Shown here: positions 1-64,000 of the stretch, piece after piece | Layout: every line of letters begins with the position of its first letter | Numbering within the stretch: position 1 is the stretch's first letter | Virus record (IMG/VR): IMGVR_UViG_3300020057_001229 | Coordinates: 1 to 64,000 of that record | DNA: 64,000 nucleotides | Direction: 5' to 3' (one strand) | DNA from: a virus | The notes under the pieces: model-generated | Told to the model about the DNA's origin: nothing | Seen by the model: the letters and a program-made list of their open reading frames with translations, nothing else | Databases searched by the model: none | Position numbers and translations under genes: made by a program

Positions 1-1425
1 TCATCGTTGCCTTCTGTTGATGGGGGCTGACCAGTCGGAGCTATTTTGGGGAGCTTCAAGATACCACCGAGCCACTTTGTCCCATGACCGCTCCGTTATA
101 AACGTATGTTGATTGTCACGGACTTCTTGGGCGTAAGTTGGTTCTTCGAAAATCTTTTTAATCGTGGTCACGTATTCTTCTATAGAACGACAGACCGGAA
201 TGTAGCCTTTGAACTCGTGGAAGAAGGGAACGTCTCCTACGATTGTCGGCGTGCCGCTAGCAAGAGCAAGACGGACGGCACCGGACGCTCCATGCACTCG
301 CCAATCGGGATGGTTCCAATATGGAAACAGGTTGATTTTAGCCTGTTTCATGTAGGAGAAAAGAACTTGTTCCGATCTGAAGCCTTTATGTAGCACTACG
401 TTGCTATAGAGACTTCGCTCTTCGAGCTGCTCCATCAACTTTTTGTAATATTCTTCGTGGAACGACATGTAGAACTTAGACATATTGAAGATGCCGATGT
501 AGGCAACTTCTGGGTAGTCTTTGATAAGCGCATCGACGACATCTGGAACAGTTGACCACCCTTTGTATTCAAAGCCAAAGCCGAATTGGAAAAGCATGTT
601 CTGATTGTGGAACGTGGAGTGTTTGATTTCGGTTTCAGTTTGCTGCATACAGCCGTGGGGGATGTAGTGGATCGGTGCGTGGGTGATGCCTTTCTGGCGT
701 AGGAGGTCTCTTGCTGTCTCGCTGTGAACGATGATCTCTTGGCAAGGTGATTCAAAGACGAGCTTATCGACGTGTTCGTAAACCGAGTGCAAGATGACGA
801 CGGTCTTGTAGCGAGACGACAAGTAGCCGATCAACATGTTCCAAGACACGGGATTGTGAAAACTGCCGTACTCATGTTGGACGTAGATGATGTCGGGGTT
901 GTATTCTTTGATAGCTCCCAAAATCTTACTGTAGTCGCCCTTCGTTCTATCCCAGCAGCGGACAATGTTTTCTTCCGGTGGGATGTCGTCAGCCTGCTCT
1001 GCGAAGATGCAAATGTTTCCGACGAGCTTTGACATTTCTTCTACAAGCATTTTGCAGTAGGTGGACATCCCACAGTTTGTCCCATAGCTAGAAATGATAG
1101 CTACTTTTTGGTTAGTTTTCTCTTGCTGTGTCACGACTCGCTGACCTAAAGCAGTTGTGGCTGGACTCGTTGAGGGGCGAGACTTAGAGGTTCCCTGTGC
1201 TGCGATTTTATTAAGCATTGCAGCGGAAGTCCCCCTACGGGCAACTTTGCCGTCTACGACTTCGTAGTCTGCTTTTAGAATTTCGGGATCAATGTTTGCT
1301 AAGTCATTGTCTAGACGCACGAAGGTTGTGGTGCTGTTGTAAAGCAAGGTCTTGGAAACGACTTCTATTTTCGAACCACGATAGCCAATATACAAAGCAG
1401 CTTCTCCTAATTCTTTTGATTTCAA
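1..1425 (-). CDS. Glycosyltransferase (GT-B/GT4-like) with N-terminal extension
   Basis: CGMSTY, VQHEYG, IPHG, FGFGFEYKG, FPY...GASGAVRLALASGTPTIV motifs typical of GT4 enzymes. Confidence 0.75.
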   Translation of the reverse strand: MKSKELGEAALYIGYRGSKIEVVSKTLLYNSTTTFVRLDNDLANIDPEILKADYEVVDGKVARRGTSAAMLNKIAAQGTSKSRPSTSPATTALGQRVVTQQEKTNQKVAIISSYGTNCGMSTYCKMLVEEMSKLVGNICIFAEQADDIPPEENIVRCWDRTKGDYSKILGAIKEYNPDIIYVQHEYGSFHNPVSWNMLIGYLSSRYKTVVILHSVYEHVDKLVFESPCQEIIVHSETARDLLRQKGITHAPIHYIPHGCMQQTETEIKHSTFHNQNMLFQFGFGFEYKGWSTVPDVVDALIKDYPEVAYIGIFNMSKFYMSFHEEYYKKLMEQLEERSLYSNVVLHKGFRSEQVLFSYMKQAKINLFPYWNHPDWRVHGASGAVRLALASGTPTIVGDVPFFHEFKGYIPVCRSIEEYVTTIKKIFEEPTYAQEVRDNQHTFITERSWDKVARWYLEAPQNSSDWSAPINRRQR

Positions 1426-1465
1426 AAGAGAATCTAGGAGCGATGGGCGGGAGTGTCCAACCTAC

Positions 1466-1909
1466 CTATTTTGTAGGGTGAAGGTCCCAAAACTCCTTGA
1501 GCCAGCGAGTGACACGGGGACGGTTGTGCGCCATTTGCTCTTTGAACCCACGGTCAAGCCCCATGAAGTCAGAGTCTTGTTTGTAAGGGTCAACATCCTT
1601 AGTGGCGAAGTCGTCGAACATCTTCGAGCCTTCAGTAAGGTCGATCCTCGTGTCGCCGACAACTGCGTAGACGTGATCCGAGTTCCCTCGCATCTTACCG
1701 CCGAAGAGCTTCACGGCGAACATGGCAGCGAAGATGCAGGCGTTGGTGAGGTCTGCCGGGTTGCTTTCGCCTCGCTCCGTGGAGCGTTCCCACCACTTGT
1801 CCAACAGAAACTTCTTCGCCGACTTGATGTTATCCGGCGTCGGTTCGAGGACACGTTTCTCGCCTGCTACGACGACGTATTTGCTTGTGATTTTACGAAT
1901 GATGCTCAT
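1466..1909 (-). CDS. Hypothetical protein with KY-x-V-x-A N-terminal leader (putative virion-packaged)
   Basis: 147-aa ORF; leader shared with several ORFs in the window. Confidence 0.6.
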   Translation of the reverse strand: MSIIRKITSKYVVVAGEKRVLEPTPDNIKSAKKFLLDKWWERSTERGESNPADLTNACIFAAMFAVKLFGGKMRGNSDHVYAVVGDTRIDLTEGSKMFDDFATKDVDPYKQDSDFMGLDRGFKEQMAHNRPRVTRWLKEFWDLHPTK

Positions 1910-1934
1910 GGCACCTAATCTGTGAAACGACGAA

Positions 1935-1960
1935 GGGTGGTTCCCCGTAGGAAACCACCC
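1935..1960 (-). terminator. Hairpin, probable terminator of the lipoprotein gene before IS insertion
   Basis: GGGTGGTT(C)CC/GG(A)AACCACCC inverted repeat just downstream of the reconstructed stop codon. Confidence 0.5.
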
Positions 1961-1981
1961 AAGCTTAGACTACGCTTTTAG

Positions 1982-3136
1982 TTCCTTCTGAAAGAAGCCC
2001 CCGTCCTCCGAGGGCGGGGATGAATTTCAGTTAGTTAAAACCTGAAATCAGTGTAATATAGTTCCATGTTTCTAACCTACAACTTCAGAGTCAAAGACGC
2101 TTCTACCAAGAACCTTCTGAAGAGAATGGCTTCTGACACAAACTTCGTTTGGAACTTTTCAAACAACATAGTCAAAGACAACTGGCAGAAATCTAGAAAA
2201 TATACCTCTAAGTATGATTTGAACCCTCTCTTAAAGGGAAGTTCTAAATACCTTAATATAAACTCGCAGACAATCCAAGCTGTAGCTCATGAATGTGTTT
2301 TGAGGACACAGAAAGCAAAGAAATAAGTCAGATTCAGAACCGCAAAAAGAAACTTGGGGTGGGTTCCAATAAACGGGCAGACCTTCAAACTCCAAGGCTC
2401 AACTCTCATTTATAATAAGAAATACTTCAAACTTTGGAAATCTAGAGACCTGCCTAAAGACGCCCTTATTAAAACAGGATGCTTCTCCCAAAACTCTGAA
2501 GGAAAGTGGTTTTGTAATATAACGTTTGAAACTAAGCTTCTAGCTCGGAAAGCCCCCGAAAGGGAAGTCGCTCTAGATCTCGGTTTAAAAACCCTCTACA
2601 CAACTTCAGACGGTTTAAAGTACGAACTGAGAGTTAATAACACTAAGAAATATGCTTTAAAGCTGGCTAAAGCGCAAAGAGCTAAGAAGAAAAAACAAGT
2701 TACTAAGATCCACACCAAAATTAAGAACTCTAGAAAAGACTGGAACCACAAAGAAACCACAAAACTAGCATCGAATTACAACCTTATTTTCGTCGGAGAC
2801 GTAAGTTCTAAGGCGCTGAAGAAAACTAAGATGGCGAAGTCTGTTTCAGACGTAGCCTGGTTTCAGTTTAAAACTTTCCTGAAGTATAAAGCTATTAAGC
2901 ACTCAGGAGAGATGCATGAAATTAAAGAAAGATTTTCCACAGTAACTTGCTCGGTTTGCCTGTCGAAGACAGGTCCGAGCGGACTAAGAAACTGTGGAGT
3001 AAGAGATTGGATATGCAGCGGTTGTGGCTCTAGCCATGACAGAGATACAAACGCTGCTTCAAACATTCTCCGTTTCGGGCATGAAACGCTTAACTTAAAA
3101 GGAATCCCACGGCTAAAGCCGTGGGGAGGATGTCAA
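1982..3136 (+). mobile_element. IS200/IS605-family (tnpB-only, IS1341-type) element
   Basis: Follows TTAG; left-end hairpin CCCCGTCCT-CCG-AGGGCGGGG; right end GGAATCCCACGGCTAAAGCCGTGGGGAGGATGTCAA; removing it restores ...PGTLKA* for the flanking minus-strand ORF. Confidence 0.9.
2066..3136 (+). pseudogene. tnpB: TnpB RNA-guided nuclease interrupted by an in-frame TAA at 2324-2326
   Basis: ORFs 2066-2326 and 2354- are in the same frame; TYNFR N-terminus, ALDLGLK, CSVC/CSGC zinc ribbon, HDRDTNAA. Confidence 0.9.
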
Positions 3137-3583
3137 CGTACCTGGACGTTCAAACATCTGCTTAAGCCTAAGGCTCTCTGCCGTAATGCGGTAGAAAAGT
3201 TGATCGGCGTAGGTGCCGTAGGTGGTAGCTGCATACGCTGTGCGGAAGCCTGCGTAAGTCATGCGTTCATAAATACGGTACGCATCTTCGACCTTGAAGT
3301 AGGTCACTTCGTTAAGTGCCGTCTCCAAGTTCTCAAGGGAGAGCGTAGCCGTATCTATAGAATCACAAAGAGCCGAGTAGGTGTTTACACAACCTACCGG
3401 CGAACGGATGTCGGTGTAGTCAAGGCGAAGTGTCGTAAGCGAGCTTAAAGCTTCAGCACGACGGAACCAACGGGGATCATTCTCAACCGGAGCTTCAGGC
3501 GTAGGAGCTGAATCACTCTTCTTAGAAGAGCTACCGCAAGACACTAAAAATGTGAGACAGCACAAAGCTACAAGCCTACGCAC
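3113..3583 (-). CDS. Putative lipoprotein; C-terminus altered by the IS insertion
   Basis: Signal peptide and lipobox-like LVSC. Confidence 0.6.
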   Translation of the reverse strand: MRRLVALCCLTFLVSCGSSSKKSDSAPTPEAPVENDPRWFRRAEALSSLTTLRLDYTDIRSPVGCVNTYSALCDSIDTATLSLENLETALNEVTYFKVEDAYRIYERMTYAGFRTAYAATTYGTYADQLFYRITAESLRLKQMFERPGTLTSSPRL

Positions 3584-3870
3584 GCAACAACTCCGTCAGT
3601 TATCCTGTCTGTATAATTTTACCGCAGCACTTTCGGCGGTGAACGCAGCCATAAGTTGTTCTTTGGTCGCTACAGGCGAATGCCGAGGACCGCCAAAGAC
3701 GTAGGTCTTTCTCTTTTTCTTCTTGGACATAGGCTTGCGGGTCCGGTCAGTGATAGCTCCGGGTGCGGCAGGAACCGATGAAGTAAGATAGAATCGCATA
3801 GGAAATACCTCCACGGCAGATAGTGCCATAGTATTCTAATGAATACAAGCTGCATTCTATAAACTGCTTA

Positions 3871-4755
3871 TCATTTCAATAACTTGTACTTAGAAAGGAC
3901 ACGCTCTCTGAGGGAGCCTAAGACACGATTCCACACCGGAAGGTCTTTATCGCCAAGCCGTGCTATCTCTTTTTTGAAGCCTAAGTCTCGGGGCAGGTTC
4001 TTGTAAAAATGCTTAGCCTTCGATTGGCTGATCTTATACTGTTTTTTCACTTCTTCGTCTAGCATGATAATTTTTTGGGCACCGGCTTTTTTTGCCATAT
4101 CAACTAAGGTAGCCAAGAATTTCTTCTCCCAGCCGCCTAAGTGTTTGACCAAGAACTCTTGAAGCTGTTTGGTTTCGTCTACGTTGATGACGGACTTCAT
4201 AAACGTCTCAAGGCTTTCGGTCATCGACGAGAAGTCTTTTTCCCAACCTACGTAGTCCGACTGCATCTCTTCGACGATCCACATATCTTTCAAAGTGTAG
4301 ACCCGAGCCCATGCGAAGGTGTGGTCGCCCAAAGGGTGTTGTGAGCCTTTGTACTTCTCAAAGACTGCCGTAAAGAACTTGTTGGCGGCTGGGTCCGCTT
4401 CGATCTTGGTAATCATCTCTGGTGTGAAGTTGAGCTGGAACACCTTCTGAGCCGAAGGTAGGATCTTTTGCAGGTTCATCTTCCATTCAGTTTCCGAAAG
4501 CCAAAACTTTTCGTCTTTAGGATTGATTTGGCTGATTTCATTCTTGAGATCTTTGACGCTGATTTTGTTGGTCTTCGTAAAAAAGATGCTTTTGAGATTC
4601 TCCGCAATCTCAGGGTAAGCCTCTTTGACATCGTTATAGTGGATGACCCTATCGTCAGGTACAGCTTTTAGATCTTGATGGATCATCTCTTTAATAGGGG
4701 CAATGACCGTAGCGTTGCCTTTTTTGACGGATATTTTTGCGTTTACTTCGAACAC
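3871..4755 (-). CDS. Hypothetical protein, paralogue of 50724-51668 (WARVYTLKD..WI.EE.QSD)
   Basis: Direct alignment of motifs between the two ORFs. Confidence 0.75.
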   Translation of the reverse strand: MFEVNAKISVKKGNATVIAPIKEMIHQDLKAVPDDRVIHYNDVKEAYPEIAENLKSIFFTKTNKISVKDLKNEISQINPKDEKFWLSETEWKMNLQKILPSAQKVFQLNFTPEMITKIEADPAANKFFTAVFEKYKGSQHPLGDHTFAWARVYTLKDMWIVEEMQSDYVGWEKDFSSMTESLETFMKSVINVDETKQLQEFLVKHLGGWEKKFLATLVDMAKKAGAQKIIMLDEEVKKQYKISQSKAKHFYKNLPRDLGFKKEIARLGDKDLPVWNRVLGSLRERVLSKYKLLK

Positions 4756-4760
4756 GGTAG

Positions 4761-6953
4761 TTACCTCGCTAACGGCAAGAGAAGTTGGAGGAGGTCTAGC
4801 TTCTCGTCCGATATTACATCTTGCTTAAGAGCAGTTTTGGGATCAATAGCCTTCTTAAACCTTGGCAGTAAACCTTTGTCTGCAAACGCTTGGAGGAGTT
4901 CTTTAGAAGATTTCAAAGCTGGGATGGTGAGCAGTCGTTTGATAGTCGCCTTGTTGTATTCACCGATTTGTTCCCGGTGCTCAGCCATACGCTCCAAATA
5001 GTCCATTACGACATCTTTTGGATATTTCGATTTACGGTCGAGAAGCTTATTGATCGCAACCGCTTGCACATTGAACTCTTTAACTTCTAGCATCTTCAAA
5101 AGCGTCTTCGAGTTCATTAGATCTACGAACTTTGTAACACGGTCGTTCACTTCTCGAATTTCAATCTTTGTAGGGTTTGCGATCCAGCCTGCAAGTTGTT
5201 TGATGTTATGGTTAGACGCCTGCGTGAAAACGGAAGCATCGTCGCCAAGCTCATTAAGCAAAGGAGCTATCTTTTCGACTGTCGTAGCTTGCGGAAGTTT
5301 TTTGGCGAAGGCTTCCCACTCAGTATCCGTAAGCGAGATATCAACATCTTCTTTCATTGCGATGAGCAGGAGGTCCAACGCAGAGTTGACGTTCACTACA
5401 TTAAGCCAATCCGACGCATCGACTTGGGTCAGCAGCCTGCTCCTAATAAGGGGTGCTGTAAGCGCCATATCGACGAGGGTCTTAAACTGTTTGCTTTCTG
5501 GTCCGTCTGAGATGATCTGGTCGATAATTTCTGGATGCTTGAATATGAGATATGCTTTTTCTTTTTTATAATAGTCGTGGTCTATTAAAGCCTTTGCGTC
5601 ATGGGTAACTAAATCCTTTTCGGAGATGTCGAAAAGATCAAGCAGATGCTTAAAGTCTTCGTCGTTTCCTTTTAAGTTAATTTCGCTGACAATACTTGCA
5701 ACTAGCTTAGTTCCTTCGGTCTTAGCATTTAACACTACTTCTTGTTCATCATCGTCGTCTTCGTCGTCGTCTTCCTTAGCTTCGTATCTTCCCTTAGATG
5801 GTTTTAGGATGCCTAAAACACGAGGAATAAGAGCCTTAACCCACGAAGCATAACCTGACCTTTTATACAACAGGAAGAAGTTGTAAGCATCGTAGGGGTA
5901 ATCGTCAGATGCTAGACTTAATTTATCCCAATCTAAATTGAGGCTTTGGATCTCTTCGGGTTTTAAGCCCAACATAACTTTATAAAAGCTGTTGCCACGG
6001 TAGTCGTAGAGCGCCTCTTTAAATTCGTCAGGTCCGAGGGACTCCAGAATTTTGCTGAAATCCATCTCATGGGCACTCATGTAGGGAAGAAGACCGCTGA
6101 TATGTTTCGTCTCCATTCCAGCGAAGATTCTGTAGTCCGTGGCGTCATCACCATTGTTGGAGATGGCATCTTTTAGCTGTGAAACGAAGTCGTCTTTGTC
6201 TGCTGCTTCTTGGTAAAACCGAGGGACGAGCAGCGGCTTTTTTCTGTATATTTCGTCTACGATATCGTAGTCAGGATTTAAGATTTCGGGGAGATACTTC
6301 TCTCCGACTCTGAGAATATCTCCGAACAGGTCATGCTTACCCGTTGCATTGCTCTTGAAAAACTCGTAGGCAAATGACTTAAAGCGCTCTGGCTTGGGTT
6401 TTGTTCTTAGGTAAGCCTTTAAAAGTCTCAGTGCCGTTAATGAGGAGTCGCCTTCCTCAGCGTCATCCAACTGCTTCTTAAAAGCCGGACAAGAGATAAG
6501 AGCCTTAGCGACGGCTGGATCTGGCTCGTTAGAAGCAGTCAAGCGATTCACCATGGCTGTGAAAATGTTATCGTAGGACTCGTCTGTTCCAGTCGTCAAA
6601 ATATCGAGAAGTTCTGTGCTGTAGTCCCTTTCAAGAACATCAACGTCTTTAGAGAGCAAGTCTTCGTCGCCGTGCTCTTTAATGTCATCGAAAATCATTT
6701 TTCTCTGCACGTCATCTTTTAAGTCCATGAGGATGGAGAGAAGATTTGGACGGTGCTGATAGAGTGCGAACCTGTTCTCTAATGTAAAGGCTTTGGGTAG
6801 CGCCGTCATATAGATGGGAATAAGCTTTTCGTTTTCTCGAAAAAAGTCCACGAAGAAGTCATTATCGTTGATCCCTTCGGCTGCTTCAAGAGCAGTCTCT
6901 TTGTCTTTAGCGGCGTACTTAATAAAGACTTTTTTAAGGATGTTCTCAGACAT
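4761..6953 (-). CDS. Large alpha-helical protein; C-terminus related to 47562-50711
   Basis: Long ORF; probable ATG at 6953; C-terminal LLQLLLPLAR vs LLRLLVQLAR. Confidence 0.75.
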   Translation of the reverse strand: MSENILKKVFIKYAAKDKETALEAAEGINDNDFFVDFFRENEKLIPIYMTALPKAFTLENRFALYQHRPNLLSILMDLKDDVQRKMIFDDIKEHGDEDLLSKDVDVLERDYSTELLDILTTGTDESYDNIFTAMVNRLTASNEPDPAVAKALISCPAFKKQLDDAEEGDSSLTALRLLKAYLRTKPKPERFKSFAYEFFKSNATGKHDLFGDILRVGEKYLPEILNPDYDIVDEIYRKKPLLVPRFYQEAADKDDFVSQLKDAISNNGDDATDYRIFAGMETKHISGLLPYMSAHEMDFSKILESLGPDEFKEALYDYRGNSFYKVMLGLKPEEIQSLNLDWDKLSLASDDYPYDAYNFFLLYKRSGYASWVKALIPRVLGILKPSKGRYEAKEDDDEDDDDEQEVVLNAKTEGTKLVASIVSEINLKGNDEDFKHLLDLFDISEKDLVTHDAKALIDHDYYKKEKAYLIFKHPEIIDQIISDGPESKQFKTLVDMALTAPLIRSRLLTQVDASDWLNVVNVNSALDLLLIAMKEDVDISLTDTEWEAFAKKLPQATTVEKIAPLLNELGDDASVFTQASNHNIKQLAGWIANPTKIEIREVNDRVTKFVDLMNSKTLLKMLEVKEFNVQAVAINKLLDRKSKYPKDVVMDYLERMAEHREQIGEYNKATIKRLLTIPALKSSKELLQAFADKGLLPRFKKAIDPKTALKQDVISDEKLDLLQLLLPLAR

Positions 6954-7012
6954 TGATGCTACCTTTGATTGGAAGTTCGTAGCATTCAATCTTCCTCTCA
7001 GAGTTCCCCAAA

Positions 7013-7504
7013 GTGATTATAACGCCTAAGCAATTGTCTAAAGAGCGCCTCGACATTGGTAACGCTTCCGGCATCTACGTTATGTCTCACGATCAAGCCC
7101 GAACGTTCTACCCGAAGAGGGACGCCTTCTGTATCCGCATTAGGTCGGCGAACTTTGAATGCCAGCCGCTCGTCCACGCCGACCGCTACAAAAGCATCGA
7201 CCTATTCACGTTCGCCGACGTAGACTTCGACGACAAAGACTTTGAGCCCTTCACCACGGCGCAAGCCGCAGCTATGGTTGATCTTTTCGAAAAGTTCAAA
7301 GACCTCAACCTCGTCGTCCACTGCATGGCTGGTCTGTCGAGATCACCGGCTACCGCTTTGGCTTTCCTCTACTTCAAGCAGGACGTTGAAGGCTTCAGGC
7401 AGGCTTCGCTCTACTTCACGATGGCTAACAGCCACGTCTACAGTCTGCTCAAAAACGAGATCGACCGCAGAGCCGAAATTTATACCAATAACGTTATGCC
7501 GTAG
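7013..7504 (+). CDS. Protein-tyrosine/dual-specificity phosphatase-like protein
   Basis: VHCMAGLSRS CX5R P-loop; FADVD acid loop. Confidence 0.8.
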   Translation: MIITPKQLSKERLDIGNASGIYVMSHDQARTFYPKRDAFCIRIRSANFECQPLVHADRYKSIDLFTFADVDFDDKDFEPFTTAQAAAMVDLFEKFKDLNLVVHCMAGLSRSPATALAFLYFKQDVEGFRQASLYFTMANSHVYSLLKNEIDRRAEIYTNNVMP

Positions 7505-8271
7505 ACTTTCTGGAACCGTAAAATGGCGTCTACGAAATGTGAGGGCAGCCGTTTGAAGGTCTCCACCACCATCATCTTCGGGATCTTACGGTAGTGAGCT
7601 TCCGCAATTGCTCCGGCAATGGACGCCTGCGTATCGGCATCTCCACCTAACGAGATCGCAAGCCTTATCGCCGACTCGAAGTCCGTGCTCTCCAAGAAGG
7701 CTCTGATTGCTTGCGGAACGGAGCCTTGGCAGGTGGCGTCCATTTTGTATTTCTTACGGATCATGTCGAGCGGCGTCGAGAGGTCGTAGCCGAAGCGAGT
7801 TTCTAGTTCTTGCCGCAACTTGTCTTTGCAGTAGCCACCATGAACGCACTTGTTCACCCAAACGGCATAAGCAACAGCTTGAGCCCCCTTAATGCCTTCG
7901 GGGTGACTATGTGTGGGGTACGCCGACGCCGCAGCTTCACGTAGAAGGTCGGTCTCTTGGCACTCGCTGTAGGCAACAGGAGAGACCCTCATAGCTGATC
8001 CGTTTCCGAACGAGTCGCCGGGCTTGGGGTCGTCCGACATAAACCAAGCTTTGAACGTCTTGCCGTAGCCTGCGTCAGGGTAGCGGCGACACCAATGAAG
8101 AAGAGCAAGCTCGTAGTCTTTGTGGTGCATCACGGCTTCAGCAACGGCTAAGGTGCAGACCGTATCGTCGGTGAACTTAGAGAACGGTGTAAAGAGTTTG
8201 AAGTCCGTCCGTTTCGTAGGATGAAATTCATAGGTACTTCCAACCATATCGCCAATAAGCGCACCTAGCAT
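7480..8271 (-). CDS. ADP-ribosylglycohydrolase (ARH/DraG family)
   Basis: GALIGDMVG, FTDDT, SFGNGSAMR, THSHPEG, GGDADT. Confidence 0.93.
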   Translation of the reverse strand: MLGALIGDMVGSTYEFHPTKRTDFKLFTPFSKFTDDTVCTLAVAEAVMHHKDYELALLHWCRRYPDAGYGKTFKAWFMSDDPKPGDSFGNGSAMRVSPVAYSECQETDLLREAAASAYPTHSHPEGIKGAQAVAYAVWVNKCVHGGYCKDKLRQELETRFGYDLSTPLDMIRKKYKMDATCQGSVPQAIRAFLESTDFESAIRLAISLGGDADTQASIAGAIAEAHYRKIPKMMVVETFKRLPSHFVDAILRFQKVYGITLLV

Positions 8272-8712
8272 AATTTGATCCTAAGCTATGTTAGAAAGCT
8301 CTTCTTGTTGAACTACGGGAACGTCAAGCCAGAGGGGTGCGTTTTCTTCATCTAAGAACTGCTGCTGCAAAACCTTATCAGGAACTCGCAACATGCGTCC
8401 ATTTTGAAGAGAGACCACATGTCCCCTCTCAACGTAACGAAAGACCGGCGTGACTAAGTAGTTTTTACCTTCGATCTTTTTGAGCCAGCCGTTCGTCATT
8501 TGACCTCCGTCACATCTTCTAACTGGTAAACTCTTCTCACCCAACCGTTCGACACGTTGTCCATGCCGTACCAAACATGTACTTCCGTACAAGCAGGATC
8601 ATAGTAAAGACCGTTTACCTTCTGGCATTGGATGCCTACTACGGTTCCGATGCCGTCTACTGTTTTGACTTTACTGAAGATGGGAAGACGCAGGATGTCA
8701 ACGTGAGGAACA

Positions 8713-8973
8713 TCACCGACTTGGCAGTGTGGATAGCAAGGTAGGTTTTCCATACGTGCCACGGTCTCCAGTAAAAGGTTTCCAATTGGAAATCTCCACG
8801 GCGGAGATCCTGACAATCTGGTCAGACCTTACACGGCACGGCGTATGCACGATGTTGTACCAGTCTACGATGAGCGAGATTGTCCCGTTGTCATCTTTAC
8901 CTAAGTAGCCTCGAAATTCAAGAGCTACGTCAGTGTTTCGGTCATGTTTATAGAGCTGGTGTCTCTCGAACAT
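8713..8973 (-). CDS. Hypothetical protein
   Basis: ORF with GGGAG SD upstream. Confidence 0.5.
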   Translation of the reverse strand: MFERHQLYKHDRNTDVALEFRGYLGKDDNGTISLIVDWYNIVHTPCRVRSDQIVRISAVEISNWKPFTGDRGTYGKPTLLSTLPSR

Positions 8974-9018
8974 TTTTCAACTCCCTTCCGCTGAAGCTGC
9001 TACCGAGGCAGATTACCT

Positions 9019-9055
9019 TTGACATCCTCCCCACGGCTAAAGCCGGGGGATTCCT
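9019..9055 (-). mobile_element. Isolated IS200/IS605 right end
   Basis: AGGAATCCCCCGGCTTTAGCCGTGGGGAGGATGTCAA on the minus strand, closely matching 3100-3136. Confidence 0.8.
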
Positions 9056-9125
9056 CTTTTAGTAACACCAGCACTATTGATCCGCAACTACCTCACAGTA
9101 CACAAAGCCAGTAACATATCTTTAA

Positions 9126-9201
9126 TGGAGCCCGAGGTCGGAGTCGAACCGACGACCTTCACATTACAAGTGTGCTGCTCTACCAACTGAGCTACTCGGG
9201 C
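9126..9201 (-). tRNA. tRNA-Thr(UGU)
   Basis: Cloverleaf; loop CTTGTAA; encoded CCA. Confidence 0.95.
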
Positions 9202-9212
9202 ATTTTAAAAAA

Positions 9213-9299
9213 TGGCGGAAACGGTGGGACTCGAACCCACAAGGCTTTTACACCCACTCGCTTTCCATGCGAGCCGACTACCAATTATCACACGTTTCC
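9213..9299 (-). tRNA. tRNA-Ser(GGA)
   Basis: Cloverleaf with long variable arm; loop ATGGAAA; G73 + CCA. Confidence 0.93.
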
Positions 9300-9307
9300 A
9301 TAAATAA

Positions 9308-9535
9308 TCATTCTTCACAAATCGCAACTCTGAAAATGGGGTCCTTATGAAACAGAGGAGGACAATCGTCGGATTGATACATATTTTCTACACACCCGAT
9401 AAACCCCTCGTCCCCTTCTCGATACTCTACTACTTTCTTTTCTCTCAGCATGAACTTTAAAAACTCACAATGCTCAGGTCTTTGAGCGACTACGGAGTAG
9501 AGTGCTAATTCTGATTCGTAGATCACTCGGTACAT
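9308..9535 (-). CDS. Hypothetical protein within the Ser/Thr tRNA operon
   Basis: Small ORF overlapping the stop of the upstream ORF. Confidence 0.5.
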   Translation of the reverse strand: MYRVIYESELALYSVVAQRPEHCEFLKFMLREKKVVEYREGDEGFIGCVENMYQSDDCPPLFHKDPIFRVAICEE

Positions 9536-9777
9536 TACGTCTCCATTTGAGCTAACAGCGGCGTTACACGAGCGTTTCTCTCTGCAAAATAAATAGGACT
9601 AGGCTGCTTAGCTATCCACTCAACGCACTCTTCTTCCGTATCGAAATCTGCTGCTACGATGTCATCTTGTTCGTCGATTACAAACCAAGCCTTCATCGAC
9701 TTTTCCGACCGCTCTTTACACTCGTCGTGGTACTTGAACCAAGAATCTGGCGGTCTGCCCACGTTTACATCATCCAT
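9535..9777 (-). CDS. Hypothetical protein within the Ser/Thr tRNA operon
   Basis: Small ORF with AGGTG SD. Confidence 0.55.
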   Translation of the reverse strand: MDDVNVGRPPDSWFKYHDECKERSEKSMKAWFVIDEQDDIVAADFDTEEECVEWIAKQPSPIYFAERNARVTPLLAQMET

Positions 9778-9794
9778 AAATCACCTTTGAAAAA

Positions 9795-9882
9795 TGGCGG
9801 AGCAAGTCCGATTTGAACGGACGGTACTTTTACATACGGCGGGTTTCAAGTCCGCTGGTTTAAACCGCTCACCCACTACTCC
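9795..9882 (-). tRNA. tRNA-Ser(UGA)
   Basis: Cloverleaf with long variable arm; loop CTTGAAA; G73 + CCA. Confidence 0.93.
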
Positions 9883-9894
9883 GTTATAAAGCAC

Positions 9895-10116
9895 TTACAA
9901 ACACCTCTGTAGGTTTCCGTTCTTATCTTGTTGCACATCCCAAACAGAACCGTCGTTTTCGACGATGACCGTAATGCGCCCTTCTACGAAGTCACACGTC
10001 ATACATTCGTACTTGTTGACGACACGAACGATGTGGTCTCCTGCAAAGGAGAGAACCATCTTTTCGCTGTTACCGTCCCAAGGGTGTCCTACGAGATCTT
10101 TCAAAACTTGCATCAC
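9895..10116 (-). CDS. Small protein, possibly protease-inhibitor-I78-like
   Basis: DLVG...VRVV...MTCDF..GRITV pattern; family call is tentative. Confidence 0.4.
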   Translation of the reverse strand: MMQVLKDLVGHPWDGNSEKMVLSFAGDHIVRVVNKYECMTCDFVEGRITVIVENDGSVWDVQQDKNGNLQRCL

Positions 10117-10135
10117 TACACTCCGAACTAAAGAA

Positions 10136-10221
10136 TGGCGGTAGCGGAGAGACTTGAACTCTCAAGGCTGTTACACCCGACCGCTTTCGAAACGGCTCCA
10201 ATACCATTATGGGACGCTACC
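10136..10221 (-). tRNA. tRNA-Ser(CGA)
   Basis: Cloverleaf with long variable arm; loop TTCGAAA; G73 + CCA. Confidence 0.93.
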
Positions 10222-10536
10222 ATATCAATAAAATTCAACCTTTGCACTTTTGCCAAACAACTTTTTGAGTCTCTCTTCCGACGCCTCTTTATCTTCTTCG
10301 GACCCCAACCGGGACCTTCGCCGTGGTACCGCTCGTGCTCTTCCAACAAGTCTGCCGCAGCGTAGATCTTGTTACCTAAGTCGTGCCTGATCTTGTCTAA
10401 TTCCTCAGCCGTGTATACTTCTTGAGCAGACGACCCTAAGCCAATTTGCTTACCATTACCTTGCTCCGCTTCAAGCTCGGCAACAGCCGGTAAGTCTTCT
10501 TCGTTATTCATTTTTCAAAGATCCTTAATTGAAGGT

Positions 10537-10579
10537 AAAAAGAAAGAACCCCGCTTCCTAGTCGGAGAGCGGGGTTCTT
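10537..10579 (-). terminator. Attenuator terminator upstream of the Ser/Thr tRNA operon
   Basis: AAGAACCCCGCT/AGCGGGGTTCTT 12-bp stem followed by TCTTTTT. Confidence 0.85.
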
Positions 10580-10605
10580 ATATCGTGCAAACACGCCGTA
10601 AGAAG

Positions 10606-10668
10606 TCACCCGCCCTCGGTCGTCGAGGAGGTTGAGCAGCTACTTGTCGTGGAAACGAAATTCTTCAT
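10606..10668 (-). promoter_or_regulatory. Ser/Thr-rich leader peptide MKNFVSTTSSCSTSSTTEGG
   Basis: 11 of 20 codons are Ser/Thr; its 3' end GAGGGCGGG..TTCTTA can pair with the terminator 5' arm. Confidence 0.85.
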
Positions 10669-10706
10669 ACGTTGGATAATCTCACAAGCAAAAACGAAAC
10701 GCAAGC

Positions 10707-11102
10707 TCACTTAGATACGTAGTGGTAGCCAAGTGCAAAAGTTACTAACAATATGAAGCCCCAAAGGCTACCGAAAAGCAACCACTCTAGCCAACACCAA
10801 TCTTGGAGACCACGGTGCGTCCACAAGATCTCGACACTCTTCTTCTCAGTCTTCTTATGTTGGATTACGAGGACAGCAGAGCGGGGGACGAAAGTCTTTT
10901 CGTCGATCATAATGACTTCTCGGTGCTTGAAGGCGTACTCCATATCGAACTTGCGCCAAACGAGCGGACCTTTTTTGTAGTCGTACCAGTCCGCTTCTTC
11001 TTGGATCAGCTTCGTGTAGGTGTTACCTTTGAGGTCTGTGATCTCAAAGGTGTAGACGTTCACCTCTACATGACGCTGCTCAATTACCGTTTCCCACCGC
11101 AT
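10707..11102 (-). CDS. Hypothetical protein with C-terminal TM helix
   Basis: ORF probably starting MRWETV; hydrophobic C-terminus. Confidence 0.5.
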   Translation of the reverse strand: MRWETVIEQRHVEVNVYTFEITDLKGNTYTKLIQEEADWYDYKKGPLVWRKFDMEYAFKHREVIMIDEKTFVPRSAVLVIQHKKTEKKSVEILWTHRGLQDWCWLEWLLFGSLWGFILLVTFALGYHYVSK

Positions 11103-11595
11103 GGAACGCTCCAAGTCTGTAGAGATCTGTGATGTAGCGCTGGAAGCGTTCGACATCTTTCTCAGTTAATTTACGGTTCTTGAGCCTATCAAGCCTTGCG
11201 TTGTCTTTCATGTCAAGGATTTTGATCTTACGGGCAACGGGGCTCTTTTCAATATTTTGCAAATACTCTTCGTGGTCGAGACCATCTCTCTTAGTAAGAG
11301 CGTCTACGATTTTGAGTTGGCTCGAAGTCATTCCCAAGTTCTCAAGGTCAGGCAAAGACAAGAAAGTATCTTCGACGGCATCGTGGAGCACTCCGCAGAT
11401 CATTTCATCTTCGGTGCCGAGCTGTTCCATGACACGCAGCGGATGCCGGATGTAAGCGTTCTTCCCTTTGTCCTCTTGCGTGCCGTGAGCTACGACGGCG
11501 ATTGCAATCGCTTTCGGAAGCGTCATAGGTCCGTCAAGCAATTTCATAAAGCTTTGCATGAGAACATTTTTGGTTTGTTCGCTTAGAACCGCCAT
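11080..11595 (-). CDS. HD-domain hydrolase, RelA/SpoT (p)ppGpp-hydrolase-like
   Basis: AHGTQEDKG..YIRHP, LHDAVEDT, ALTK, KILDMKDN. Confidence 0.8.
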   Translation of the reverse strand: MAVLSEQTKNVLMQSFMKLLDGPMTLPKAIAIAVVAHGTQEDKGKNAYIRHPLRVMEQLGTEDEMICGVLHDAVEDTFLSLPDLENLGMTSSQLKIVDALTKRDGLDHEEYLQNIEKSPVARKIKILDMKDNARLDRLKNRKLTEKDVERFQRYITDLYRLGAFHAVGNGN

Positions 11596-11597
11596 CG

Positions 11598-11945
11598 TTA
11601 CTCCTCCTTGAAATACACCTTGTACGTGTTGCCGTTGTTGTCGGCTTTGAATATAAACCAGATCTTCTCTACGGCGTCTGAAATTGGATCGTAGATCTCG
11701 GAGACGTAAGGCACCTCCCGAAGATCGTCGCCGTCTTTGTACTCTGCCTTAGAAACTTTAAGGAACCAAGCGTAGGCTTTGTTGTACATCTGACAGCGGG
11801 CATTGATGTCGGAAGCTACTTGGTCTGCCCGCTCGCCGACATCTGCCGAACGCTCGAACCATTTCGTAATGGGTATGACGTGGGCATGGTGGCTGTCGCA
11901 AGGCGTCAGATCCGGGGAGCCGTCTTCATGGAGTACAGGGATCAT
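11598..11945 (-). CDS. Hypothetical protein
   Basis: ORF; probable start near MAMIPV (start approximate). Confidence 0.45.
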   Translation of the reverse strand: MIPVLHEDGSPDLTPCDSHHAHVIPITKWFERSADVGERADQVASDINARCQMYNKAYAWFLKVSKAEYKDGDDLREVPYVSEIYDPISDAVEKIWFIFKADNNGNTYKVYFKEE

Positions 11946-12087
11946 AGCCATACTTAACCCTTTCACATTTTGTCGGAAGTGGGCGAGTACGTCGCAGATA
12001 GTTTTTGCCGTGGCTTTTTCATAGCGACATCTTAGCAAGAGCTAGTCTACGATGTCTTCTTCAAACTCAATTTAGAAAGGTTTTTCT

Positions 12088-12468
12088 ATGACGATTAGCT
12101 ACCGCAAACTGGTAATGCAATCAGACCTCAACCCCGGAGGACGCCTCTTCGGTGGAGACTTGCTTCGTTGGGTGGATGAAGCGGCGGCTCTATATGCTTT
12201 CTGCCAACTACGCTCCTACAGAGTCGTCACTTTGAAGTTGAGCGAAAGCATTTTCAAAATACCAGTTGAGTTAGGTGACTTCTTGGAGTTTGACTGCACC
12301 GTGCTAAAGTTCGGCAAGACGAGCTTGACCATCCATGTGTCGGTCTGCACGAAGATCATCCGCAACATGGACGTAAGGCGGGAAGTATTCGCTACCGACG
12401 TGACGTTTGTTTCCATCGACGCCGATGGTACGCCTGTCGCACACGGCTGCACCGAAGTCAGGACGTAA
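12088..12468 (+). CDS. Acyl-CoA thioesterase (hotdog fold)
   Basis: DLNPGGRLFGGDLLRWVDEAA; GKTSL; FVSIDADG.P. Confidence 0.9.
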   Translation: MTISYRKLVMQSDLNPGGRLFGGDLLRWVDEAAALYAFCQLRSYRVVTLKLSESIFKIPVELGDFLEFDCTVLKFGKTSLTIHVSVCTKIIRNMDVRREVFATDVTFVSIDADGTPVAHGCTEVRT

Positions 12469-12509
12469 AAAACCCCGCTAACCGATGTCAGCGGGGCTTC
12501 GTCAACTAA

Positions 12510-12866
12510 TTACGCAGTAGCAGGTGCGGCTACGCCGAGCTGATTCATTTGCGTTTTCCAAAACGCTTCCCTGACCGGGATGTCATGTTGGTCGGGGATC
12601 AGTCCGAGTTCTTCAAGCTTATACCAGTAACCTGATCCCGGCTTCAGGGTGTCAGTCCTGATTATAAGCGAAGACAGCAGATGTTTCCCGGCAGCAGCAT
12701 CGACTTCCACCATTCGCCCTAGTGCCGTTGCTATCCAAATGCTACGAGGTGAGTGACCTCCTAGCAACTGAGCCAGCTCGTGGTAGTAAAGCGTCTTTTT
12801 CTGTTGGTGGAGATTCAGAAGGATCACGGTGAGACGGATAAGCAGAGAGTCGAATTTCTTGCTCAT
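12510..12866 (-). CDS. Hypothetical wHTH-like protein, paralogue of 15270-15644
   Basis: Y.EL...LG....LLS.(L/I)(I/V)I...T..PG..(Y/F) pattern shared by both. Confidence 0.6.
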   Translation of the reverse strand: MSKKFDSLLIRLTVILLNLHQQKKTLYYHELAQLLGGHSPRSIWIATALGRMVEVDAAAGKHLLSSLIIRTDTLKPGSGYWYKLEELGLIPDQHDIPVREAFWKTQMNQLGVAAPATA

Positions 12867-13150
12867 GGCAAGACTCCTTAGGATACTTGGTCTCCGGCAT
12901 GAAGCTCCGAAATGGAGCTGTATAAGCCGCAGAACATTATGTAGGATGTAGTTACATTGGTAGGAGTTGCAAAGTCAATGGTAATCTTTAAAAGATATCG
13001 TTCGGCTCTTAAAAACTATGGTTCAACTATATGAGGCGAGTAGGCTACGTAGCCGTTTTATTCGCTGCTGTTTCAGCAGCTTGCTTCTTCCACCCCATAG
13101 TGGTCGGAGGTTTCGGCTACGCCTGCGTAGGATATCTGATCGGATATTAT

Positions 13151-13198
13151 CAAAACCCAGCGTAAAACCCCCGGCTTTAGCCGTGGGGAGGATGTCAA
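13151..13198 (+). mobile_element. 48-bp IS200/IS605 mini-element (left-end/right-end chimera, PATE-like)
   Basis: TTAT|CAAAACCCAGCGTAAAACCCCCGGCTTTAGCCGTGGGGAGGATGTCAA. Confidence 0.85.
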
Positions 13199-13455
13199 TT
13201 GTGTATTTCCGAGAACGTCGCCAGTTTTCACGAATGACCTCATTGCAGGTATTCCAGACGAGGTTGACCTGCCCGGCGAATCCCTTCAGCAGGTTTCTTT
13301 TGTTTTGATCTTTTAGACGAAACCTGTAGGTCAATATCATGTGGCACCTGTACGCAAGAGTAGCTGTGGAAGCTAGCGCAATTCATCCCCTCCCTACGTC
13401 TTACCGCTCGTCTCGGGGAGCCGTCGCGACGAGAGGGAGGGGACTTCTTGCTGGA
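13199..13455 (-). pseudogene. tnpB: Truncated second tnpB element (left end plus first ~48 codons)
   Basis: MILTYRFRLKD...NLVWN...ENWRRSRKYT is homologous to 2066-2326; upstream AAGAAGTCCCC...GGGGATGAATT left-end motif. Confidence 0.8.
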
Positions 13456-13476
13456 ATAAGTTAAAACCACGCCTGT

Positions 13477-14043
13477 TCAGAGACCTTTGACGTTGATCTC
13501 GAACTCGCCACGCTTCAAGCGGATAATGTTTTCAACTTTGTAATTACGGACCATGACGGGGTTTGCGAGCCCTTGGTGGCTCATCTCTTCGTCTTCCTCT
13601 TCACGCTTCGGCGGCAAGAACTCGGCGTAGAGATCTTGAAACTCAGACGGCGAATGACGCCTGCCGTCACCGTCGATGACGTAGACTTCGTATTTAAATG
13701 CGTGACAAAGGTTCGGGTAGACTCTGAGGTAAAACTGCTCACGGTCTTTGTGCTTGTAAAGAATAAGCGAGCTGTTGACGGGCAAACAGTAGGTGCGGTC
13801 AGCTTGGAAGTCAGCTTCTTTGCCTTCTTTCACGAGACGGTTGTTGACGGCAGCTTCGTAGTTGTTGCCGAGCGACACCGTAGTCATGATGAACTTTTGA
13901 GCTTGCTCGACATTGGCAGGCGTTGCCACTTTTGTAAGTCGGCTCTTCTTCAACGCCTTGACGGGCGTAAGAGCCTCAAAGCTAAAGATGCCTTTGATGT
14001 CTAGTCCGTAAATTTCGGCAAGCACCTCTTGTTGTGTCATCAT
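13477..14043 (-). CDS. Hypothetical phage protein
   Basis: 188-aa ORF with SD. Confidence 0.65.
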   Translation of the reverse strand: MMTQQEVLAEIYGLDIKGIFSFEALTPVKALKKSRLTKVATPANVEQAQKFIMTTVSLGNNYEAAVNNRLVKEGKEADFQADRTYCLPVNSSLILYKHKDREQFYLRVYPNLCHAFKYEVYVIDGDGRRHSPSEFQDLYAEFLPPKREEEDEEMSHQGLANPVMVRNYKVENIIRLKRGEFEINVKGL

Positions 14044-14367
14044 TGAGCGTCTAATCCTTTATAATTATGTCGTGGTAGAAACGCAGGAGCTAGACCTGAG
14101 TCTCGACCTTACTTCTTTAGCTTTGGAATGCGGCTGAGAATTTCGAAAACCGCAGCAGAGGCTTCTTGCGAAGCTTTCGCAGGGGCGATGGCTTTACGAG
14201 TTTTGTAGAGAATACGGATGTAGCCCATTGCATTTTGCCTTTCCGTTTTGTTGATAGGGACTTATCGGCAGTCCGTTTCAAACCTTGAGCAAAATCTCCT
14301 AAGTACCAGTAAACCAATTGGTTTTTAAGTACCCGTAATTTACAGCCGTTGCTAATTCTAGTGTCCA

Positions 14368-14778
14368 TTATTCGCTCCAGTCTAAGGCTCTGAAAATGTC
14401 TCGGAACTCTGGTGCAAGACCATCGAACCGCTCAGCACCCCGATACTGAAGTAAATTAAGACTCAAAACCTTAGCCATATCTTGTTGATTCAAATAGGCA
14501 CAGAAGCGGAGAAAGCGCAGCTCTTTATGTGTGAGACGACCATCGCCCCTTAAGACCTCTTGGACTTTTTTTAGTTCGAGCTTGCGCTCAAAGCCAGGAG
14601 CATAAAACGCTGCGTGACAACTGTGACAAAGAACAAAATCTAATTCAAGTTGTTCTCTCACATCTAAATTATGCCAAAGGTGAATACCAACACGCTTCTC
14701 GAAAACAAAACTACCACCACACTCGTCGTCGCTGTGTCCGTGTCCAAACATTGAATCGTAGAAGCTAAGTGTTCGCAT
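14368..14778 (-). CDS. MqsA/YgiT-like zinc-finger plus HTH protein
   Basis: CGG...CHSC, then LTHKELRFLR...NQQDMAKVL HTH-like segment. Confidence 0.5.
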   Translation of the reverse strand: MRTLSFYDSMFGHGHSDDECGGSFVFEKRVGIHLWHNLDVREQLELDFVLCHSCHAAFYAPGFERKLELKKVQEVLRGDGRLTHKELRFLRFCAYLNQQDMAKVLSLNLLQYRGAERFDGLAPEFRDIFRALDWSE

Positions 14779-14791
14779 GATGTCTTCTGAC

Positions 14792-15256
14792 TTATTTAAT
14801 TGGCTCTAGCAAAGCTGCTCCAGGCATTCTCGTAACTTTGCATGGAACTAACGCCGTAACACGTTTGATGACATCTTGAGCACGCTCAGGATGCTCACGT
14901 TCACGTCCTTTAAGACGCACCGTGATTTTCACTTTGTCGCCACGCTCAAGAAATTTCTTGATGTGGTTTACTTTCGTTTCAAGATCGTGGTCAGCGATGT
15001 TGACTTTGAATTGAACTTCTTTCAGCTCCGAAACGACTTGCTTCTTTTTCTCTTTCCGCTTTTCGTACTCAAGTTTTTTCAAATCGAGAATACGAACGAC
15101 GAACGGAACAGACTTGTCGCTTACAATCACAAGATCGAGACCTTGATCTTCAGCAAGCCTAAGTGCAACGTCGGTTGACACTACTTCGTTGGTATCGTTA
15201 CTGATGAGACGGACTTTAGGAACATTACGGGCTTGCTGTCTTGTGAGAACTTCCAA
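14792..15256 (-). CDS. infC: Translation initiation factor IF3
   Basis: VRLI, AL.LAEDQGLDLV, LKEVQF, IADHDLETK, FLERGDKVK, GRE; probable TTG start after GAGGTG. Confidence 0.92.
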   Translation of the reverse strand: MEVLTRQQARNVPKVRLISNDTNEVVSTDVALRLAEDQGLDLVIVSDKSVPFVVRILDLKKLEYEKRKEKKKQVVSELKEVQFKVNIADHDLETKVNHIKKFLERGDKVKITVRLKGREREHPERAQDVIKRVTALVPCKVTRMPGAALLEPIK

Positions 15257-15269
15257 AAAATTACACCTC

Positions 15270-15644
15270 TTATTGTTTGTATGCCGCAAAGACCGCCGTG
15301 ACCTCTGCTGACCAATCTGCTAACTTGTCACCACTGTTGCGGTGGACAAGTTCTAGTAGTGGATAAAAATCTTTTCCGGGATTACCCGTTGTGGCGTTGA
15401 TGACGATAGCGGAAAGAAGCACGCCCCTGAGGTCTGCCGAAATTCGAGAGCACGCACCTAAGATCCGCCAAAGCTCAAAGCTCTCGGCGGGCAAGCTGAC
15501 GACGGCTCCAACCGGACTATAGTGCGTCACACTCTTTTTCACCGCCATGTATTCAAGATAGCCGTACACTTTAATCACCTTGAGGGGATCAAGCTTGGGG
15601 TCAATCTCAAAGCGAGACAGACATGACTCCGTAGTCAAATCCAT
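15270..15644 (-). CDS. Hypothetical wHTH-like protein, paralogue of 12510-12866
   Basis: Shared motif with 12510-12866; GGAGG SD. Confidence 0.6.
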   Translation of the reverse strand: MDLTTESCLSRFEIDPKLDPLKVIKVYGYLEYMAVKKSVTHYSPVGAVVSLPAESFELWRILGACSRISADLRGVLLSAIVINATTGNPGKDFYPLLELVHRNSGDKLADWSAEVTAVFAAYKQ

Positions 15645-15728
15645 AAAAAAGCCTCCACATGCGGAATGGGGAGGAGAGTATCACGAATATTGACTATGGT
15701 AAATGTCTAAAAATCCTGTAGTGTTGTG

Positions 15729-15805
15729 TGGTTGCGGGAGCGTGAGTCGAACACGCCGAGCTTTAGGTTATGAGCCTAACGAGCCTCCCTTGCTCCATTC
15801 CCGCT
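15729..15805 (-). tRNA. tRNA-Met(CAU), initiator-like
   Basis: Loop CTCATAA; unpaired 1:72 position; CCA; TTGACT-N17-TAGATT promoter directly upstream. Confidence 0.85.
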
Positions 15806-15850
15806 GAAACCTAATCTACACCAGATCTTCGTGGAGTCAAGACAACGCAA

Positions 15851-15882
15851 CAAAAAAGGCGCTCCGTGAAGAGCGCCTTTTT
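15851..15882. terminator. Bidirectional intrinsic terminator
   Basis: AAAAAAGGCGCTC-CGTGAA-GAGCGCCTTTTT. Confidence 0.8.
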
Positions 15883-15899
15883 AAGTCAGAGACCCAAGC

Positions 15900-16358
15900 T
15901 TAGTTCGAGTCGTTGCCGTCTGGATCGACTGGCTTAGCGACGAGCGTGGTGTACGTCTGACCGTCGTCGCCAGTGATAAAGGCGAAGGTGTAAGTCGTCA
16001 CAGTCTCATTACACTCAGTCAGCGGTTCGTCGCTCCACGTAGGAACGAGCGAGCCGCGAGCGGTGCCCAGCGTACCTGCGGTACGGTAGCCAACGGAGAG
16101 GTTCGGCGAGTAGTCGGCGTCGTTCGTCTGAAGGCGGTAGAGTACCGATGTGTACTGCTGAACCCGCGTAACTTGCGCGAAGTCACCGACTCCCCACTCA
16201 CTGGTGACGATCATCGTTTGCGGGAGAAGGTTCTCGACGCAGACTTGGGCAAAGCGAGCTTCTTGGTCACCGTCGTCGCGTGTCTCAGCAACTTTCGTTG
16301 CGGCGAACGCGGGCACGGCAAGGAGGACTGCGGCTACTGAAAGAAGAAGGCGTTTCAT
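15900..16358 (-). CDS. Secreted hypothetical protein
   Basis: MKRLLLSVAAVLLAVPAFA signal peptide. Confidence 0.65.
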   Translation of the reverse strand: MKRLLLSVAAVLLAVPAFAATKVAETRDDGDQEARFAQVCVENLLPQTMIVTSEWGVGDFAQVTRVQQYTSVLYRLQTNDADYSPNLSVGYRTAGTLGTARGSLVPTWSDEPLTECNETVTTYTFAFITGDDGQTYTTLVAKPVDPDGNDSN

Positions 16359-16503
16359 GGGGGAACCTTTCAAAAGGGGGATTGGATAAGTCCCACCGTA
16401 GACCACGCATTAGAGACGGGCAAGAATTTTTCGATAAAAATGGTAGCTATCATTTAGGAGAACTAAAGGTGTGCAAAAGGAGGACAGCTCAAAGGAGGAC
16501 AGC

Positions 16504-16935
16504 TTAAAACTTGTGCGACTCCGCTACGGCTAAAGCGTCTACGCGGTCGTTGTCAGGATCGCCCGAATGCCCTTTGACCCACCGCCAAGAGACGTTGTGG
16601 TGCTCGACGAGCTTGTCTAATACAAGCCACAGGTCTTGATTCTTGACATCACCCGTGCTGCTTTTCCAACCTTTTTTCTTCCAGCCAACGATCCAACCCT
16701 TGACGAAGGCGTCCATAACGTATTTCGAGTCAGTGATGACTTCGACTTCGACGGGCTCTTTGAGCGCTTCAAGACCTCTGATGACGGCGACAAGCTCCAT
16801 CCTATTGTTGGTGGTAGCTGGATCTCCACCTTGGAGTATTTTCTCGACGCCGTTGTACCGAAGGATGGTCGCCCATCCCCCAGGTCCGGGGTTTTTGCGG
16901 CAAGCGCCGTCCGTAATCATCGTGATCTTTTTCAC
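16504..16935 (-). CDS. rnhA: Ribonuclease HI
   Basis: [41 protein letters not shown]. Confidence 0.95.
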
Positions 16936-16984
16936 TGTGAACTCGCTACTTGAAGTAACTGGCGACTTATTGCATTATTTATCT

Positions 16985-17758
16985 ATGACTCAAACGGATA
17001 CATTCAGCCAGCTTTTCCATGGAGATTGCCTTTCGATAATGAAGGCTTTACCTGATGGTTCCGTAGACCTTATCTTAGCCGATTTGCCTTACGGCACCAC
17101 GGAACTTAGTTGGGACTCGATCATTCCGCTTGAAGCCTTGTGGGCAGAATATTGGAGAGTTCTTAAACCTAAAAATGCCGTTGTTCTTTTTGGCTGCGAG
17201 CCGTTCTCGTCGCTTCTGCGAATGTCGCAGATCAAAGCTTACCGCTACGATTTCGTGTGGGTAAAGAATGGTGTTACTGGCTTTCCTAACGCGAAACACC
17301 GACCTTTAAAACAGTCGGAGCGGATTTCTGTATTTAGTAAAGGTCTCGCAAGACCAAACGCAGGGGATAAAGCGATGCCCTATAACCCTCAAGGTCTGAC
17401 GACTATTCAAAAGACTGTGAAGAACTCGAACGTCGAGCGTTCGACTTGGTGTACGCGCCCGAACCATCGACCACCGTCATACACTCAGACGCAGACGGGT
17501 TACCCTAGAGATGTTCTTTTCTACAACCGTGAGACGGGACTACATCCCACACAAAAACCTGTTCTGCTGCTCGAATACCTAATAAAAACCTACAGCAGTC
17601 AAAGTGAAGTAGTTCTTGACAACTGCATGGGGAGCGGTAGCGCTGGGGTAGCTGCTCATAATACGGGCAGATCTTTTGTCGGCATTGAGCAGGACGAAAC
17701 GTACTTCAAACTTGCATCAGACCGTATCCGAGAGAACCATCTTAGACGGTCTGCTTAG
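16985..17758 (+). CDS. Beta-class N6-adenine/N4-cytosine DNA methyltransferase
   Basis: DLPYG, HPTQKPV, VLDNCMGSGS; probable ATG at 16985. Confidence 0.92.
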   Translation: MTQTDTFSQLFHGDCLSIMKALPDGSVDLILADLPYGTTELSWDSIIPLEALWAEYWRVLKPKNAVVLFGCEPFSSLLRMSQIKAYRYDFVWVKNGVTGFPNAKHRPLKQSERISVFSKGLARPNAGDKAMPYNPQGLTTIQKTVKNSNVERSTWCTRPNHRPPSYTQTQTGYPRDVLFYNRETGLHPTQKPVLLLEYLIKTYSSQSEVVLDNCMGSGSAGVAAHNTGRSFVGIEQDETYFKLASDRIRENHLRRSA

Positions 17759-18331
17759 CATCGCTTTGCGACTCTTCAAGAAATCGCGACCGCTGAACAA
17801 GGACAAACTGATGTTGCTGTCGTGCATCATGTCCTCGGCTGAGGTCGCTGCAACGACCTTGGTCGTCGTCTTGGCAAAAAGGAATAGAACAGCTTTGAAG
17901 GCTTCCCCTTTGCGTGTTTCGACAACTATAAACCCTGAAGTTTTGGTCCCGTAGCCACCTTGCGGGACCGATCTACCTTTCCCTTTTATGACCTTTACGG
18001 CATCGATGTTGGTCTCAGTAAAGACAACACGCACATCGTGTGGAATCGAGGGGTCTTTGCTGGTCGCGTTCGTGATAAGGAGATGCGAGAAAAGTTTTGT
18101 CACTGCGCCTCTTGCGCGTGGTGATGTGGCTATCACAGCACGCTCACGCAAATCTTTGAGGTGCTTTTTAGAAAATTCTCGAACGGAAGCAGTCACATCG
18201 CGCTTTTGCTCAACGTTCCGCGCCGTCTTGATGGCGGCGCTCTTCACGCGTCTCGCGATGTTGTCCGTCCCTAAGGGTTCAAGTCTACTGATAAAGGGCA
18301 GTTCATGACCTGGCATATCAACCTCCATCAT
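17717..18331 (-). CDS. Hypothetical basic protein coupled to the helicase-like ORF
   Basis: 204-aa ORF overlapping the end of 18318-19721. Confidence 0.55.
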   Translation of the reverse strand: MMEVDMPGHELPFISRLEPLGTDNIARRVKSAAIKTARNVEQKRDVTASVREFSKKHLKDLRERAVIATSPRARGAVTKLFSHLLITNATSKDPSIPHDVRVVFTETNIDAVKVIKGKGRSVPQGGYGTKTSGFIVVETRKGEAFKAVLFLFAKTTTKVVAATSAEDMMHDSNISLSLFSGRDFLKSRKAMLSRPSKMVLSDTV

Positions 18332-19721
18332 TAAGGTATCTTAGATAACGCCGAACTCTCTCTGCGTCTGCATACAGGTGAATTTCCGTGTTGTCGGTGA
18401 AACCACAAAAACGCCCCCCAAGACCTTGCATCTCAGTGTCGAGGTTCACACCCGAGTCAAAACCACCCCAAACTTTGTCTTTTTCAGGAAGGTTGACACC
18501 CACCCGTAGAAATCCTAAAATGACCACAAGACACGGCTTTTCAACCTTTACCAACCAATCCTTCATAGGATAGTCTTTTTGACGGTGTTGGTCATAGATG
18601 ACAACGTCAAAAGCTTTCCCGAACTTCTTAAGACAGTGCTTCTTAATCGCCGCAGCTTGTCTACCGTTACCGACTCTCAAATATGAGATGAACCTTTTCT
18701 TCGTGAAGATCGAAGCAAAGTGGTCTAGGAACGTAACGCCGACAGAAGTGATCGTCACAGGCTTATAGGCTTGTTTGCCCCGTATTTTACCACCACCCCT
18801 GAGAGCGGGGCTTCCTCCTGTGTCAGTTAATTGGAGTCGATCTATGCCGTAGTAGCCCTCGAAGTCAAGTACCTCTTTAGGGATACTTAAAGTGAGAAAG
18901 TGGTTCGCCGCAATTTCGCTTCCCTCGACCGCAAAAGCTGTGGCGCTCATAACTATGATGAAGCACCCTGGATCAGACATTGCTTCTGAAAATACGTTCC
19001 GACTAACTAGACTTCCAGATTCAGATCCAAAGTGGATCTCATCTACGATAAGGAGAGAAAGCATCGTGCTTTCCGAATTGTGAAGTCCTGCCTTAGTCTT
19101 GGGTAGGTAAGCGTCGGGGTTTATCTCACAGATTTTTATCTTGTCGCTATCCTTATTCTCTTTGTTCTGAAGCGTGCTCACGAAATGAGCGCTGATTTCA
19201 CCAAGCATTAGCTCGTACTCAGGGGGGAGTTTGACAGTAGGCAGAAACTTTAACCAGAAAAGAACGGCACGAGCGAAGTCTGCTTTTCCGGCTTGAAACG
19301 GGAACGGAATTAAAACCCCTTTCAAGCGCGCCTTGTCATAAAAGCAAGCGACATAGATGTCAATGACAATAAGCGCAGCAACAAGCGCCTGGCGAAAAAG
19401 AAAGGAGCGGGTGCCGTCAACTCCTACTATGCTCAACCCACGCTTGTCAAGCTCGACCGCGCCGCTCTTCAAAGTTAGATCAATCAGGGCACTGCTACGA
19501 GAGCTGCAATAGAAGTCCACACCTTTGAAACGATTGCTCTTTTTTAGCTTCTCAATCCACTGCCTGTAGCAAATCGGCAGGGTATACGCCGCGATTTTTG
19601 CCTTACTGACCTCTTTCGTTACAGCCATTGCGCTGCTTTTCTTTGTAGTAGACGCCGCTCGTACCATGTTCGTACCTCTCAGCTTGAGATGTTCATTTAC
19701 AGAGCACCTATATGGCTCCAA
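18318..19721 (-). CDS. Divergent SF2 helicase/ATPase-like protein
   Basis: QAGKA (degenerate Walker A), IVDEIH, MSAT, LRVGVNL, QGLGGRFCG. Confidence 0.6.
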   Translation of the reverse strand: MEPYRCSVNEHLKLRGTNMVRAASTTKKSSAMAVTKEVSKAKIAAYTLPICYRQWIEKLKKSNRFKGVDFYCSSRSSALIDLTLKSGAVELDKRGLSIVGVDGTRSFLFRQALVAALIVIDIYVACFYDKARLKGVLIPFPFQAGKADFARAVLFWLKFLPTVKLPPEYELMLGEISAHFVSTLQNKENKDSDKIKICEINPDAYLPKTKAGLHNSESTMLSLLIVDEIHFGSESGSLVSRNVFSEAMSDPGCFIIVMSATAFAVEGSEIAANHFLTLSIPKEVLDFEGYYGIDRLQLTDTGGSPALRGGGKIRGKQAYKPVTITSVGVTFLDHFASIFTKKRFISYLRVGNGRQAAAIKKHCLKKFGKAFDVVIYDQHRQKDYPMKDWLVKVEKPCLVVILGFLRVGVNLPEKDKVWGGFDSGVNLDTEMQGLGGRFCGFTDNTEIHLYADAERVRRYLRYLNDGG

Positions 19722-20136
19722 CCGCTATCGTTGGCAAGGAGAATCATCAGACCTGGGAGATGTAGGACATGAGCTTGTGTCAGGCTGATCAGCGATGGCG
19801 AGCGCCGTAGACTTCAGCTCTGTGAACGACAGAGGATCATCTGAGAAGATGTCGTCGCCTTTATCGACTTCGTTGCCGTAGACGAAAGCCCGATAAACCT
19901 TGTAATTTTCATGATCTAACTGCGTCTGAAGCCATGCTTTGTATTTCTTGACCGAAGCGTCTGACGCTGAAGGCAGCCACCAAGTCCGCGAACGTACTGC
20001 TGAATGACCTTCGGAGGCAGCATAAGCTTTTCAGCTTTGGCTTGGACTTTGGTGACATAACGCATGGTTGACCGTAATCATTGTGATCTTTTTCACCATA
20101 GAAGGTTCCTACAAGATTCATGACTAGAGGTCAACG

Positions 20137-20565
20137 ATGCGTTATGTGAATTTAGTCGAAGCTAAGCTTAAAGGCTTTAAAGACAATAAAGTCGGTAAAG
20201 CGCTGACTGGCACAAAGTCTAAAGAAAAACTAACGATCCATTGGGAGTTCTTTGACCTCGACCGAGACGAGTTCTTCTATGGGTGTGAACTGAACATGGT
20301 AGTCAAAAATTCAACACGTATCGAAGTAGGTAGAGCCTATTTTAAATTCGATCAGGATGGGGACGAGCTTGTACCCTTTGACACTTACGATACAGCGGTT
20401 GAAGTAGATGAGAAATATAGACGACTTGGCATAGCGAACAAAATGTACGAGCTAGCTGAGAAGCTCACGTCCAAAAACCTCGTAGGTGGAGGTGAGCAAT
20501 CAAAAGACGCGAGCGCCCTATGGTCACAGAAAAATCGACCTTGGGGGAAGGGGTCCTATAAATGA
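20137..20565 (+). CDS. GNAT-like acetyltransferase
   Basis: VEVDEKYRRLGIANKMY motif A; QS.DA.ALW. Confidence 0.65.
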   Translation: MRYVNLVEAKLKGFKDNKVGKALTGTKSKEKLTIHWEFFDLDRDEFFYGCELNMVVKNSTRIEVGRAYFKFDQDGDELVPFDTYDTAVEVDEKYRRLGIANKMYELAEKLTSKNLVGGGEQSKDASALWSQKNRPWGKGSYK

Positions 20566-21170
20566 GCCTCAAAAATACGATATCAGAACGCTACCACATC
20601 GTAGCCACAGGCGATTATCGCGGCGAGCATGAAGCGCCCGATCGCGACGGCAGCGCTCCTATGCATAAGCTAGACGGGACATACCCCGACGATATCTATT
20701 CGGTGGAGGGTGCTCGCATGTACGGCGACAGCGGCGGCGACAGCCGTGACGTTCAATCGGTATCCGTCATCATAGGCGTCAAAGGTAGACCGAATGCAGG
20801 TGTCAAAGTTTACCGAGCTGTCCCCAATATCCTCTCAAGAGATGGGCAGATCTCAGCACTGCAAGAGCAGAAGCGCTACATCCTGAAGCACGGCAAGGTA
20901 CCTAAAGGCGTCGTCACCAGTTTGAACTCTAGTCGCTACTACGAGAAACTCATTGATGACATTGCCGCTCTAGAGGCTCAACCTTCGACGCCCGACGCAG
21001 AGAAGATCAAGCTAAACAAAGGAGATTGGGTCACCATTAACCGTGCCTACGCCGTTGAACACGGCGAAAGCAACCTCAACAACAGATACAAGATCCTGAC
21101 AAAGACCGTCAAAGCCTCGCAGCTTTTCACGGACGGCAACAGTATTCATGAGTGGGGATTTGATCCATGA
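20562..21170 (+). CDS. Hypothetical protein (possible ART-like fold) with RY-x-I-V-A leader
   Basis: VKVYRAVP...GDWVT...YA.EHG...EWG; fold assignment is inference. Confidence 0.6.
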   Translation: MSLKNTISERYHIVATGDYRGEHEAPDRDGSAPMHKLDGTYPDDIYSVEGARMYGDSGGDSRDVQSVSVIIGVKGRPNAGVKVYRAVPNILSRDGQISALQEQKRYILKHGKVPKGVVTSLNSSRYYEKLIDDIAALEAQPSTPDAEKIKLNKGDWVTINRAYAVEHGESNLNNRYKILTKTVKASQLFTDGNSIHEWGFDP

Positions 21171-21562
21171 CTCGTTTTTGCCAACTTGTTGCAGAAGCTA
21201 CAGCATCAGTGTCCGACCGCACGGTTCTAAAGCATTGGAATGAGACCTACCAAGATGACGAACTTGACCAAGATGAAGGTCCTGGCGAGTTGAAGCCAAA
21301 AGGTCTAAAGGATTTGAAAGGTTTCAAAAAATGGGAGTTGATCGACGTGCCTCTCTCGAAGATCAAACCGCACCACAACATGCCTGAAGATGACCGCGTA
21401 GATACATACACACAGATGAAGGAATCTGGAGGCACTGACTTTCCAGCGATCATTCTCATCCCTAAAGGCACGAAGTACGAAACGCTCGACGGCGTTCATC
21501 GCTATTGGGCTGCGCGCAAAAGTGGTGCTAAGACGATGAAAGCTTACGTTCCCTTGACTTAA
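21167..21562 (+). CDS. ParB/Srx-like domain protein
   Basis: VPLSKI, FPAIIL, LDGVHRYWAA. Confidence 0.75.
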   Translation: MTRFCQLVAEATASVSDRTVLKHWNETYQDDELDQDEGPGELKPKGLKDLKGFKKWELIDVPLSKIKPHHNMPEDDRVDTYTQMKESGGTDFPAIILIPKGTKYETLDGVHRYWAARKSGAKTMKAYVPLT

Positions 21563-21628
21563 GTCCAAGCGGCGAAGACACGCAAGAAGCCTAAGACGCA
21601 GCAGGACGGCATGGATGGGATTTGATCC

Positions 21629-22123
21629 ATGAATCGGAAAGAAGACTTCTTCTCGCCGAGAAAAAAGGCTATTAAGGTTGCTAACTACAACCCAAAACTT
21701 TCAAACGGCAGGACTATAATGGCAAGCGTTCGCATCTCGTGTCTTCGACGTGAAGAGTTGGTAATGAGAGCGGTAAAATCTGCTGCGAAAACGCTAGGTG
21801 AGTGCTTCCACGCGGAAGATAAGGCTCTGGTTTACTTTCAAGGAAGTAAGATTCGTATAGCTGCACGCTTTGCCTCACGCGGTGCCAAAGGCATACATTG
21901 GTTTGGCATAAGTGCGCGAGATCTTGAAATAATAAACGATTCAGGGTACTTGCTTTTTGTGTGTGGGGAAAACGCCTATCTTTTAGAGGCGCTAAAAGCC
22001 GTGGCGGCTAGTGCAGCGTGCCCCCCGTCTAAGAATCATTTTAACTTAAAGCTTCATGTGGCTGATAACATTGCCTATATACGTCTTAAGGATCGCACGG
22101 CTATTATGCCGTTGCGCGTTTAA
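21629..22123 (+). CDS. Hypothetical protein
   Basis: ORF only. Confidence 0.45.
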   Translation: MNRKEDFFSPRKKAIKVANYNPKLSNGRTIMASVRISCLRREELVMRAVKSAAKTLGECFHAEDKALVYFQGSKIRIAARFASRGAKGIHWFGISARDLEIINDSGYLLFVCGENAYLLEALKAVAASAACPPSKNHFNLKLHVADNIAYIRLKDRTAIMPLRV

Positions 22124-22225
22124 GTCGAATTCAAAGAGCTTGACATCTAGGCTCTCGTTACCGTATCTTGCGGTTGCCTAAATTTTAGGCAGTGCAAGTG
22201 ATCGTAACATGGGAGGTACTAGTTC

Positions 22226-23413
22226 ATGGCTAAGGCTAAGGCTAAGAATCTGAAGGTTTTTGCGTTTCCTGCTGAAGCATTTTCCCAGTTTATAAACCCT
22301 AAGTCACCAGGAAGTTTAATAATCTCAGCCTTCTACACCCCGGTCTCGTCTTTAAGTATCCTACCTGCGGATAACAACCCCCGACCAGGATTCGTACCAA
22401 GCCCTAACGTCCGCAGGGAGGTTCTAGCTACCGTCTCCGAAACTCCTGATTCCGCCCCACTAGCAGCCATGAATCGCGGGCTACTTGCTCAGGCGGAGAG
22501 TGTCGAATACCGAGCAAAGGATCGTACAGTTCTCATCACTTTCGATTTAAGTGAAATCAAGTGTGGTTTCCAGGGTTTGTGTGATGGCAACACGACGCAA
22601 ACCACGATTGCGCAAGCCCTCGCTAAGGGCGTCGTTAACCCTGATCAATACATCCGCATTGAGGTTTTGACGGGTGCTTCCGCTCTTATCGCTGAGAGGA
22701 CGGCTCTGGCTCGTAACAACAGCTTGGCTGTCAACGCTTTGACTGTGCGCACCTACACGGGGGTCCATGACTCTTTGAGGAGCCTGTTAGTGCTTTGCCC
22801 TGACAACGTCGTCTTCTCTCAAGGAGATGAAGCCTCTCACCGCAAGAACCACGTTGACGCCGGCAACGTCGTCCAACTTCTCTGTCTTGCCCATCCACTT
22901 CTCGTGCGTGGGGGGGATATGAATAAAGCGAAAAGCCTTTATGTTGGCATGTCGCCAGCGTATAAGCTTCTTGAAGGGCAAGCCAGCAAGTTCGACATGT
23001 ACGAACCTGAGATTGTGCAAGAAATCTTAGGGCTATACGACAGCGTTCATGCAATCTTGGGACCTAAGCCTCGCCAAGTAAAGTCGGCAGGAGACAACGG
23101 CAGCATTTGGAAAGGGTCCTACAGCCCTCTTTTCTCTCGCAACGAGATCGTAGGGCACCGTCTCGGCAAGGGCTTCGCTTTTCCGCTGTTCTTTGCCCTG
23201 ACCTCCGCTTTGACTGTTGTAGATGGGAAAGTGGTTTGGAACATCCCCCTTGAGGATGTTCTAAACCTGTGCAAACGCAAGCGCGACTCGCTCGTCAACT
23301 ATTTCCAGAAGTACGACAACGACACTTTTGGGAAGGATGTGGCGCAGTGGAACATGGTTCACAGCTTGGTTTGGGGCACCGCAAGCGCTTCTAATAGTTT
23401 GGTAGCGGTGTGA
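22226..23413 (+). CDS. AIPR-like protein
   Basis: NNPR, NRGL, GLCDGNTT, ARNNSLAV motifs resembling the AIPR family; strong SD. Confidence 0.65.
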   Translation: MAKAKAKNLKVFAFPAEAFSQFINPKSPGSLIISAFYTPVSSLSILPADNNPRPGFVPSPNVRREVLATVSETPDSAPLAAMNRGLLAQAESVEYRAKDRTVLITFDLSEIKCGFQGLCDGNTTQTTIAQALAKGVVNPDQYIRIEVLTGASALIAERTALARNNSLAVNALTVRTYTGVHDSLRSLLVLCPDNVVFSQGDEASHRKNHVDAGNVVQLLCLAHPLLVRGGDMNKAKSLYVGMSPAYKLLEGQASKFDMYEPEIVQEILGLYDSVHAILGPKPRQVKSAGDNGSIWKGSYSPLFSRNEIVGHRLGKGFAFPLFFALTSALTVVDGKVVWNIPLEDVLNLCKRKRDSLVNYFQKYDNDTFGKDVAQWNMVHSLVWGTASASNSLVAV

Positions 23414-23967
23414 GTCATCGCGAACTGGTTAAGGGCTTCAAAACAGCGGTCGCTCAAGCGATTGTGAATGAGATACCAGAGCACAAGGTATTTGTGCAGC
23501 CCTGTATAGGCTCATACGACGTTTTGAGCCTTAAGCCTCCCTCGCTTAGGGAGATTGTCAGCGACACAAATCTCCACGCCGCACATTTCTTTCGTGATTT
23601 GAGAGACAATACGTCTATAGCTAGAGAGCTACGCAGACACGGCTTTGATAGCCTTGCGTTTGATGCTTCTAAGATACCAATTGACAAAGTCTGTAGGGCA
23701 GCTTTGGATCTGCGTGATCCTTACCCCTTCGCGGCGAGGCTCAAGCTTTGCCAATTTGTCCACAACAGAAGTGAGAGTGTTCTTATCGACGCACATGTTC
23801 TTGATGAACATTGCGTCCTCTATCTCGATCTTCGTTTCACTCCTCTGGAGATTGATTTCAGCGGGCGTGCCAAAGCTTCCATCATCGTTCGCTCTGACTT
23901 TATAAGAAAGTACAAAGGTTTGCGAACTTGCACCGTAGGCAAAGAGCACCTTTATTTCAATTTTTAG
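23410..23967 (+). CDS. Degenerate Dam-like methyltransferase
   Basis: G.K..VAQ.I...IPEH..FVQP..GS N-terminus, but YLDLRF in place of Y.DPPY. Confidence 0.55.
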   Translation: MSHRELVKGFKTAVAQAIVNEIPEHKVFVQPCIGSYDVLSLKPPSLREIVSDTNLHAAHFFRDLRDNTSIARELRRHGFDSLAFDASKIPIDKVCRAALDLRDPYPFAARLKLCQFVHNRSESVLIDAHVLDEHCVLYLDLRFTPLEIDFSGRAKASIIVRSDFIRKYKGLRTCTVGKEHLYFNF

Positions 23968-24011
23968 CGTCTCCGCCATAAGGGCGATCCCGTATTGGAA
24001 AGTTTCCATAA

Positions 24012-24758
24012 ATGTTGAAGACGGTGCTACCTACCTGGGGATCTAAGAGCGGCATTGCTTCACAAATTATTGCCATGCTTCCACCCCACGATCTTTACAT
24101 TGAAATTTTTGCTGGATCGCTGTCTGTCCTTCTAAATAAGCCTCTAAGCAAACATGAGATTGTCTACGATCTTAGCCCTGAAATTATTAACTTCTGGCGT
24201 ATAGTGAAGAACAGCCCTAATGAATTGGCGGAAGCAATATGGCTAACTCCTTACGGGGCTCCAATCCAAGCGTTATCGGATGCCCATCAAGCTGCTGCTT
24301 TTTGTGCCTCCCAAAAGATGGGCTACAGCGGTCACACAAAGAAAAAATTCAGCCTTACTTTAGATACGTCACAAAGCACCACTTCAAAGGCTGAAGTGTG
24401 GGCAAACTGGTTTAAAAGAATTGCCCCAGCAAGTAGGCGCGTCTCAAACGTCACGATGGTTCTCGGAGACGGGCTCTCAGCGCTTGCAAAGTACGGCTGG
24501 AACAAAGACGCAGTCATCTACGCAGATCCTCCCTACTTCGGGCACGAACATGAGTACCAATATGGAATTGGGGTTGAGTATACTGACTTCGTCAAGAAGA
24601 TGGCTTTATGCAAAGCTAGGATCATAGTCTCTGAGAGAGAACAAGCACTTCAATTCTACAAGAATTGGTACGTCACAGAGACGGTAAATCTACGCAGTAG
24701 AACTAAGAGGGCAGAGTTCCTCCTCACAAACTTCCCCAGCATTGGGACTAGAATTTAA
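24012..24758 (+). CDS. Dam-family (alpha-class) adenine methyltransferase
   Basis: WGSK, YIEIFAGS, YADPPY, EFLLTNF. Confidence 0.9.
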   Translation: MLKTVLPTWGSKSGIASQIIAMLPPHDLYIEIFAGSLSVLLNKPLSKHEIVYDLSPEIINFWRIVKNSPNELAEAIWLTPYGAPIQALSDAHQAAAFCASQKMGYSGHTKKKFSLTLDTSQSTTSKAEVWANWFKRIAPASRRVSNVTMVLGDGLSALAKYGWNKDAVIYADPPYFGHEHEYQYGIGVEYTDFVKKMALCKARIIVSEREQALQFYKNWYVTETVNLRSRTKRAEFLLTNFPSIGTRI

Positions 24759-25559
24759 GAGGATCTCGAAGGCTCGCCGCGCTTGGAGCGGTACCACTGA
24801 ATTCCCAAGGGACTTAATTCTGTCCACTTGATTGGGTACCCCATTAACCACTCGCACCAATTTGGGTTCAATTTCCCACGACAAAATGGTTGCACCTCCG
24901 AGCCAGGATTCAAGATCTTCCCCTCCTCGACGATCTGAACGTAGCGACCTAGACTTAAGCTGGTCGTGTGCCCCGTCTGGGTTTCCCGCCGAATGGAGCC
25001 TACCTTCGTCACTACATAGCGATCCTTTGCCCCGAGCACCGCCGCTGCCGTAGCGTCTGTCGTTGTTAAGGTGGGCAAGCATAAACCAACGTTTCCTCGG
25101 GTGAGGAGCGCCAACGGCTCCAGCCGATATAACGAGCCACCTACAATCATACCGAAGTTTGGCAATCTCTCCTGTAACTTCAAGTAGTCCGTTTTTGGTA
25201 ATGTTGGACACGTTTTCCAAGAAGACGAAGCTAGGTCGTAGATCATCAATAAGCCTAACGACTTCGTAGAAAAGACCGCTGCGCTGTCCTGCCAAGCCAT
25301 GTTGACTTCCATGGCTTGAAATGTCCTGGCATGGAAATCCCCCCGTGATGAGATCAATAGAGGACTCAAAGTGATCTTTTGACAAGGTTCGGACATCTCC
25401 CCAGATAGGGGCAAGATCAAGGTAACCGTCGTGCATTCTGGAGAGTAAGACACTCTGGCAAAATTTATTGTTTTCACAATATGCGATTGTTCTGGCGTAG
25501 CCTCTGAGGGAGAGGGACAAGCCCCCAATTCCGCTAAAAAGATCCAAGGCATTTAGCAT
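24690..25559 (-). CDS. C5-cytosine DNA methyltransferase, alpha polypeptide
   Basis: DLFSGIGG, GGFPCQD, LENV, GAPHPRKRW, LGNSVVP; no in-frame motif IX. Confidence 0.93.
   Translation of the reverse strand: MLNALDLFSGIGGLSLSLRGYARTIAYCENNKFCQSVLLSRMHDGYLDLAPIWGDVRTLSKDHFESSIDLITGGFPCQDISSHGSQHGLAGQRSGLFYEVVRLIDDLRPSFVFLENVSNITKNGLLEVTGEIAKLRYDCRWLVISAGAVGAPHPRKRWFMLAHLNNDRRYGSGGARGKGSLCSDEGRLHSAGNPDGAHDQLKSRSLRSDRRGGEDLESWLGGATILSWEIEPKLVRVVNGVPNQVDRIKSLGNSVVPLQARRAFEILLNSSPNAGEVCEEELCPLSSTA
24755..25552 (-). CDS. Out-of-frame nested beta polypeptide of the C5 methyltransferase (M.EcoHK31I-like)
   Basis: 265-codon overlapping ORF containing LPTL and LNPNWCEWLMGYPIKWT (motif IX); true start uncertain. 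Confidence 0.8.
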   Translation of the reverse strand: MPWIFLAELGACPSPSEATPEQSHIVKTINFARVSYSPECTTVTLILPLSGEMSEPCQKITLSPLLISSRGDFHARTFQAMEVNMAWQDSAAVFSTKSLGLLMIYDLASSSWKTCPTLPKTDYLKLQERLPNFGMIVGGSLYRLEPLALLTRGNVGLCLPTLTTTDATAAAVLGAKDRYVVTKVGSIRRETQTGHTTSLSLGRYVQIVEEGKILNPGSEVQPFCRGKLNPNWCEWLMGYPIKWTELSPLGIQWYRSKRGEPSRSS

Positions 25560-25661
25560 CTACTTTGTGTTTCCAGTGTTTCCAGTTATTCACTAACATT
25601 AAATCACAGCGTCAACTTGAAATAAAGACATAATGGAAGACACGCAAGACTTCAAAGGACT

Positions 25662-26075
25662 TCATTTTGAAGAACGACGAGACCTAACAATCAACTCGTC
25701 GAAGAGCTGCTGCCAGTTGGAGCCGTCCGTCTTCGCTTCGTTCAAGTCCGAGTTCATGATGGTGTGCTCGTAGGGATCGTCAGGATGCATGAGACCTACG
25801 GCGCAGTGACCCATCTCGTGGTAGAGCACTTTCCGCTTCTGCCACTTGTTCCCCGTCCGCCAAAACTCAGCATTGAGAAAGATCTCGTGCGTCCACATAT
25901 TGCAATAGGCGTGGGCTTTGCGGCATTGCTGATTCACTACATCGTCAACGTCGGGCATGTCGTCGGAGAGCCTGATGGTGACGGGGGCTTTAGAGATGAA
26001 CAGACGAAAGTCCGTCAGCTCCTCAGAGAGGTCTAAGGACAACATCAGCGCTGCTACAAACAACAAAGGAGCCAT
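25662..26075 (-). CDS. Secreted zinc metallopeptidase
   Basis: HEMGHCAVGLMH plus IM Met-turn; signal peptide. Confidence 0.75.
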   Translation of the reverse strand: MAPLLFVAALMLSLDLSEELTDFRLFISKAPVTIRLSDDMPDVDDVVNQQCRKAHAYCNMWTHEIFLNAEFWRTGNKWQKRKVLYHEMGHCAVGLMHPDDPYEHTIMNSDLNEAKTDGSNWQQLFDELIVRSRRSSK

Positions 26076-26113
26076 GCAGAGAATCTGCGCGGCTCATTGG
26101 CTGACCAGCCAGT

Positions 26114-26722
26114 TTAGTCTTCGACAGGCAGCTTCATGAACTCGATGCGGTCAGTGATCCCTAGCTCCCACAGCATGGTGCGGATGTAGCCGAGGTCTAG
26201 CTTGTCGTCACCGAGCTTGTGGCGAATCGCCATAATGTCGGCTTTGTCTTTGTAGCGCATAGAGCCAAGCTTCGTCAGGATCAAGTCTTCCGCTGAGACG
26301 ATCTTGACGCTTTGACCTAAAAGGGAAGTTGACTTCGCTCTCTTTAGCATCGACGCCGTAAACGTTGCGTCTTTGTAGCCGATGAAATCAACTTCACGCC
26401 CGCGATACTCCATCTTGTAGATGACGCGGTTTGGCTTGACGTAGGGCAGCTCTTCCTTCAAGACGAAGCCAAGCTTCTTGAAGTGGTCAGCGAGCTTGTC
26501 TAGGTCTGCGGCAGCTACCACGAAGTCCAAGTCTTCGGTGGCACGCGGCTTAGCGTGGACAGAGATCGCAAGACCACCAGCAAGCACTGCGTCCTGAGAC
26601 GAAAGCTCTTTCAAGACGAGGTTCAAGAACTCGCCAAGCTGCATTCGGTTAGGGGCAGCGAAGATGGCTTCTAGTTCTAAGGCATCGGCGACGGCTTGTT
26701 GTTCTGGTTGTTTGACGGTCAT
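26114..26722 (-). CDS. Nucleotidyltransferase (AbiEii/DUF6036-like)
   Basis: AGGLA, PRATEDLD, EDLILTKL...R.KD.AD. Confidence 0.75.
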   Translation of the reverse strand: MTVKQPEQQAVADALELEAIFAAPNRMQLGEFLNLVLKELSSQDAVLAGGLAISVHAKPRATEDLDFVVAAADLDKLADHFKKLGFVLKEELPYVKPNRVIYKMEYRGREVDFIGYKDATFTASMLKRAKSTSLLGQSVKIVSAEDLILTKLGSMRYKDKADIMAIRHKLGDDKLDLGYIRTMLWELGITDRIEFMKLPVED

Positions 26723-26874
26723 AGATTCCCTATCGGCTCATCCCTGAAATTCTTTAGACTATAATCTATAACCCCTAGGTTTGCCTACGGGTTTCTACCT
26801 ACTACTGGGACTTCCCAGAACAAACGTATTGATAGGGGCGCGGAGCCCTCGGGCAGCCACCTCGGGAGGGTCTT

Positions 26875-26955
26875 ATGCGAGTCTGGTCCTTGGTTATGTT
26901 CGTCGTCGCCTGCGTCATGTTCTACCTGACGTTAATCGGCAAGCTGCCCGTCTGA
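26875..26955 (+). CDS. 26-aa hydrophobic peptide MRVWSLVMFVVACVMFYLTLIGKLPV
   Basis: GGGAGG SD; structured upstream region; below the ORF-track cutoff. Confidence 0.5.
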   Translation: MRVWSLVMFVVACVMFYLTLIGKLPV

Positions 26956-26966
26956 TTTCACTCAGC

Positions 26967-28106
26967 CTAAATTTGGACTCGGTGACATTGTGTTGACATT
27001 ATAGGATGTTGCTGAGCGTGAGGCTCAAGAACTTCGTTGTCGCCAGTCTCGAAAGGTGGCGTGGTCGTAGCGACCTTACACTCAAGAAGAACCCGTTCGA
27101 GGTCTTCCTCAGTTTCCAACTTGAAGAACCGATCGCCGGTTATCTTGTAGACCTTATCCCAGTCGATTTCCCGTAGCTGATACCTGCGTGGGACATCGTT
27201 TGGCACAGACATGTAGACGAATTCGGCGATGTCGAACGGCTTCTGAATGTTGGGTACAATAATACCTAGCCAGGCAAATCGTTTGATGGTTTTCAGTTTA
27301 TCAGCGTCTTTCTTTTGAACTTCCTTAAAAGCTTCCATGCCGAAAATTGGTTTGTAATGATGAATACCGTTGTACTCTAACACTATGTAGTAGTCCCCAA
27401 CCTTAATTACAGAATCGAATTCCCGCTCTCTGTTTCTATCTTTAACAGCTAGCGCCCCGACGAGCGTTGAAAGAGCGATTGTTGCTACAAGCTCTGGTCG
27501 AGTAGTGGACCTGTTGCGCTTCATATGCGAGCAAATATCATTTAGAATACCAAGCTTACAAGCGGCGCTATATTTGCCGGGACTACCTTCTTTGAAGGCT
27601 AATCTTGTCTCATATTTCAAGGCTTCAGCTTGAAGTGACTCTAAAGTGTGTTCCTTGTAACGAACAATCATATGCGAGCAAATATCAGGTATAATACCAC
27701 GCTTATGAGCGCTATAATATTCGCTGCGGCTACCTTCTTTGAAGGCTGCCATTGTCTCATATTTCAAGGCTTCAGCTTGAAGTGACTCTAAAGTGTGTAC
27801 CTTGTGCTGAGCAATCATATGCGAGCAAATATCATTTAGAATACCAAGCCTCCGAGCGGCGCTATATTCGGCGGGACTACCTCCTTGGAAGGCTGCCCTT
27901 GTCTCATATTTCAAGGCTTCAGCTTGAAGCGACTCTAAAGTGTGTTCCTTACGCTGAGCAATCATATGCGAGCAAATATCGTCTAGAATACCAAGCCTCC
28001 GAGCGGTACTATATTCGGCGGGACTACCTTTCGAGAAGCCTATCCTTGTCTCATATTTCAAGGCTTCAGCTTGAAGTGACTCTAAAGTGTGTTGTTTATT
28101 TGCCAC
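26967..28106 (-). CDS. Tandem-repeat protein with C-terminal PD-(D/E)xK/Vsr-like nuclease domain (putative homing endonuclease)
   Basis: Four 49-aa repeats, then EFD...LEYNGIHHY...QKKDADK. Confidence 0.7.
   Translation of the reverse strand: MANKQHTLESLQAEALKYETRIGFSKGSPAEYSTARRLGILDDICSHMIAQRKEHTLESLQAEALKYETRAAFQGGSPAEYSAARRLGILNDICSHMIAQHKVHTLESLQAEALKYETMAAFKEGSRSEYYSAHKRGIIPDICSHMIVRYKEHTLESLQAEALKYETRLAFKEGSPGKYSAACKLGILNDICSHMKRNRSTTRPELVATIALSTLVGALAVKDRNREREFDSVIKVGDYYIVLEYNGIHHYKPIFGMEAFKEVQKKDADKLKTIKRFAWLGIIVPNIQKPFDIAEFVYMSVPNDVPRRYQLREIDWDKVYKITGDRFFKLETEEDLERVLLECKVATTTPPFETGDNEVLEPHAQQHPIMSTQCHRVQI
27522..28091. repeat. Four tandem 147-bp coding repeats
   Basis: CATATGCGAGCAAATATC recurs at 27522, 27669, 27816 and 27963. 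Confidence 0.92.
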
Positions 28107-28253
28107 TAATGCGCTCCATAGGATTTCTTAAAATAATGAAGCGGTGAGAGCTGGTTGTCAAATTTGAAGAACTTGGAACACCAAATTAAAAGTTTGGTGC
28201 CCTCAAAATAAAATCAGGCAACAGTTGCCGTATACTTTTGTATTTTTTGAGAT

Positions 28254-28328
28254 TGGCGACCCTGGCAGGAATCCAACCTGCACGAAGGCGTTAGAAGCGC
28301 CTGATGCTATGCATTACATCACAGAGTC
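28254..28328 (-). tRNA. tRNA-Arg(UCU)
   Basis: Cloverleaf; loop CTTCTAA; atypical T-loop TTGGATT; CCA. Confidence 0.85.
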
Positions 28329-28380
28329 AATTGTTTGCTGAAGAGAGGGGAGTGCGAACGTAAGATGCAAACGCGGAAGG

Positions 28381-28440
28381 TTACACCCGCCTGCGTTTTG
28401 CCTTAGAGAAAGATCTTGAAGATGTAGAGAGAAAGAACAT
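28381..28440 (-). promoter_or_regulatory. Arg leader peptide MFFLSTSSRSFSKAKRRRV
   Basis: AGA plus tandem CGC AGG CGG; hairpin over the stop codon; ends ~50 nt upstream of tRNA-Arg. Confidence 0.7.
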
Positions 28441-28494
28441 AGTAGTACCTAGATATTCACGTATACAATTTAGTATATTGTCTTCTGGAAAAAA

Positions 28495-28950
28495 ATGTCA
28501 AAGGGAAATTTCATGGATTATCCAATAGCCACCGTCCGCGAGATCAACGGAGAACTTTTTCTCGACGATCCTACGGCGCTTGCCGTCATCAAAGCCACCA
28601 GCCGCGCCGCTTGCCGTAAGACGTTTGAGATGCAAAGAGACCGCGTAGAGCACTTCGTCACTCGCACCAGTGCGCTCAACCTTTCGACGGAAGATGTTGT
28701 CATCGTTTTAGCCAACGCCGATGACCCTAACGGCAAACAGCTCGCCGAAGCCCTCATGCCGAACCACGATTGGCAAGCTTACCGCAACCTAGGCGAGCTT
28801 CCCTTTGCTCGCGGGCTTGCTGAGAGGGAAGGCATCCAGTGGTTCATAGAGGATATGGAGCCTGACATGGCTTCGGTGCTCAAGAACCATGCTGGAGTTG
28901 CTGTAGTCGTCGTAGACCACGGCGTCATAGAAGTTCTTTCGCCGTCGTAA
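28495..28950 (+). CDS. Hypothetical protein
   Basis: ORF. Confidence 0.6.
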   Translation: MSKGNFMDYPIATVREINGELFLDDPTALAVIKATSRAACRKTFEMQRDRVEHFVTRTSALNLSTEDVVIVLANADDPNGKQLAEALMPNHDWQAYRNLGELPFARGLAEREGIQWFIEDMEPDMASVLKNHAGVAVVVVDHGVIEVLSPS

Positions 28951-28990
28951 GAGTAGTGGTAGGCTTTCTGAAATCCCAAAGGAGCGTCTA

Positions 28991-29263
28991 ATGACTGACA
29001 CCCGCGCCGAAGTTGATGCGGCATATGCGGCAATTGCAAAGAGCGAAGCGCGTTTAGCTGAGATTCGTGCAGCTTGTCCTCACACCAACTGCCGCATCGG
29101 AAACTATTCGTACCGCATCGGCAACGTCCAGCCTGTACGGCTTTGTAGCGATTGCGATCGCGTAGTGGGCGCTCTCTCGTATGAAGAATACACCGCTTGG
29201 GCAGGGAAAGAGCCTGTGTCAGCAGTAAGCACAACAACAACTAAGGTGTCTTATGGGTCGTAA
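28991..29263 (+). CDS. Small Cys-containing hypothetical protein
   Basis: GGAG SD; CPH..C, C..C. Confidence 0.6.
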   Translation: MTDTRAEVDAAYAAIAKSEARLAEIRAACPHTNCRIGNYSYRIGNVQPVRLCSDCDRVVGALSYEEYTAWAGKEPVSAVSTTTTKVSYGS

Positions 29264-29522
29264 GCGAGTTGTTCATTTCTCAACTTGGAACGTTTGCGTC
29301 AGCTTCGTCCCTGCGTGCAAGCTAGACTGGTGCTACAACCACGGCTTGTTTGAGGCTCCTCACACCGACGACGAAAGCGAAGTCACTTGCAAGCGTTGCT
29401 TGAAGCAACTTGCGGAGTGGGAGTCGATGGACTTTGAGTTCGTTGACCTCCCAGAGCCACAACCAAACGTAGAACTTCTTTCGTGGCTTGGGCACCCACC
29501 TAAAGACGGTAAAACGGCATGA
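29253..29522 (+). CDS. Hypothetical protein
   Basis: Coupled ORF; VTCKRC. Confidence 0.55.
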   Translation: MGRKRVVHFSTWNVCVSFVPACKLDWCYNHGLFEAPHTDDESEVTCKRCLKQLAEWESMDFEFVDLPEPQPNVELLSWLGHPPKDGKTA

Positions 29523-29839
29523 AAATTAATGTTGAGCAAGCAATCGCCTCCCGCAAGCTTTTGGCTGAACGACTACATGAGTTCTTCAAGGACCAACGTG
29601 GGAAAATGATCAGCAAGGCGCTTTTAGACCAAATGTACGGCGAACTCTACGTGTTGATCGAATCGATTAAGCAAGCAGACGTAGGCGGTATCCCGCTTGA
29701 GGCTCCTAAGTTCATGCTAAGGTTCGACGCTTTTAACAAAAGCATGTTAGAAGTGCTTCCTACCAATGAGTCTGCCGTATGGATGACAATGCTGTGGGAG
29801 ACACTAGACGGCGAACCACCACACGAAAGGCAGGCATAA
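29519..29839 (+). CDS. Hypothetical protein
   Basis: ATGA overlap with the previous ORF. Confidence 0.55.
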   Translation: MKINVEQAIASRKLLAERLHEFFKDQRGKMISKALLDQMYGELYVLIESIKQADVGGIPLEAPKFMLRFDAFNKSMLEVLPTNESAVWMTMLWETLDGEPPHERQA

Positions 29840-29997
29840 GTTTGGACATGGCGACTTGGACACTCGACACAGCCACATTCAAGATTTTGGATGATGCTGT
29901 GGAAGACACTAGACGGCGAACCAGCTACACCATGCGAAAGGCAAGCCTAAGTTTGGACATGGCGACTTTGACACTCGACACAGCCACATTCAAGATT
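29780..29997 (+). repeat. Imperfect ~108-bp tandem duplication of a gene junction
   Basis: AGACACTAGACGGCGAACCA and GACACTCGACACAGCCACATTCAAGATT each occur twice. Confidence 0.85.
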
Positions 29998-30430
29998 GTG
30001 GAAGAGCTGCGGCAGCTTCTGCTAGAGGGGCAACAACAGTTCAAGTTTGAAATGTTCAACGATCCTAAGTGCTACGGCTTTGATCTTGAAGTTGAAAGCT
30101 TTAAAGCGTCCGTCTATCTGTGGCACGAACTCAGCGCGATTGTCGTAGCTGTCTGCGGAGACGGAAGCGTCAAGAATTCAAAACAAGAGAAATTTCCGTT
30201 GATACACTTCTACGGCAAAGACACCGCCGTCGCAGAGTTCGTGCTCAAGAGTCTCGGTGCGCAGACCAAGTTCTCGCGCTGGAGTGACGCTCTTTGAAAG
30301 AGGCAGCTTGAGTTGCCCTAAAAATATATACTTTGCAAATCAACTAGTTACAAGCTTTACTTAAAGCTTTAAGATTAAATCCCGAGAAGTCTCCTGTTGG
30401 TGCCACGCACCACATCACAAAGGAGACCAG

Positions 30431-31162
30431 ATGCCAATCATCACTCGCAAGCAAGACGGCACCGAAGAGCTGACCTTCGTAGGTATGGTTCTTCAAGTCC
30501 ACGGTTACGTCTATATGGGTAACGACTGTGAGAAGGCGTTTGCTACGGTCTGGCTCGAAGCTGAGGGTCGCCCTAAGCGCGTCGGCTACAGCTCGCTCCA
30601 CTACGACTACGGTCAAGACCGCAACTCTGCCGTCATCGACGCCTCCCCAGAGATCAAGACCCTCTTCAACAACTGGTGTGCCGCCGAAGAGGCGCGCCAC
30701 GACGCAGAGGAAGCTGCTCGCCGCGAGCGCGAGTTCGGTCGCGGTAAGAAGGTCGTCGTCGCTCGCGGACGCAAGGTCCCTAAAGGCACCATCGGTGAAA
30801 TCTTCTGGATCGGTGACAACGGCTACGGCGAGTCGCTGGGGCTCTTCCTAGCTGACGGCACGAAGGTCTTCACGGCATCGAAGAACTGCGACATCATTCT
30901 TAAGAACGGTGTTGCTGAGCGTGCGGAAGGGGCGGCGTCCACTGAGACAGTCAAAGCTGAGTTCGCCAAAGGCGTCGGCGTCGAACTGAACGGCGAGCAG
31001 GGAACCATCTTCTGGATTGGGCAAGCAAAGAACGGCAGCGGCGTTCGTGTAGGCGTCGAATTTGCGGACGGCGACCGCCGCTTCTACGCACAGGAGCAGG
31101 TCGCAATTCCAGGTGCGCAAGTGCAGAAGAGCCTTGAGGCAAGCACGCAAGCACACCTCTGA
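30431..31162 (+). CDS. Hypothetical protein with a duplicated G.IFWIG beta-domain
   Basis: Strong AAGGAG SD; internal repeat. Confidence 0.75.
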   Translation: MPIITRKQDGTEELTFVGMVLQVHGYVYMGNDCEKAFATVWLEAEGRPKRVGYSSLHYDYGQDRNSAVIDASPEIKTLFNNWCAAEEARHDAEEAARREREFGRGKKVVVARGRKVPKGTIGEIFWIGDNGYGESLGLFLADGTKVFTASKNCDIILKNGVAERAEGAASTETVKAEFAKGVGVELNGEQGTIFWIGQAKNGSGVRVGVEFADGDRRFYAQEQVAIPGAQVQKSLEASTQAHL

Positions 31163-31473
31163 AAAGATCAGATGATGATCAGGCAGTTACCAGTCTTACT
31201 CTAAAGTCTTTAACCATTCGTCCGATAGAAGTCGTAACCACTCACAGAAGGCTTACCAATGAAAATCAAATTGGACCTAGACGATCGGCTCAAGTTAGAA
31301 AAGCTAGCGAAGCTAGAGGGCTTCTCGTCTGCATCTGAGTACGCCTGCTTTCTCTTGGATAGTGCTATGAACTCCCTCTTGGAGAAGGCTGGTGGTGACG
31401 AAGACTACGCCGCTCTACTTGGCGCGGAAGAACTCTTCGGGAAGCAACTCCGTCAATAAAGAGAGGCAAGAAA

Positions 31474-31872
31474 GTGAAGATCAAGCTTCAGGGGAACCTT
31501 CACGTTGCCCAAGAAGTCTTGAACGCCGTACAAGCTTTAGGCGTTCTCGACTCGTCGTTGCTGTGGGTGGAAGCCTACTCTAACGGGCGTGAGCAGGGCT
31601 TTGCGATCTTTCGTGCGACATCGAAAACAATGTCCGCCCGCTACATCATGTTCTCGGAATCTCGCGGCTCAGACCGCATCGTCATCTACGACAACGGCGA
31701 CAAGTCTCCCAACATGCAAGGCAACACGCCGTCTGAAGAGGCGTACAAAAAAGCGACGTACTTCGACTGCGGGCACTACACGCTCGCTGCCCAACACATC
31801 ATCGGTCTTCTCGAAGAAGTTCCTACGACACGGCTCCAACGCTGGACGCAGAACCTTTCCCTCTCCGACTAA
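31474..31872 (+). CDS. Hypothetical protein
   Basis: GAGG SD, GTG start. Confidence 0.6.
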   Translation: MKIKLQGNLHVAQEVLNAVQALGVLDSSLLWVEAYSNGREQGFAIFRATSKTMSARYIMFSESRGSDRIVIYDNGDKSPNMQGNTPSEEAYKKATYFDCGHYTLAAQHIIGLLEEVPTTRLQRWTQNLSLSD

Positions 31873-32360
31873 AAAGTCTAGACAAAAAGACCGCTACGGT
31901 TTAAAGGTGCAATACCTTCTCCTTCCATCGCTACCGTAAAGGTGCAGAGCAACCCGTCCCTTTCTATTTTTCAAGGCAGAAAGGGAAACGAAGTGAGCAC
32001 CATCTGGATGAAGCTGTTCAATAAGGTCGAAGAGGTAGCCAAGCCCTTCCTCGTCATTTCTGAAACCGCCACCTCGACCTGGCACTACCACTTCCGACTG
32101 GTAGGTCCCGAGGGCGCGGCAGCGCTATGCGGCGCGAAACTCGGATGGGACACGACGATGCCGCTCTCGACGTGGGGGCTCAAGGATCACATCCCGTCCC
32201 GCTACTGCGGAACATGCGAAAAGGAAGCGCGTGCTCGCGGTTTGTGGGCGGGGTGAAGCTTAAGCTCTGCGTCTGCGAGAAGACCGCTGACGACTAAAAA
32301 ATTCTCATCTACGCCTCGAAAAGTATTGACGAAGAGACCGTACTACGATACGGTTAATTT

Positions 32361-32414
32361 ATGCAATACTTTCTCCCTCCATTGCTACCCCTCCTGACCA
32401 AGCTCTTACCGTAA
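32361..32414 (+). promoter_or_regulatory. Leu/Pro leader peptide MQYFLPPLLPLLTKLLP
   Basis: 7 Leu and 4 Pro of 17 codons; TTGACG-N17-TACGGT promoter ending 6 nt upstream; hairpin over the stop codon. Confidence 0.85.
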
Positions 32415-32483
32415 AGGTAAAAGCAACACCGGTCCTATCTCCGTCTCTATTTTTCACCAGCTAAGTTTTTGAGGACAATCGTC

Positions 32484-32644
32484 ATGTTAAAATGACTCCA
32501 TATCAGTGTTCGTGCTGTGGCTCCAAGACGACGCTCCCAACGTTGGTTTGGTTGCCTGAAAAAGCGCCAGAGATAGTTAAGGTAGAATGTTTAAGGTGCG
32601 GGTTTGTGTGGTTGAAGCCGAAGGGCTTTAGTATCGTTCGATAA
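32484..32644 (+). CDS. Small zinc-ribbon protein
   Basis: CSCCG...CLRCG; GAGG SD; start approximate (zinc-ribbon frame begins at ATG 32492). Confidence 0.45.
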
Positions 32645-32645
32645 T

Positions 32646-32723
32646 CGGGCAGTGGGCTAATTGGTAAGCCGCTTGGTTTGGGACCAAGACATCATGCGAG
32701 TTCAAGTCTCGCCTGCCCGACCA
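32646..32723 (+). tRNA. tRNA-Pro(UGG)
   Basis: Cloverleaf; loop TTTGGGA; A73 + CCA. Confidence 0.93.
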
Positions 32724-32763
32724 CTTCCTTAGATTCGTTTGGGAACTCAAAAGGAGATCCCAA

Positions 32764-33129
32764 ATGTCTGACGACATAGAGAAAAAAAGAAAGTATTGGC
32801 GTGATTGGTACTACAGAAAGATGGATCAAGATCCTGAGTGGCGTAAAGCAGAATCAGAGCGGAATAGCGTCAAGCGCAAAGTTAAGAGGGACTGGTTAGT
32901 AGGGCTGAAAAAAAGTATGAAGTGCGCCAGATGTGATTTTTCAGATTTTAGGGCGTTGTGCTTCCATCACTCCGATCCTTCGCAGAAAAAGGGGGAGATC
33001 GCAAATATGATAAAAGAAAACTACGGCAAAGAGCGGATTTTGGAGGAGATGGCTAAGTGTGAAGTTCTGTGTCAGAATTGCCACCATATTGAACACTATG
33101 AACAGCGTACACAGTCTAAAGTCGCATAA
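32764..33129 (+). CDS. Free-standing HNH endonuclease
   Basis: CARC...LCFHH.DP..K...KCEVLCQNCH. Confidence 0.85.
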   Translation: MSDDIEKKRKYWRDWYYRKMDQDPEWRKAESERNSVKRKVKRDWLVGLKKSMKCARCDFSDFRALCFHHSDPSQKKGEIANMIKENYGKERILEEMAKCEVLCQNCHHIEHYEQRTQSKVA

Positions 33130-33359
33130 ATATCTTTTGAGTCTCGTGTGGTGGTGAAACTGGTTTACTTAGGATTGGGGGGAGAGAAGTAGGGCATCTA
33201 TAGGTTCTATAGGACCATTTTCACCTACTTCTCAAAGGGCTTTTTCAATGGCATATTTCAACGGTTTCGTTAGCGGCGTTCTATTTGGTCTCGGACTTTT
33301 CGTCGCTTCTGTGTTAGTACAGGCATTGTTCCATATGCCTTTGCTTGGGTAAATCTTCC

Positions 33360-33444
33360 GCTGGCATGGTGGAATTGGTAGACACATCAGTCTGAGAGGC
33401 TGACGGGGAAACTTGTGCAGGTTCGAGTCCTGTTGCCAGCACCA
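33360..33444 (+). tRNA. tRNA-Leu(GAG)
   Basis: Long variable arm; loop CTGAGAG; A73 + CCA. Confidence 0.93.
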
Positions 33445-33462
33445 TGTTTAGAAGAGAGTTCT

Positions 33463-33861
33463 GTGGAAATTAAAGGCACGCTAGCGGGTTGGTTTGAGAC
33501 TGGTTCTGAAGGTACCTATTGGACCCTTCAAGATGAGAAACACATCGACGACAAAGGCATGTACTCCTACGAAGGGATGCATGTACTAAAAAGCGGTATG
33601 CAGCTAGTTATCCACTATCCAAAGTCAGATAAAGTCTATTGGGAAGGTCAGCTTGTTCTCGTTCCGGGTTACGATCCGAAACTTTTGAAAAAGCTAGGGT
33701 TGCATTACTACGTAAAAAAGCATCCGTCAGGGCTTAAGCAGCTCTCACTCGGCGGCTACTGGATACATAATTTACCGGTCGGGTTTGATTTAGCAATTTG
33801 GTACCGGATCTTCTTTCTCGACGAAGGTTGGACCGGGACCTTAACCTTAATTAAGGACTAG
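33463..33861 (+). CDS. Hypothetical protein
   Basis: GTG start after the tRNA; FETGSEG.YW. Confidence 0.65.
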   Translation: MEIKGTLAGWFETGSEGTYWTLQDEKHIDDKGMYSYEGMHVLKSGMQLVIHYPKSDKVYWEGQLVLVPGYDPKLLKKLGLHYYVKKHPSGLKQLSLGGYWIHNLPVGFDLAIWYRIFFLDEGWTGTLTLIKD

Positions 33862-33864
33862 CTG

Positions 33865-34101
33865 ATGCTACGAATGACGTTAGGTGCCAAAGCATATCTT
33901 GCGGGAAAAGCTCTTACGACGCCGCTGCTCAATGATCCCGTAGGTGATGAAGTGATACGCAGGCTCGACAAAGAGGATAGTGACGATCAGTTCGATGCTT
34001 ACATGATGTCTTTAGGCGACGGTGCTTCGCCCGACGACGTAGAGCTTACAGACGAAGAGTTAGACGAGTTGCGAAGAAGCAGTGAAGAGTACGAAGACTA
34101 A
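33865..34101 (+). CDS. Acidic hypothetical protein
   Basis: AAGGA SD. Confidence 0.55.
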   Translation: MLRMTLGAKAYLAGKALTTPLLNDPVGDEVIRRLDKEDSDDQFDAYMMSLGDGASPDDVELTDEELDELRRSSEEYED

Positions 34102-34102
34102 A

Positions 34103-34186
34103 GGACCGATGATGGAATGGTAGACATGTCAGTTTCAAAAGCTGATGCTGTAAGGTGTGAGGGTTCAAGTCCCTCTCGGTCCACCA
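34103..34186 (+). tRNA. tRNA-Leu(CAA)
   Basis: Long variable arm; loop TTCAAAA; A73 + CCA. Confidence 0.93.
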
Positions 34187-34279
34187 TAGCGGGGACGTGG
34201 TGAAATCGATAGACGAAAAGGGCAGACTTACCCATAATGAAAACGACTATTCTAACCACTTCTCATAAAGAAGAGTGCC

Positions 34280-34566
34280 ATGCAACAGCTCATTAACATG
34301 TTTGTTGGGAATCTTCCAAAACGAGTGTCTACCATTCGAGAAGCACAAGAAAGTGGGGACCTAGCAGAGGTTCAAAATTTAGCACATCAGATGTTGGGAT
34401 GTGCTGAAGGTTACGGCTTCCCTCAGTTAGGGCAAGTAGCAAGCAAGCAAGCAAGCTCGAAGCACTAATAAAAGACCATGGCAGCGAGCATAGCATCGAG
34501 TTGATGATTAATGCATTCGATGCCCAATGCCACTGCATTATCATCAGGCATGGTAATAGGCACTGA
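34280..34566 (+). pseudogene. Hpt (histidine phosphotransfer) protein frameshifted at (GCAA)4
   Basis: LAHQMLGCAEGYGFPQL motif; continuation KLEALIK... lies in another frame ending at 34566. Confidence 0.8.
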
Positions 34567-34569
34567 AAT

Positions 34570-34654
34570 GGGGACGTGGTGAAATTGGTAGACACACCGC
34601 GCTTAGAATGCGGCGATGAAAGTCATGTCGGTTCAAGTCCGACCGTCCCCACCA
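34570..34654 (+). tRNA. tRNA-Leu(UAG)
   Basis: Long variable arm; loop CTTAGAA; A73 + CCA. Confidence 0.93.
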
Positions 34655-34683
34655 CTTTAAGTTAGCAAAACACATATCTCTAA

Positions 34684-34759
34684 GTCCACGTAATCCAACG
34701 GCAGAGATAGAGCGCTTAAAACGCTTCCAGCGTGGGTTCGAATCCCACCGTGGACACCA
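34684..34759 (+). tRNA. tRNA-Leu(UAA) with short variable loop
   Basis: 76-nt cloverleaf; loop CTTAAAA; A73 + CCA. Confidence 0.88.
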
Positions 34760-34840
34760 ATTTTTTATCCGAAGTATCAAGGCGCTCCGTTTTAGGCTAG
34801 ACTCTATACGGAATTGCCCTCTCATACAAAGGTTTTAAAA

Positions 34841-35134
34841 ATGGAAACCAACTTCGCTAAACTTAATGATTTAATTGCCGATCATCTCATGGACGGCGAC
34901 GTTGCAAACTATTCTAATGATGCTGCTGACGCTATTCTTATTGTTAAGAAGTTCCGCATGGACTTCATAGCTAATTTGACTGTCACCGACCATATGACCT
35001 TTATCACCTTAACGCATCTTTTAGAAACTAACAGAACTGTCACTATTAAAGAGCACAAGGCTGAAATGAGTGACCCCATCGCTACAGCCATTTGCAAAGC
35101 GTACTTAGCTATCCACGAGATCGAGTACGATTAG
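34841..35134 (+). CDS. Hypothetical phage protein
   Basis: YS.D..DA..IV...AICKA.L pattern; ATG at 34841. Confidence 0.6.
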   Translation: METNFAKLNDLIADHLMDGDVANYSNDAADAILIVKKFRMDFIANLTVTDHMTFITLTHLLETNRTVTIKEHKAEMSDPIATAICKAYLAIHEIEYD

Positions 35135-35197
35135 CACTCCCCGATATGCCAAAGCTATTGTTGACACCTCCCATCATTTCGGACGTGCTGGTGACAC

Positions 35198-35329
35198 GTT
35201 CGGTTCCCCCATGTAGGTCTTACAAGCACTGTAAATGCCGTTGCGTTGGTTCGAACCCAACCCTCCCGGTAACGGGGGGTAGCTCAGTTGGTAGAGCACG
35301 AAATTTAGCCCTATAACCTTGAACCGAAC
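35198..35329 (+). ncRNA. YrlA-type Y RNA (tRNA mimic), copy 1
   Basis: Terminal stem GTTCGGTTC/GAACCGAAC; T-arm, loop-closed acceptor stem and D-arm in permuted order. Confidence 0.8.
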
Positions 35330-35373
35330 TTCACCCACCGCAAGGTGGGTGTCCTCTTTCTGGAGATATTTAT

Positions 35374-35422
35374 CAAAACCCAGCGTAAAACCCCCTGCTT
35401 TAGCCGTGGGGATATAAGCTGG
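35374..35422 (+). mobile_element. Isolated IS200/IS605 left end
   Basis: TTAT|CAAAACCCAGCGTAAAACCCCCTGCTTTAGCCGTGGGGATATAAGCTGG. Confidence 0.75.
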
Positions 35423-35556
35423 CATTAAAACTAGTGCTAATATATATCATATTTACCTTAGCTGGTGCTGTAGGTGGTGGCATCGTCTTCGGCAGCAAAA
35501 GGTTAGGCAAGTGCTTAGCCATCGTCGAGTTTCCGTCCCGTCGAAAGTCACGCCGT

Positions 35557-35830
35557 CTTAGGCGTCATTCTGCGGTTGGGCTGTCGCCACTGTCTCAAAA
35601 AACAGCGCGGTTTTTATGCGCGCACGAGCAAGGTGTTTGAGGTGACCGTTTCGAGTCGTAATTGTCTCAATTCGGGCTATCTGCGATGGACGGGGTACCG
35701 CCATTTCTCGATGATTTTGAACGTCCGCGCAACCCCAATGGCAACAAGAGCAAGTGGCACCCGAGCAAATGTTGACAATATCTCAGTAATATCTATGTGT
35801 TGTCATCCCAACCGTAGAATGACGCCTAAG
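35557..35830. mobile_element. 274-bp MITE with 24-bp TIRs and 8-bp target-site duplication
   Basis: TIR CTTAGGCGTCATTCT(G/A)CGGTTGGG (23/24); CACGCCGT on both sides. Confidence 0.85.
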
Positions 35831-36005
35831 CACGCCGTAGTACACCCGCAGGTAGAGCCTTTTACAAAGCGAGTTCGGGGATCGCTTCGTTCTTTACGTT
35901 CTTTCAGATCTTCGTCGTGAACTTCAAGAAGGATCATTGTCCTTCCATTGAATGGGACGACTAAGAGATGTAAGCTGGAACTTCATATTCACAAAGGAGT
36001 TCTAG

Positions 36006-36320
36006 ATGTCCGAAGTAAAGAACAATGACCTCGCCTCGCATATTCCCGATAGCAAAATTACCTTCGTCGATTTTTGGGCTCCGTGGTGCGGACCCTGCAA
36101 AGGGCTTACGCCTATCCTTGAAGGCTTAGAAAAAGAAAACCCTGACAAGATGAAGCTCGTCAAGGTCAACATCGAAGACAACCAAGAGCTGTCTGAAAAG
36201 TTTGGTATCCGCACCGTCCCTACGATCATTGTCTACAAAGACGGTCAAGAAAAGCAGCGGATCATCGGCTCAAAACCTAAAAAGTTTTGGGAAGAGATCC
36301 TGACCGCTGATGACTTTTAG
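36006..36320 (+). CDS. trxA: Thioredoxin
   Basis: DFWAPWCGPCK; IRTVPT. Confidence 0.95.
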   Translation: MSEVKNNDLASHIPDSKITFVDFWAPWCGPCKGLTPILEGLEKENPDKMKLVKVNIEDNQELSEKFGIRTVPTIIVYKDGQEKQRIIGSKPKKFWEEILTADDF

Positions 36321-37111
36321 TCGATGTAGTAAGTTCCCTGAAACTCTATGGTCTTATTGAACGGAGCCGACGTTGCAATGGCTACGCCGGAGACTACGGC
36401 GGCAGAGTTATCAATTACCTCTGCGATACGAAGACTTGTACTTGCGTTAGCAATAAAAAGATCGGCTTGAATGGTTGTCGCACCGAGGTCGATGTTCGAG
36501 AGGTACGTTGGAATTGGCGATCTGCCGCCTAAGGTAATAGCAGCATAAGGAGCGCCGTTTATTTGAAATGATACCGATCCACCGGTTGCAGCCGACCACA
36601 CTACGAGTCCGTAAAGAAAAACGGCTTTTTCGGTGCGGAGGTAGTAGCCGACTTGGGACACGTAGACTACGCCAGTGTAGGCACCTGAGCTTCCGGTGAT
36701 GCTCGGCGTCCAAGTTCCAGACTCTACGACCTCTTCCACCCACCAATGCGCTGGCGTGGTGGGGTTGTCTTGCAGAGCTATCACTTGAACACGCCCTGCT
36801 CTAATCGCTGCCAAGCCTCCTGAGCCACCTGCACTAGTAAGTGACGTGCCGTTGCTAGCTTTGATGTCAAGAACGAAGTTAGAGCGGTTCACAAACTTGA
36901 AGCAGCGCCCTTGCTTGACCGTCTTAGTGTCGGGGTCTGTAGAGGGAAGCGTTACGGCACGGTTTGCCGAGATGTTGAAATAATGGATATCGTTTGCTGT
37001 CGATAAAAGCGTGATGTCGGAATCCGCTTGAAAAGAAGCTTTGTGACCGAGACCTGTATAGCCATCGGGGAACTGAGCTATGGTGCTTAACGCCCCAGGT
37101 ATAATTGCCAT
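36317..37111 (-). CDS. Putative virion (tail-fibre/decoration-like) protein
   Basis: MAIIPGA N-terminus shared with the adjacent ORF; EVVESGTWTP beta-rich C-terminus. Confidence 0.6.
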   Translation of the reverse strand: MAIIPGALSTIAQFPDGYTGLGHKASFQADSDITLLSTANDIHYFNISANRAVTLPSTDPDTKTVKQGRCFKFVNRSNFVLDIKASNGTSLTSAGGSGGLAAIRAGRVQVIALQDNPTTPAHWWVEEVVESGTWTPSITGSSGAYTGVVYVSQVGYYLRTEKAVFLYGLVVWSAATGGSVSFQINGAPYAAITLGGRSPIPTYLSNIDLGATTIQADLFIANASTSLRIAEVIDNSAAVVSGVAIATSAPFNKTIEFQGTYYID

Positions 37112-37157
37112 TTTAAATACTCCTTATATCATTACGAATACAGTCAATTTTCCAGGC

Positions 37158-38330
37158 TTACAATTCGGCTGAATTGCTTATTACAGTGGTTATGAGGTAC
37201 AAAGACGCACCACCCGTCAGTCCGTGTGTGGTTTTCGCTGCTTGAATAAGAATTGCGTCCACCCCAAGGGTGTAGGTACTGAATGTAAAACCTGTTTGCG
37301 ACACTCCTTGTAAATTCGCAACAGAGATGTCGGTATCTGCAACGCCGTAGTTTACGACTCCAATCGCTCTCATTGGTGCGAACGAGTAGGAAAAGTAGAT
37401 GTTGTTAGACGACTGCTCGACCTGACTGATGCGGCGAGATAACCCTGACCCACCCCATACTTGAAAATAACGCTGACAGAGATCGAACTCTGCTTGGATA
37501 CTTACGCCTGTGCGACTAAACGGCACGGCAGCCGCAGGTACCGTAGAGAAGTCTCCAGGGCAAAGAGACATTTGAGCAATTCGGAACGTAGCTCCCGTAG
37601 TTGCAGCCCAATCAACGCATCCCGTAGGTCCGTTTGCAGAAGACGCTATCCAACTGTTTGTGGTGCTTGCTTGGAAGTTGGTTCCTAGACTTAAGTTTAT
37701 CAAGATGTAGAGACCAAGACTGTTGTCAAATATCCATGTACCTGTCGTGTCAAAGGTCAAATCTATCGCTTTTAGTTCCCAGGTGTTTGCGGCATTGATT
37801 GTAAACTTTGTAAGATAAGCCCGTGTCGAACCGTTGCCGAGACCTAAGCTGTAGTCGCCGGTTATAGACGCCTTTACCCAAAAGCTAAGCCTTGCAGGAC
37901 GACCATGTAGCTCTTGGAGGTTGTAGCCTTCGAGCCTGTGTTGGACTTGTGTGAAGCCGCCAACGGCGGTGGCAGCTCCGGTTCCGTTCGTGAACAGGGC
38001 ACTGTACACGCTTTGGTAGCCTGACTCGGCTAGTGTCGGTACGTCCGTCGAGCGTGTGGCTGTGGTTGTGTGGGCAGAATCCACAACTAAACGAAGACGG
38101 TCGGCGGTGTAACCGTTCGTGTTTGAGATAGTGAAAGACGTTCCCCGCTGCCAAAAGTCCATGTTTCCGTTGATTAGCTGATTTCGACGGGGAGCTTGTG
38201 AGACATAAGTGAAGGCTCCGGTCGAAGTCGTACTTACAAGAGATCCGGCAGGTAAAGTTGTTGCCGTCGTAAGCTGCGTGCCTGAGGGAAGTTGAGCTGG
38301 CGCACCTATCGCTCCGGGTATAATTGCCAT
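37158..38330 (-). CDS. Putative tail-fibre-associated protein
   Basis: RRNQLINGNMDFWQRG, YTADR, E..LCQRYF motifs common in phage fibre proteins. Confidence 0.7.
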   Translation of the reverse strand: MAIIPGAIGAPAQLPSGTQLTTATTLPAGSLVSTTSTGAFTYVSQAPRRNQLINGNMDFWQRGTSFTISNTNGYTADRLRLVVDSAHTTTATRSTDVPTLAESGYQSVYSALFTNGTGAATAVGGFTQVQHRLEGYNLQELHGRPARLSFWVKASITGDYSLGLGNGSTRAYLTKFTINAANTWELKAIDLTFDTTGTWIFDNSLGLYILINLSLGTNFQASTTNSWIASSANGPTGCVDWAATTGATFRIAQMSLCPGDFSTVPAAAVPFSRTGVSIQAEFDLCQRYFQVWGGSGLSRRISQVEQSSNNIYFSYSFAPMRAIGVVNYGVADTDISVANLQGVSQTGFTFSTYTLGVDAILIQAAKTTHGLTGGASLYLITTVISNSAEL

Positions 38331-38458
38331 CTATGATCCTCGTAGTAAAAAATTTAACCTTTAGAAGCTCTCCAACTCCTGAACGGACGCTGGACGCCTA
38401 GAATAATAATCTGAGGTAAGTGCTCGAAAGATTCGTTGGTATGAAGAAGATTGGACAA

Positions 38459-38692
38459 TTTTTTAATGCTCTTTTCCCGCAAGATAAAGCGATACACTTC
38501 ATCGTCGGTCTACTGGCTTTCGCCTTAGGGGCATTTTGGTCGCCGTGGTTAGGCAGCGGACTTTGTGTAGGAGCGGCATTTTTGAAGGAATATTGCGACA
38601 AGTACCTCGAAACAGGACATTTCGAGGTTGCCGACTTTATCTACACCGTAGCAGGTGGTGCGGTAGGTCTTTATCTGACGTTGTGTACGTGA
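38459..38692 (+). CDS. Small membrane protein
   Basis: QDKAIHF, KE..D, DF.YT..GG; start approximate (ATG at 38441 also possible). Confidence 0.5.
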   Translation, partial: FFNALFPQDKAIHFIVGLLAFALGAFWSPWLGSGLCVGAAFLKEYCDKYLETGHFEVADFIYTVAGGAVGLYLTLCT

Positions 38693-39243
38693 TCCATCCA
38701 GTCAGGTTTCAAACGCTCTAAGAGCGTGAGCACATCGTTCCACATAAACCCCACGACAGGATTAGTACGGATGAGCTTAGGGTCTAAAGCCCCGAACTCT
38801 TCGTCGTCGTCTAAAATCACGATGTCGTCCACTTGAAACTTCGGCATAAGGCAAGACTGCTCTGAGACTTTGGTGTTCTCGTCGAGCCAAGCTTGAACTT
38901 CTTCCCCTCTGATGACATTCCGATGCATGTCCCCCCACGGCGTTTTCGTGGACGACGACAGGTACGGCGTTTTGTCAAGTACCCGATCTGAATAGAGAAA
39001 TCCGTTGCTTGTCAGTATTTTCCGCAAAGTACATACATCTCGGTTTGTCCTCCAGCTTGACGATATGACGACGTTGAGGTCTGCAATCATCTCGCAGACG
39101 AAGTTCAAGTTCGAGATCGCAAGCGGGCAGAAAAAGTCAACGGGCATCCCGAACTCGTCGGAACGTCCTAACCCTCTGAGGTGGTAGACATCGCTTTGAG
39201 CGGAATTGAGGACGCCATCGAAATCAAGGAAGAGCAGTTTCAT
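38671..39243 (-). CDS. HAD-family phosphatase (Swiss-Army-knife RNA-repair type)
   Basis: FLDFDGVLN, VISSSWR, RGEEV..WL, ILDD. Confidence 0.85.
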   Translation of the reverse strand: MKLLFLDFDGVLNSAQSDVYHLRGLGRSDEFGMPVDFFCPLAISNLNFVCEMIADLNVVISSSWRTNRDVCTLRKILTSNGFLYSDRVLDKTPYLSSSTKTPWGDMHRNVIRGEEVQAWLDENTKVSEQSCLMPKFQVDDIVILDDDEEFGALDPKLIRTNPVVGFMWNDVLTLLERLKPDWMDHVHNVR

Positions 39244-39254
39244 AACTTAGTATG

Positions 39255-39668
39255 TTACTTGGCTGCCTTCATTTCCACTATGACTTTTTTGAGGAAAGCT
39301 TCTACGTTGGTCATGTCTACGAAGGCGTAGTCAAACCCAGGCTGCTTGTGGAGGTCGATGACTAAAGGAGCTTGGGGGTCTAAGAAGTCTTTGTGCTCTT
39401 CTGGGATCAAGTAAACGATGGCTGCGCCGTCTGTGTACTCCATTACGTCGTCGATCCAAAGACGAGCTACGAAGTGCCCTGCTTTGGTGACCTCAAAATA
39501 CTCACCTTTGAACTTGTCGAAGGTCTTCGCTGTGGCGACGTAGCCGAGCTTCTTGAAGCCGTCGAAGACGGCGTGGTAAAGCGAAGCTGGCTCCGACTTC
39601 GGCAGCTCGTCGGTGCCTTCAGAAGGCTTTGCCGAAACTTGGTATTTGTTGTGGAGCCACTTAAGCAT
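39255..39668 (-). CDS. Hypothetical protein with KYQVSA leader
   Basis: GAGGA SD; shared leader. Confidence 0.65.
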   Translation of the reverse strand: MLKWLHNKYQVSAKPSEGTDELPKSEPASLYHAVFDGFKKLGYVATAKTFDKFKGEYFEVTKAGHFVARLWIDDVMEYTDGAAIVYLIPEEHKDFLDPQAPLVIDLHKQPGFDYAFVDMTNVEAFLKKVIVEMKAAK

Positions 39669-39754
39669 TGGAGTCCTCGGATTTTCTATTAAAGAATCTC
39701 CGAAGGCAGGCAGCTATCCATCTAATTCGGACGGTTAAGAGCCTAAAGCTGCGC

Positions 39755-40267
39755 TTAAGCGGCTTCTTTGACGGATAAGAGTTTCAAAGCTTTAAGCATC
39801 ATGGCTATATCTTTGAGATCAACGATGCCTTTATAGATCCACTTCAAACCATCGAATTGAAAAAGAACAGGCACGTCAGCTTCGTCGTCGAAGTTCTCTT
39901 TGTCGGAGTCCTGAAGACGAACGATGAGATCCGGGATCATAGGTGCAAGCGCCTCGGCGACACCTTGCTTCAACGATCTTTCGGTGTCATCGGTATCGTC
40001 GATAAATTTCCCTGACGGAAGTTGGGTCATATATTGGTATGTGAAACCTACATGCAGCGGAATCTTAGCTGGGGTTTCATCAGCATCGTCATCTACTTCA
40101 CTATCACGGGCTCTGATATCAGAGGTGTAAGACTTTTTTGGAGGAGCTTTTCTCCAATTCTTGTCCAAATACACAACGATAGAACCGTAGTCGGCGCGGT
40201 GTGATTCGCAGATCTGAATTTGAACTAGGCAGTAAGTGCCTTGCTCCGTTACGAGTTCTTCTGACAT
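39755..40267 (-). CDS. Hypothetical acidic protein
   Basis: GGAGG SD. Confidence 0.6.
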   Translation of the reverse strand: MSEELVTEQGTYCLVQIQICESHRADYGSIVVYLDKNWRKAPPKKSYTSDIRARDSEVDDDADETPAKIPLHVGFTYQYMTQLPSGKFIDDTDDTERSLKQGVAEALAPMIPDLIVRLQDSDKENFDDEADVPVLFQFDGLKWIYKGIVDLKDIAMMLKALKLLSVKEAA

Positions 40268-40352
40268 TTTTTTGTCCTCCAGCAGAAAAAACTACCAGAG
40301 GTAAGGTGAAACATCAAACTTTAAAGTAAAGCAACCGTAATTTATTTGTCTC

Positions 40353-41018
40353 TTAGTCGGGTATCGCCGCCGAGCTGATGGCGTGTTCAGTTTTCAAATC
40401 TAGCAAACCTATGTAGAGCAAGTACATCACTACAGCATTAAAAATGTGCCACATGAAGTGGGTGCCTAGCGGGAAAGACTTGCAAAGTGGCAAGTCCAAA
40501 GCCCTCAACGTCAAAGAGGCTATAAACAGTACAGTTGCGCCTACGAACTTTTTGGTTGCTACCGAGCCTTTAACCCACACTTGGTAAGTAGCGATGGCGC
40601 TGAGCAGTAGAGTTCCGAAGTAGTAGTTGGAGTTGGCGACTAGGGAGTGATCGACGTAGGTCAAGAAGCCAAAGTTGATAGCGAAGAAGAGGGCGTAAAT
40701 TGAAAGAACTATCCAAGGTCCCAACGCCAACGCACTGTAGAAGGCTCCTATAAAGACTATGATCCAAGAAACCAACGGAAAGACATCAAGCCACCTCCCC
40801 CACGGCTCGCCGTAGACGTGCAGTAAAGCACTGCCTAAGCCCGTTACGAAGGTAAAGAAGGTCAAAAGAACTTTCGATAGAGACCAGTTCTTTGTCTCTA
40901 GTATCATGAACAGACCAGCAATCAGGAAGGCGACGTTTGACCATGTATTGAGAGGCTCGTAGAAGACTCTAGTGCCCGTTAAGCGTTCGCAGTAGGACGT
41001 AAGTGTGTTGTAGTCCAT
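40353..41018 (-). CDS. Ceramidase-like (CREST superfamily) membrane protein
   Basis: YCER...EPLNTWSN, GS.LLH, D..P, HFMWHI; multiple TM helices. Confidence 0.8.
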   Translation of the reverse strand: MDYNTLTSYCERLTGTRVFYEPLNTWSNVAFLIAGLFMILETKNWSLSKVLLTFFTFVTGLGSALLHVYGEPWGRWLDVFPLVSWIIVFIGAFYSALALGPWIVLSIYALFFAINFGFLTYVDHSLVANSNYYFGTLLLSAIATYQVWVKGSVATKKFVGATVLFIASLTLRALDLPLCKSFPLGTHFMWHIFNAVVMYLLYIGLLDLKTEHAISSAAIPD

Positions 41019-41034
41019 AGGTTCTCCAATCAGG

Positions 41035-41829
41035 TCATCCGCTCGATAGACCCGTCGAAGATGAATCTTGAGCCCTGCGAATGACTGGAATTTGGGATCT
41101 TAAGAAATCCCTGTTTTGGGTAAACACTGGAATATTATTATCAAGCACAAACCCCTCATCTTTAGGGGACTTAACAACCATTCGCCCCCTTTTCTGATAG
41201 ATTGGCAGATCGTTCCAGTTGATCCCCTTTGCCATTAGCATGTCGTGCATATTAGAGCAGTTCTTACCTTCTAGCTCTTTATGAGAATAAAGGCTTCTAG
41301 CCATCATCTGAAGGCTGTTGCGGGAGGCGTCTTGCTGCCGCCAAATGAAGTAGTTTTCTACCTCGATGGGGTCCGCAATTGTGAAGACTCTAGAATCGAA
41401 AAGAGCTATTTTGAATGTATCTTGAGAGCTTCGGAACCGGTTAGGAGCAAACGGAAAATCGTGGACCGATCCCTCACTTTGGAAACGGTTGTTAAAAGCC
41501 GCCGTAGCTACAGACGCACTTATTGAACAGATCTTCTGTATGTTGCCGTCAAAATAAGCGTCGGTGTTGTCGTTGCCGAAGTCTGTCATGAGAACCGAGA
41601 TTTCGTCGCTTTGTGTATACGAAAAGACCGCTCCGCTTAATGTCGTGCAAAGCAGATCGGCAGCGGCGTCCATGGAGCAAACAAGGCTGTCATCAATGGG
41701 GAAGTTCATTCCCTTCGTGAACGTATGGAAGGCTTTGCCGTCGATCCTGACCACCGTATACGTCCGCCGTGGCAAAAAGTAACGGGTGCGGTTTTCGTAG
41801 TTGCCTTTCATCCGGTCGCCGAGTTCCAT
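41035..41829 (-). CDS. Thg1-like (tRNA-His guanylyltransferase / 3'-5' polymerase) protein
   Basis: RIDGKAFH, YTQSDEIS, FDSRVF, YFIWRQQDA.RNS, KGINWN..P...KRG. Confidence 0.93.
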   Translation of the reverse strand: MELGDRMKGNYENRTRYFLPRRTYTVVRIDGKAFHTFTKGMNFPIDDSLVCSMDAAADLLCTTLSGAVFSYTQSDEISVLMTDFGNDNTDAYFDGNIQKICSISASVATAAFNNRFQSEGSVHDFPFAPNRFRSSQDTFKIALFDSRVFTIADPIEVENYFIWRQQDASRNSLQMMARSLYSHKELEGKNCSNMHDMLMAKGINWNDLPIYQKRGRMVVKSPKDEGFVLDNNIPVFTQNRDFLRSQIPVIRRAQDSSSTGLSSG

Positions 41830-42647
41830 CGTCGAGGTCGCCTTTCTTTTACTTCGCTTACGTTACCCAAAGACCAGACGAGGTTCTCATCTATGTGGAG
41901 AAGCTGCAAGATATTTACGAGATGGTCTTCCTTCGGCACGTCTTTGTCGGAGTGAATGCAAATGCTGAAAAGCTTCTTGTCTGGAGTTCTTACCTTTACG
42001 GTGCCAAAGTACGGAATGACGTAGTAACCACGGACGCCTTGGAAGCCGACGAACTTTCTAACTACGAAGCGTTTGTAGTCCGCCTCCGAGATCATGTCCC
42101 GCAACGACAGTCGTGCTCTGAGGTCTGCACCGGGAAGCTTGACCTTCTTTGCCTTGCTTTCGTAGAGAGCCCGCATCTTCATTATCACATCGTCGTCGTC
42201 AAAATATTTGGCGGGCTTGTGCTTGCGGACTAAGCGGTCCTTCAAACTTTTAAGCGGGTTGCGGTAAAACTTGCCGTTTTCAACCAAAACTACGTAGCGT
42301 TCTAGCGACTGCAAAACCGTGTTCATGTTGGGGTGTATGAGGGGAGCAGATTGGGTCTCGTCAAGCTTTTGAAAGCTCGTGATGTAGCCTTCCTCGATTC
42401 CAAAGTTGAGGTCTTCGGACAGGATGCGGAAGCACTGCGTACCTTCGACCATGAATGTGCAAGCCTCGAAAGCTAAGCCAGCGATGCTCGTAACCGTACC
42501 GTCAGCATTTTTGATGTAGTCTTCGTGGACGAACTCGGGGTTGGTGACGTGAAGCTCGATGTCGGTACGACGCAAGATGTCTTCAAGACGAAGCCCGATG
42601 TCACATGCTGGTTGCATAATAGCTGCTGGTTGTGTACTGGTAGGCAT
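41808..42647 (-). CDS. Hypothetical protein
   Basis: Long ORF; start approximate. Confidence 0.6.
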   Translation of the reverse strand: MPTSTQPAAIMQPACDIGLRLEDILRRTDIELHVTNPEFVHEDYIKNADGTVTSIAGLAFEACTFMVEGTQCFRILSEDLNFGIEEGYITSFQKLDETQSAPLIHPNMNTVLQSLERYVVLVENGKFYRNPLKSLKDRLVRKHKPAKYFDDDDVIMKMRALYESKAKKVKLPGADLRARLSLRDMISEADYKRFVVRKFVGFQGVRGYYVIPYFGTVKVRTPDKKLFSICIHSDKDVPKEDHLVNILQLLHIDENLVWSLGNVSEVKERRPRRWNSATG

Positions 42648-43060
42648 AGACTTTCCCGTGCAAATTTTAGGCTGAATGGTGTACAATAGTACATCCACGC
42701 CTCGAACACTAAGTCAAAGATAAACCAAAGGAGTCGCCAACTTATGCCAATTGCAAAACGACTTTTAGCGAAAGCTGCCGCCCTCAGTCAGCTCGTAAGC
42801 ATCGAGGCTGAGAGCCTCTTTAGGATGTTCGAGAGACGCAACTACCGTGAGCAAGAAGTCGAGCGGATTCTTACGTGCTTCAAAGATATGGGAGCTAACC
42901 CTGAGAACCTAGAAGGCGAACGCAGGCGTCTATTGGAAGATGATCTCTACTTAGAGTCATGGCAGGAAGCGACATCTGCGTAAAAAATACGCAAAAGAAA
43001 AAAGCGAACGACACCGAAAAAGCTCTTGCACTCTTCGAGTGGTTCACTTAAAACCTTCCT

Positions 43061-43712
43061 TGTCGGAAGCACTGAAGCAAACGTCGCAAGACAAGCCTGC
43101 TTCGGGGACTGAGAAGAGATAAGGCTTTAAATCGTGCTTTCTCAAAATCGAGCCGACACTCGGTTGAGTTAGGGTTTAACTCAATGAAAAGCATTGGTGA
43201 CAATGCAAGTCGAACTTGTGACAAGACAAGCCTTAAAATTTGTCAGAGATCAGGTTCAACTAAAAACTCCCTCGAAGATATCAAATTCGAGGCAAGCCGA
43301 CTCTTGAACTGTAGAGGTTCAAGGCGTAACTGGAGATAGACAGCTTGCGGCTCTCCATGGGGAGAAAGAGTTTGACATCGTTCAAGCTCCCGGATCTTGA
43401 AAATCCGGACCTCTGAAACCCGTCCAGACATGACGTAAAAATGTACGCTTCTCGCTCAAAGGGTTAAACCTACGAGCAAACTATAAGGTTCCCTGTAAGG
43501 GACGTTAAAGGAGAAGGGCGATGGCGGAGAAAAGTTGGGATTGTAATTCTAGACCGATCATCTGGAATATCTAAACGCCCCCAACAGAGAGACAACTCTT
43601 CAAACAATCGGAACTGCAACAGGGATTAATTATCCCGCCTTCGGCTAAGAGGATTAGTGCTCATCTTAGGGTGAGCCGAGTTAGCCAGGAGTGTAACGGT
43701 CCTAGTTCCGCG
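43061..43712 (+). ncRNA. Large structured non-coding RNA candidate (~650 nt), unassigned
   Basis: No credible ORF; more than 12 hairpins; upstream TTGCAC-N17-TAAAAC; 3' domain closed by CGGAACT/AGTTCCG. Confidence 0.7.
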
Positions 43713-43717
43713 TCCGA

Positions 43718-43755
43718 GGAAGCCCGCTTAGGTTTACAGACCTAAGCGGGCTTCC
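43718..43755 (+). terminator. 16-bp perfect hairpin after the large ncRNA
   Basis: GGAAGCCCGCTTAGGT-TTACAG-ACCTAAGCGGGCTTCC; weak U-tract. Confidence 0.65.
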
Positions 43756-43838
43756 AACATTTAATTTGGCTTGCTTGAGCATCGTGCTGACACTACTCTC
43801 AGGCGTCTGAAGACATATCCGAGTAGAGGGTTGCCGAC

Positions 43839-45329
43839 ATGCTGAAGGCAGTGCTGCGCATAGGAGGTGGTTTAGTCGCCGTGTTCGGTGTCGTGCTGGT
43901 GACGTACACACTTAAGAGGATAGACTCTTACCTCGCGGACACACCCCTGCTTCTAGGCATATCTTCGCTTACGCTGATCGCGTTTTTCTTCGGCTGGTGG
44001 TCCGCCGTCATCTCCGCGCTTGCTTTTATTACCCTCATTAAGCTCTACGTTTCGCCAGAAATCCACACGGTGTCTTTCAGTCTTTTTGTCGCTCAGACTG
44101 CGATCATTGCGGGGCTCATCGAGAAGCTAGGTAACGCACGCCGTAGCTGCTCAGACGAAGCTACCAAATGCCAAGAGACCGAACACGAGCTTCGAGCCGC
44201 AAAAGAGCACGCAGAAAGATCTAACCAGACTAAGGGAGAATTTCTAGCCAACATGAGCCACGAGCTTCGCACTCCTCTCGGTGTCATTCTAGGCTACAGC
44301 GAAATCATAGCGAACGACACGCCTTCAAAGGAAGAGAAGATAGAATATGCTGACGCTATTAAGCGCAATGGTGAAACGTTAGCCAGATTGATAGATGACA
44401 TACTTGACCTAAGTCTTGCAGAAGCACAAAAGATAAGTATTGAAATACTACCTACATGCCTTAAAGATCTATGTACAGTTTTAGAAAAAGAGATGACGCC
44501 TCTAGCTGTACTAAAAAATATACGATTAAAGGTACACTGCGCCGATGTTCCTAATAACATACGCACTGACCCAATTCGTCTTAGACAAATACTTAGCAAT
44601 CTAGTTAACAACGGTATTAAATTCACCCCTTACGGAGGTGAAGTAAGCGTGTATGTGGAAAAATATGAAGAGACGCTATGCTTCGTCGTTCGGGACAATG
44701 GTAAGGGAATTTCTACTGAAGAAGCTAAGAAGCTTTTCAAGCCCTTCTCACAAGCCGACAGCTCTACGACGCGGAAATATGGGGGGACAGGCTTAGGCTT
44801 AGCGCTTTCTAAAAAGCTTGCTCAAAGCCTTGGCGGGGATGTTTTTTTGCGGGAAAGCGTTCCCGGCAAAGGGAGCACATTCGTTGTTCAAATCCACTTG
44901 ACGCCGACATCCTTGCACGAGACCAAGAGCAAGCATAAACATTTTGACGGCGCTCTCGACGGTGTCCGAGTCCTTCTTGCCGACGATGCCTTCGATAACA
45001 GACTGCTTTTGAAAGCGCTTTTGAAGCCAACGGGTGCGCTGCTTCGACTAGTGGAAGACGGCGAGCAAGCGCTTCAAGCTGTGCAACAGCACGACTTTGA
45101 CGTTGTTTTCTTAGATCTTCAAATGCCTATAATGGACGGCTACGAAGCTTGCCGTGCGCTGAGAAGTCAAGGCTACACAAAACCTATCATCGCTTTGACC
45201 GCGCACGCTATGCAGGAAGAAAGAACCAAAACGAAGACTGCTGGGTTCGATGCCCATGTCACTAAGCCGGTCAACGTCGGAAACCTCGTGAGCGCAATTC
45301 GTGCCTCGCTCGACGCCAAACCGAGTTAG
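43839..45329 (+). CDS. Membrane-bound hybrid sensor histidine kinase with receiver domain
   Basis: FLANMSHELRTPL, NLVNNGIKFT, DNGKG, GGTGLGL, LADD...FLDLQMPIMDG...KP. Confidence 0.95.
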   Translation: MLKAVLRIGGGLVAVFGVVLVTYTLKRIDSYLADTPLLLGISSLTLIAFFFGWWSAVISALAFITLIKLYVSPEIHTVSFSLFVAQTAIIAGLIEKLGNARRSCSDEATKCQETEHELRAAKEHAERSNQTKGEFLANMSHELRTPLGVILGYSEIIANDTPSKEEKIEYADAIKRNGETLARLIDDILDLSLAEAQKISIEILPTCLKDLCTVLEKEMTPLAVLKNIRLKVHCADVPNNIRTDPIRLRQILSNLVNNGIKFTPYGGEVSVYVEKYEETLCFVVRDNGKGISTEEAKKLFKPFSQADSSTTRKYGGTGLGLALSKKLAQSLGGDVFLRESVPGKGSTFVVQIHLTPTSLHETKSKHKHFDGALDGVRVLLADDAFDNRLLLKALLKPTGALLRLVEDGEQALQAVQQHDFDVVFLDLQMPIMDGYEACRALRSQGYTKPIIALTAHAMQEERTKTKTAGFDAHVTKPVNVGNLVSAIRASLDAKPS

Positions 45330-45430
45330 TCAGGAGTGTGACGGTCCTATTTCCAACCAGGGGTTCTGGGATAAAATTGAGGTACAAAAAAAGGAGGCAT
45401 AGCCTCCTTTTTCTTCGCGCCTCTAATGAC

Positions 45431-45886
45431 TTACTCCGTAAAGAGCATGACGTTGATGCGGCGGTTGAGTTCCTCGAAGAGCAGTTGCGTCTTAGCGAGA
45501 TGCAATGCTAGGTCAGCGTAGCGACCAGCGAACGGACGAAGCTGCGTGCGTGTGTGCAGCCACTCAGAGCGAAGCTCGTAGAACGAGTCGCCGATATCGT
45601 AGGTCCCGTAACCATCTTGCGCACCGTTCAGCGCCTTCGAAAGGTAACGACCGTGGCTCTTCACCGACTGCACTTCGTCCGTGAAATGGACGATGCGGTT
45701 GTTGTTCGAGACAACATTGAAAAGCTTTTGAACTTCGCGATTGAAGTTCTGACTCGCCGTGATGGCGTCTTGGGACGTGAGCTGAACGCTTTGGACCGAT
45801 GATTGGTCCTGCGTACCGGTCTCGGCTACGCCGTAAGCGGCTGGGAGGGCGAGAGCGAACGCAAAGGCAACTTTCAACAACTTCAT
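45431..45886 (-). CDS. Secreted hypothetical protein
   Basis: MKLLKVAFAFALALPAAYGVA signal; GGAGG SD. Confidence 0.65.
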   Translation of the reverse strand: MKLLKVAFAFALALPAAYGVAETGTQDQSSVQSVQLTSQDAITASQNFNREVQKLFNVVSNNNRIVHFTDEVQSVKSHGRYLSKALNGAQDGYGTYDIGDSFYELRSEWLHTRTQLRPFAGRYADLALHLAKTQLLFEELNRRINVMLFTE

Positions 45887-46649
45887 GACAAGAACCTCCA
45901 AAGAAACGTTTAAGGGAGTTCGGGTTTACGCCCGCTACCCCTCACCGTCAATGGAATTTCCCTATACGAGTCTGCCTACTTGCTGAGCATTATCGCCGTT
46001 GAAGACCTTCGATATCTGAAGGTCTCACTAGCGCCGCAACAGCTACGGCGTCTTTGAGGCTCGTCGGCTGACCTGCGAGGACAGCGCGAAGTTTTTGGCA
46101 GTCCATGGCTGCCATGCCACAATCTTGAGCAGACCGTCCCCAACTTACGGCATGGACCGTGTTCGTTTTATGGTCACGAGCGAAGACGATGATCTGATCC
46201 AAGCCGTAGCTGTCAGCAAGCGCCTTTGCCGCGTCTACAGGTAGATCAGTCACTTTCGGAACCCCACAGTGGCTTCCAAATTGAGAATGAAGTTTCCTAA
46301 AGGAAAGTATTCAGCATTGACCATGAGGTCGTGCGGACCCTCCCCAGGGAACGCCCCACAACTTACCAAAAACTTGTAGTAGCAGCTTCTGAAGTCTCCG
46401 CTGCCTACGCAGTTCTCTTCAGCTTCGAGCCTGTCTGTGGTCGGCAGGTCGCAGGAGACAGGGTACGCCTTCTCGACGACGCCAACAAAACGAACAAGGC
46501 GAGCGTCTTGAAGGATCAAGGTTGCTAGACGTGGATCGACGGGCTCAGCTCTGAGGTTCGTCGGGAGGCTTGTAGCCAACAAGGTCGCAAACACCTTCAA
46601 ATTAGGAAGCATTTTCAATGACCCTACTTGTTTGGTAAATGGTGAGCAA

Positions 46650-47111
46650 CTAGCATTGAAATTTCTCAGGCGTACAGACTGTCCAAGTGCGGAGGTCTTG
46701 GATCTTTTCAATAAGAGCTTTGGACTGCTCCCAAGGCACGTAGAAAAGTCCGCTGTTGAAGCGGTTGCTGTAGATCTCTAGCTCTTTAGGAGCTTTCATC
46801 ATGAGGTCCATCAAAGCAAGAACGGTTGCGGTGAGGATCTTTGAGGGAGAGTCAACTTGAGCGCCGTAAGCCACTGAGGTCATCAGACAGCCGATGAAGT
46901 AGCCGCTGTCTTTAACTATGACGGCTCTTCCTAAGAGGTCTGCGCCGTGCTTTTCACAGGAGGCTCTATATTGTTCGTAGCCGACTGGGAAGCGTTCGCG
47001 AAAGGATTTGGCGATACCACTACCCCAGACGCCCTTAGTGTTGCAGGCATGAACAAGAAGGCTACCTGGAGCTGCTTCAAAGAGATCGTCCGAGGTCTCG
47101 ACTACCTTCAT
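46650..47111 (-). CDS. Macro-domain protein (Poa1p/TARG1/DarG-like)
   Basis: DLF, HACNTKGVWGSGIAK.F...FP, NSGLF.VPW. Confidence 0.88.
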   Translation of the reverse strand: MKVVETSDDLFEAAPGSLLVHACNTKGVWGSGIAKSFRERFPVGYEQYRASCEKHGADLLGRAVIVKDSGYFIGCLMTSVAYGAQVDSPSKILTATVLALMDLMMKAPKELEIYSNRFNSGLFYVPWEQSKALIEKIQDLRTWTVCTPEKFQC

Positions 47112-47457
47112 ATGAAATCGAACCTTTCTTCACGCCTCTTTGACTGAGAAGCTTTGCGTTGTGTTTGTGGTAGGCGTGGGGACGACTTAATTTATACAAG
47201 CCTACCGCTAAAAGCAAAGTTAAAACAGTAGAGAATAGTTCGGTATGCAATGGTGGTCGATAGCCTTGCGCAGCAATCTCAAAACAGACTAACGCCCGAC
47301 GAAGCGTCGAGAAGCTAAAGGCTAAAGTGATGAAAAACCAACCTTTGTTGTACTTGAAACCTAACCTCGTATTGAGGGTCACCGACATCACGGCGCTGTA
47401 GGCTTGAAAGATCAAGGTCAGGAGCGACAAAACTATGAGAACGTGCAAGGTGGTCAC
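47077..47457 (-). CDS. Membrane protein
   Basis: Three hydrophobic segments. Confidence 0.5.
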   Translation of the reverse strand: MTTLHVLIVLSLLTLIFQAYSAVMSVTLNTRLGFKYNKGWFFITLAFSFSTLRRALVCFEIAAQGYRPPLHTELFSTVLTLLLAVGLYKLSRPHAYHKHNAKLLSQRGVKKGSISYEGSRDLGRSL

Positions 47458-47561
47458 GCTGGTACTTCTCCTTTCTTGAGTAGTTTCACTTAATCTGCGC
47501 CCGTAGAAGACCTACTAGAACGTCAGATTAAATCATAAACTTACGCCTGGAGCGCTCCTCT

Positions 47562-50500
47562 ATGTCCTATTTGAAACGAGTCAACGAAGTTCTTGCTTGG
47601 GGTAACAACTGGTATTTTCACGAGCCTACTGATCCAGATGAAAAGAAGGATCAAACAGACGAGTGGACCAAGGAGCCTTTGCAGTCGATTAAACGTCCTT
47701 TAGGTAAGTACGCGAAGACGGGCAAGCTCTTCGACGAAGACGCCAACTACACTAGGTGGGACCACGACAAAAACGACAGCGAACGTAAGGCAATGATGGT
47801 CGAAGCTCCTAACTCGGCTGCCGTAGAAGAGGCTCATAAGAAAGCAGCCACTAAGTCTCGTAAGCGTAGTGACCGCTATATCGCTATCAAGAAAATCCAA
47901 GATCAGAAATTCTTGAAGGACATGGTGCTTGATAGTAGCGTCCACGAAGATCTTCGGTCTGCTGCTGCCACACGCATCAAAGACGAGAAAGACATCGAAG
48001 ATCTCTTCCTTAAGCGCGTAGAGGGTGACTCAAGCTTTCCTGTTTCGACGCTTGTAGATTTCTTAAAGAACGAAGCTTTCATCATCAAGAATTTCGACAA
48101 GATCAAGAAGGCAGATGCTCTTCTTCATGTCAACGACGAGAAGCTTTTGACTGAACTACTGCTCGCAAATGCTGACCTCAGAGAGCACTCCTCCGACGTT
48201 CGTAGAATTCTCGACAAGATCAACGACCAGAAGCTTATCTCCAAACTGGCTTTAGACACTAAGAACGGCGACGACCAACAGTACCGCGAGTTTCTCGCCG
48301 TAAAAAGCGACGACAAGAAAGCCTTAGAGCATCTCGCCGAACTAAAGATCGAGCGTGATCCAGCTCGCCACTACTACCACAGTGAGCCAGTTAACCATGC
48401 TGCGTCAGTAGCCTTGTTTAAGCTCAAAGACAAGAATCTCGCCAAGAAAGCCTTAGACGACTCTAACACTACCTACTTAGAAAAGCAGGTAGCGCTCTCC
48501 GTTCTTGAAGATGAAAACGAGTTCAAGAAAGTTGTCACTGACGCTGTCAAAGACGCCAGAAGGAAAAAAGCTGCCCGCGATAACGACAGCGGCAATGACG
48601 AAGACGAAAACATCGACGATGCAGGAATCGAATTTGACGATGAAGACAACTTAGACATGCCTTCGTTCAAAACAGGTTATAACCACTACAGAGGTGGTGA
48701 GCGTAACGAGCTTGTCAATTTTGCTTTGAGCAACATTAAAGACCAAGACTTCCTCAAGAAGGTTCTCCCTACGAGCCCTGACTTTTGGGATCTGGTTAAA
48801 GACCAAAAGTGGAAAGAAGAAATTTTCAAGACGAAAAAGGCAGAAGACGGCTCAGCGCCTGTCGAATATTTGAGCAAAGTAGGCGACGAAAAATTCATCA
48901 TGAAAGAGATTATCGACGCTCTAAAACGTGGCTCTAGCCGTTGGATTATCGACGCCATCAAAGAAGTCCACGATCAACCCTTCTTGAAAATCCTCTATGG
49001 GAAAATGGATCCTAAGAAAGAAGGCAGCTCCCTTCGTAAGGTCATCGTCGAAAACATCACAGACTCTGAATTTCTACTCAAGATCTACAAAAGCGACAAG
49101 TCTACTGACGTTCGGGAAGCTGCCTTCAAGCACTTAGAAGATCCAGAAGCACTCTTCAAAATGTTGATGAAAGAGCGCAGCAAGAGTAACCGCCACACAC
49201 TCATTTGGAAGCTTAGAAAGAACCCTGAGTGGATTGCCAAATATCTAGCTGAAGACTTCGACGACTCAGACACGCACTCTTACGGTACTGGTAAATTAGA
49301 CGCAGCTACAGCCAAAAAGATCTTGAGCGGCGATATCAAAGGTCCCCACATTAGTAGTCTTGATATGAAGAAGTTTACTGAAATTTTCAAAGACGATCAG
49401 CCAACTCTTATCAAGATGCACAACCGCAACGACCGTTTTTCTGGAAGCGCCGTAGACTACATCACCGACGAAGACTTCATTATGGAGAATGTCGGCGCAG
49501 AGAATATGGCTTGGGAAATTGTCGAGAAGCTAAAGAAGCCCGCTAACATTGCCAAGATTGCTATAGAAAATAGAGATTCTACTGTTGCAATGCGCGCGTT
49601 CCACAATCTTAAGAATCCCCCTATCGAAATTTACAACGAGATCGCCGTCAAAGCGAAAGCTGCTGACGTCCGTAAGGCAGCCGTGCCTTATGTCACCGAC
49701 GACAAAGTGCTGAAGAACATTCTACTTTTCGACAAAGATATCGGTACCGTCGTACTTCCCCACTTCAAAGGTGACCTCAAGACCTTGCAAGAAGCTCTTC
49801 TTAAGGCAAAAGATCCTGGAGTGCTCAAAGCCCTCGCAGGGCGTATCAAAGACGACGCGACGTTGAAAGCCTTCGTCCTGAAGGCAACCAACCCCGAAGT
49901 TGGAAGCCTCGCTCTCAAAAGAGTCAAGGACAAAGAATTCCTGAAAACTGTCGCTGAGAAAGGCGTTGAACCGACGTTGGTTCGAACTGCTCTTACGACG
50001 CTAGCTGAAGACGAAGGCAATAAGGCGTTTCTAAGAACGATCTACTTCGAGCGCGACTGGCAGCCGATCTTCGATAAATCGGGTTGGAGATCGCCGTTCG
50101 GTCCCGAAAACCTCAATACTTTGATCGCTCCCTTTCTTAACGCAGACGATATGAAAAGTATCGTCATGAATCCGTCACTACTCAACAACTTCCCTCCTGA
50201 AAAGTTGGATCTAGACGAGAAGATTGCTGCCGAGGCTCTGTCGCAAAAGCCAGAGATTGTTAAAGGCTATAACAACAACCAGCTTCAAGTTCTCTTCGAC
50301 TTAGCTCCAGAGAAAGCAAAAGCGTTCTTCAGTATGAGTTTAGAGAAAATGCTCTTGTACCCGAGCATTCTCTTCGTGGCTGTGCTCCATCTTGAGCCTG
50401 AAGACCTGAACGAAGAAAACATCAGCAGCGTATACGACTGTATAAAGAAGTCGCCGCTGCAAAACCGTATTCCACAAAAAATCATCGACAAGAGTTACGA

Positions 50501-50711
50501 GCTTGGTGATGAAGTGCAGAAGGCAGCTCTCGCTAACCGAGCTTCTGAAGGCGTCCTGACTCCAGAGCACAAAGACAAAATTGGACGTGAGCGCTTTAAG
50601 TACCGGTCGCCTACTAACCGTAACAAGCACAACCTTCCGACGAAGATCAAAGAGGCGGTCAAACATCCTAAAGAAGAGTTGTTGCGTCTTCTCGTTCAAC
50701 TCGCACGCTGA
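47562..50711 (+). CDS. Large HEAT-like alpha-solenoid protein
   Basis: Recurrent VR.AA..I.D..(F/L)L motif; 1049 aa. Confidence 0.8.
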   Translation: MSYLKRVNEVLAWGNNWYFHEPTDPDEKKDQTDEWTKEPLQSIKRPLGKYAKTGKLFDEDANYTRWDHDKNDSERKAMMVEAPNSAAVEEAHKKAATKSRKRSDRYIAIKKIQDQKFLKDMVLDSSVHEDLRSAAATRIKDEKDIEDLFLKRVEGDSSFPVSTLVDFLKNEAFIIKNFDKIKKADALLHVNDEKLLTELLLANADLREHSSDVRRILDKINDQKLISKLALDTKNGDDQQYREFLAVKSDDKKALEHLAELKIERDPARHYYHSEPVNHAASVALFKLKDKNLAKKALDDSNTTYLEKQVALSVLEDENEFKKVVTDAVKDARRKKAARDNDSGNDEDENIDDAGIEFDDEDNLDMPSFKTGYNHYRGGERNELVNFALSNIKDQDFLKKVLPTSPDFWDLVKDQKWKEEIFKTKKAEDGSAPVEYLSKVGDEKFIMKEIIDALKRGSSRWIIDAIKEVHDQPFLKILYGKMDPKKEGSSLRKVIVENITDSEFLLKIYKSDKSTDVREAAFKHLEDPEALFKMLMKERSKSNRHTLIWKLRKNPEWIAKYLAEDFDDSDTHSYGTGKLDAATAKKILSGDIKGPHISSLDMKKFTEIFKDDQPTLIKMHNRNDRFSGSAVDYITDEDFIMENVGAENMAWEIVEKLKKPANIAKIAIENRDSTVAMRAFHNLKNPPIEIYNEIAVKAKAADVRKAAVPYVTDDKVLKNILLFDKDIGTVVLPHFKGDLKTLQEALLKAKDPGVLKALAGRIKDDATLKAFVLKATNPEVGSLALKRVKDKEFLKTVAEKGVEPTLVRTALTTLAEDEGNKAFLRTIYFERDWQPIFDKSGWRSPFGPENLNTLIAPFLNADDMKSIVMNPSLLNNFPPEKLDLDEKIAAEALSQKPEIVKGYNNNQLQVLFDLAPEKAKAFFSMSLEKMLLYPSILFVAVLHLEPEDLNEENISSVYDCIKKSPLQNRIPQKIIDKSYELGDEVQKAALANRASEGVLTPEHKDKIGRERFKYRSPTNRNKHNLPTKIKEAVKHPKEELLRLLVQLAR

Positions 50712-50723
50712 AAAGGATCTCAA

Positions 50724-51668
50724 ATGTTTTTCACTATCACGGCTGACCCCATTAAGGTCACAGAAGTAAAGAAGGCTCCAAGCCTTCCTATCAAGCAGAT
50801 CCTCCTCGACGAGAAAGGCGATAAGGTCTTAGAGAACATCTCAGACGAAGCAGAAGTCTTTTGGGCAGACGTAAAGAAAGCCTTCCCAGCTCTCGAAGCG
50901 CAGCTCAAAGCGATCTTCGGTGGTAAAGACCGTCTCTCTGTTGGCGATCTCAAAAAGAAGATGGGGACTGTAGAAGACGACGAAGCAGCTCTCTGGCTCT
51001 CGCACGTTGACTACAACGACGCATGGCGTATTCAGCGGGAGCTTCCTGAAAACGGCGACGACGATGAAGAAGGCAACAGGGTCGAGTATAAACAGATCGC
51101 GATCCAGCTCAACATCGGACCTTCACTTGTGAAAGCTATCGACGCTGACCCCATTGCGCAAAAGTTCTTCGAGGCTTACTCAAAAATGACTGAAGGTGAT
51201 CACCTTCACCCTAACCACACCCAGTCGATTGCTTGGGCGCGTGTCTACACCTTGAAAGACAAATGGATCATCGAAGAGCTTCAAAGCGATATTTGGGGCG
51301 CTAGTCTTAAAGCTAATGAAATTCCAGACGATGCTAAAGCCTACGACATCATCAATAAGATGCCGAAAGAGGAACAGTCTGACCTCGAACGCTTCTTTCA
51401 TAAGCACTTCATGGATTGGGACAAGAAGCTCATTGCATCCGTCATCAACATGGCGCGTAAGGCAGGTGTCAAAGACATCTATATGTGGGACGAGTCGATC
51501 AAGCAGAAGGTGACACGCTCCAAAAGCAAGCTCGACAAATACTACAAGATCGTACCGCGTGACTTAGGCTTCAAGAAAGATACGCTCAACATCGCAAACA
51601 AAGATCGTCAGGTGTGGCACCGCATTGTCGCCACCTTCAAAGACAGAATTACAGCGAGTCTCAAATGA
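50724..51668 (+). CDS. Hypothetical protein, paralogue of 3871-4755
   Basis: Shared motifs throughout. Confidence 0.8.
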   Translation: MFFTITADPIKVTEVKKAPSLPIKQILLDEKGDKVLENISDEAEVFWADVKKAFPALEAQLKAIFGGKDRLSVGDLKKKMGTVEDDEAALWLSHVDYNDAWRIQRELPENGDDDEEGNRVEYKQIAIQLNIGPSLVKAIDADPIAQKFFEAYSKMTEGDHLHPNHTQSIAWARVYTLKDKWIIEELQSDIWGASLKANEIPDDAKAYDIINKMPKEEQSDLERFFHKHFMDWDKKLIASVINMARKAGVKDIYMWDESIKQKVTRSKSKLDKYYKIVPRDLGFKKDTLNIANKDRQVWHRIVATFKDRITASLK

Positions 51669-52141
51669 AAATCGTAAAAGAGAAATATCAAATTGTAGCC
51701 AAAGATTGGTCTAACGAAACATATTGGGCTTGCTTCGCTTTCGAAGACGAGATCCCCGACGACCTCCACTGCACGCACAAGTTCTTCGGTGAACAAAGCG
51801 ACGAAAGCCGGGACAAGATCTTGGAGACGATGGATTCTTACTTCGCCAAGAAACCTTACGAGACCATCCAAGCCAAGTTTGACCACGAAGAGTTCTTCGG
51901 GGCTGATAAAGACGTTCGGGTTCTTCGGCTTGAGGACGGCGCTAGCCTCGATCCGTTTCTTCTCGATCTCCGCAAGAAGCTTGACGCTTTCGCCGACGAC
52001 AGCTTCCCCGGCTACAAGCCGCACGTCACGACGGACCTCCCCGTAGTCGAGAAGCCTCTGACACGCTACTGTCTTTGTCAGGGTGACAAGATTATCAAGG
52101 AGTGGAAAGCAATGGAGAAAAAAGCAGCAGCAGCAGCTTAG
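51665..52141 (+). CDS. 2H phosphoesterase (Acb1/LigT-like)
   Basis: Two HxT motifs: LHCT and YKPHVT; KYQIVA leader; ATGA overlap at 51665. Confidence 0.8.
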   Translation: MKIVKEKYQIVAKDWSNETYWACFAFEDEIPDDLHCTHKFFGEQSDESRDKILETMDSYFAKKPYETIQAKFDHEEFFGADKDVRVLRLEDGASLDPFLLDLRKKLDAFADDSFPGYKPHVTTDLPVVEKPLTRYCLCQGDKIIKEWKAMEKKAAAAA

Positions 52142-52194
52142 GGTTGACGAGTTCTGTGAGAGCTGCTAGGATTTGGGTAATGGGAGTTCACAAA

Positions 52195-52236
52195 ATGTTC
52201 CGTTCCGTAAATAACAATAATGAAGAAACAAGCTAG
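52195..52236 (+). promoter_or_regulatory. Asn/Glu leader peptide MFRSVNNNNEETS
   Basis: GGGAG SD; promoter TTGACG-N17-TAGGAT; four tandem Asn codons. Confidence 0.88.
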
Positions 52237-52261
52237 GGTCGAAAGTCCTTTCTGGCTTACG

Positions 52262-52290
52262 ACCCGTTTGGTAACCCAAGCGGGTTTTTT
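52262..52290 (+). terminator. Attenuator terminator upstream of tRNA-Asn
   Basis: ACCCGTTTGG-TAAC-CCAAGCGGGT plus T-tract. Confidence 0.88.
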
Positions 52291-52307
52291 ATTTGTATCG
52301 AATTTAT

Positions 52308-52385
52308 TCCGGTGTGGGGGAAGTTGGTAATCCCGCCTCGCTGTTACCGAGGAGCATGTACGTTCGATCCGTACCACCGGAGCCA
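52308..52385 (+). tRNA. tRNA-Asn(GUU)
   Basis: Cloverleaf; loop CTGTTAC; G73 + CCA. Confidence 0.92.
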
Positions 52386-52633
52386 ACTTTTTTAAAGGAC
52401 ACCATGAGAACTTTGAACACGCATCCGAATTGTCCGCCGACTGTCAGCAAAAACTCTGACGGTACCTTTACTGCACACGACATCGGCGAGATGTTGGATT
52501 GGCTTGCGGGAAGTCATGGGGACAGCGGTGTCCTGAAAATGTTGGCTCCAATGAAAGCAGTTGATACAGGTCGAGTCAGTGGTGTTGAGCCTGATGTTAG
52601 CGTTAGTTTAGGAAGTTACGAAGTGTGTGTAGT

Positions 52634-53137
52634 TTAAGCAGTTTCTAGCCTTATTTCTTGGTGTATTTCACGGTGGCAGTTAGCGCAGACCATAACACAT
52701 TTGTCTAATTCTTGTTTTGTACGTTCCCAAGATCTAGTGTGTCCTCCTTGAGAGGGATTGAAATCTTTCACGTTAGGGTCGAGATGGTGAAACTCAAGGG
52801 CGCTTACGCATTTACTGTAGCCGCAACGAGCACAGGAGCCTCCTTTATATGCAATAGATAGCTGCTTTAACTCTCGTCTTCTGTTCGTTACTTTGTCTTT
52901 ACTGTTACAGTTTATCGAGCAGAAACGTGTTTGGGTTCCAGTTAGAGGTTTTTGGCATACGTGCCATGTGCAATAGTTTCCGTTAGGTAGAGGGTTGCGT
53001 TCGTTTAGTGAGCGGGTATTGTGTAAGCCAAAGGGCGAGCAAGTAAGACAAAATTTGCGGTTACACAAATTTCTTTTTTTACCGTCAATTACAGTGTTTA
53101 TTGAGAAATGTGTGTTGCACTTTAGACAAGTAGGCAT
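52634..53137 (-). CDS. Free-standing HNH endonuclease with Cys-rich N-terminus
   Basis: CARCG...ALEFHHLDP..K...KC..VCANCH. Confidence 0.88.
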   Translation of the reverse strand: MPTCLKCNTHFSINTVIDGKKRNLCNRKFCLTCSPFGLHNTRSLNERNPLPNGNYCTWHVCQKPLTGTQTRFCSINCNSKDKVTNRRRELKQLSIAYKGGSCARCGYSKCVSALEFHHLDPNVKDFNPSQGGHTRSWERTKQELDKCVMVCANCHREIHQEIRLETA

Positions 53138-53202
53138 AAGTGTTTTCCGTAGCTAAGAGTTGGGTAACCAAATGGTGTTACTTAATCTAAGCGACGGTCA
53201 TG

Positions 53203-53290
53203 GGGAGAGTAGCCTATCGGCACGAGGCAGCGGCTTGTTAAGCCGCCAGTGGACGTAAGTCCGAAGTGGGTTCGATTCCCACCTCTCCCT
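53203..53290 (+). tRNA. Atypical tRNA with GUU anticodon and long variable arm, no CCA
   Basis: GGGAGAG/CTCTCCC acceptor, GCGGC-TTGTTAA-GCCGC, TGGAC-GTAA-GTCCG arm, GTGGG-TTCGATT-CCCAC. Confidence 0.75.
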
Positions 53291-53316
53291 CTTTTTTTCT
53301 ATAAGGAATTTTCGAT

Positions 53317-53358
53317 ATGCTGTTTCGACTAGAAGAAGAACAAATTAATTCGGGCTGA
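53317..53358 (+). promoter_or_regulatory. Glu leader peptide MLFRLEEEQINSG
   Basis: AAGGA SD; GAA GAA GAA; 3' TCGGGC is complementary to the terminator 5' arm. Confidence 0.88.
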
Positions 53359-53385
53359 GAGAGTCGGTAACGACAACTCTTTTAT

Positions 53386-53412
53386 GCCCGATCTTTGGAT
53401 CGGGCTTTTTTT
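53386..53412 (+). terminator. Attenuator terminator upstream of the tRNA-Glu pair
   Basis: GCCCGATC-TTTG-GATCGGGC-TTTTTTT. Confidence 0.9.
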
Positions 53413-53416
53413 ATGT

Positions 53417-53491
53417 GGCGTGCTCGTCTAGTGGTTAGGACGCTTGGTTCTCAGCCAGGAAAGAGGGGTTCAATTCCCCTGCACGCCTCCA
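53417..53491 (+). tRNA. tRNA-Glu(CUC)
   Basis: Cloverleaf; loop TTCTCAG; CCA. Confidence 0.9.
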
Positions 53492-53496
53492 AGTTC

Positions 53497-53570
53497 GGCG
53501 CATTCGTCTATTGGTAGGATTTCAGAATTTCAATCTGAAGAAAGGGGTTCAATTCCCCTATGCGTCACCA
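53497..53570 (+). tRNA. tRNA-Glu(UUC)
   Basis: Cloverleaf; loop ATTTCAA; CCA. Confidence 0.9.
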
Positions 53571-53624
53571 CTTTACACATTAAAGATTCAGTGTCAGCCC
53601 AGCACCCGCAAGGAGCTTTGACGC

Positions 53625-54380
53625 ATGAATCGCACTCTCTCCGGTTGGTTATCTGCTCACGAAGCGATATGTCCTTCGTGGAGAGAGTTTGTGCATCACG
53701 ACCTACCCTTCGATCACTTAGCACTTAGAACCTTTGCTCACTACGGCGTCGGACAAGACCTCGGTCTAGATGCTCTCAGCTCCATGATCTGCCAAGACAT
53801 GGGTTACAAAGTAGCAGCCGAGTACAACCTAACTGAAAAAAAGGTACGAGCTTACTACCTCGAACGTCAAGACTACCCCAAGATCTTTATCAGCGAGCTT
53901 CTTTGGAGGGAGTTCACTGAAGATGTCCAAAAGGTTTTAGAACGTGTTTTGTCCCACAATGCACCTGTAAGGCTTGCGCCGTGGCTCTTCAAAGGAACTA
54001 GACCTTGGATCAACGCAAGTAAAGAGGACTACGACGCGGTAGCTAAGGAGTCTAGCTACGGCGCTTGGCTGATTGCTTGGGGTTATGTCGCCAACCACTT
54101 CGCCGTTCACCTCAGCATGGACAAGTCGATAGCTCTCTGCAAAAGTCTCAACTTGTCGATGAATGGTGACGGCAAAGTGCAAGGCTCTAAGAGTGTAGGT
54201 TTAGAACAGTGCTCCACGAAGGCGGATCAAATTGTCCACCCACTCTTCGGAGCCTATCTCGACGGCGGCTTCGTTGAGTTCGTTCAGCGTTGGCAAGACC
54301 CCCAAGATCCATTCAAGCTCTACTCCGGCTTCGTAGAGAAGTCGGCAAGCAAAGTCATGGAGTCTACGGGGGAGCGTTGA
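53625..54380 (+). CDS. DUF1338 family (2-oxoadipate dioxygenase/decarboxylase-like)
   Basis: FDHLALRTF, PKIFISEL, ESSYGAW...G..ANHF, LEQ.ST.AD, FVEF..R, A.K..EST. Confidence 0.8.
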   Translation: MNRTLSGWLSAHEAICPSWREFVHHDLPFDHLALRTFAHYGVGQDLGLDALSSMICQDMGYKVAAEYNLTEKKVRAYYLERQDYPKIFISELLWREFTEDVQKVLERVLSHNAPVRLAPWLFKGTRPWINASKEDYDAVAKESSYGAWLIAWGYVANHFAVHLSMDKSIALCKSLNLSMNGDGKVQGSKSVGLEQCSTKADQIVHPLFGAYLDGGFVEFVQRWQDPQDPFKLYSGFVEKSASKVMESTGER

Positions 54381-54508
54381 AAAAAGCTCCCGGTCGATCT
54401 CGTCACATTCCCTGTTTATCTCCTGAGTTACGGTCCAATACTCTAAAAGATCTTCGATCACAATTCCCATAAAAAAGCCCCCCTTGGTAAAGAGAGGCTT
54501 TTAGTAGT

Positions 54509-54877
54509 TTACGGCGGCAGATGTCGAGCGACATCAAAGGTCCGCCACGGACATCCGTGAGCTTTAAACCATGACACTAGCTCCGCACGCTCGCTGTCGG
54601 ACGGCTGCGTAGGAAACCTAGAAGGGGGCATCTTTTTCTCTTCGGCTTCGTGAGCAGCTTTGCGAGCAAACGCTGCGGCGTGCTCCGTCGTGTCGAGGAC
54701 GACGTTTGCCTTCGGTTCGGGACCGCTATGACATCTAGCACAGTAGGTGGTCAGAAGCTCTTGAGCCCTTGCGTCAGTAACCGCAGCAGGTGCAGGAGTG
54801 TCGTCGTGGTTAGACCCTTTGTCGTCACCACAGCCAGTCAGAAGCAGTGCAAGAGCAAGGCTTGAACGTAATAGTAT
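54509..54877 (-). CDS. Lipoprotein c-type cytochrome; ATA start or start-codon-lost pseudogene
   Basis: LLLTGC lipobox, CARCH haem motif, MPP, ERAELVSW; not in the ORF track. Confidence 0.75.
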   Translation of the reverse strand: MLLRSSLALALLLTGCGDDKGSNHDDTPAPAAVTDARAQELLTTYCARCHSGPEPKANVVLDTTEHAAAFARKAAHEAEEKKMPPSRFPTQPSDSERAELVSWFKAHGCPWRTFDVARHLPP

Positions 54878-54961
54878 GGAAATCCCCCCAATCTAAATTT
54901 ATAGACAATCGGTTGATTGTAGAGCCCAAAGGTATGGCTATCAAGCTGTCATAATGGCGGG

Positions 54962-55234
54962 TTAAAAACCGCTCACGAGGACGCCGTTATTTATGTTGAG
55001 GAAGTCGAAGAGTTCTGAGTAGGGATAATACCATTCTCTAGTCCCTTCCACTCGGTACTCTTTTAAGTGCTCGTGGTAGAAACGCTCGTCTTCGATATCA
55101 CCGTTGTCGATGCGTAAGACTAAAAGTTGCTGCGGGAGGGTAGCTGCGAGGACGGCTATGCGTTTATCAGCATCTTTACTAAAGCCGATTTTAACACGGT
55201 GAGGTGCCTCTTTTTCTTGAATCACGTAGACCAT
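54962..55234 (-). CDS. GIY-YIG / T5orf172-like protein
   Basis: VYVIQ...VKIGFS...RI..L; E..(F/Y)H; REWY. Confidence 0.8.
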   Translation of the reverse strand: MVYVIQEKEAPHRVKIGFSKDADKRIAVLAATLPQQLLVLRIDNGDIEDERFYHEHLKEYRVEGTREWYYPYSELFDFLNINNGVLVSGF

Positions 55235-55378
55235 GACTCAAGTCTATCTGGTATTGAATACCAGTACAACTGGGTTTCTTAATTGTCGTGTTCGCTATTT
55301 TGGTGCCCACACTTGTTACAGGTCTCACCTTTGACTAGAAGTCGGTAAAACCAAACACCGATACCTGCACCAACTATA

Positions 55379-55426
55379 TTGACATCCTCCCCACGGCTAA
55401 AGCAGGGGGTTTTACGCTGAGTTTCG
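55379..55426 (-). mobile_element. 48-bp IS200/IS605 mini-element (second copy)
   Basis: TTAT|CGAAACTCAGCGTAAAACCCCCTGCTTTAGCCGTGGGGAGGATGTCAA on the minus strand. Confidence 0.85.
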
Positions 55427-55531
55427 ATAAAAAAGCCGCTTAAGGCGGCTTCTTTTGTAGAGCTTCTTGCTCTCGACTATTTTGATGGGCACTCATAGCA
55501 CTCTGTTGTCGGAGCCTTCCTCGGTTTGTAC

Positions 55532-55888
55532 TTAGGGTGTTTTTCGCAACGGTTCATAGACTCTTTTTCCCATGAAGTAGCTCGGCTGCAAATCGTCGTA
55601 AAACAAGTAGGGCTTGTTGACAACGATGTCAACGTAATCTTGTAACTCTAAAGCCCTCACCACCTTCTCTGCCCACTGACTACCACCCTGCGACCAAACG
55701 ACAATTACATACTCATCAAGCTCCTTGTGATCTTTGAGAAGTGCGATGTGGTTCGTTGCTTTGAGAAATCTAGTGCCGTCTACGGTGACGATATCTCTTT
55801 CAGGAGTGTCGTCTTGGATACGGTCGTACAAGATGAGCGTGTCGTCGATATCAAAAAAAATAGTTGGCTTATCTGGTAGAACATTCAT
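55532..55888 (-). CDS. HAD-superfamily phosphatase
   Basis: FFDIDDTL, VWSQGG, KP..FYDD. Confidence 0.8.
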   Translation of the reverse strand: MNVLPDKPTIFFDIDDTLILYDRIQDDTPERDIVTVDGTRFLKATNHIALLKDHKELDEYVIVVWSQGGSQWAEKVVRALELQDYVDIVVNKPYLFYDDLQPSYFMGKRVYEPLRKTP

Positions 55889-56209
55889 ACTGGTGATTGT
55901 AGGGTAACCCCGAGGTTTTTACACCTCGCTTTTCGCCGTAGGGAACAAAAAGAACAAGCCCATCCTAGGCAAGCTGGGAACTCGGTTTAAAGTGAGGCAA
56001 TCGTGAAGAAGACAGCCAGTAAGCAAAGCACCACGAGACGTGTCAAGGACATCTATACACCCTCTACAAAATTTGCAGCCCAACCTTTAGTAAACTTGAA
56101 AGATGCTCTTGCAATTAATCTTTGCTAAATAATCCCGTATCAATACATAAGTTTTAACAATGGCTGGTAACATTCCCGCTTATGTGTAGCCCAGCTAAAG
56201 GTTTAGAAA

Positions 56210-57505
56210 ATGATCGACTTACATGCCTTAATCACTGATCAAATAGCCGAATTGAAAGGCAACCAGTTCTTTCATGGTGGTTTCATACTCGGCGTGTTGG
56301 GTGCGATAGCGGCGATCTTTAGGCAAGTTCCACATAAGATCTGGGGTCTTTTTCTCCGCTACATTCTGACGACGGTGGAGTTTACGAGTCAGGACGATTT
56401 CTATGTATGGTTCAGTCTTTGGTTGAACAAGCAAACGTTCATCAAAGACAAAAACCGTCTACGCATTCAAACCAAAGTGCATCGTGACGGCGACCACGGT
56501 CCACGCTTTGGGGGAGGAGCCGACCAACAGCGAAAGATCGACGTGATTTACACTTTAGGCAACGGCACCCACATCGTCCGCTTCGGCTCTCTGTTTATGC
56601 GTGCGACGAAAGAGAAAGAGCCGCAGACGCAGGGTTCCGCCCACGGCAATATGGCGGCACGAGACATGTTCGTACTCACCATCTTAAGCTTCCAACGCCG
56701 CAGACTAGAACGACTTATTACGTCTATCAGTGACGAGTTCCAGAAAGAGCACACCAACAAAACCACCATTTTGCACTTCAACGTAGGCTACGACGAGTGG
56801 GTGCCGTTGTCGGTGCAGTCCAAGCGGGACATTTCGTGCGTCGTCCTCAAAGAAGGTCAGATGGAAGAAATTTTAATTGACTACGAAAACTTTCAAAAGG
56901 ACAAACCGCTTTATGATTCTTTAGGCATCCCCTACCAAAGGGGTTACCTCTTGCAGGGACCGCCAGGTACAGGCAAGACGAGCTTGATCTTTGCCTTTGC
57001 GAGCTACTACGACTTAGCCGTATGTACGTTGAGCCTCAGTGACTTCGAATCTGACCGTCAGTTTCAAAAAGCGGTCATGGGTATGCCGGACAAAGCAGCA
57101 CTCGTCATCGAAGACATCGACTCGTTCTTCAAAGGTAGAGAAACCGTCTCTGAGAAGCCTGCGTTTTTATCGTTCTCAGGCTTGTTGAATGCCCTCGGCG
57201 GACTCGCCGTCAAAGAGGGTAGGGTTCTCTTCGTTACCACCAACAAGCCTGAAGACATCGACCCTGCGTTGACTAGAGCAGGTCGTCTAGATAAGAGCTT
57301 CCTATTGTCCTACGCCGATGCCTACCAAGTCCGCCGTTTGTTCCTGCAAGTCTTTCCAAATGCCGTAAGCCAAGCAGATTCATTTGCTGAGACGGTCGCC
57401 GAGATGAACCTGTCCCCGGCTAAACTTGTGGACTACCTTTTCACAAACAAAAGCAGTCTCTCGGACACACTCCGACTTACGCATAGGCTCAGCGCTGGAG
57501 GATAA
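56210..57505 (+). CDS. BCS1-like membrane AAA+ ATPase
   Basis: N-terminal TM, GIPYQRGYLLQGPPGTGKTS, IEDID, LSFSGLLNAL, DPALTRAGRLD. Confidence 0.92.
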   Translation: MIDLHALITDQIAELKGNQFFHGGFILGVLGAIAAIFRQVPHKIWGLFLRYILTTVEFTSQDDFYVWFSLWLNKQTFIKDKNRLRIQTKVHRDGDHGPRFGGGADQQRKIDVIYTLGNGTHIVRFGSLFMRATKEKEPQTQGSAHGNMAARDMFVLTILSFQRRRLERLITSISDEFQKEHTNKTTILHFNVGYDEWVPLSVQSKRDISCVVLKEGQMEEILIDYENFQKDKPLYDSLGIPYQRGYLLQGPPGTGKTSLIFAFASYYDLAVCTLSLSDFESDRQFQKAVMGMPDKAALVIEDIDSFFKGRETVSEKPAFLSFSGLLNALGGLAVKEGRVLFVTTNKPEDIDPALTRAGRLDKSFLLSYADAYQVRRLFLQVFPNAVSQADSFAETVAEMNLSPAKLVDYLFTNKSSLSDTLRLTHRLSAGG

Positions 57506-57528
57506 CGACAACATCGGCGACACCTACT

Positions 57529-58641
57529 TTAAAGGGCTTCCAGAAGTCTTGAAGCATTGTCGTGACATGTTGTAGCTCGTTCGCTGCAACTACCGCTATC
57601 CGGTTCTGGGAGTCGGGGTGGTTGGTGAGGGAGTAACTTACATGGTACATAATCATGCGTGATGCCCTTGCGCTGAGCTGCGAGTAGAGCCCGCTTTCGG
57701 CGACCTCTCTCGCACTCGAAGTTCCTGTTCAACATATAGTACATTTTACGGTAGTGCTTTTCGCACATCCCCTTACAGTGCCCTAGCTCTGTACAGTTTT
57801 CAACTCTACACTCCGTCTTGTTGTGCCGTTTTACGACAACTTCCTTTCCAAGACGTTGCCGTGTGTAGTGATTCTTACACATAAGCAGAGCATGTGCAGG
57901 CTGCTTGCACTTGAAGACCGAACAGGTTTTGCCGACGTTGTAGTTGGCGATCTTTCTAAGTGGGACGCCACGGTCATCTATGAAGCCCATCTCCCACTGC
58001 TTGTAGTGGCGAACGCAGAAGCATCGTGACTTCGGTCGCATCTTACACCCACGAGCACGGCACTGCTCGTTAGCGCCGTATGTTTTACGGTTGCGTCGAA
58101 GCTCGCCGCCGTCGTTGTCGATCAAGCCGTAGCGGTGTTCTTGTTGGTAGTGTTTGTGGCACAGTCCCCGGAGGAGGTCACCACCTGCTGTACAAAGGCG
58201 ACAGGTTTTCAGTGTGTGGCTTTTACCTTCCCGCTTTTCTCCTAGATGGATCTTGCAGAGCTTCTCGTCAACGCTGCGGTATTGGCAGTTGAGGACGTAG
58301 CAGAAGGCACGACCCTTCTGCCTCGGCTGGCGTATGATTTTCCCTTCGAGGTCACAGTCACCCTTCAAGAACCAATTGTAGTGACGTTTGCAAAAGCGAC
58401 CGCCATGTATCAGCGGCTTGTATTCTTTGCAGCCCTCGATAAGACATTTTCTTTTACGCAATTCTTCGTCTAAGACGACGGCGTAAATCTCGGTGCGTAA
58501 GCCGTCTTCCGTGATGTGGTTTTCCTTGAACTTGCGGTAGTGATAGCCGCAAAACCTTTTGGCGTAGAACGCCTTACCGCAATGTTCGAAAATGCAAGTC
58601 GGCTTTCCAACAGCAACAACAGCCTCAACCAACATCCGCAC
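57529..58641 (-). CDS. Protein with repeated C-x4-C...C-x2-HY zinc-finger-like units
   Basis: About 7 repeats of C..C...C..H(Y). Confidence 0.7.
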   Translation of the reverse strand: MRMLVEAVVAVGKPTCIFEHCGKAFYAKRFCGYHYRKFKENHITEDGLRTEIYAVVLDEELRKRKCLIEGCKEYKPLIHGGRFCKRHYNWFLKGDCDLEGKIIRQPRQKGRAFCYVLNCQYRSVDEKLCKIHLGEKREGKSHTLKTCRLCTAGGDLLRGLCHKHYQQEHRYGLIDNDGGELRRNRKTYGANEQCRARGCKMRPKSRCFCVRHYKQWEMGFIDDRGVPLRKIANYNVGKTCSVFKCKQPAHALLMCKNHYTRQRLGKEVVVKRHNKTECRVENCTELGHCKGMCEKHYRKMYYMLNRNFECERGRRKRALLAAQRKGITHDYVPCKLLPHQPPRLPEPDSGSCSERATTCHDNASRLLEAL

Positions 58642-58908
58642 GTCTCCATCGCTTCACGTACAAACCAGGATTCCTCCGCTCGAAGGAAGCAAAGAGCTTC
58701 TCTTTCGTGGAGAGAACGGTGCCTAAGTAGCAACCATTTTTTAGGGTGCGATTTGTCCAGCCCGCAGAGCAGCTCCGATCACCGTAGCGACCGCGAACGC
58801 AGTAAATGCATGGTACAAATTTTATATAGTTGGAATTAGCTTCCCGCACTTTATTTTCCGAATCCGCAAAAAGTCTTGAAATTTGATTGGCGGATAACTC
58901 AAGAGAAG

Positions 58909-59052
58909 AGTGAGTCGGTCCAAGATGCCAATGCGTATTTTCCGTGCTCTACCAACTGAGCTACCTCCCGGTAAAGTCGGGAGGGTTGGACTTGAACCAA
59001 CGACAGCGGGCTTTAATAGCGTGTAAGCACTGACTGAGGGGACCGACTCACT
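58909..59052 (-). ncRNA. YrlA-type Y RNA (tRNA mimic), copy 2
   Basis: Perfect 13-bp terminal stem AGTGAGTCGGTCC/GGACCGACTCACT; permuted T-arm/acceptor loop/D-arm; TTGCGT-N17-TACCAT promoter. Confidence 0.82.
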
Positions 59053-59173
59053 GGTGTATGGTAGATGAGACTGGATACTGACGCAAGCGTAAAATTTGAG
59101 TGGACATGTTCTTGCAGTCGCCTCGACGACAACCAATCATGGAAGATGTATAAAAAAAGCGCAGGAGGCACCT

Positions 59174-59575
59174 TTGCGTATTTTAACAGTAGACGATAGC
59201 CATGACAGTGTAGTCCTTCTAGCGAAGGTGTTAGGCGACCATAACGTCATCTATTGCACGACGGAGCAAGAGATCCATGACGAGCTAAAAAGGTTTAAAC
59301 CCGAGTTGATTATTTTTGACTACTTGATACATGAGACGAACGCAATAGAGATTTACGACAGGCTTTCCGAACAAATGGAGCTGCCGACCTGCTTTTGCGT
59401 CTCGGGCTACTCCCCGAAGAATCTAGGGCTTTGCCTTGCCGCCACGCCGTTCTCGGCTTGGTTTCAGAAGCCTTTTAATTGGCGGGATCTCAGGGAGGCG
59501 ATCACTCGATTGGAACTTGGAGTATTCGCAGAGGGGACTTTTTCAGCTTCTCAATCAGCATCCTCAGCGTTCTGA
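59174..59575 (+). CDS. Single-domain response regulator (receiver)
   Basis: ILTVDD, PELIIFDY, VSG, QKP; GGAGG SD before TTG. Confidence 0.85.
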   Translation: MRILTVDDSHDSVVLLAKVLGDHNVIYCTTEQEIHDELKRFKPELIIFDYLIHETNAIEIYDRLSEQMELPTCFCVSGYSPKNLGLCLAATPFSAWFQKPFNWRDLREAITRLELGVFAEGTFSASQSASSAF

Positions 59576-60200
59576 CTTCTTCTACCAAAGACGGCACCCA
59601 AGAGGCAGCGTTGCGAGCAAATTCGTCTACGGCGTATTGCTCGCTTTTGGTATAGCCGCCGAGGCAAGTTCCGGCGTGTTCGGCAATTTCCTGCATATGG
59701 ACTAAAAACGATTCAGTTAAAAGATGTTGGTTTGTTTTAGTCACCGACGACATACCTTTTGTTTTGCAGGGCTCTGTACTCTTCGTGATCTACATGCCCA
59801 TTTTCTGTCATGTAGCCCCAAGGAAAGCGACTCTTTCCCACAAAGCAAAGACCCCACACTTCGTCCGACAGGAGGCGAAGCTTGTGGTATTGGGTCGTCG
59901 GCATCCAAAAGCATGACAGAAAACTGTTGCACCGCAAGCCGTCGTCGTAAGCACCACGTAAGATCAATCCGACAAAGTTCCAGGGGTGGTTATGGGGAGG
60001 ATGTCAACACTTTCTAATAGATGAAGCAGATAGACATCGCCCCAAGGAGTCGATAGCAGTAGCCAACGACGAAAATGTAAGGCACTAGCATTAGTGCAGA
60101 TCTCTCTTAGCATTTTCATAAACTGCTTACCAACTTAAGTACCACCCCAATGATCTACTGAAACGGGTATCTTACGGCGTCCAAGCTGAGGGTTCCCTAA

Positions 60201-60560
60201 TTAGCTCTTTCGCCAATAAAAGTTGGTATCTAAGGCGCTGCCGCTTAGCGTAGTTTGCGTACAAAGCCATTCGTCATCAGCTTCGATCATAATTTTAAGA
60301 ACCATGAGACCGAGTAAAAAAGCGGCAGTAGGCTCGTCTTCAGCGATGTCGTAGACGTAGATGAGGGGTGTGTTCCACTCCTTAGGAACAAGGCTGCCTA
60401 TGGCAAATTTGGTCTCGCCTTTGAGCCGTGCTTGGAGGTGCGAGCAAACTTTTCCGTAGGCACCTGGGGGAAACATCGAAATCCAACGATCAAAGTTCCG
60501 ACCAAAAGGGATAGTTTTAAGCTCGCAAAAGCCCCCGCTTTCGCCTATCGTACTCAACAT
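60201..60560 (-). CDS. Hypothetical protein
   Basis: GGAG SD. Confidence 0.6.
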   Translation of the reverse strand: MLSTIGESGGFCELKTIPFGRNFDRWISMFPPGAYGKVCSHLQARLKGETKFAIGSLVPKEWNTPLIYVYDIAEDEPTAAFLLGLMVLKIMIEADDEWLCTQTTLSGSALDTNFYWRKS

Positions 60561-60662
60561 TAGCCACTCCGTTTATTGGAACTGAATGAGAGCACCGTAG
60601 CAAACGGCTATCTTCTTTTCAAGAGCTTAAAACTTTTTATTTATTTATCAGATCAGGTGTTT

Positions 60663-61310
60663 ATGAAAGAGCTGCCTAAAACTAGAGACGAGCAAAAGCA
60701 AGCCATTTTAGACCTAGCCAAGCTCAAGCTGACCTTCGGGCGGGAGCAGCCTGTTTCCTTCTTTTTCTTCAAAGGTCCCACCTGTCTAGTTATCAACAAT
60801 GAGGCAGGCTTTTCACGAAACACCCTTTTATTGCTTGCACAGACGGTTGTACTTTGGTTGAGCCCAGACGAGTACGTAACTGTGTCGGAAGCTGTCATGA
60901 CAACTTTTCCAATGGACGAAGATAAAACCCCAGAAGAAATTCAGAAAAATTTCGATGAGAGAGCTAAAGAGGTGCAAGCCAAGTTGGAGGCAGGTGAAGG
61001 CACACGTATAGAATGTCTGCTTTTCGCCGAAGCAACGAAGACTAGTCGCAAGCTTGTGACTTACGAAATAAAACGTACCGGCGAGTTCGTAGACTTTGTA
61101 AAAGCCATCGCACCTACAAGCCCTGAAGTGGAATTGCGCGGAGACTTCTTCTCTCTGTTCGACTACACAGCAGAAGTGAAGGATGGTCACGACATCAATA
61201 AGGTATTTGAGCCCTTATTCGAACAGGGAATTTTGATGACGTTTAAGGACTACTGGAAGCGCTGCCAAGATCTGCTTAAACAAGACAAACAGGACGTTAT
61301 TTGGAACTGA
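60663..61310 (+). CDS. Hypothetical protein
   Basis: AGGTG SD; ATG at 60663. Confidence 0.6.
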   Translation: MKELPKTRDEQKQAILDLAKLKLTFGREQPVSFFFFKGPTCLVINNEAGFSRNTLLLLAQTVVLWLSPDEYVTVSEAVMTTFPMDEDKTPEEIQKNFDERAKEVQAKLEAGEGTRIECLLFAEATKTSRKLVTYEIKRTGEFVDFVKAIAPTSPEVELRGDFFSLFDYTAEVKDGHDINKVFEPLFEQGILMTFKDYWKRCQDLLKQDKQDVIWN

Positions 61311-62013
61311 TTCCTTTGGGGAGATCAAGTTGGAACGTCACAGGCTTATTGACCATGCGGTAGTCACGATTTACGACTGAGGCATTAATCATCTTGATCC
61401 CTTCAAGATCCCCACGTCCGTCGAAAACTCCGTAGCCCTCATGGATATGCCCGAAGATGTGAGCTTGCGGCTTCACACGACGGATTGCGTCTAGAAGCTC
61501 GTGGCAGCCGACGTATTCGTGCTTGACGACGCTGCGCTCAGACAGGTCAGGACTACGACGCCAATAGACTCTATCCACTCTGTCGCCGTAGCCGTGCGGT
61601 GGACCATGTGTGATTAAGATGTCGGTATCGTCGGGGATCTGGTCCCAATGGATAAATAAATCACCACGGGGAACATTGAACGCCCAATCGCAGAACTCAG
61701 GCTGTTGCGGTGCGCCGTAGATCTTGAAGCCGTCAATGATGACTTCGTTTTCTTGGAGGTAGATCAAGCGGTCGGACAGGTGTTCCTTTATGAACATGTC
61801 TCGTTGGTCTTTACGCTCGAACGTCAGCTCGTGGTTACCTGCAATGAAGACGATGTGACGGTAGATGGCGAGCTGCTTTTTGAAATAATCAATGGTCGCC
61901 ATGACCTCTTCACGTCGTCCCTTCCACGTAAAGTCACCTGCATGTAGGAGGAGATCGCCACCAGGAAGTTCAGGAAATTGACAATGGGTATCGCTGATGG
62001 CGGTTACTAACAT
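61297..62013 (-). CDS. Calcineurin-like metallophosphoesterase
   Basis: ISDTH, HAGD, IAGNHE, THGPP, FGHIHE. Confidence 0.92.
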   Translation of the reverse strand: MLVTAISDTHCQFPELPGGDLLLHAGDFTWKGRREEVMATIDYFKKQLAIYRHIVFIAGNHELTFERKDQRDMFIKEHLSDRLIYLQENEVIIDGFKIYGAPQQPEFCDWAFNVPRGDLFIHWDQIPDDTDILITHGPPHGYGDRVDRVYWRRSPDLSERSVVKHEYVGCHELLDAIRRVKPQAHIFGHIHEGYGVFDGRGDLEGIKMINASVVNRDYRMVNKPVTFQLDLPKGISSK

Positions 62014-62263
62014 GGGGTCTCTCTTTACGGTTCCTTAGCTGGAATTATTATGGTGTCCACAACGTCGTCGGCTTGCGTGTAGGTTCCTTCGCCACGAGGA
62101 CGAACTGATTTAGCTGCCTCAAAAGCAGCCATGAACCAGTGGATGAGTTCTATACGTTGAGGTTCGGAATACTTCTGCCACATCGTTTGTGCTTTTATGT
62201 GCCAGGAGCGGTCAAGTGTCGTGCCGTACTCGGTGCCTAAACGTTCAATCTCTGCTTGAAGAC

Positions 62264-62584
62264 TCATCGAGTTATCTCTCCTAGTTTGGTTGTAATTTGT
62301 GTTCTGAAGGCATTTGACAGCATAAGTTTTAAGATCTCAGGAGCGCCCTGCAAAACGAACCCACCAAGAACTTCGTGGATGTTCTTTTCAAGACCGTACT
62401 TAGAGCCTCTTGCTGCCGGAACATCAAACTCGCCCGAAGAGGTTTCAAGAGCTTGGTAAATAACCTTTTCATCTCGTTCTAGCTTGTTGGTGCGTTTGTT
62501 TTTAAAATCTACACCCTCTTCGATGACACAACGAATCCAAGCGAGAGCTAGAACTTGTTTTATGAGCATTTCAACCTGAGTCAT
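62264..62584 (-). CDS. Hypothetical protein
   Basis: Coupled ORF in the minus-strand run. Confidence 0.5.
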   Translation of the reverse strand: MTQVEMLIKQVLALAWIRCVIEEGVDFKNKRTNKLERDEKVIYQALETSSGEFDVPAARGSKYGLEKNIHEVLGGFVLQGAPEILKLMLSNAFRTQITTKLGEITR

Positions 62585-62941
62585 TACTATCTCCCACCGA
62601 AGTAGCCGTAGGTTTCATAACTGTCGTCGGAGTCGTGAGCATTGTTGTTTGCGACTACAGGACATTCTTCTTTTAACTGTGGCGGATCTTTCACCAACTT
62701 TAGCAGATGGAGAAGATACTCACCAGGATCTTCTGCATCACTCACCGCTTTTTCCTTTTCAGGATAAAGGGGATGTCCGCTGGCTTTTTTAACCAGTTTG
62801 ATGTCTTCGAAGAGGTTGTCTACAACCGTCTCGTCGGTATCTAAATTGCGTATGATGACTTTGAACATAGGGAGGTAATCTCAGGGCGCAAAAAAGCCTT
62901 CTTGGTTCCCCTACGGCGACAAGAAGGCTTTAATGCAAAGC

Positions 62942-63319
62942 TTAGAACGTAACGATAGCTTTACACTTATCGAGGATAAGTTTTTCGCCTTCAGCACCGA
63001 TAGCACCACCCGTACAACCCCATTCGGTTGGAAGAGCAGAAACACCCATACCGACGACAAACTTGCTGACCTGACCGCAGACGAGATCGCCGACGAGCCC
63101 TTGAGCACCTTCAGCACACATCTTAAGGTCGGTGACTGGCTTGGTTAGTGTTGCTTTGACTGCGGCAACATTGGAACAAGCAAGTGCTTCAGCTACACCT
63201 TGAGCAGCACCGTCAAGAGCACGGACGGCAGTGTCACAGAGGGGATCTGTAACGGCGGTCTTTGTGCAGCCTGAAAGAGCGATGACCGCAAAAAGCGGTA
63301 GAACTAGAAAACGTTTCAT
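62942..63319 (-). CDS. Cys-rich lipoprotein
   Basis: LSGC lipobox; GGAGG SD. Confidence 0.7.
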   Translation of the reverse strand: MKRFLVLPLFAVIALSGCTKTAVTDPLCDTAVRALDGAAQGVAEALACSNVAAVKATLTKPVTDLKMCAEGAQGLVGDLVCGQVSKFVVGMGVSALPTEWGCTGGAIGAEGEKLILDKCKAIVTF

Positions 63320-63390
63320 AAGGAGCCTCCAAAAAGTGAATCATGATTAGTCTGAAGTCTATGGAAAAAACCAGACGAAGGCAAGCCTTC

Positions 63391-63969
63391 TCACACCTTT
63401 TTCTTAGCTGGTGCCTTTTTCTTAGTCTTAGGTTTCGGCGTCAAAGGTGTAACGAGAGGAGCTGGTGCCTTTACTTTTTTAACAGCGGGCTTTTTCTTTG
63501 CTGCTGGCTTCTTAACCGTTGACAGAAGCTCCCAAGCTCCAGCTAAGCCTTTAGCAGCTTTGGCTGCCTTCAGCTCGTGGACGGTTACAGCAGTCTTCCA
63601 TTGGACGTGGGGGTACTCTGGAAAGGAAGTCCAATCACCTGCCCAACTTAACTTGTCTGAAAACTGCGCCTTGATAATTTTCCCAAGTAGACCGTAGTTA
63701 CCATTCCAAGTCCACTGATAACCCGGCTTCGCGGCGTCGTTGTCGAAAACGAGGTCTACGGCAAGTCCGTAGTTGTGGAAGCTTAAACCGGCGTCGGCGT
63801 TTGTTACTTTGATCCCAGGAGTTGTTCGACCTTGAGCGTAGAGCTGAGCTTGACGCTCGTCGGAGCGGTTTGCTTCAAAGGCGTAAATTAAAAGACCCTC
63901 TTTGTGGCACTCCGTAAGTAGCGCTGCGATTGCGTCAGCGAACGGCTTGTAGACGGAAGGATCTGCCAT
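63391..63969 (-). CDS. M15-family peptidase (endolysin-like) with Lys/Ala/Pro-rich tail
   Basis: R..ERQ..LYAQGRT.PG, SFHNYGLAVD, WAGDW, EYPHVQ. Confidence 0.9.
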   Translation of the reverse strand: MADPSVYKPFADAIAALLTECHKEGLLIYAFEANRSDERQAQLYAQGRTTPGIKVTNADAGLSFHNYGLAVDLVFDNDAAKPGYQWTWNGNYGLLGKIIKAQFSDKLSWAGDWTSFPEYPHVQWKTAVTVHELKAAKAAKGLAGAWELLSTVKKPAAKKKPAVKKVKAPAPLVTPLTPKPKTKKKAPAKKKV

Positions 63970-64000
63970 GTCTCTATTGATAGGGAACGCAACAGCAGCA

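Follow-up and report, generated by a model that had tools for sequence, protein, structure and literature searches.

Does a very short open reading frame (ORF) packed with leucine and proline codons, lying ahead of a tRNA-Pro gene and four tRNA genes with leucine anticodons, serve an uncultured phage as a translated leader that senses how those codons are read? The question is raised by a locus in the window, the 64,000-nt stretch (positions 1 to 64,000) that we analysed from the 88,687-bp IMG/VR virus record IMGVR_UViG_3300020057_001229.

A leucine- and proline-rich mini-ORF heads the Pro/Leu tRNA unit

The unit consists of the following elements.

32361..32414, + strand: mini-ORF MQYFLPPLLPLLTKLLP*, with 7 Leu and 4 Pro codons, ending Leu-Pro-stop
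32646..32723, + strand: tRNA-Pro(TGG), first tRNA of the unit, 61.5 bits
33360-33444, + strand: tRNA with Leu anticodon GAG
34103-34186, + strand: tRNA with Leu anticodon CAA
34570-34654, + strand: tRNA with Leu anticodon TAG
34684-34759, + strand: tRNA with Leu anticodon TAA, class I, 76 nt

The mini-ORF has 17 codons, from ATG (32361-32363) to TAA (32412-32414), and 11 of the 16 codons after the ATG specify Leu or Pro. Re-translation and codon splitting gave exactly the codon list of the first-pass annotation: CTC (three times), TTG, CTA, CTG and TTA for Leu, and CCT, CCA, CCC and CCG for Pro. The Leu anticodons it had reported downstream (GAG, CAA, UAG and UAA) were likewise all found, on the same strand. 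All five tRNAs score at or above the Rfam tRNA gathering score; the UAA-anticodon tRNA has no long variable arm and owes its Leu identity to its anticodon alone. The observation of a Leu/Pro mini-ORF ahead of Pro/Leu tRNAs is confirmed, and the unit that it heads is the only Pro/Leu tRNA unit in the genome.

The spacing is less favourable to a sensor. The tRNA-Pro gene lies 231 nt beyond the mini-ORF, behind a likely protein ORF, and the first Leu tRNA lies 945 nt beyond it, behind an HNH gene. The four Leu-anticodon tRNAs (33360..34759) are interspersed with small ORFs. A small hydrophobic 34-aa ORF is found at 33248-33352 in the same unit. Between 28000 and 38000, Rfam reported tRNA families only, plus a sub-threshold YrlA match at 35244-35297. 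Two further elements separate the leader from tRNA-Pro.

32471..32495, + strand: Shine-Dalgarno (SD) sequence GAGGA, 3-codon ORF ATG-TTA-AAA-TGA and hairpin GTCAT/ATGAC
32492..32644, + strand: 50-aa ORF with two CxxC pairs

GAGGA occupies 32471-32475 and the 3-codon ORF 32484-32495, with the GTCAT/ATGAC hairpin over the start region. The TGA of this ORF overlaps the ATG of the 50-aa ORF, which starts 77 nt after the mini-ORF stop. The 50-aa product is likely a zinc ribbon, as predicted from its sequence, and has a weak Pfam Zn_ribbon_TFIIS match (E = 0.015). No homologue was found for it, and the protein itself is absent from a collection of 5.8 billion proteins.

A promoter-like site would fit a leaderless mini-ORF transcript

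Immediately upstream of the mini-ORF are two overlapping elements.

32326..32354, + strand: promoter-like TTGACG-17 nt-TACGGT, of a motif set shared with tRNA units
32337..32354, strand not assigned: inverted repeat ACCGTA/TACGGT, spanning the spacer and the second hexamer

TTGACG (32326-32331) and TACGGT (32349-32354) are separated by a 17-nt spacer. Six bases lie between TACGGT and the ATG, the distance at which the annotation had placed the start codon behind a -10 element, and the usual +1 position coincides with the A of the ATG at 32361. By its geometry the site would yield a leaderless transcript of the mini-ORF. The inverted repeat could be an operator or a 5' hairpin.

Two features of the site count against a sensor. 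TACGGT matches TATAAT at 3/6 positions, which is why a standard sigma-70 scan misses the site. No SD-like 4-mer occurs at -20 to -4 of the mini-ORF ATG; for comparison, one is present at 68 of 122 crude gene starts and in 18% of random 17-mers. Since the mini-ORF has no SD, its translation depends on the putative transcript start at this weak-hexamer site. The distribution of the motif argues in the other direction. The pattern TTGACN-N16-18-TANNNT has 12 matches in the record, TTGACG-17-TACGGT among them; six fall in the non-genic 14.8% of the record (p = 0.004) and four stand at the start of tRNA units (Met, Arg, Pro/Leu and Asn; p = 4e-6).

Leu and Pro density is unique at the mini-ORF

Across all six frames of the 88,687-bp record, the mini-ORF alone reaches 10 or more Leu or Pro codons within 12. 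Compared with random regions, the density there has p = 0.002-0.012, and dinucleotide-preserving shuffles of the local region matched it in 1/5000 and 5/5000 cases. A complete start-to-stop ORF with at least 11 Leu or Pro codons arose in 93/5000 and 52/5000 local shuffles. The enrichment is frame-specific, the other two frames holding 2 and 5 such codons across the same stretch, and only one of the 12 mini-ORF codons that begin with two pyrimidines specifies Ser or Phe (p = 0.029). The unique density, its rarity in the shuffles and its frame specificity favour a sensor. Tests of single amino acids do not: Leu alone (7/17) ranks 7th among 227 intergenic mini-ORFs, and Pro alone, in a strict per-tRNA single-amino-acid test, gave p = 0.36.

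A rule fixed beforehand was also applied across the record. A unit head was defined as a tRNA whose upstream 450 nt contain no other tRNA, its cognate set as the tRNAs within 2.2 kb downstream, and the segments scored were 12 codons long. The Pro/Leu head gave p = 0.0024, in favour of a sensor, the Ser/Thr head p = 0.0048 and the Asn/Glu head p = 0.0143. The remaining five of the eight heads gave p = 0.39-0.92, and Fisher's combined p across unit heads was 0.005. Under the same rule, cognate enrichment was not seen at the inner tRNA heads of the record. Some results oppose a sensor: the Arg and Met units showed no cognate enrichment (p = 0.83-0.99), and Glu tested alone gave p = 0.21-0.62. Three unrelated phage loci served as controls (Erwinia phage Kaldavass, Ralstonia phage RSP15 and Aeromonas phage phiA8-29). 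Among these three, p fell below 0.05 at one of 14 heads (0.043), and the per-tRNA test gave p < 0.1 for 0/32 tRNAs.

Other tRNA units of the genome carry codon-matched leaders

The tRNAs of the record are grouped by amino acid, with three Ser and a Thr, Pro and four Leu, and two Asn and two Glu. Such sorting suits unit-by-unit control and thus speaks for a sensor. So do the codon-matched mini-ORFs that precede the Ser/Thr, Asn and Glu units in combination with terminator/antiterminator pairs. In the Asn leader, the genome's only NNNN is accompanied by a promoter and an SD, and a GGGUCG..CGACCC stem competes with a terminator that has six U behind it. The Glu and Ser/Thr leaders are organised alike, and folds constrained by a ribosome predicted switching pairings in all three. 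The Leu/Pro leader differs from these leaders of the same phage in having no SD, no intrinsic terminator and no predicted RNA switch.

The diversity of the Leu and Pro codons had been read in the first-pass annotation as a sign that loss of single isoacceptors is sensed. Given how the phage uses codons, drawing four Pro codons that all differ has p = 0.085, and drawing seven Leu codons with at least five kinds among them has p = 0.33. The diversity is within chance, and the argument built on it is weak. Of the annotation's interpretation, the leader-type mini-ORF heading the Pro/Leu unit is supported, and the step from diversity to isoacceptors is not. The support comes from the promoter geometry, the unique Leu and Pro density and the codon-matched mini-ORFs at the Ser/Thr, Asn and Glu units.

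The leader RNA is C-rich and has no predicted terminator or switch

Three elements lie within or just behind the mini-ORF.

32402..32424, + strand: predicted hairpin GCTCTTACC/GGTAAAAGC, whose GTAAA loop contains the stop codon
32368..32447, + strand: C-rich, G-poor stretch, C minus G = 21 in 80 nt
32446..32456, + strand: T run TCTATTTTTCA, kept in both copies of the module in the alignment

A hairpin across the stop codon had been proposed, and it is present. GCTCTTACC (32402-32410) pairs with GGTAAAAGC (32416-32424) at 8/9 positions, with one C-A mismatch, and encloses the TAA in the GTAAA loop. Its predicted energy is about -9.4 kcal/mol with the GCU/AGC closing pairs included, and its 5' arm consists of the last Leu-Leu-Pro codons. 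The strand beyond it is C/T-rich, in agreement with the pyrimidine tract described there. The 80 nt from 32368 fall in the top 0.08% of all 80-nt segments on both strands for C minus G, and in composition this stretch resembles a Rho loading site. The C-rich, G-poor composition is largely due to the CTN and CCN codons for Leu and Pro.

A terminator scan between 32415 and 32645 found no intrinsic terminator apart from a weak 5-pair stem at 32529-32545, within the 50-aa ORF, which bears out the reported absence of a canonical one. TCTATTTTTCA is not an intrinsic terminator because no stem precedes it; predicted folds show it weakly paired to the SD (32471-32475). No mutually exclusive pairings were predicted in the Leu/Pro leader, and with a ribosome constrained at the stop or at a Pro codon only the small stop-codon hairpin changes. 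Leader fold z-scores were -2.0 (146 nt) and -0.9 (296 nt). The missing terminator, the missing alternative pairings and these z-scores all weigh against a sensor. A duplex search of the hairpin 3' arm against the RNA to the end of tRNA-Pro found no pairing with the tRNA-Pro acceptor stem. It returned a duplex with about 32599 in the 50-aa ORF (-13.3 kcal/mol), which we took as chance. Of the features of a classical attenuator, codon enrichment is present in the Leu/Pro leader and SD, terminator and switching pairings are absent.

The module has a second copy before a protein gene

The module around the mini-ORF (copy B) has a diverged counterpart upstream.

31860..31990, + strand: copy A, diverged module before the 87-aa ORF (31993-32256), from alignment and folds

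In copy A the hexamers are TAGACA and TACGGT, 10 nt apart, and the reading frame runs from GTG at 31907 to TAA at 31937-31939, giving VQYLLLPSLP* (10 residues). Its position before a protein gene, the 10-nt hexamer spacing and the GTG start all count against a sensor. Identity between the copies is 32/38 upstream, 30/33 in the ORF and 33/39 downstream; conservation is thus no higher in the ORF than in its flanks, and within the shared ORF, ATG/GTG aside, 3/3 differences alter the amino acid. These two results also argue against a sensor. The copies differ by a 21-nt in-frame indel flanked by TACC repeats. In favour of a sensor, both copies have a start codon, the frame across the indel, a stop in a GTAAA loop and the ending Leu-Pro-stop.

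The stop-codon stem of copy A is shorter, with the same GTAAA loop, and the inverted repeat is reduced to ACCG-CTA-CGGT. Nineteen nucleotides past the copy A leader stop lies a perfect 8-pair hairpin, CCCTTTCT (31958-31965) with AGAAAGGG (31978-31985), which is predicted to mask the SD of the 87-aa ORF. The C-rich, G-poor composition is absent in copy A. An nhmmer search of the 88.7-kb record with a two-copy profile revealed no third one, and BLASTP gave no alignment between the two downstream small proteins (87 aa and 50 aa).

A ribosome-based gauge is weighed against its alternatives

We put at about even the chance that the mini-ORF is a translated leader and sensor of the unit with tRNA-Pro and the four Leu-anticodon tRNAs. 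It is probably a ribosome-based gauge of Leu and Pro codon reading; that it is translated, that stalling is the signal and how the output is made we infer. Transcription would start at or beside the A of the ATG and give a leaderless mRNA, on which ribosomes would read the seven Leu and four Pro codons. Their dwell time on these codons would govern the amount of transcription, or of downstream translation, going on toward the tRNA genes. A slow or stalled ribosome would cover the C-rich leader RNA and keep off a termination factor such as Rho, and a ribosome that finishes quickly would leave that RNA bare. Alternatively, the output could be unmasking of the SD of the next small ORF. Because the leader has neither an intrinsic terminator nor a predicted switch, Rho-type shielding would be the most likely output. 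Rho would fit by composition only, and within the sensor reading the Rho step carries about half of that even chance. The complete chain, a terminator-less and leaderless gauge of tRNA supply in which a ribosome delayed by Leu or Pro codons, or paused on the Pro-stop ending, shields a C-rich site from Rho and allows read-through into the Pro and Leu-anticodon tRNAs, we consider unlikely as a whole.

A first alternative is a generic duplicated promoter and 5'-UTR module for small phage genes, whose CU-rich RNA would be an anti-Shine-Dalgarno or protein-binding tract tuning translation of the next ORF (the 87-aa ORF in copy A, the 50-aa ORF in copy B). The mini-ORF would then be untranslated and its place before the Pro/Leu tRNAs a coincidence. 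Both copies directly precede an ORF for a small CxxC protein; CCCTTTCT/AGAAAGGG masks an SD in copy A, and the copy B SD, GAGGA, is predicted to pair with CCUC or UUUUCA. Conservation as high outside the ORF as inside it, the lack of an SD before the mini-ORF and the three amino-acid-altering differences out of three (start codon aside) are also as this explanation would have them. Yet it needs a coincidence at p = 0.002-0.012 in a genome where three other tRNA units have codon-matched mini-ORFs. Nor does an anti-SD tract require a Leu/Pro bias in one frame with avoidance of Ser and Phe, or a start codon, frame and stop kept in both copies. We hold such a module possible but rather doubtful; it is not fully exclusive of a sensor, as a translated leader could open such pairings.

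A chance ORF in a pyrimidine-rich intergenic tract, arisen by local duplication and with no regulatory role of its own, appears improbable. Small ORFs often show single-amino-acid enrichment as large as this, the codon diversity does not exceed chance, and the 21-nt indel between TACC repeats would be in frame with probability 1/3. The A/B pair could also be a fairly recent duplication, in which case the similarity of the copies need not mean selection. Against chance stand a Leu and Pro density that is unique in the genome and rarely matched by local shuffles, the significant unit-head test with flat controls in other phages, and a promoter-like motif common to other tRNA units. Still more remote is a small hydrophobic peptide that acts itself, for example in a membrane, and is not a sensor. 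Its 17-residue product is hydrophobic and the same unit has the 34-aa hydrophobic ORF, but the product of copy A has only 10 residues and four prolines in 17 residues would argue against a membrane helix.

On the complete-chain reading, which we consider unlikely, the mini-ORF would stand among several gates, each specific to certain amino acids, in a phage with its tRNA genes sorted by amino acid. A tRNA family would then be replaced only when it fails, for example after cleavage by a host anticodon nuclease. Pro and CUN-Leu tRNAs share G36 and the m1G37 modification, a sharing supported by PMC6335274. More speculatively still, a joint Pro and CUN-Leu gate might report damage to the G36/m1G37 tRNA class.

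Relatives, host and literature

The record derives from microbial-mat metagenomes. The leader is also covered by contigs from four other microbial-mat runs, all identical to the window, which leaves no natural variation to read. Among the public runs, the search turned up no RNA run. Relatives of the 132-aa, 87-aa and 1049-aa proteins were not found in viral contigs; a protein search with the 132-aa protein returned only itself, and GenBank phages contained no tblastn match to the 1049-aa protein. When 31800-34800 was compared with phages by blastn, the only matches were tRNA genes. Scanning the viral contigs for the exact pattern of the block common to both copies gave a single match, in a coding region with no tRNA nearby, which we attribute to chance. 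The subtilisin-like protease has about 30% identity to Bacillus phages and is uninformative on host or kin. The sole hint of a host, from a scan of genome contigs, is a 27%-identical TnpB in a Nostocaceae MAG, from which we name none.

For the tRNA-Phe genes of E. coli, the 1980s saw discussion of attenuator-like leaders. Our search of the pheU/pheV literature, with old subscription papers outside its coverage, returned nothing on them. More generally, literature searches whose coverage excluded old subscription papers found no paper on leader peptides controlling tRNA genes.

The Leu/Pro leader compared with known systems

Its closest parallel may be tnaC, the mechanism of which is taken from the review PMC12360218. 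Both are short leader ORFs lacking a downstream intrinsic terminator, both place Pro directly ahead of the stop, and in both a stalled ribosome could protect C-rich RNA by the stop codon from Rho. tnaC responds to free tryptophan in the exit tunnel of the ribosome, with stalling at the stop, whereas the signal proposed here is slow decoding of Leu and Pro. tnaC also has an SD and precedes catabolic genes, whilst the Leu/Pro leader is putatively leaderless and precedes tRNA genes. Where tnaC has Rho, a rut site and boxA, the Leu/Pro leader would offer C-rich composition only.

The mgtL and corL leaders of Salmonella mgtA and corA are also short upstream ORFs, with proline codons that set ribosome progress and Rho access; PMC12360218, including the title of Gall et al. 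2016 that it cites, describes them as proline-codon, Rho-dependent uORFs. They differ in that alternative stem-loops mask or expose a rut site, none of which are predicted in the Leu/Pro leader, and in that their targets are Mg2+ transporter genes and not tRNA genes.

The classical leaders trpL, hisL, leuL, thrL, ilvL, pheL and pheM (of pheST) share with the mini-ORF a short ORF rich in cognate codons, a principle set out in PMC1183508. In the thr and ilv leaders, as here, more than one amino acid is represented among the codons. Classical attenuators have an SD, pause hairpin, antiterminator and intrinsic terminator; the Asn, Glu and Ser/Thr leaders of this phage are built in that way, and the Leu/Pro leader has none of these parts. 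They control amino-acid operons, and the Leu/Pro leader heads tRNA genes.

In the translational attenuators ermC, ermB and cat a leader ORF lies upstream of an SD held in RNA pairing, which a ribosome stalling in the leader could release; the erm principle is given in PMC8274638. Copy A has a comparable arrangement. Stalling in erm and cat needs a drug and a specific peptide. Copy B differs further, with no predicted alternative pairing that links the leader to the SD hairpin. Additional features of the Leu/Pro case are the duplicate copy before a protein gene and the protein ORFs between leader and tRNAs.

Phage tRNA genes are discussed as a survival route against tRNA-cutting host defences in PMC10264068 and PMC11555353, and the abstracts of these two papers do not address control of the timing of phage tRNA production. 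Should the mini-ORF prove to work as a gauge, tRNAs would join amino-acid genes as targets of ribosome-based attenuation, in a form that needs neither a Shine-Dalgarno sequence nor an intrinsic terminator. The single Leu/Pro case is of limited value for this, and the Asn, Glu and Ser/Thr leaders of the same genome are clearer. The leader element itself is small, about 130 nt, and might be usable to sense how chosen codons are decoded.

The Leu/Pro mini-ORF and its tRNA unit

The record carries 15 tRNA genes, all inside the window and grouped by amino acid, an arrangement that suits unit-by-unit control. The Pro/Leu unit is headed by a 17-codon mini-ORF, ATG 32361 to TAA 32412-32414 (+), which translates to MQYFLPPLLPLLTKLLP followed by the stop. 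Its Leu codons are CTC (three times), TTG, CTA, CTG and TTA, and its Pro codons are CCT, CCA, CCC and CCG. The stop codon lies in the GTAAA loop of a hairpin with arms GCTCTTACC (32402-32410) and GGTAAAAGC (32416-32424). The downstream features are:

32492-32644 (+): 50-aa ORF with two CxxC pairs (likely zinc ribbon), first downstream of the mini-ORF
32646-32723 (+): tRNA-Pro(TGG), second downstream
32764-33129 (+): HNH gene, third downstream
33360-34759 (+): tRNAs with anticodons GAG, CAA, TAG and TAA, small ORFs interspersed

As re-read from the sequence, the ORF, codons, promoter-like hexamers, hairpin and downstream tRNAs are as the first-pass annotation described them, with the caveat that the UAA tRNA is class I. 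This tRNA (34684-34759, +; 76 nt) combines a D stem of 3 pairs with the absence of the long variable arm expected in bacterial tRNA-Leu, and its amino-acid identity is uncertain. A 3-codon ORF, ATG-TTA-AAA-TGA (32484-32495, +), is correctly spaced from an SD, GAGGA; its stop overlaps the start of the 50-aa ORF (ATGA), and its start region lies inside a GTCAT/ATGAC hairpin.

Leu and Pro content against chance

Different tests gave different answers as to whether the mini-ORF exceeds chance. Small ORFs are often enriched in a single amino acid. With Leu at 7 of 17 codons, the mini-ORF ranks 7 among 227 intergenic mini-ORFs. A per-tRNA test (one amino acid, 300 nt upstream, 8-codon windows) gave p = 0.36 for Pro, and the leader falls outside the 300 nt upstream of every Leu tRNA. 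Counting both amino acids, the six-frame translation of the record contains a single occurrence of at least 10 Leu+Pro in 12 codons, at the mini-ORF. Against random 450-nt regions on both strands, p was 0.002-0.012 (6-, 10- and 14-codon windows). A unit-head rule set in advance (heads being tRNAs without another tRNA within 450 nt upstream, scored in 12-codon windows for the tRNAs within 2.2 kb downstream) gave p = 0.0024 for the Pro/Leu head. The choice of Leu, Pro or both carries a correction factor of about 3, which puts p near 0.01.

Local dinucleotide-preserving shuffles equalled the codon-window density in 1/5000 and 5/5000 trials, and produced an ORF from start to stop containing 11 or more Leu+Pro in 93/5000 and 52/5000. 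The bias is confined to one frame, and only 1 of the 12 mini-ORF codons beginning with two pyrimidines encodes Ser or Phe (p = 0.029).

A promoter-like site and a predicted leaderless start

The mini-ORF is preceded by TTGACG (32326-32331), 17 nt and TACGGT (32349-32354), the second hexamer ending 6 nt upstream of the ATG; this spacing places the predicted +1 at the A of the ATG. The record holds 12 matches to TTGACN-N16-18-TANNNT, half of them (6/12) in the 14.8% left uncovered by a crude gene caller (p = 0.004). Four of the 12 head tRNA units (p = 4e-6), lying directly before tRNA-Met and before the Arg, Leu/Pro and Asn mini-ORFs. This set makes the site at 32326-32354 credible despite its weak second hexamer. 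No SD-like 4-mer was found upstream of the mini-ORF ATG; such 4-mers occur at 68 of 122 crude gene starts, versus 18% of random 17-mers. If translated, the mini-ORF is thus predicted to be read from a leaderless mRNA. The tRNA-Met site, TTGACT-16-TAGATT (15813-15840, -), ends 8 nt upstream of the gene (15805), whose transcript appears to have no leader.

Mini-ORFs at other tRNA units

Our reading of the Leu/Pro leader was changed by codon-matched mini-ORFs at the Ser/Thr, Asn and Glu units:

10668-10606 (-): Ser/Thr mini-ORF, MKNFVSTTSSCSTSSTTEGG and stop, upstream of the Ser/Thr unit; leader region, 10525-10668 (-)
52195-52236 (+): Asn mini-ORF, MFRSVNNNNEETS and stop, upstream of tRNA-Asn; leader region, 52144-52307 (+)
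53317-53358 (+): Glu mini-ORF, MLFRLEEEQINSG and stop, upstream of the tRNA-Glu pair; leader region, 53317-53416 (+)

At each, the 3' end of the mini-ORF forms a stem arm competing with a GC-rich stem plus U run. The Asn unit has a promoter-like TTGACG-17-TAGGAT and an SD, and its mini-ORF contains the sole NNNN of the six-frame translation. Under the unit-head rule, Ser/Thr gave p = 0.0048 and Asn/Glu p = 0.0143, the remaining five heads 0.39-0.92, with Fisher's combined p = 0.005 over the unit heads. Cognate enrichment was not significant for Arg (0.83-0.96), Met (0.99) or Glu on its own (0.21-0.62), so that a cognate mini-ORF at each and every tRNA unit of this genome would be an overstatement. 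In three unrelated phage loci, p < 0.1 was reached by 0/32 tRNAs and p < 0.05 by 1/14 heads, indicating that the test is not lax and that phages do not all share the pattern.

A further mini-ORF, MFFLSTSSRSFSKAKRRRV and stop (28381-28440, -), lies 52 nt upstream of tRNA-Arg(TCT) with its stop codon in a hairpin loop. It has a strong promoter-like site in front (TTGACA-18-TATACT), and its Arg content is no higher than chance (p = 0.83-0.96).

A diverged second copy and the alternative reading

The whole leader module recurs as a diverged copy (copy A) at 31860-31990 (+), flanked by one ORF of 132 aa and another of 87 aa. Its ORF runs from GTG 31907 to TAA 31937-31939 (VQYLLLPSLP and stop); it is 21 nt shorter, between two TACC repeats, and the frame is maintained. 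The GTAAA-loop hairpin is retained in shorter form and TACGGT again stands 6 nt from the start codon, with the hexamers only 10 nt apart. A perfect 8-pair hairpin 3' of copy A masks the SD of the 87-aa ORF.

This pair is the main support for an alternative, a conserved RNA or DNA module rather than a translated leader. Identity between copy A and the Leu/Pro leader (copy B) is 32/38 upstream of the ORF, 30/33 inside and 33/39 downstream, so the ORF is conserved no better than its flanks. Besides ATG versus GTG, all three differences in the shared ORF are amino-acid replacements (Phe to Leu, Pro to Leu, Leu to Ser), and both copies end in Leu-Pro-stop. The pair is compatible with either reading and does not decide between them. 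The mini-ORF is most likely a codon-matched leader of the Pro/Leu tRNA unit. We give this reading about an even chance of being correct, mainly because of where the mini-ORF lies, how dense its Leu and Pro codons are, the promoter motif it shares with other tRNA units and the more clear-cut attenuators present at other sites in this genome.

Possible output of the leader

Folding copy B with a ribosome at the stop or at a Pro codon revealed neither a terminator nor competing structures. The small hairpin alone opens, and UUUUCA still pairs weakly with the next ORF's SD, GAGGA. No terminator-like site was found 3' of the stop-codon hairpin except a weak stem within the 50-aa ORF. Fold z-scores were modest (-2.0 over 146 nt, -0.9 over 296 nt). 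C exceeds G by 21 over the 80 nt from 32368 (top 0.08% of windows), a composition like that of a Rho loading site; it follows from the codons and is absent from copy A.

Among the Rho-dependent uORF attenuators covered in PMC12360218 are tnaC, in which the ribosome stops at the final codon (Pro) and thereby shields the adjacent rut site, and mgtL, in which proline codons matter. As in tnaC so described, Pro is the last codon in both copies here. Given the Rho-like composition, the lack of a terminator or switch, the tnaC and mgtL precedent and the Leu-Pro-stop ending, our best guess by analogy is that a slow ribosome would shield the C-rich leader RNA. Alternatively, the output may be opening of the downstream SD. 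The first-pass annotation had read the codon diversity as pointing to sensing of individual isoacceptor loss, probably through Rho; the diversity is statistically unremarkable (p = 0.085 for Pro and 0.33 for Leu), and the sensing of isoacceptors, like the step through Rho, is conjecture.

Literature searches found no paper on leader-peptide control of tRNA genes. Ribosome-mediated attenuation is a known principle; here it would apply to phage tRNA genes, in atypical form.

The genome and further features

IMG/VR labels the full virus record (88,687 bp) a provirus of estimated completeness 32%, and every public run containing it is a microbial-mat metagenome. Genes in the window include an HNH endonuclease, thymidylate synthase, a TnpB-like protein, a hybrid histidine kinase, an Hpt domain and thioredoxin. 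No close relatives were found in IMG/VR, GenBank phages or a 5.8-billion-protein collection.

The second tRNA-Asn(GTT) (53203-53291, +) is unusually long at 89 nt (ARAGORN). Directly 3' of the Pro/Leu tRNA unit, 35244-35297 (+) matches the YrlA Y-RNA-like family below threshold (28.8 bits versus a gathering score of 69), and a terminator-like stem follows (35332-35351). A GC-rich hairpin type, CCCCACGGC-TAAA-GCCGTGGGG, is repeated in either orientation at 3095-3128, 9019-9052, 13147-13189, 35370-35412 and 55379-55412, and probably represents phage terminators or a protein-binding hairpin. A 379-aa minus-strand ORF contains a 147-nt unit three times in tandem (27521-28092, 84-86% identity). An (AGCA)n tract (34437-34455, +) lies close to the Hpt-domain ORF's end. 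In one contig from another mat run (depth 4.9), 8 nt of this tract are missing at 34438, indicating natural or assembly-related variation in its length.

What the first reader, a model, noticed from the sequence alone, without database searches (positions are those of the whole stretch)
43026..43755. ~650-nt highly structured non-coding RNA with its own promoter and terminal hairpin
Seen: an ORF-free stretch in a gene-dense region, with hairpins including GAAGCA/TGCTTC, TTGAGTTA/TAACTCAA, GCATTG-GTGA-CAATGC, CCTCGAA/TTCGAGG, CTTGAAC/GTTCAAG, CCGGAT/ATCCGG, GGGAT/ATCCC and GCTCATC-TTAG-GGTGAGC, plus long-range CTTCTC/GAGAAG, GGGCG/CGCCC and CGGAACT/AGTTCCG. Established: GOLLD and ROOL are large ornate RNAs of tRNA-rich phages. 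I cannot assign the class by eye; it may be new.
Basis: partly seen in the sequence, partly recalled or inferred. Interest (0 to 1): 0.75.

Follow-up and report, generated by a model that had tools for sequence, protein, structure and literature searches.

The report
Orphan 700-nt structured phage RNA candidate
A large uncultured phage from a microbial mat carries a roughly 700-base stretch with no gene in it that folds into many hairpins and turns up in RNA libraries from such mats, so it is probably a big non-coding RNA of a kind not yet catalogued, though no relatives could be found to prove its shape.

Summary
42984-43838 is the longest stretch of the 88.7-kb virus record without an ORF of 70 codons or more. 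It is hairpin-dense (top 1% of windows) and folds well below shuffles (z -6.6 on +, -5.3 on -).

Rfam 15 gives nothing: no GOLLD, ROOL, OLE, HEARO, intron, RNase P or tmRNA.

Contigs of three RNA-seq runs from one microbial-mat study match 43061-43725 at 97-99%.

A variant phage differs at 10.9% of 43061-43179 and at 12 of 105 third-codon positions in a fragment of the adjacent kinase gene. It differs at only 0.7% of 43180-43725.

Weak points:
- No homologue beyond these near-identical variants turned up in any collection I could search.
- Only one clearly compensatory pair was seen (43076/43101).
- A permutation test was not significant.
- The proposed promoter is poor and the terminal hairpin is not a canonical terminator.

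Best reading, 0.5: a stable, trans-acting, + strand large ncRNA of about 700 nt of an uncatalogued class, working like GOLLD/ROOL but a member of neither. Rivals are a leader of the kinase gene with a 17-codon ORF, and a transcribed spacer with no function.

The parts
43026..43054 (+).
   Evidence: It occurs once in the window. It was not flagged by the sigma-70 scan. By my count it matches 3 of 6 and 4 of 6 positions. RNA-library contigs begin to match 7-9 nt after it, which is a hint only.
43061..43757 (+). Candidate large non-coding RNA; the ends are inferred, not mapped
   Evidence: ORF-free. Fold z -6.6. MFE -250.7 on + against -239.8 on -. On + there are 20 hairpin loops and 128 of 268 unpaired bases are A. 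RNA-run contigs cover 43061-43725, 43063-43705 and 43073-43560. No Rfam hit.
43061..43179 (+). Variable 5' domain, holding hairpin 43073-43104 with an inner GCAA-capped stem and a possible hairpin 43110-43144
   Evidence: 13 differences in 119 nt (10.9%) in the variant shared by runs X4, X5, X7 and X6. 43076 A>G with 43101 T>C is compensatory, and 43079 A>G turns A-U into G-U.
43180..43717 (+). Near-invariant body: a chain of hairpins and two multi-branch domains
   Evidence: 4 differences in 546 nt (0.7%) in run X6, and 0-1 in the RNA runs. Helices with pair probability above 0.8 are listed.
43521..43574 (+). 17-codon ORF (MAEKSWDCNSRPIIWNI) behind AAGGAG-7 nt-ATG
   Evidence: 8 of the 10 such sites in the window head ORFs of 90-264 codons. 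In the fold the AAGGAG lies in helix 43449-43453/43511-43515.
43676..43709 (+). First copy of a 34-nt direct repeat, inside the RNA's 3' part
   Evidence: 31 of 34 identical to 45321-45354, with 0 such matches in 100 shuffles.
43718..43755 (+). Terminal hairpin: 16 perfect pairs plus one G-U, loop UACA, tail AACAUUUAAUUU
   Evidence: Not a canonical terminator by the scan.
43839..45329 (+). Hybrid histidine kinase with receiver domain, lying between the two repeat copies
   Evidence: Pfam HisKA, HATPase_c and Response_reg; phrog_20458.
45321..45354 (+). Second, diverged copy of the 34-nt repeat; it holds the kinase stop codon
45391..45415 (+). Canonical A-tract/hairpin/T-tract terminator after the second repeat copy; possibly the RNA's original terminator
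   Evidence: Read from the sequence and folded. That it was the RNA's terminator is inference.

Best explanation
The stretch encodes a stable, highly folded non-coding RNA of about 700 nt, read rightward from about 43061 to the 17-bp hairpin at 43718-43755. The hairpin caps the 3' end rather than acting as a textbook terminator. The RNA has a fast-evolving 5' domain of about 120 nt and a near-invariant body of about 550 nt made of some twenty hairpins.

I think it acts in trans as a free RNA or RNA particle during infection, in the manner of the large phage RNAs GOLLD and ROOL, whose own function is still unknown. It belongs to neither family.

Shown: non-coding, hairpin-dense, present in RNA libraries, body conserved.
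Inferred: strand, ends, stability, trans action.
Speculative: self-assembly, or any link to the phage's tRNA and Thg1 genes.
For: - Longest ORF-free stretch of the record. None of 10 short ORFs in or overlapping it matches Pfam or PHROGs at E up to 0.1, and none of the 8 looked up is in the 15-billion-protein collection.
- Fold z -6.62, with 0 of 20 shuffles as good. Window 43051 ranks 2nd of 252. Hairpin count is in the top 1.1% and summed stem length is the record's maximum.
- Contigs of 506-582 nt in three RNA-seq runs of one study lie on 43061-43725 with 4-13 differences.
- Between the window and run X6 the body 43180-43725 differs at 4 of 546 positions. A 317-nt kinase fragment differs at 16 listed positions, 12 of them third-codon and synonymous, and 43061-43179 differs at 13 of 119.
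- 43076/43101 changes A-U to G-C, and 43079 changes A-U to G-U, which pairs only on the + strand.
- The + strand is favoured: MFE -250.7 against -239.8; 2 GNRA tetraloops against 0; 48% of unpaired bases are A. Both flanking genes are also on +.
- A 34-nt piece of the 3' part is duplicated 1.6 kb downstream around an inserted kinase gene. From established knowledge, this is what is seen where elements integrate into the 3' ends of tRNA and tmRNA genes.
- Context: Thg1 lies 1.2 kb upstream and the window holds 15 tRNA genes. Kretsch et al. (bioRxiv 10.1101/2024.12.08.627333, passages read) describe GOLLD and ROOL as phage and prophage RNAs, often near tRNA islands.
Against: - No homologue exists beyond variants about 97-99% alike, so no covariation test was possible.
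- Of the 16 variant positions, 3 keep pairs, 3 are unpaired and 10 break pairs of the predicted MFE. Five of the 10 are in pairs with probability above 0.9; three of those five are the 43177-43179 block, which looks like a small indel.
- The variant's 5' domain is no more stable than randomly placed substitutions of the same kinds: p 0.25 for MFE and 0.16 for ensemble energy.
- The low divergence of the body could be a recent recombination tract rather than selection. The change of rate at about 43180 is abrupt, and the X6 contigs need not come from one strain.
- Without the terminal hairpin the stretch ranks only 11th of 252 windows.
- The promoter is poor and the 3' hairpin is not a canonical terminator.
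- All RNA evidence comes from assembled contigs of one study. These cannot give strand, ends or level, and an RNA library can hold DNA (notes).
- A well-placed ribosome-binding site heads a 17-codon ORF inside the RNA.
Confidence: 0.5

Rival explanations
1. It is a long cis-acting leader of the histidine-kinase gene. Transcription starts upstream, the 17-codon ORF at 43521 is translated, and ribosome traffic or folding decides whether RNA polymerase passes the 43718-43755 hairpin into the kinase gene. What accumulates is the processed leader.
For: The RNA is on the same strand as the kinase gene, with no canonical terminator between them. AAGGAG-7-ATG heads the mini-ORF, and 8 of the 10 such sites in the window head real genes. 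In the fold the ribosome-binding site is sequestered in a helix. Earlier notes of this scan report leader-peptide switches before this phage's tRNA genes (I did not test them).
Against: The mini-ORF stops 143 nt before the hairpin, too far for classical attenuation (read). At about 780 nt it would be an exceptionally long leader. The 34-nt repeat suggests that the kinase gene was inserted behind an RNA that already existed. The mini-ORF has no run of any one codon.
Confidence: 0.17
2. It is a spacer with no function of its own: leftover, hairpin-rich DNA at a recombination hot spot. It is transcribed by read-through, and its stable hairpins let fragments survive long enough to be assembled from RNA libraries.
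For: There are no homologues anywhere. Substitutions are not significantly structure-preserving. The divergence is mosaic, and a repeat-bounded cassette lies next to it. The promoter is weak.
Against: The body differs at 0.7% where neighbouring synonymous sites differ at about 11%. It is the longest ORF-free stretch of a densely coding record. A-rich loops, GNRA loops and an energy asymmetry fit an RNA read on one strand.
Confidence: 0.18
3. The functional transcript is on the - strand, as one or more antisense or small RNAs.
For: The - strand also folds well (z -5.26). The only promoter-like sites (3) and terminator-like sites (2) that the scan found lie on the - strand.
Against: Those counts do not exceed the shuffles: 3 against 1.4 (sd 1.2), and 2 against 1.6 (sd 1.1). 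The - strand energy is weaker, it has no GNRA loops and its loops are U-rich. The 43079 change would make a C-A mismatch on the - strand.
Confidence: 0.07
4. It holds one or more small protein genes, and the hairpins are incidental.
For: A 17-codon ORF with a strong ribosome-binding site, and ORFs of 49-62 codons.
Against: No family match for any of 10 short ORFs. None of the 8 looked up is in the protein collection. The nine single-base differences of the 5' domain fall 2, 3 and 4 on the three residues of position modulo 3, which is my count. Together the short ORFs would leave most of the 855 nt unexplained.
Confidence: 0.05

Closest known systems
GOLLD RNA (Rfam RF02032)
   Same: Large (600-800 nt), many-hairpin, phage-encoded RNA in a tRNA-rich phage. 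Its 3' part is more conserved than its 5' part. [quoted passage not shown]
   Different: No match to the GOLLD model in the stretch even at E up to 10, nor anywhere in the record (0 matches, 10 candidates scored). The same search found two diverged full-length GOLLD-like matches (57 bits) in other Thg1-bearing phages. The nearest tRNA genes are about 8.3 and 8.5 kb away, not adjacent.
ROOL RNA (Rfam RF03087)
   Same: About 600 nt, in phages and prophages, often near tRNA islands, very abundant in at least one host, function unknown. This stretch was likewise assembled from small RNA libraries of about 100 million letters.
   Different: No match to the ROOL model. In one search nothing rang in any of the 42 records or the controls, so that search had no positive control.
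tRNA and tmRNA genes as integration sites
   Same: A short piece of the RNA gene's 3' part is repeated on the far side of an inserted gene. The upstream copy is continuous with the RNA, and the downstream, diverged copy is followed by a canonical terminator.
   Different: There is no integrase between the repeats, only the kinase gene. The RNA is not tRNA-like. That the repeat arose by site-specific integration is inference.
Leader-peptide attenuators
   Same: A short ORF with a good ribosome-binding site inside a folded RNA upstream of a gene.
   Different: No codon run and no terminator next to the ORF's stop, and the RNA is several times longer than any such leader.

Membership tests
GOLLD (RF02032) | Match to the family's covariance model at or above the gathering score (150 bits) | tested here: not met
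   No hit at gathering, none at E up to 10 on 42900-43900, and 0 matches in the whole record. Positive control: the same search gave 57-bit full-length matches in 2 of the 41 other records.
GOLLD (RF02032) | Lies in a phage or prophage, often next to tRNA genes | tested here: inconclusive
   It is a virus record with 15 tRNA genes in the window. The nearest clusters end at 34759 and begin at 52308, each more than 8 kb away.
GOLLD / ROOL | Self-assembly into a multimeric RNA cage | not testable with these tools
   Known from cryo-EM. No tool here predicts RNA quaternary structure.
ROOL (RF03087) | Match to the family's covariance model at or above the gathering score (99.1 bits) | tested here: not met
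   (0 of 42 records; no positive control rang).
Other catalogued large RNAs (OLE, HEARO, raiA, RNase P, tmRNA, group I/II introns, rRNA) | Match to any of the 4227 Rfam 15 models | tested here: not met
   5 matches at E up to 10. The best is 13.5 bits (E 0.19, archaeal RNase P, gathering 84) and covers only the terminal hairpin. ARAGORN found no tmRNA.
Structured non-coding RNA (generic) | No coding capacity | tested here: met
   The one exception is the 17-codon ORF.
Structured non-coding RNA (generic) | Folding energy beyond shuffles and beyond the genome background | tested here: met
   It weakens to rank 11 of 252 when the terminal hairpin is cut.
Structured non-coding RNA (generic) | Compensatory base changes across relatives | tested here: inconclusive
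   One compensatory pair and one A-U to G-U change, against 10 positions that break MFE pairs. Permutation p 0.16-0.25. Only one variant lineage was available.
Structured non-coding RNA (generic) | Transcribed as a discrete RNA | tested here: inconclusive
   Contigs in three RNA libraries of one study hold it. Contigs give no strand, ends or level.
Sigma-70 promoter / intrinsic terminator | Consensus hexamers; GC-rich stem followed by a T run | tested here: not met
   One search found none on the + strand in 42500-44300. Control: the scan flagged the tRNA-Asn promoter and terminator.

The most novel reading that the evidence does not exclude
This is the founding member of a third class of giant phage RNAs beside GOLLD and ROOL. 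It would be an abundant, self-folding particle of about 700 nt made by an orphan lineage of large, tRNA-rich mat phages. Its body would be under near-complete sequence constraint, and its gene's 3' end would serve, like a tRNA or tmRNA gene, as a landing site for gene cassettes.
Probability: 0.3. Interest if true: 0.78.

Novelty: new variant of a known kind. Interest (0 to 1): 0.55.

Why it matters
Only a handful of bacterial and phage RNAs longer than 500 nt are known, and GOLLD and ROOL have just been shown to build RNA-only cages of unknown use.

A further, unrelated large RNA from a phage whose neighbouring genes have no relatives at all would show that such RNAs arise repeatedly in tRNA-rich phages. 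It would also give a new object for structure work.

The repeat-bounded kinase gene behind it would add a case of an RNA gene other than tRNA or tmRNA used as an insertion site. If instead it is a leader or a spacer, it is ordinary.

Tried and rejected
Homologue hunt (all negative):
- blastn, distant mode, of 42990-43790 against 50,697 phage records: no match.
- Three exact DNA patterns in IMG/VR: 0 hits each.
- Neighbouring proteins of 296, 79 and 1049 aa in IMG/VR: pattern matches, but none confirmed as a relative.
- The 296-aa protein against 5.8 billion clusters: only itself.
- Exact look-up of 8 ORFs in or overlapping the stretch: none in the collection. The 79-aa ORF is alone in its cluster.
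- A 24-mer from the invariant core in the metagenome collection: 0 hits.
- A gapped pattern built on the internal 11-mer repeat: 88 metagenome stretches, of which 80 are listed in the part of the output I see, and 19 GTDB loci. nhmmer found nothing at E up to 1 among the 107 loci numbered L081 and above then on file (which also include my own record's L188 and L189), and blastn found only 17-34-nt pieces, so I take these as chance or unrelated repeats.
- Thg1 gave 78 IMG/VR loci at 40-56% identity. nhmmer found nothing at E up to 10 and blastn only 15-33-nt pieces.
- BLAST of the RNA against 41 of the whole records behind those loci (I gave 43 handles; 2 were not held): best E 0.05 on 17 nt.
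- A covariance model R1 of 43164-43323, built from this one sequence given twice with its MFE structure, found only itself in 42 records.
- Earlier findings of this scan: no look-alike in other genomes.

Other dead ends:
- Rfam on 7 Thg1 loci gave only tRNAs and one tmRNA. Rfam on the rest of the record gave nothing.
- No tandem duplication of domains.
- Near-matches of the terminal hairpin arm at 3244 and 28787 lie in ordinary sequence and are not hairpins.
- The ESM Atlas gave no usable lead for the 79-aa neighbour.
- One search was wasted. I recalled RF01998 as GOLLD; it is group-II-D1D4-1, and it matched 0 of 41 records.

In the three RNA runs no contig lay on 42300-43048 or 43798-45500 except pieces of 35-42 nt on conserved kinase and receiver motifs, which run on unlike. 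DNA run X6 also covered 43576-43848, 44772-45088 and 45367-45482. The RNA contigs start to match at 43061, 43063 and 43073, while the X6 DNA contig of the same variant reaches 43043. This is one study, with loose ends, so it is a hint at most. Contig depths (6.1-23.8) are not expression levels. I draw nothing from them, on habitat or otherwise.

Literature. Three searches turned up no description of a comparable RNA in a Thg1- or kinase-bearing phage. For Kretsch et al. (10.1101/2024.12.08.627333) I read passages. For Fremin et al. (PMC10690425) I read passages; its candidates are 29-151 nt, and its supplements, which I could not see, might hold a fragment of this stretch. All other papers were seen as search listings only.

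Full report
WHAT IS THERE. The window is the first 64 kb of an 88,687-nt IMG/VR virus record, estimated 32% complete, from a microbial-mat assembly. The window holds 15 tRNA genes.

Genes around the finding:
- 41035-41829 (-): a Thg1-type tRNA-His guanylyltransferase.
- 41808-42698 (-): a 296-aa protein with no family.
- 42744-42983 (+): a 79-aa protein with no family.
- The ORF-free stretch.
- 43839-45329 (+): a hybrid histidine kinase with a receiver domain.

CHECK OF THE OBSERVATION. 42984-43838 (855 nt) is the longest stretch of the whole record not covered by an ORF of 70 codons or more; the runner-up is a 507-nt tRNA block. Recoding stops opens no convincing frame.

The region has 6 perfect hairpins of 6 bp or more, against 1.8 (sd 1.35) per 740-nt window, which puts it in the top 1.1%. 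It has the largest summed stem length of the record. It folds at -257.9 kcal/mol against -209.3 (sd 7.3) for shuffles, z -6.6; the opposite strand gives z -5.3. Against other 700-nt windows of the same record, corrected for GC, window 43051 ranks 2nd of 252. The window that cuts the terminal hairpin ranks 11th, so a good part of the signal is that one hairpin.

His promoter is a 7-of-12 match that the scan did not flag, and the terminal hairpin lacks a T run.

WHAT IT IS NOT. Rfam 15 gives only tRNAs in the window at gathering scores. On 42900-43900 at E up to 10 it gives five trivial matches; the best is 13.5 bits on the terminal hairpin alone.

A direct search with the GOLLD model found nothing in this record. 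It did pick up two diverged, full-length GOLLD-like matches (57 bits, below the 150-bit cut-off) among 41 other Thg1-bearing phage records, so the model can reach diverged members. The ROOL model found nothing anywhere, so that search lacks a positive control. No tmRNA was found. None of ten short ORFs in or overlapping the stretch matches Pfam or PHROGs, and none of the eight I looked up is in the protein collection.

RNA LIBRARIES. The word index found the stretch in 15 of 16 listed runs from 11 studies. Six are on record as RNA, and three DNA runs may be the source.

I laid 42300-45500 on three RNA runs of one study and one DNA run:
- X4 (RNA): contigs of 146 and 582 nt on 43061-43175 and 43153-43725.
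- X5 (RNA): contigs of 137 and 563 nt on 43063-43172 and 43145-43705.
- X7 (RNA): one contig of 506 nt on 43073-43560.
- X6 (DNA): contigs on 43043-43582, 43576-43848, 44772-45088 and 45367-45482.

These are contigs. They show that the sequence is in RNA libraries, not its strand, ends or level, and the libraries could hold DNA.

VARIATION. All four runs share one variant with 13 differences, all within 43076-43179. X6 adds 43395, 43475, 43653 and a 1-nt deletion at 43412. So 43061-43179 differs at 10.9% and 43180-43725 at 0.7%. In X6's 317-nt kinase fragment, 12 of 16 listed differences are at third-codon positions and synonymous, which is about 11% of third positions. At that rate about 62 changes would be expected in the body, and 4 are seen.

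This fits strong constraint, but an abrupt boundary like this is also what a recent recombination tract looks like. The X6 contigs also need not be from one strain.

On structure:
- 43076 A>G with 43101 T>C turns A-U into G-C in the stem that both the MFE and the centroid predict.
- 43079 A>G gives G-U, which is tolerated only on the + strand.
- Ten other positions break pairs of the single-sequence MFE. Five of them are in pairs with probability above 0.9, and three of those five are a block at 43177-43179 that reads like a small indel.
- In the variant's own fold, 43119, 43132 and 43144 extend or keep a hairpin at 43110-43144 (my reading of the structure printed).
- The variant is not more stable than random placements of the same substitutions: p 0.25 and 0.16.

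Covariation is therefore unproven.

STRAND AND ENDS (inferred). The + strand is favoured by several lines:
- energy: -250.7 against -239.8;
- two GNRA tetraloops against none;
- A-rich unpaired positions, 128 of 268;
- the G-U change at 43079;
- the orientation of both neighbouring genes.

With a 5' end at 43061 the fold closes with a helix 43063-43067/43713-43717 just before the terminal hairpin.

THE 3' REPEAT. 43676-43709 recurs at 45321-45354 with 31 of 34 identical; 0 of 100 shuffles give such a match, and the window holds no third copy. The repeat does not extend further.

Between the copies lie the terminal hairpin and the kinase gene, whose stop codon is inside the second copy. After the second copy comes a canonical bidirectional terminator. 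I confirm the repeat. The mechanism is inference, and there is no integrase between the copies.

A MINI-ORF. AAGGAG-7 nt-ATG at 43508-43523 heads a 17-codon ORF. The pattern occurs 10 times in the window against 2.6 expected. Eight of the ten head ORFs of 90-264 codons; the other mini-ORF, of 9 codons, sits before the tRNA-Asn leader region. This keeps a leader or dual-function reading alive.

HOMOLOGUES. None was found; every search is listed under Tried and rejected.

VERDICT. A real, non-coding, hairpin-dense element that is present in RNA libraries and has a strikingly conserved body. Most likely (0.5) it is a stable large ncRNA of an uncatalogued class that works like GOLLD or ROOL but is a member of neither. 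Rivals:
- kinase leader with a translated mini-ORF, 0.17;
- transcribed spacer without function, 0.18;
- - strand RNA, 0.07;
- small protein genes, 0.05.

It is worth a stranded-read and diverged-copy follow-up before any stronger claim.

Noticed in passing
window 43676-43709 and 45321-45354: A 34-nt direct repeat (31 of 34 identical) brackets the RNA's terminal hairpin and a hybrid histidine-kinase gene. The second copy supplies the kinase stop codon and is followed by a canonical terminator at 45391-45415. It looks like a cassette inserted into the RNA gene's 3' end, with no integrase present.
   Followed up: partly
window 43521-43574: A 17-codon ORF (MAEKSWDCNSRPIIWNI) behind AAGGAG-7 nt-ATG lies inside the RNA. 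8 of the 10 such sites in the window head real genes. A second mini-ORF of 9 codons, at 52112, sits just before the tRNA-Asn leader region.
   Followed up: partly
window 2354-3448: An ORF matching transposase families (phrog_506, E 4e-54). The 700-nt window starting at 2801 is the most structured of the record on the + strand (z -3.0). I did not look for an element-borne guide RNA or structured element end.
   Followed up: no
G034:C1:19323-19755 (+) = L198; G016:C1:102772-103171 (-) = L199: Two Thg1-bearing IMG/VR phage records hold full-length matches to the GOLLD model at 57 bits (E about 1e-15), far below the 150-bit cut-off. They may be a diverged GOLLD lineage.
   Followed up: no
L024 17735-18120: A phage contig with a Thg1 gene carries a tmRNA (105 bits) inside a block of tRNA genes.
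   Followed up: no
window 43087-43098 and 43222-43233: An exact 12-nt internal repeat, CAAGACAAGCCT, each copy just 3' of a small stem. By my estimate about 0.02 such repeats are expected by chance in 740 nt. Two hairpins with CCGAC-containing loops (43149-43162, 43292-43305) also resemble each other.
   Followed up: partly
window 43839-45329: A phage-borne hybrid histidine kinase (HisKA, HATPase_c, receiver) with an N-terminal part that looks membrane-bound. No partner regulator gene was seen next to it.
   Followed up: no

Follow-up and report, generated by a model that had tools for sequence, protein, structure and literature searches.

How is a viral tRNA gene expressed when an intrinsic terminator lies only 17–21 nt in front of it? 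A gap of this size is too small for a separate promoter, so that the gene in question, a tRNA-Asn, must be reached through the terminator. It is found in a viral record of 88,687 bp that originates from microbial-mat metagenomes and has a completeness of 32% according to CheckV. The first 64 kb of this record, hereafter referred to as the window, were analysed, and all 15 tRNA genes of the record are located inside it. The regulation of phage tRNA genes is, to our knowledge, hardly known. A preliminary description of the locus, made from the letters alone, had proposed an attenuator in front of tRNA-Asn that responds to Asn and possibly also to Glu.

Identity of the tRNA Gene

A tRNA-Asn with the anticodon GTT was located by ARAGORN at 52308–52385 on the + strand, with a canonical cloverleaf, G73 and an encoded CCA end. 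The acceptor stem comprises 7 bp, the D-loop contains GG, the anticodon and T-loops read CUGUUAC and UUCGAUC, respectively, and the discriminator base is G. A custom covariance model, trained on 38 other tRNAs with tRNA-Asn 52308–52385 left out and used with the filters off, gave a full-length match of 47.4 bits (E 2.3e-12). No report of 52308–52385 was obtained with RF00005 in three runs, and we take these misses to be filter losses. On this evidence, 52308–52385 is a genuine tRNA-Asn gene. The search of the window against Rfam resulted in 12 matches, all of them tRNA, and in no leader, T-box or sRNA family at the gathering score; when E values of up to 1 were admitted over 52100–53650, the segment 52144–52307 remained without any match.

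Putative Promoter and Leader ORF

A putative σ70-like promoter is present at 52144–52172 on the + strand, consisting of a −35 hexamer TTGACG (52144–52149), a 17-nt spacer which ends in TGC and provides an extended TG at 52164–52165, and a −10 hexamer TAGGAT (52167–52172). It is the sole + strand site at 9/12 within 50000–56000. The number of promoter-like sites was not above chance (four found versus 4.9 ± 2.3 in shuffles), and the promoter call at 52144 is one that depends on placement, not on score.

The promoter is followed by a small open reading frame (ORF) on the same strand (52180–52236), which may be read in a long form of 18 codons, MGVHKMFRSVNNNNEETS, from ATG 52180, or in a short form of 13 codons, MFRSVNNNNEETS, from ATG 52195. 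The start signal of the short form (ORF 52195–52236) is GGGAG at 52182–52186 with an 8-nt spacer to the ATG. The in-frame ATG 52180 sits 7 nt past the −10 hexamer and may be a leaderless start, in which case GGGAG would be codons 1–2 of the 18-codon form. In two other leaders of the record the distance from a −10-like hexamer to the ATG, determined by eye, is similar, with 7 nt in the Ser/Thr leader and 6 nt in the Leu/Pro leader; because of this spacing, a leaderless AUG, the GGGAG-led AUG or both are possible. The sensing codons are identical whichever start is used, be it the leaderless 5′ AUG, the GGGAG-led AUG or both.

After ATG 52195 the codons TTC CGT TCC GTA lead to four consecutive Asn codons, AAT AAC AAT AAT (52210–52221), and to two Glu codons, GAA GAA (52222–52227), which are followed by ACA AGC and the stop codon TAG at 52234–52236. 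The promoter TTGACG-N17-TAGGAT, the Shine-Dalgarno sequence GGGAG and the order of the Asn and Glu codons were all as the preliminary description had given them. Apart from the Asn tetrad at 52210, no stretch of at least four Asn codons occurs in the six frames of the 88,687-bp record, and the tetrad lies 98 nt 5′ of tRNA-Asn, one of two tRNAs with a GTT anticodon, on the same strand. The pattern of four AAY codons followed by two GAR codons was found once in the window and in 0/100 shuffles, and the 18-codon leader ranks second in Asn plus Glu content among 604 short ATG ORFs of 8–30 codons. In 30 long ORFs AAT is the rarer Asn codon (124 AAT versus 383 AAC), and it occupies three of the four positions in the leader; under the usage of the long ORFs, the chance of at least three AAT in four is about 0.05 by hand arithmetic.

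The record contains other leaders of this kind. Five leaders match the tRNA sets located downstream of them (Ser/Thr, Arg, Leu/Pro, Asn plus Glu, and Glu), and the true assignment of leaders to tRNAs gave the highest summed cognate fraction of the 120 permutations. The arrangement of a terminator before the tRNA recurs at tRNA-Glu and at the Ser/Thr tRNAs, and no clear intrinsic terminator was found for the Leu/Pro and Arg leaders. No sequence homology to one another was detected among the Asn, Glu and Ser/Thr terminator-type units, which, as far as sequence comparison can tell, argues for repeated design over duplication, or for divergence past recognition.

Predicted Alternative Folds of the Leader Transcript

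The intrinsic terminator is predicted at 52261–52296 on the + strand. Its stem-loop (52261–52286) has 11 pairs, six of them G-C, a loop of 4 nt and an energy of −16.8 kcal/mol, and it is followed by TTTTTTATTT. The T-tract after the stem reads T6AT3; the T6 run ends at 52290, and 17 nt separate it from the start of tRNA-Asn at 52308. The position and spacing of the terminator are those put forward earlier; the stem, then described as one of 10 bp, was counted here as 11 bp.

An antiterminator (−14.8 kcal/mol) is predicted at 52236–52265, in which GGGUCG at 52236–52241 pairs with CGACCC at 52260–52265, with an inner helix of AAGUC and GGCUU. Its 5′ arm overlaps the TAG stop codon. Since ACCC is common to the antiterminator and the terminator, the two folds are predicted to be mutually exclusive. 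This is the pairing proposed in the preliminary description as the one that disrupts the terminator, and both arms were found where it had placed them. In a region of 126 nt the minimum free energy (MFE) structure has the antiterminator and the centroid structure has the terminator; the fold of this region had a z of −2.12, with 6/200 shuffles equally stable. The antiterminator was more stable than in 941/1000 dinucleotide shuffles of the leader (59/1000 as good), and than in 981/1000 when only 52228–52259 was shuffled (19/1000 as good). Its stability is thus unusual only modestly.

In addition, a helix 1:2 is predicted on the + strand at 52230–52258, formed by AAGCUAG (52230–52236) and CUGGCUU (52252–52258), the 5′ arm of which is the end of the ORF with the stop codon. 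It excludes the antiterminator, and without a ribosome it coexists with the terminator. Helix 1:2 was present in the MFE structure without ribosome with a pair probability of 0.84, a prediction for which there is no comparative support. It would supply the classical segment 1 and so complete a four-segment attenuator.

Three genes located upstream span 47562–52141, and the product of the gene just 5′ of the attenuator has a weak likeness to RNA 2′,3′-cyclic phosphodiesterase. The stem-loop could be no more than the ordinary terminator of this operon (47562–52141), with a small ORF present by chance and the tRNA transcribed by leaky read-through or without regulation. From the stop codon of the operon to the stem-loop there are 120 nt without a further terminator, but a strong stop 17 nt before a canonical tRNA, without room for a promoter, would silence tRNA-Asn. 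The chance frequency of the promoter-like sites and an antiterminator only marginally above shuffles are in favour of such a terminator; against it stand the repetition of the arrangement before tRNA-Glu and the Ser/Thr tRNAs, the uniqueness of the Asn run and the absence of the codon pattern from all 100 shuffles. We consider this explanation improbable.

Proposed Mechanism

The alternative that we favour, and hold to be rather likely although no RNA data are available (0/6 of the runs listed are RNA), is a ribosome-mediated leader-peptide transcription attenuator that gates a block of phage tRNA genes. It is built on the sequence and on folding models. It can be read or predicted directly from the DNA which elements are present and where they lie, that the two folds exclude each other and which tRNA is encoded. 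It is inferred that the leader is translated, that ribosomes stall on it and that the polymerase reads through, and the trigger under physiological conditions is inferred as well.

Transcription would begin at P52144 or be read in from the three upstream genes, and the leader ORF would be translated as RNA polymerase advances. When AAU AAC AAU AAU GAA GAA are decoded quickly, the ribosome would reach TAG and cover GGGUCG 52236–52241; CGACCC would then enter the terminator stem, and transcription would stop 17 nt before tRNA-Asn. When usable tRNA-Asn or tRNA-Glu(UUC) is scarce, decoding would be slow and the ribosome would be held upstream, so that GGGUCG may pair with CGACCC, the four pairs at the base of the terminator would be lost and transcription would continue into the tRNA genes. 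The block gated in this way would comprise tRNA-Asn, a 77-codon ORF, a second GUU tRNA, a Glu leader and two tRNA-Glu genes. The phage probably makes its Asn and Glu tRNAs mainly when the leader codons are read slowly. Since the product would replenish the tRNA that is sensed, a negative feedback loop would result.

Modelled Effect of the Position of the Ribosome

The ribosome was modelled as an unpaired footprint extending from 16 nt before to 10–14 nt after the first A-site base. In an equilibrium model, the four basal pairs of the terminator had a P of 0.90 when no ribosome was present, and the value was the same when one of the first two or three Asn codons occupied the A site; a stall at these codons leaves helix 1:2 and the terminator. 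With the A site at Asn4, Glu1 or Glu2 the P of the terminator base fell to 0.36–0.43, depending on the footprint, and it was 0.91–1.00 for a ribosome on ACA, AGC or TAG. In this model the gate is opened only by a stall at Asn4, Glu1 or Glu2, and the Glu codons are the best stalling position.

A sequential model, with transcript ends from 52266 to 52280, gave the antiterminator as the MFE structure in five of the six modelled states. The exception was the ribosome at the stop codon, where the antiterminator was lost; the state without translation also retained it. Late replacement of the antiterminator would, on these energies, cost the melting of about 15 kcal/mol during the passage of the polymerase over the T-run. 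Under sequential folding, every ribosome that is not yet close to the stop codon would lead to read-through and every Asn codon would count. As a stall at the first Asn codons terminates at equilibrium, kinetic trapping of the antiterminator is needed for all four Asn codons to matter.

In both models termination follows when the ribosome reads quickly up to TAG, and read-through when it is held up in the last part of the Asn/Glu run; the models disagree on the first Asn codons, which count in the sequential model but not in the equilibrium one. No in silico test spoke against the attenuator suggested in the preliminary description: the folds are predicted to be exclusive, in the models the antiterminator is lost once a ribosome occupies the stop codon, and the tRNA-Asn is by all indications genuine.

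Because the antiterminator persists in the sequential model whenever the vicinity of the stop codon is free of a ribosome, the case of no translation included, the leader could also be a coupling gauge without codon specificity, which reports any ribosome behind RNA polymerase and in which the presence of Asn and Glu codons would hardly matter. Attenuation of the pyrBI type is a precedent for it. Such a gauge leaves unexplained the unique run of four Asn codons before tRNA-Asn, the preference for the rarer AAT and the five matches between leaders and tRNAs, and it is in our opinion quite improbable. Very unlikely is an action of the leader by Rho-dependent polarity, by precursor processing or stability, or through a terminated 110-nt RNA or peptide in trans, since the Asn unit has a textbook terminator with an overlapping alternative helix and no Rfam sRNA family was found here at the gathering score, although the Leu/Pro and Arg leaders of the record are without a clear intrinsic terminator and the system is perhaps not terminator-reliant everywhere.

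The Downstream Block and Possible Sensing of Glu

Downstream of tRNA-Asn, the block contains a 77-codon ORF on the + strand without family match (52404–52637), an HNH endonuclease gene on the − strand (52634–53137; Pfam HNH E 0.0044, under the curated cut-off), the second tRNA with a GTT anticodon on the + strand (53203–53291; long variable arm, CCA not encoded), a nested Glu leader MLFRLEEEQINSG at 53317–53358 with its terminator at 53386–53405, and the genes of tRNA-Glu(CTC) and tRNA-Glu(TTC) at 53417–53570, all three also on the + strand. Between the two attenuators no convincing + strand terminator was found. The only + strand promoter-like sites of at least 8/12 within 52100–53420 are P52144 and one at 52952, which lies inside the antisense HNH gene. 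In a relative, positions 52601 and 53142 follow each other without a gap on a contig of run X5; the HNH gene would accordingly be a mobile insertion and the block of the relative contiguous. These features of the sequence lend support to the Asn, Asn, Glu and Glu tRNAs being one block behind one consensus-like promoter.

The Glu tRNAs seem to be reachable only via the Asn gate, and this would give the two GAA codons in the first leader a purpose. Their distances to the antiterminator arm are 14 and 11 nt; the GAA codons of the dedicated Glu unit precede its arm TCGGGC by 18–12 nt (hand count). GAA is read by tRNA-Glu(TTC), and GAG, the codon of tRNA-Glu(CTC), is absent from both the Asn/Glu and the Glu leaders. 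Sensing of Glu by the first gate, which had been inferred at the outset so that transcription could reach the nested Glu attenuator, is consistent with these data and plausible, but it has not been shown; we are nearly evenly divided on it, with a slight lean against.

Comparison with a Diverged Relative

Run X5 contains a diverged relative, of which one contig of 964 nt covers this region. The gene segment beside the attenuator has 83% identity; against 51908–52036 there are 22 differences in 129 positions, and 10 of the 14 listed ones are at third codon positions (hand count). In place of 52037–52228 it has 184 letters, the bases of which were not displayed, so that the leader codons remain unseen in any relative. 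The segment 52229–52316 is kept with one substitution and one A inserted after 52251, a position that belongs to the apical loop of the antiterminator and is not part of helix 1:2. AAGCTAGGGTCG is among the conserved sequence, and the kept block starts exactly at segment 1. As far as a comparison of two sequences goes, this boundary fits a constraint on the RNA switch. The block could alternatively be a recombination mosaic, which is possible because other pieces of X5 are 100% identical to the window. In the Glu terminator of the relative the pair 53392/53399 is changed from T-A to G-C and the loop is rewritten; this change is compensatory and supports the sister Glu gate.

Searches for Further Relatives

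No match to a phage collection was obtained by megablast with 51000–55000 or by blastn with 52140–52400, and scans of viral contigs with each of the two flanking proteins revealed no relative. For the neighbouring protein of 314 amino acids 25 homologues were found; an alignment of 21 of them led to four viral and 24 metagenome loci, and a tRNA was present at 0/28 loci around these homologues. Six tRNAs are present in three full viral records to which these loci belong. For these six, and for the tRNA that comes first in L035, the preceding 300 nt were read; a small ORF enriched in cognate codons was found in 0/7 of these regions, all from other phages.

Pattern searches in viral contigs gave a similar picture. 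The terminator pattern had no match, and the two matches of the anticodon-arm pattern were a tRNA-rich phage without leader and a locus without tRNA. The pattern AAT-AAY3...T6...YTGTTA was found at no fewer than 113 loci, with tRNA-Asn in none of the matches listed; with the T-loop included, 22 loci were obtained, three of them with tRNA-Asn in place and none with a start-codon ORF and terminator. An antisense ORF of 82 codons' worth of amino acids (82 aa) over the attenuator had no homologue.

Comparison with Known Attenuators

The leaders trpL, hisL, pheL and leuL are leader-peptide transcription attenuators of enterobacterial amino-acid operons. The phage element resembles them in its short ORF, its tandem regulatory codons, the arm shared by terminator and antiterminator, and the stop-codon ribosome that would block the antiterminator; a helix 1:2 is a further likeness, here only predicted. 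As in the leu leader, which uses a rarer synonymous codon, the phage leader has AAT. In contrast to the trpL type, the phage element would gate tRNA genes and not biosynthetic enzymes, sits in a virus and uses Asn codons. With a tRNA as the gated product, the decoding-speed signal would feed back on the tRNA itself. Because the first gated gene is tRNA-Asn, and not one for biosynthesis or a synthetase, the element was not placed in any named leader family.

The pheM leader controls the pheST operon, which encodes phenylalanyl-tRNA synthetase, and is thus likewise a case of leader-peptide attenuation of a translation component that serves the sensed codons; the product is a synthetase there and a tRNA in the phage. 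A Phe leader before the E. coli tRNA genes pheU and pheV was considered and rejected, as each of the two tRNAs directly adjoins a promoter and no leader ORF is present. Multivalent leaders are represented by thrL (Thr and Ile codons) and ilvL (Ile, Val and Leu codons). The phage leader also has codons for more than one amino acid, and its four Asn and two Glu codons mirror the two GUU and two Glu tRNAs; it differs in that a second, Glu-only attenuator is nested in the same putative transcription unit, which would create a hierarchy of two gates. The T-box binds uncharged tRNA directly, without need for translation. Both systems would sense the status of a tRNA and switch between a terminator and an antiterminator, but no T-box match was found here, and the phage element comprises an ORF equipped with start codon and Shine-Dalgarno sequence. 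Neither leader-peptide control of tRNA genes nor an Asn leader was found in the literature covered, the scope of which did not extend to older subscription papers.

Implications for Phage tRNA Genes

Whether phage tRNA genes serve codon compensation or the escape from tRNA-targeting defences is under debate (PMC10264068, PMC11555353). A possible, though rather doubtful, extension of the attenuator reading is that of a hierarchical sensor that follows decoding codon by codon, in which every tRNA block would be preceded by a leader composed of its own codons, here with an outer Asn plus Glu gate around an inner Glu gate, so that the tRNAs would be induced only on loss of the matching host tRNAs, for example through antiphage tRNA nucleases; the attenuators would then be counter-defence damage sensors and not only a means of codon-usage tuning. 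The link between attenuator and defence is an inference. T5 tRNA variants are reported to restore infection, and a UAAU context in the tRNA is described in the same study (PMC12409363). The phage tRNA-Asn has C38, and its loop reads UAC where UAAU is described in that study; the phage also carries tRNA-Thr(TGT). No match to the tRNA repair partners RtcB, RNA_ligase and 2_5_RNA_ligase2 was found in the record, which is 32% complete.

The arrangement is compact, since about 150 nt accommodate a single promoter, a single ORF and a single terminator, and it has two nested gates. The attenuator would offer a genetic sensor, ready for use, of how far a single tRNA species is available. If the proposed mechanism is true, a virus measures the speed of decoding at specific codons and answers with the matching tRNA, closing a feedback loop by a textbook mechanism.

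tRNA Genes of the Viral Record

The tRNA-Asn(GTT) gene preceded by the proposed Asn/Glu leader-peptide attenuator (52144-52290, + strand) is located at 52308-52385. This tRNA (Asn-1) and tRNA-Met (15729-15805), both identified by ARAGORN, gave no match to the Rfam tRNA model RF00005, even at E-values up to 10, and Asn-1 scored 47.4 bits with a custom covariance model built from 38 other tRNAs and run with filters off. The RF00005 misses are taken to be a filter blind spot. A weak tRNA-like match (18.1 bits, E 0.02) was found at 35273-35341 (+ strand), after the Leu tRNA cluster.

A second "tRNA-Asn" with anticodon GTT and a class II shape is present at 53203-53291 (+ strand). Its variable arm is long, its discriminator position is T, and it is the sole exception to the encoded CCA end found in 14 of the 15 tRNAs. 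The identity of this tRNA is unclear, and its body could resemble that of a Ser, Tyr or Leu tRNA while it decodes Asn codons.

Comparison with a Diverged Relative

An HNH endonuclease gene (52634-53137, − strand) is located inside the segment 52602-53141. This gene is absent from a diverged relative found in sequencing run X5, the contig of which runs directly from the equivalent of 52601 to that of 53142, and the gene looks like a mobile insertion within the tRNA operon. In the same relative, the nested Glu attenuator's terminator (53386-53405) showed a compensatory change of pair 53392/53399 from T-A to G-C and a rewritten loop.

HNH-like genes were also found at 26970-28106 and 57532-58641. 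Other genes of the record encode a TnpB-like (OrfB_IS605/Cas12f-like) protein (2354-3445), a hybrid histidine kinase/response regulator (43839-45326) and a BCS1-like AAA ATPase (56210-57502), all on the + strand.

Putative RNA End-Healing Gene and the Anticodon Arm

The gene directly upstream of the attenuator (51662-52138, + strand) encodes a product with a weak match to TIGR02258, RNA 2′,3′-cyclic phosphodiesterase (E 1e-5), its 25.5 bits falling below the family cut-off of 65.7 bits. Two HxTx motifs were read by eye in this product, which may be an RNA end-healing enzyme adjoining the tRNA genes. Searches of the viral record, which is 32% complete, for RtcB and RNA-ligase families were negative.

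The anticodon arm of Asn-1, CCTCG-CTGTTAC-CGAGG with C at position 38, is identical to that of a tRNA-Asn at 294-367 of L035, an unrelated 150-kb viral contig carrying 33 tRNA genes within 8.3 kb. This C38 arm, common to both phages, may be a nuclease-evading variant.

Follow-up and report, generated by a model that had tools for sequence, protein, structure and literature searches.

Phage tRNA genes are usually explained by the matching of codon usage; a newer view holds that they replace host tRNAs that defence systems have cut. To our knowledge, both explanations treat these genes as constitutively expressed. Regulation through leader peptides is familiar from amino-acid operon attenuators such as trpL, hisL, pheL, leuL, thrL and ilvL, in which the 5' arm of the terminator has an alternative partner, a strand that the terminating ribosome masks. 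In E. coli, a leader peptide also stands ahead of aminoacyl-tRNA synthetase genes (pheST/pheM). In the available part of one published account, attenuation involves a translated short open reading frame (ORF) with tandem codons, at which ribosome stalling favours read-through, and a leader peptide precedes the synthetase gene cysS of Deinococcus deserti (PMC4007540). The trn operon of Anabaena PCC 7120 is described, in the sections available, as a silent tRNA array that is induced by translational stress (PMC8421152; PMC10272220) and controlled by the repressor TrcR, acting at direct repeats over the -10 box (PMC8421152). Phage tRNAs are reported, in the accessible part of a further account, to replace host tRNAs cut by the defence nucleases retron-Eco7 PtuAB and PrrC (PMC11555353).

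We describe here an element from the genome of an uncultured phage that resembles the amino-acid operon leaders in having a short ORF, tandem cognate codons and a terminator with an alternative pairing. We propose that it is a ribosome-mediated (leader-peptide) transcription attenuator gating two phage tRNA-Glu genes, and assign this reading a probability of about 0.65. Unlike trpL-type attenuators, the element is encoded by a phage and would gate tRNA genes, including that for the tRNA reading the leader codons, rather than genes for biosynthetic enzymes; it also differs from them in showing no clear protector (1:2) hairpin and no match to the Rfam leader families. As in the synthetase leaders of pheST/pheM and cysS, the speed of the ribosome on cognate codons would control a translation component for the same amino acid. 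Those leaders control the charging enzyme, whereas the phage element would control the tRNA gene itself, giving a direct feedback loop. T-box riboswitches are likewise terminator/antiterminator switches that report the tRNA status for one amino acid, but they bind uncharged tRNA directly and have no ORF, whereas the proposed sensor of the phage element is a translating ribosome. The Anabaena trn operon offers another parallel, as an extra tRNA set that, in the sections available, is off until translation is impaired; its control as described there is not codon-specific, and the strings ‘attenuat’, ‘leader’ and ‘terminator’ have no occurrence in the available text of PMC8421152. Similarly, the tRNAs that counter retron-Eco7 PtuAB and PrrC serve the phage upon host tRNA depletion, but that account, in its accessible part, has the phage tRNA expressed from a strong promoter and describes no element for sensing (PMC11555353).

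The window, by which we mean the whole stretch of DNA that was analysed, is the first 64 kb (64,000 nucleotides) of an 88,687-bp single-contig virus record (IMGVR_UViG_3300020057_001229), an 88.7-kb contig of an uncultured phage. The phage genome has a G+C content of 48% and 15 tRNA genes. Its matches to PHROG and Pfam families include a tail fibre, HNH endonucleases, a DNA methyltransferase, a transposase and a BCS1-like ATPase, and point to a tailed phage carrying mobile elements. The same DNA is present in six microbial-mat or metagenome DNA runs. Motifs resembling a Shine-Dalgarno (SD) sequence precede 28 of the 47 long ORFs, against a background of 17%, indicating that SD-dependent initiation is usual in this phage, and promoter-like sites of the TTGACx type precede several units of the genome. 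From these two features together, we take the host to be a bacterium that uses ordinary sigma-70 promoters and relies on SD motifs for initiation. Within the transposase gene (2354–3448, phrog_506), a segment of 259 nt (window positions 2575–2833) is 98% identical to an otherwise unrelated metagenome contig; it is probably a mobile insertion sequence common to mat phages or bacteria.

The predicted Glu leader, MLFRLEEEQINSG, occupies 53317–53358 on the plus strand and comprises 13 codons followed by TGA (53356–53358). An earlier note on this DNA, made from the letters alone, had pointed to an AAGGA Shine-Dalgarno motif and a run of GAA GAA GAA; the former lies at 53303–53307 (plus strand), 9 nt ahead of the ATG at 53317, and the latter at 53332–53340 (plus strand), forming codons 6–8 of the leader. 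The pairing partners that it had named were also located, with TCGGGC of the leader end at 53350–53355, its partner GCCCGA at 53386–53391, and between them an inner hairpin of GTCG (53363–53366), the loop GTAA (53367–53370) and CGAC (53371–53374). The terminator it had described has an 8-pair stem at 53386–53405, of which six pairs are G-C, with the loop TTTG and a run of seven T at 53406–53412; the same stem was recovered by an independent terminator scan. The run of T ends at 53412 and tRNA-Glu(CTC) starts, according to ARAGORN, at 53417, which leaves the claimed gap of 4 nt. This first putatively gated gene (53417–53491, plus strand; Rfam tRNA score 54.4 bits) is followed by a second, tRNA-Glu(TTC) (53497–53570, plus strand; ARAGORN; 58.5 bits), whose product reads the GAA codons of the leader. 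tRNA-Glu(CUC) reads GAG, a codon that is absent from MLFRLEEEQINSG.

The earlier note had interpreted the region downstream of the codon run as a nested structure. As a refinement of that reading, the outer six pairs and the inner hairpin are predicted to stack as one continuous 17-pair hairpin. This antiterminator hairpin (53350–53391, plus strand) pairs 53350–53366 with 53371–53391, and in nascent RNA extending up to the terminator loop it is the minimum-energy fold, at -22.3 kcal/mol. Its 3' strand ends in GCCCGA, which is also the 5' arm of the terminator. The two predicted folds thus have these bases in common, bearing out the claim that they exclude one another. When each fold was enforced on the full RNA, the antiterminator reached -22.5 kcal/mol versus -25.1 kcal/mol for the terminator, so that the two states differ little in stability. 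If a ribosome on the stop codon is assumed to mask the RNA as far as 53371, the terminator alone is predicted to form (-15.8 kcal/mol). The TGA of the leader sits inside the antiterminator 5' strand (53350–53366), which also takes in the two sense codons before it, and the first GAA is 18 nt upstream of that strand.

Among 1,000 dinucleotide shuffles of the 45 nt upstream, 118 could pair all six bases of the arm, none folded as well as the native sequence, and none did both. The whole 125-nt spacer that holds the Glu element folds with z = -2.63. A search for a protector or pause (1:2) hairpin gave weak pairing of a 5' U-run with the GAA run in the whole-spacer fold, and none in folds starting from the ATG. 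Rfam returned 15 matches at E values up to 10 in 51800–54000, in which no small RNA match was above threshold, no leader family (Trp, His, Leu or Thr leader) was found and no T-box riboswitch appeared.

An element of the same build as the Glu element lies 1.1 kb upstream, ahead of a tRNA-Asn gene. The Asn unit is headed by the promoter-like site TTGACG-17-TAGGAT, with a TG, at 52144–52172 (plus strand; promoter scan). Its predicted leader, MFRSVNNNNEETS (52195–52236, plus strand), has 13 codons, including AAT AAC AAT AAT at 52210–52221, and GGGAG stands 8 nt before the ATG. The antiterminator and terminator of this sister element fall within 52236–52292 (plus strand), where GGGTCG (52236–52241) can pair with CGACCC (52260–52265) and an 11-pair terminator stem (52261–52286) is followed by a run of T. 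The last base of the leader stop codon, TAG, is the first base of the arm GGGTCG. The terminator lies 22 nt before tRNA-Asn(GTT) (52308–52385, plus strand; ARAGORN), the gene that this element would gate. This tRNA is unlisted by the Rfam tRNA model at E values up to 10, and its D-arm looks unusual.

Predicted energies at the Asn element are -19.7 kcal/mol for the nascent antiterminator and, in the full RNA, -25.3 kcal/mol with the antiterminator versus -26.7 kcal/mol with the terminator; in the shuffle control, 0 of 1,000 sequences matched its antiterminator. The Glu and Asn units can be aligned with the SD motif, the ATG, the stop codon and arm, and the run of T in matching columns, and both leaders have 13 codons, with the regulatory codons starting at position 6 and the stop at the arm. 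In the phage genes, AAC makes up 75% of the Asn codons; in the Asn leader, three of the four are AAT.

Three further short ORFs are associated with tRNA genes or resemble leaders. A Ser/Thr-rich ORF of 20 codons, MKNFVSTTSSCSTSSTTEGG (window positions 10537–10706, minus strand), stands at the front of a cluster of small ORFs, three tRNA-Ser genes and one tRNA-Thr gene, in a region with z = -3.4; by eye, its end is complementary to the 5' arm of a strong terminator of 11 bp. The 17-codon Leu/Pro ORF MQYFLPPLLPLLTKLLP (window positions 32327–32414, plus strand; ORF 32361–32414) begins a few nucleotides past a promoter-like TTGACG, precedes tRNA-Pro and four tRNA-Leu genes, and has the highest Leu plus Pro fraction of 756 short ORFs; by eye, no canonical terminator was found downstream of it. 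The Arg leader MFFLSTSSRSFSKAKRRRV was considered as a supporting case and set aside, as by eye it lacks a canonical terminator and it is not notably enriched in Arg (outside the top 8 of 756). Elsewhere in the genome, tRNA-Met (15806–15879, minus strand) is preceded by a terminator and then by the promoter-like site TTGACT-16-TAGATT, with the tRNA about 7 nt further on and no leader ORF. To judge from this arrangement, it is a plain promoter-driven tRNA of the same genome, and the phage therefore appears to use a plain promoter where a gate is absent.

We compared these features with the rest of the genome. On both strands of the 88,687 bp, three consecutive GAA codons occur at two loci (0.004 expected per 125 nt) and four consecutive AAY codons only at 52210 (0.0007 expected per 125 nt); the runs in the Glu and Asn leaders stand directly ahead of their cognate tRNAs. 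In a set of 861 ATG-initiated ORFs of 8–30 codons, runs of at least three E are found twice, in the Glu leader and at the C-terminal end of a real gene, and a run of at least three N is confined to the Asn leader. When 756 short ORFs were ranked by their fraction of cognate residues, the Leu/Pro leader and the Asn leader each came 1st and the Ser/Thr leader 2nd–3rd, while MLFRLEEEQINSG, with only three regulatory codons, ranked 6th for Glu, a modest enrichment. A scan of the genome gave 19 strand-specific terminator hairpins, and in two cases a tRNA follows within 40 nt. Both of these (2/2) are accompanied by a short ORF with its stop codon touching the antiterminator strand, versus 1 of the 17 others. 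At that one (12473–12496 of the window, minus strand), the end of a short ORF, MTSRSGKRFGKRK, falls on a strand able to pair with the 5' arm of the terminator; MTSRSGKRFGKRK contains no codon run, and no tRNA lies downstream.

A natural variant of the locus, X5, is a diverged copy on contigs of a metagenome run from another study, and the conservation of the element is judged from one contig of depth about 4. The variant differs at 14 of 290 and 22 of 129 positions in the 2H phosphoesterase gene upstream of the Asn unit, and the contig covering 53142–53366 has two differences in 225 nt. Among the differences listed, all but seven of the total, none falls in 53338–53384, a span comprising the leader end, arm and inner hairpin. 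The terminator has all four bases of its loop changed and a run of T that is shorter by one. T53392>G occurs together with A53399>C, turning a T-A pair of the stem into G-C. Folding predicts that either stem change alone weakens the terminator by 4–5 kcal/mol and makes the antiterminator the favoured state of the full RNA, and that both changes together give -17.6 kcal/mol for the terminator and -22.7 kcal/mol for the antiterminator. By these predictions, the change at 53392/53399 is compensatory and preserves both helices, as seen at one pair on one low-depth contig. Further upstream, X5 has 184 unlike letters in place of 52037–52228, the stretch with the promoter and the greater part of the Asn leader.

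Immediately upstream of the Glu element lies a tRNA with a long variable arm and the anticodon GTT (53203–53291, plus strand; Rfam 52.6 bits), which is also present in X5. It has a type II variable arm, T as its discriminator base and no encoded CCA, unlike its three neighbours, and could be an odd tRNA-Asn or a tRNA of the Ser, Leu or Tyr type that reads Asn codons. The Glu leader region starts 12 nt after this tRNA and is therefore probably part of one transcript with it. An HNH endonuclease cassette (52602–53141, minus strand; ORF 52634–53137; phrog_2255, E = 1.3e-41) separates the Asn unit from the Glu unit. It is missing from X5, where 52601 is joined to 53142, so the HNH gene is taken to be a recent insert; it has the look of a free-standing homing endonuclease that entered the space between two tRNA units not long ago. 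In its absence, the Asn and Glu units, with a 77-codon ORF and then the long-arm tRNA between them, run head to tail.

As the earlier note had indicated, no promoter is evident near the tRNA-Glu genes: the promoter scan gave no plus-strand site between 53292 and 53416, and the 4 nt between the run of T and tRNA-Glu leave no room for one there. The likeliest source of transcripts reaching the Glu leader is the promoter-like site at 52144–52172, read through the Asn gate. Two nearer candidates were rejected. TTGGGT-17-TAATCT (53160–53188) is weak, fails the promoter scan and has G as its second -10 base in X5, and TTCCCA-18-TATAAG (53276–53305) also fails the scan and would strip the SD motif from the transcript. 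Just upstream of the Asn unit, the gene at 51668–52141 (plus strand) is a member of the 2H phosphoesterase / 2'-5' RNA ligase superfamily. Its product has two HxT motifs, and PF13563 is matched by 12 of the 20 members that were aligned. A function in RNA-end repair adjoining the gated tRNAs is possible.

Searches for relatives of the locus used several of its parts. None were found through the downstream 251-aa protein or the BCS1-like ATPase, and the exact 27-nt terminator pattern had no match in viral genomes (IMG/VR). A 20-nt piece of tRNA-Glu(CTC) matched 91 viral loci, all from unrelated phages, and three consecutive GAR codons were present within 220 nt upstream in 0 of the 91. The anticodon arm of the tRNA at 53203–53291 retrieved 20 loci, with no tRNA homologue among them by eye, and that of tRNA-Glu(TTC) retrieved none. 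A generic pattern (Glu-codon run, gap, run of T, gap, start of a tRNA-Glu D-arm) gave three matches, none with a tRNA or a similar leader. To judge from the 0 of 91 loci and 0 of 3 pattern matches, a Glu leader of this kind is not general among phage tRNA-Glu genes. Homologues of the 2H phosphoesterase comprise 23 proteins, from one viral and 22 metagenome loci; tRNAs occur at one of these 23 loci, in an unrelated array, and no other gene of the window is common to any of them. This gene is therefore no anchor for relatives. Beyond near-identical or variant copies no relatives emerged from these searches, and conservation is represented by the single variant contig. On an unrelated 380-kb viral contig (about positions 40–112), a long hairpin with a run of T lies directly before a tRNA-Glu gene, with no Glu-codon ORF upstream; terminators beside tRNA genes therefore occur outside this phage as well. 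Our search of the openly available literature turned up no description of tRNA genes controlled by leader-peptide attenuation, the nearest published cases being the Anabaena array, the leaders of synthetase genes and the phage tRNAs that counter tRNA-cutting defences.

The Glu element thus combines an SD-led ORF, tandem codons, a terminator, an exclusive antiterminator and a stop codon placed within the antiterminator strand. The regulated read-through that the earlier note had proposed is supported by sequence analysis only, through the geometry, the competing folds, the Asn twin and the compensatory change. On these grounds we regard the attenuator reading as well supported by sequence logic, by an internal replicate, by the controls and by one natural compensatory change. 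Leader translation, the response to Glu-tRNA supply and the start of the transcript are what we infer from the DNA, and the following sequence of events is proposed.

RNA polymerase would come from upstream, most likely from 52144–52172, passing through tRNA-Asn, the 77-codon ORF and the long-arm tRNA before transcribing the 13-codon leader. The ribosome footprint sizes used for the leader geometry are assumed from established knowledge. When Glu-tRNA(UUC) is plentiful, the ribosome would reach the TGA at 53356–53358 and, by its expected footprint, cover roughly 53344–53371, which includes the antiterminator 5' strand. With that strand covered, GCCCGA (53386–53391) would pair with 53398–53405 and transcription would stop at the run of seven T, 4 nt before tRNA-Glu. 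Were the ribosome to stall on the first or second GAA (53332–53337), its front edge would remain, again by the expected footprint, upstream of about 53350. The 17-pair antiterminator could then form once 53391 had been made, no terminator would form, and both tRNA-Glu genes, and possibly the gene at 53625, would be transcribed. A ribosome stalled at the third GAA would cover the first bases of the arm, so the geometry there is borderline. Fresh tRNA-Glu(UUC) would speed translation of the leader and shut the gate, forming a negative feedback loop. Without translation, the antiterminator would be the default fold and the gate would be open; since no protector hairpin is evident, an absence of translation should open this gate, unlike that of trpL. 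Under this scheme the phage probably makes its tRNA-Glus mainly when ribosomes read glutamate codons slowly.

Other explanations can be weighed against this scheme. The one that survives best, which we nevertheless regard as unlikely, is that the leader is translated and the switch works, but that together they report any slowing or loss of translation, with the Glu codons adding little. This would agree with the folding of ribosome-free nascent RNA into the antiterminator, with the lack of an evident protector hairpin and with the presence of only three Glu among the 13 codons (rank 6 of 756). It does not account for the match between the leader codons and the tRNA that follows in two elements built alike (NNNN with tRNA-Asn, EEE with tRNA-Glu), nor for the Leu/Pro and Ser/Thr leaders, which rank 1st and 2nd–3rd genome-wide for their cognate residues. 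Less probable still is an ordinary leaky terminator that closes the upstream tRNA unit and lets a constant trickle of read-through pass, the ORF and the alternative fold being coincidences. Against this, codon runs that are jointly rare (0.004 and 0.0007 expected per 125 nt) fall at exactly these sites, 0 of 1,000 shuffles reproduced either antiterminator, the stop codon lies on the arm in both elements, and the loop in X5 is fully replaced, yet no change is listed in the leader end and arm. These observations weigh against a simple terminator even though the leader ORF is a predicted one and terminator-like hairpins occur directly before tRNA-Glu without a leader elsewhere, as on the 380-kb contig. 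Small RNAs occur inside the T4 tRNA cluster, but a small stable RNA or tRNA-precursor processing signal with no role for translation is very improbable here: it would suit a well-folded (z = -2.63) 125-nt spacer between tRNAs and the weak Rfam sRNA matches (best anti-hemB, 21.7 bits versus a gathering score of 49.5, E = 0.037), yet no family reaches threshold, those matches were rejected, and the SD motif, the ATG, the in-frame codon run, the stop on the arm and the Asn-codon twin would go unexplained.

The attenuator reading can be extended to the neighbouring leaders, although we hold the extension only tentatively and think it more likely wrong than right. In it, the two gates, for Glu and Asn, would act together with the Ser/Thr and Leu/Pro leaders, and perhaps the Arg leader, as codon-by-codon alarms for the loss of host tRNAs, for example to anticodon nucleases of anti-phage defence, each inducing exactly the replacement tRNAs needed and then shutting itself off. 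Combined with the 2H phosphoesterase and the odd long-arm tRNA that has an Asn anticodon, these alarms would amount to an inducible island of the phage for responding to tRNA damage.

If the attenuator reading is true, classical attenuation, known for biosynthetic and synthetase genes, would extend to tRNA genes themselves. Compact, amino-acid-specific parts of about 110 nt would also become available for synthetic biology, and the Glu element would be a simple, testable sensor of tRNA depletion during infection. The phage, for its part, would measure decoding speed codon by codon and top up only the tRNA that is short, with feedback built in.
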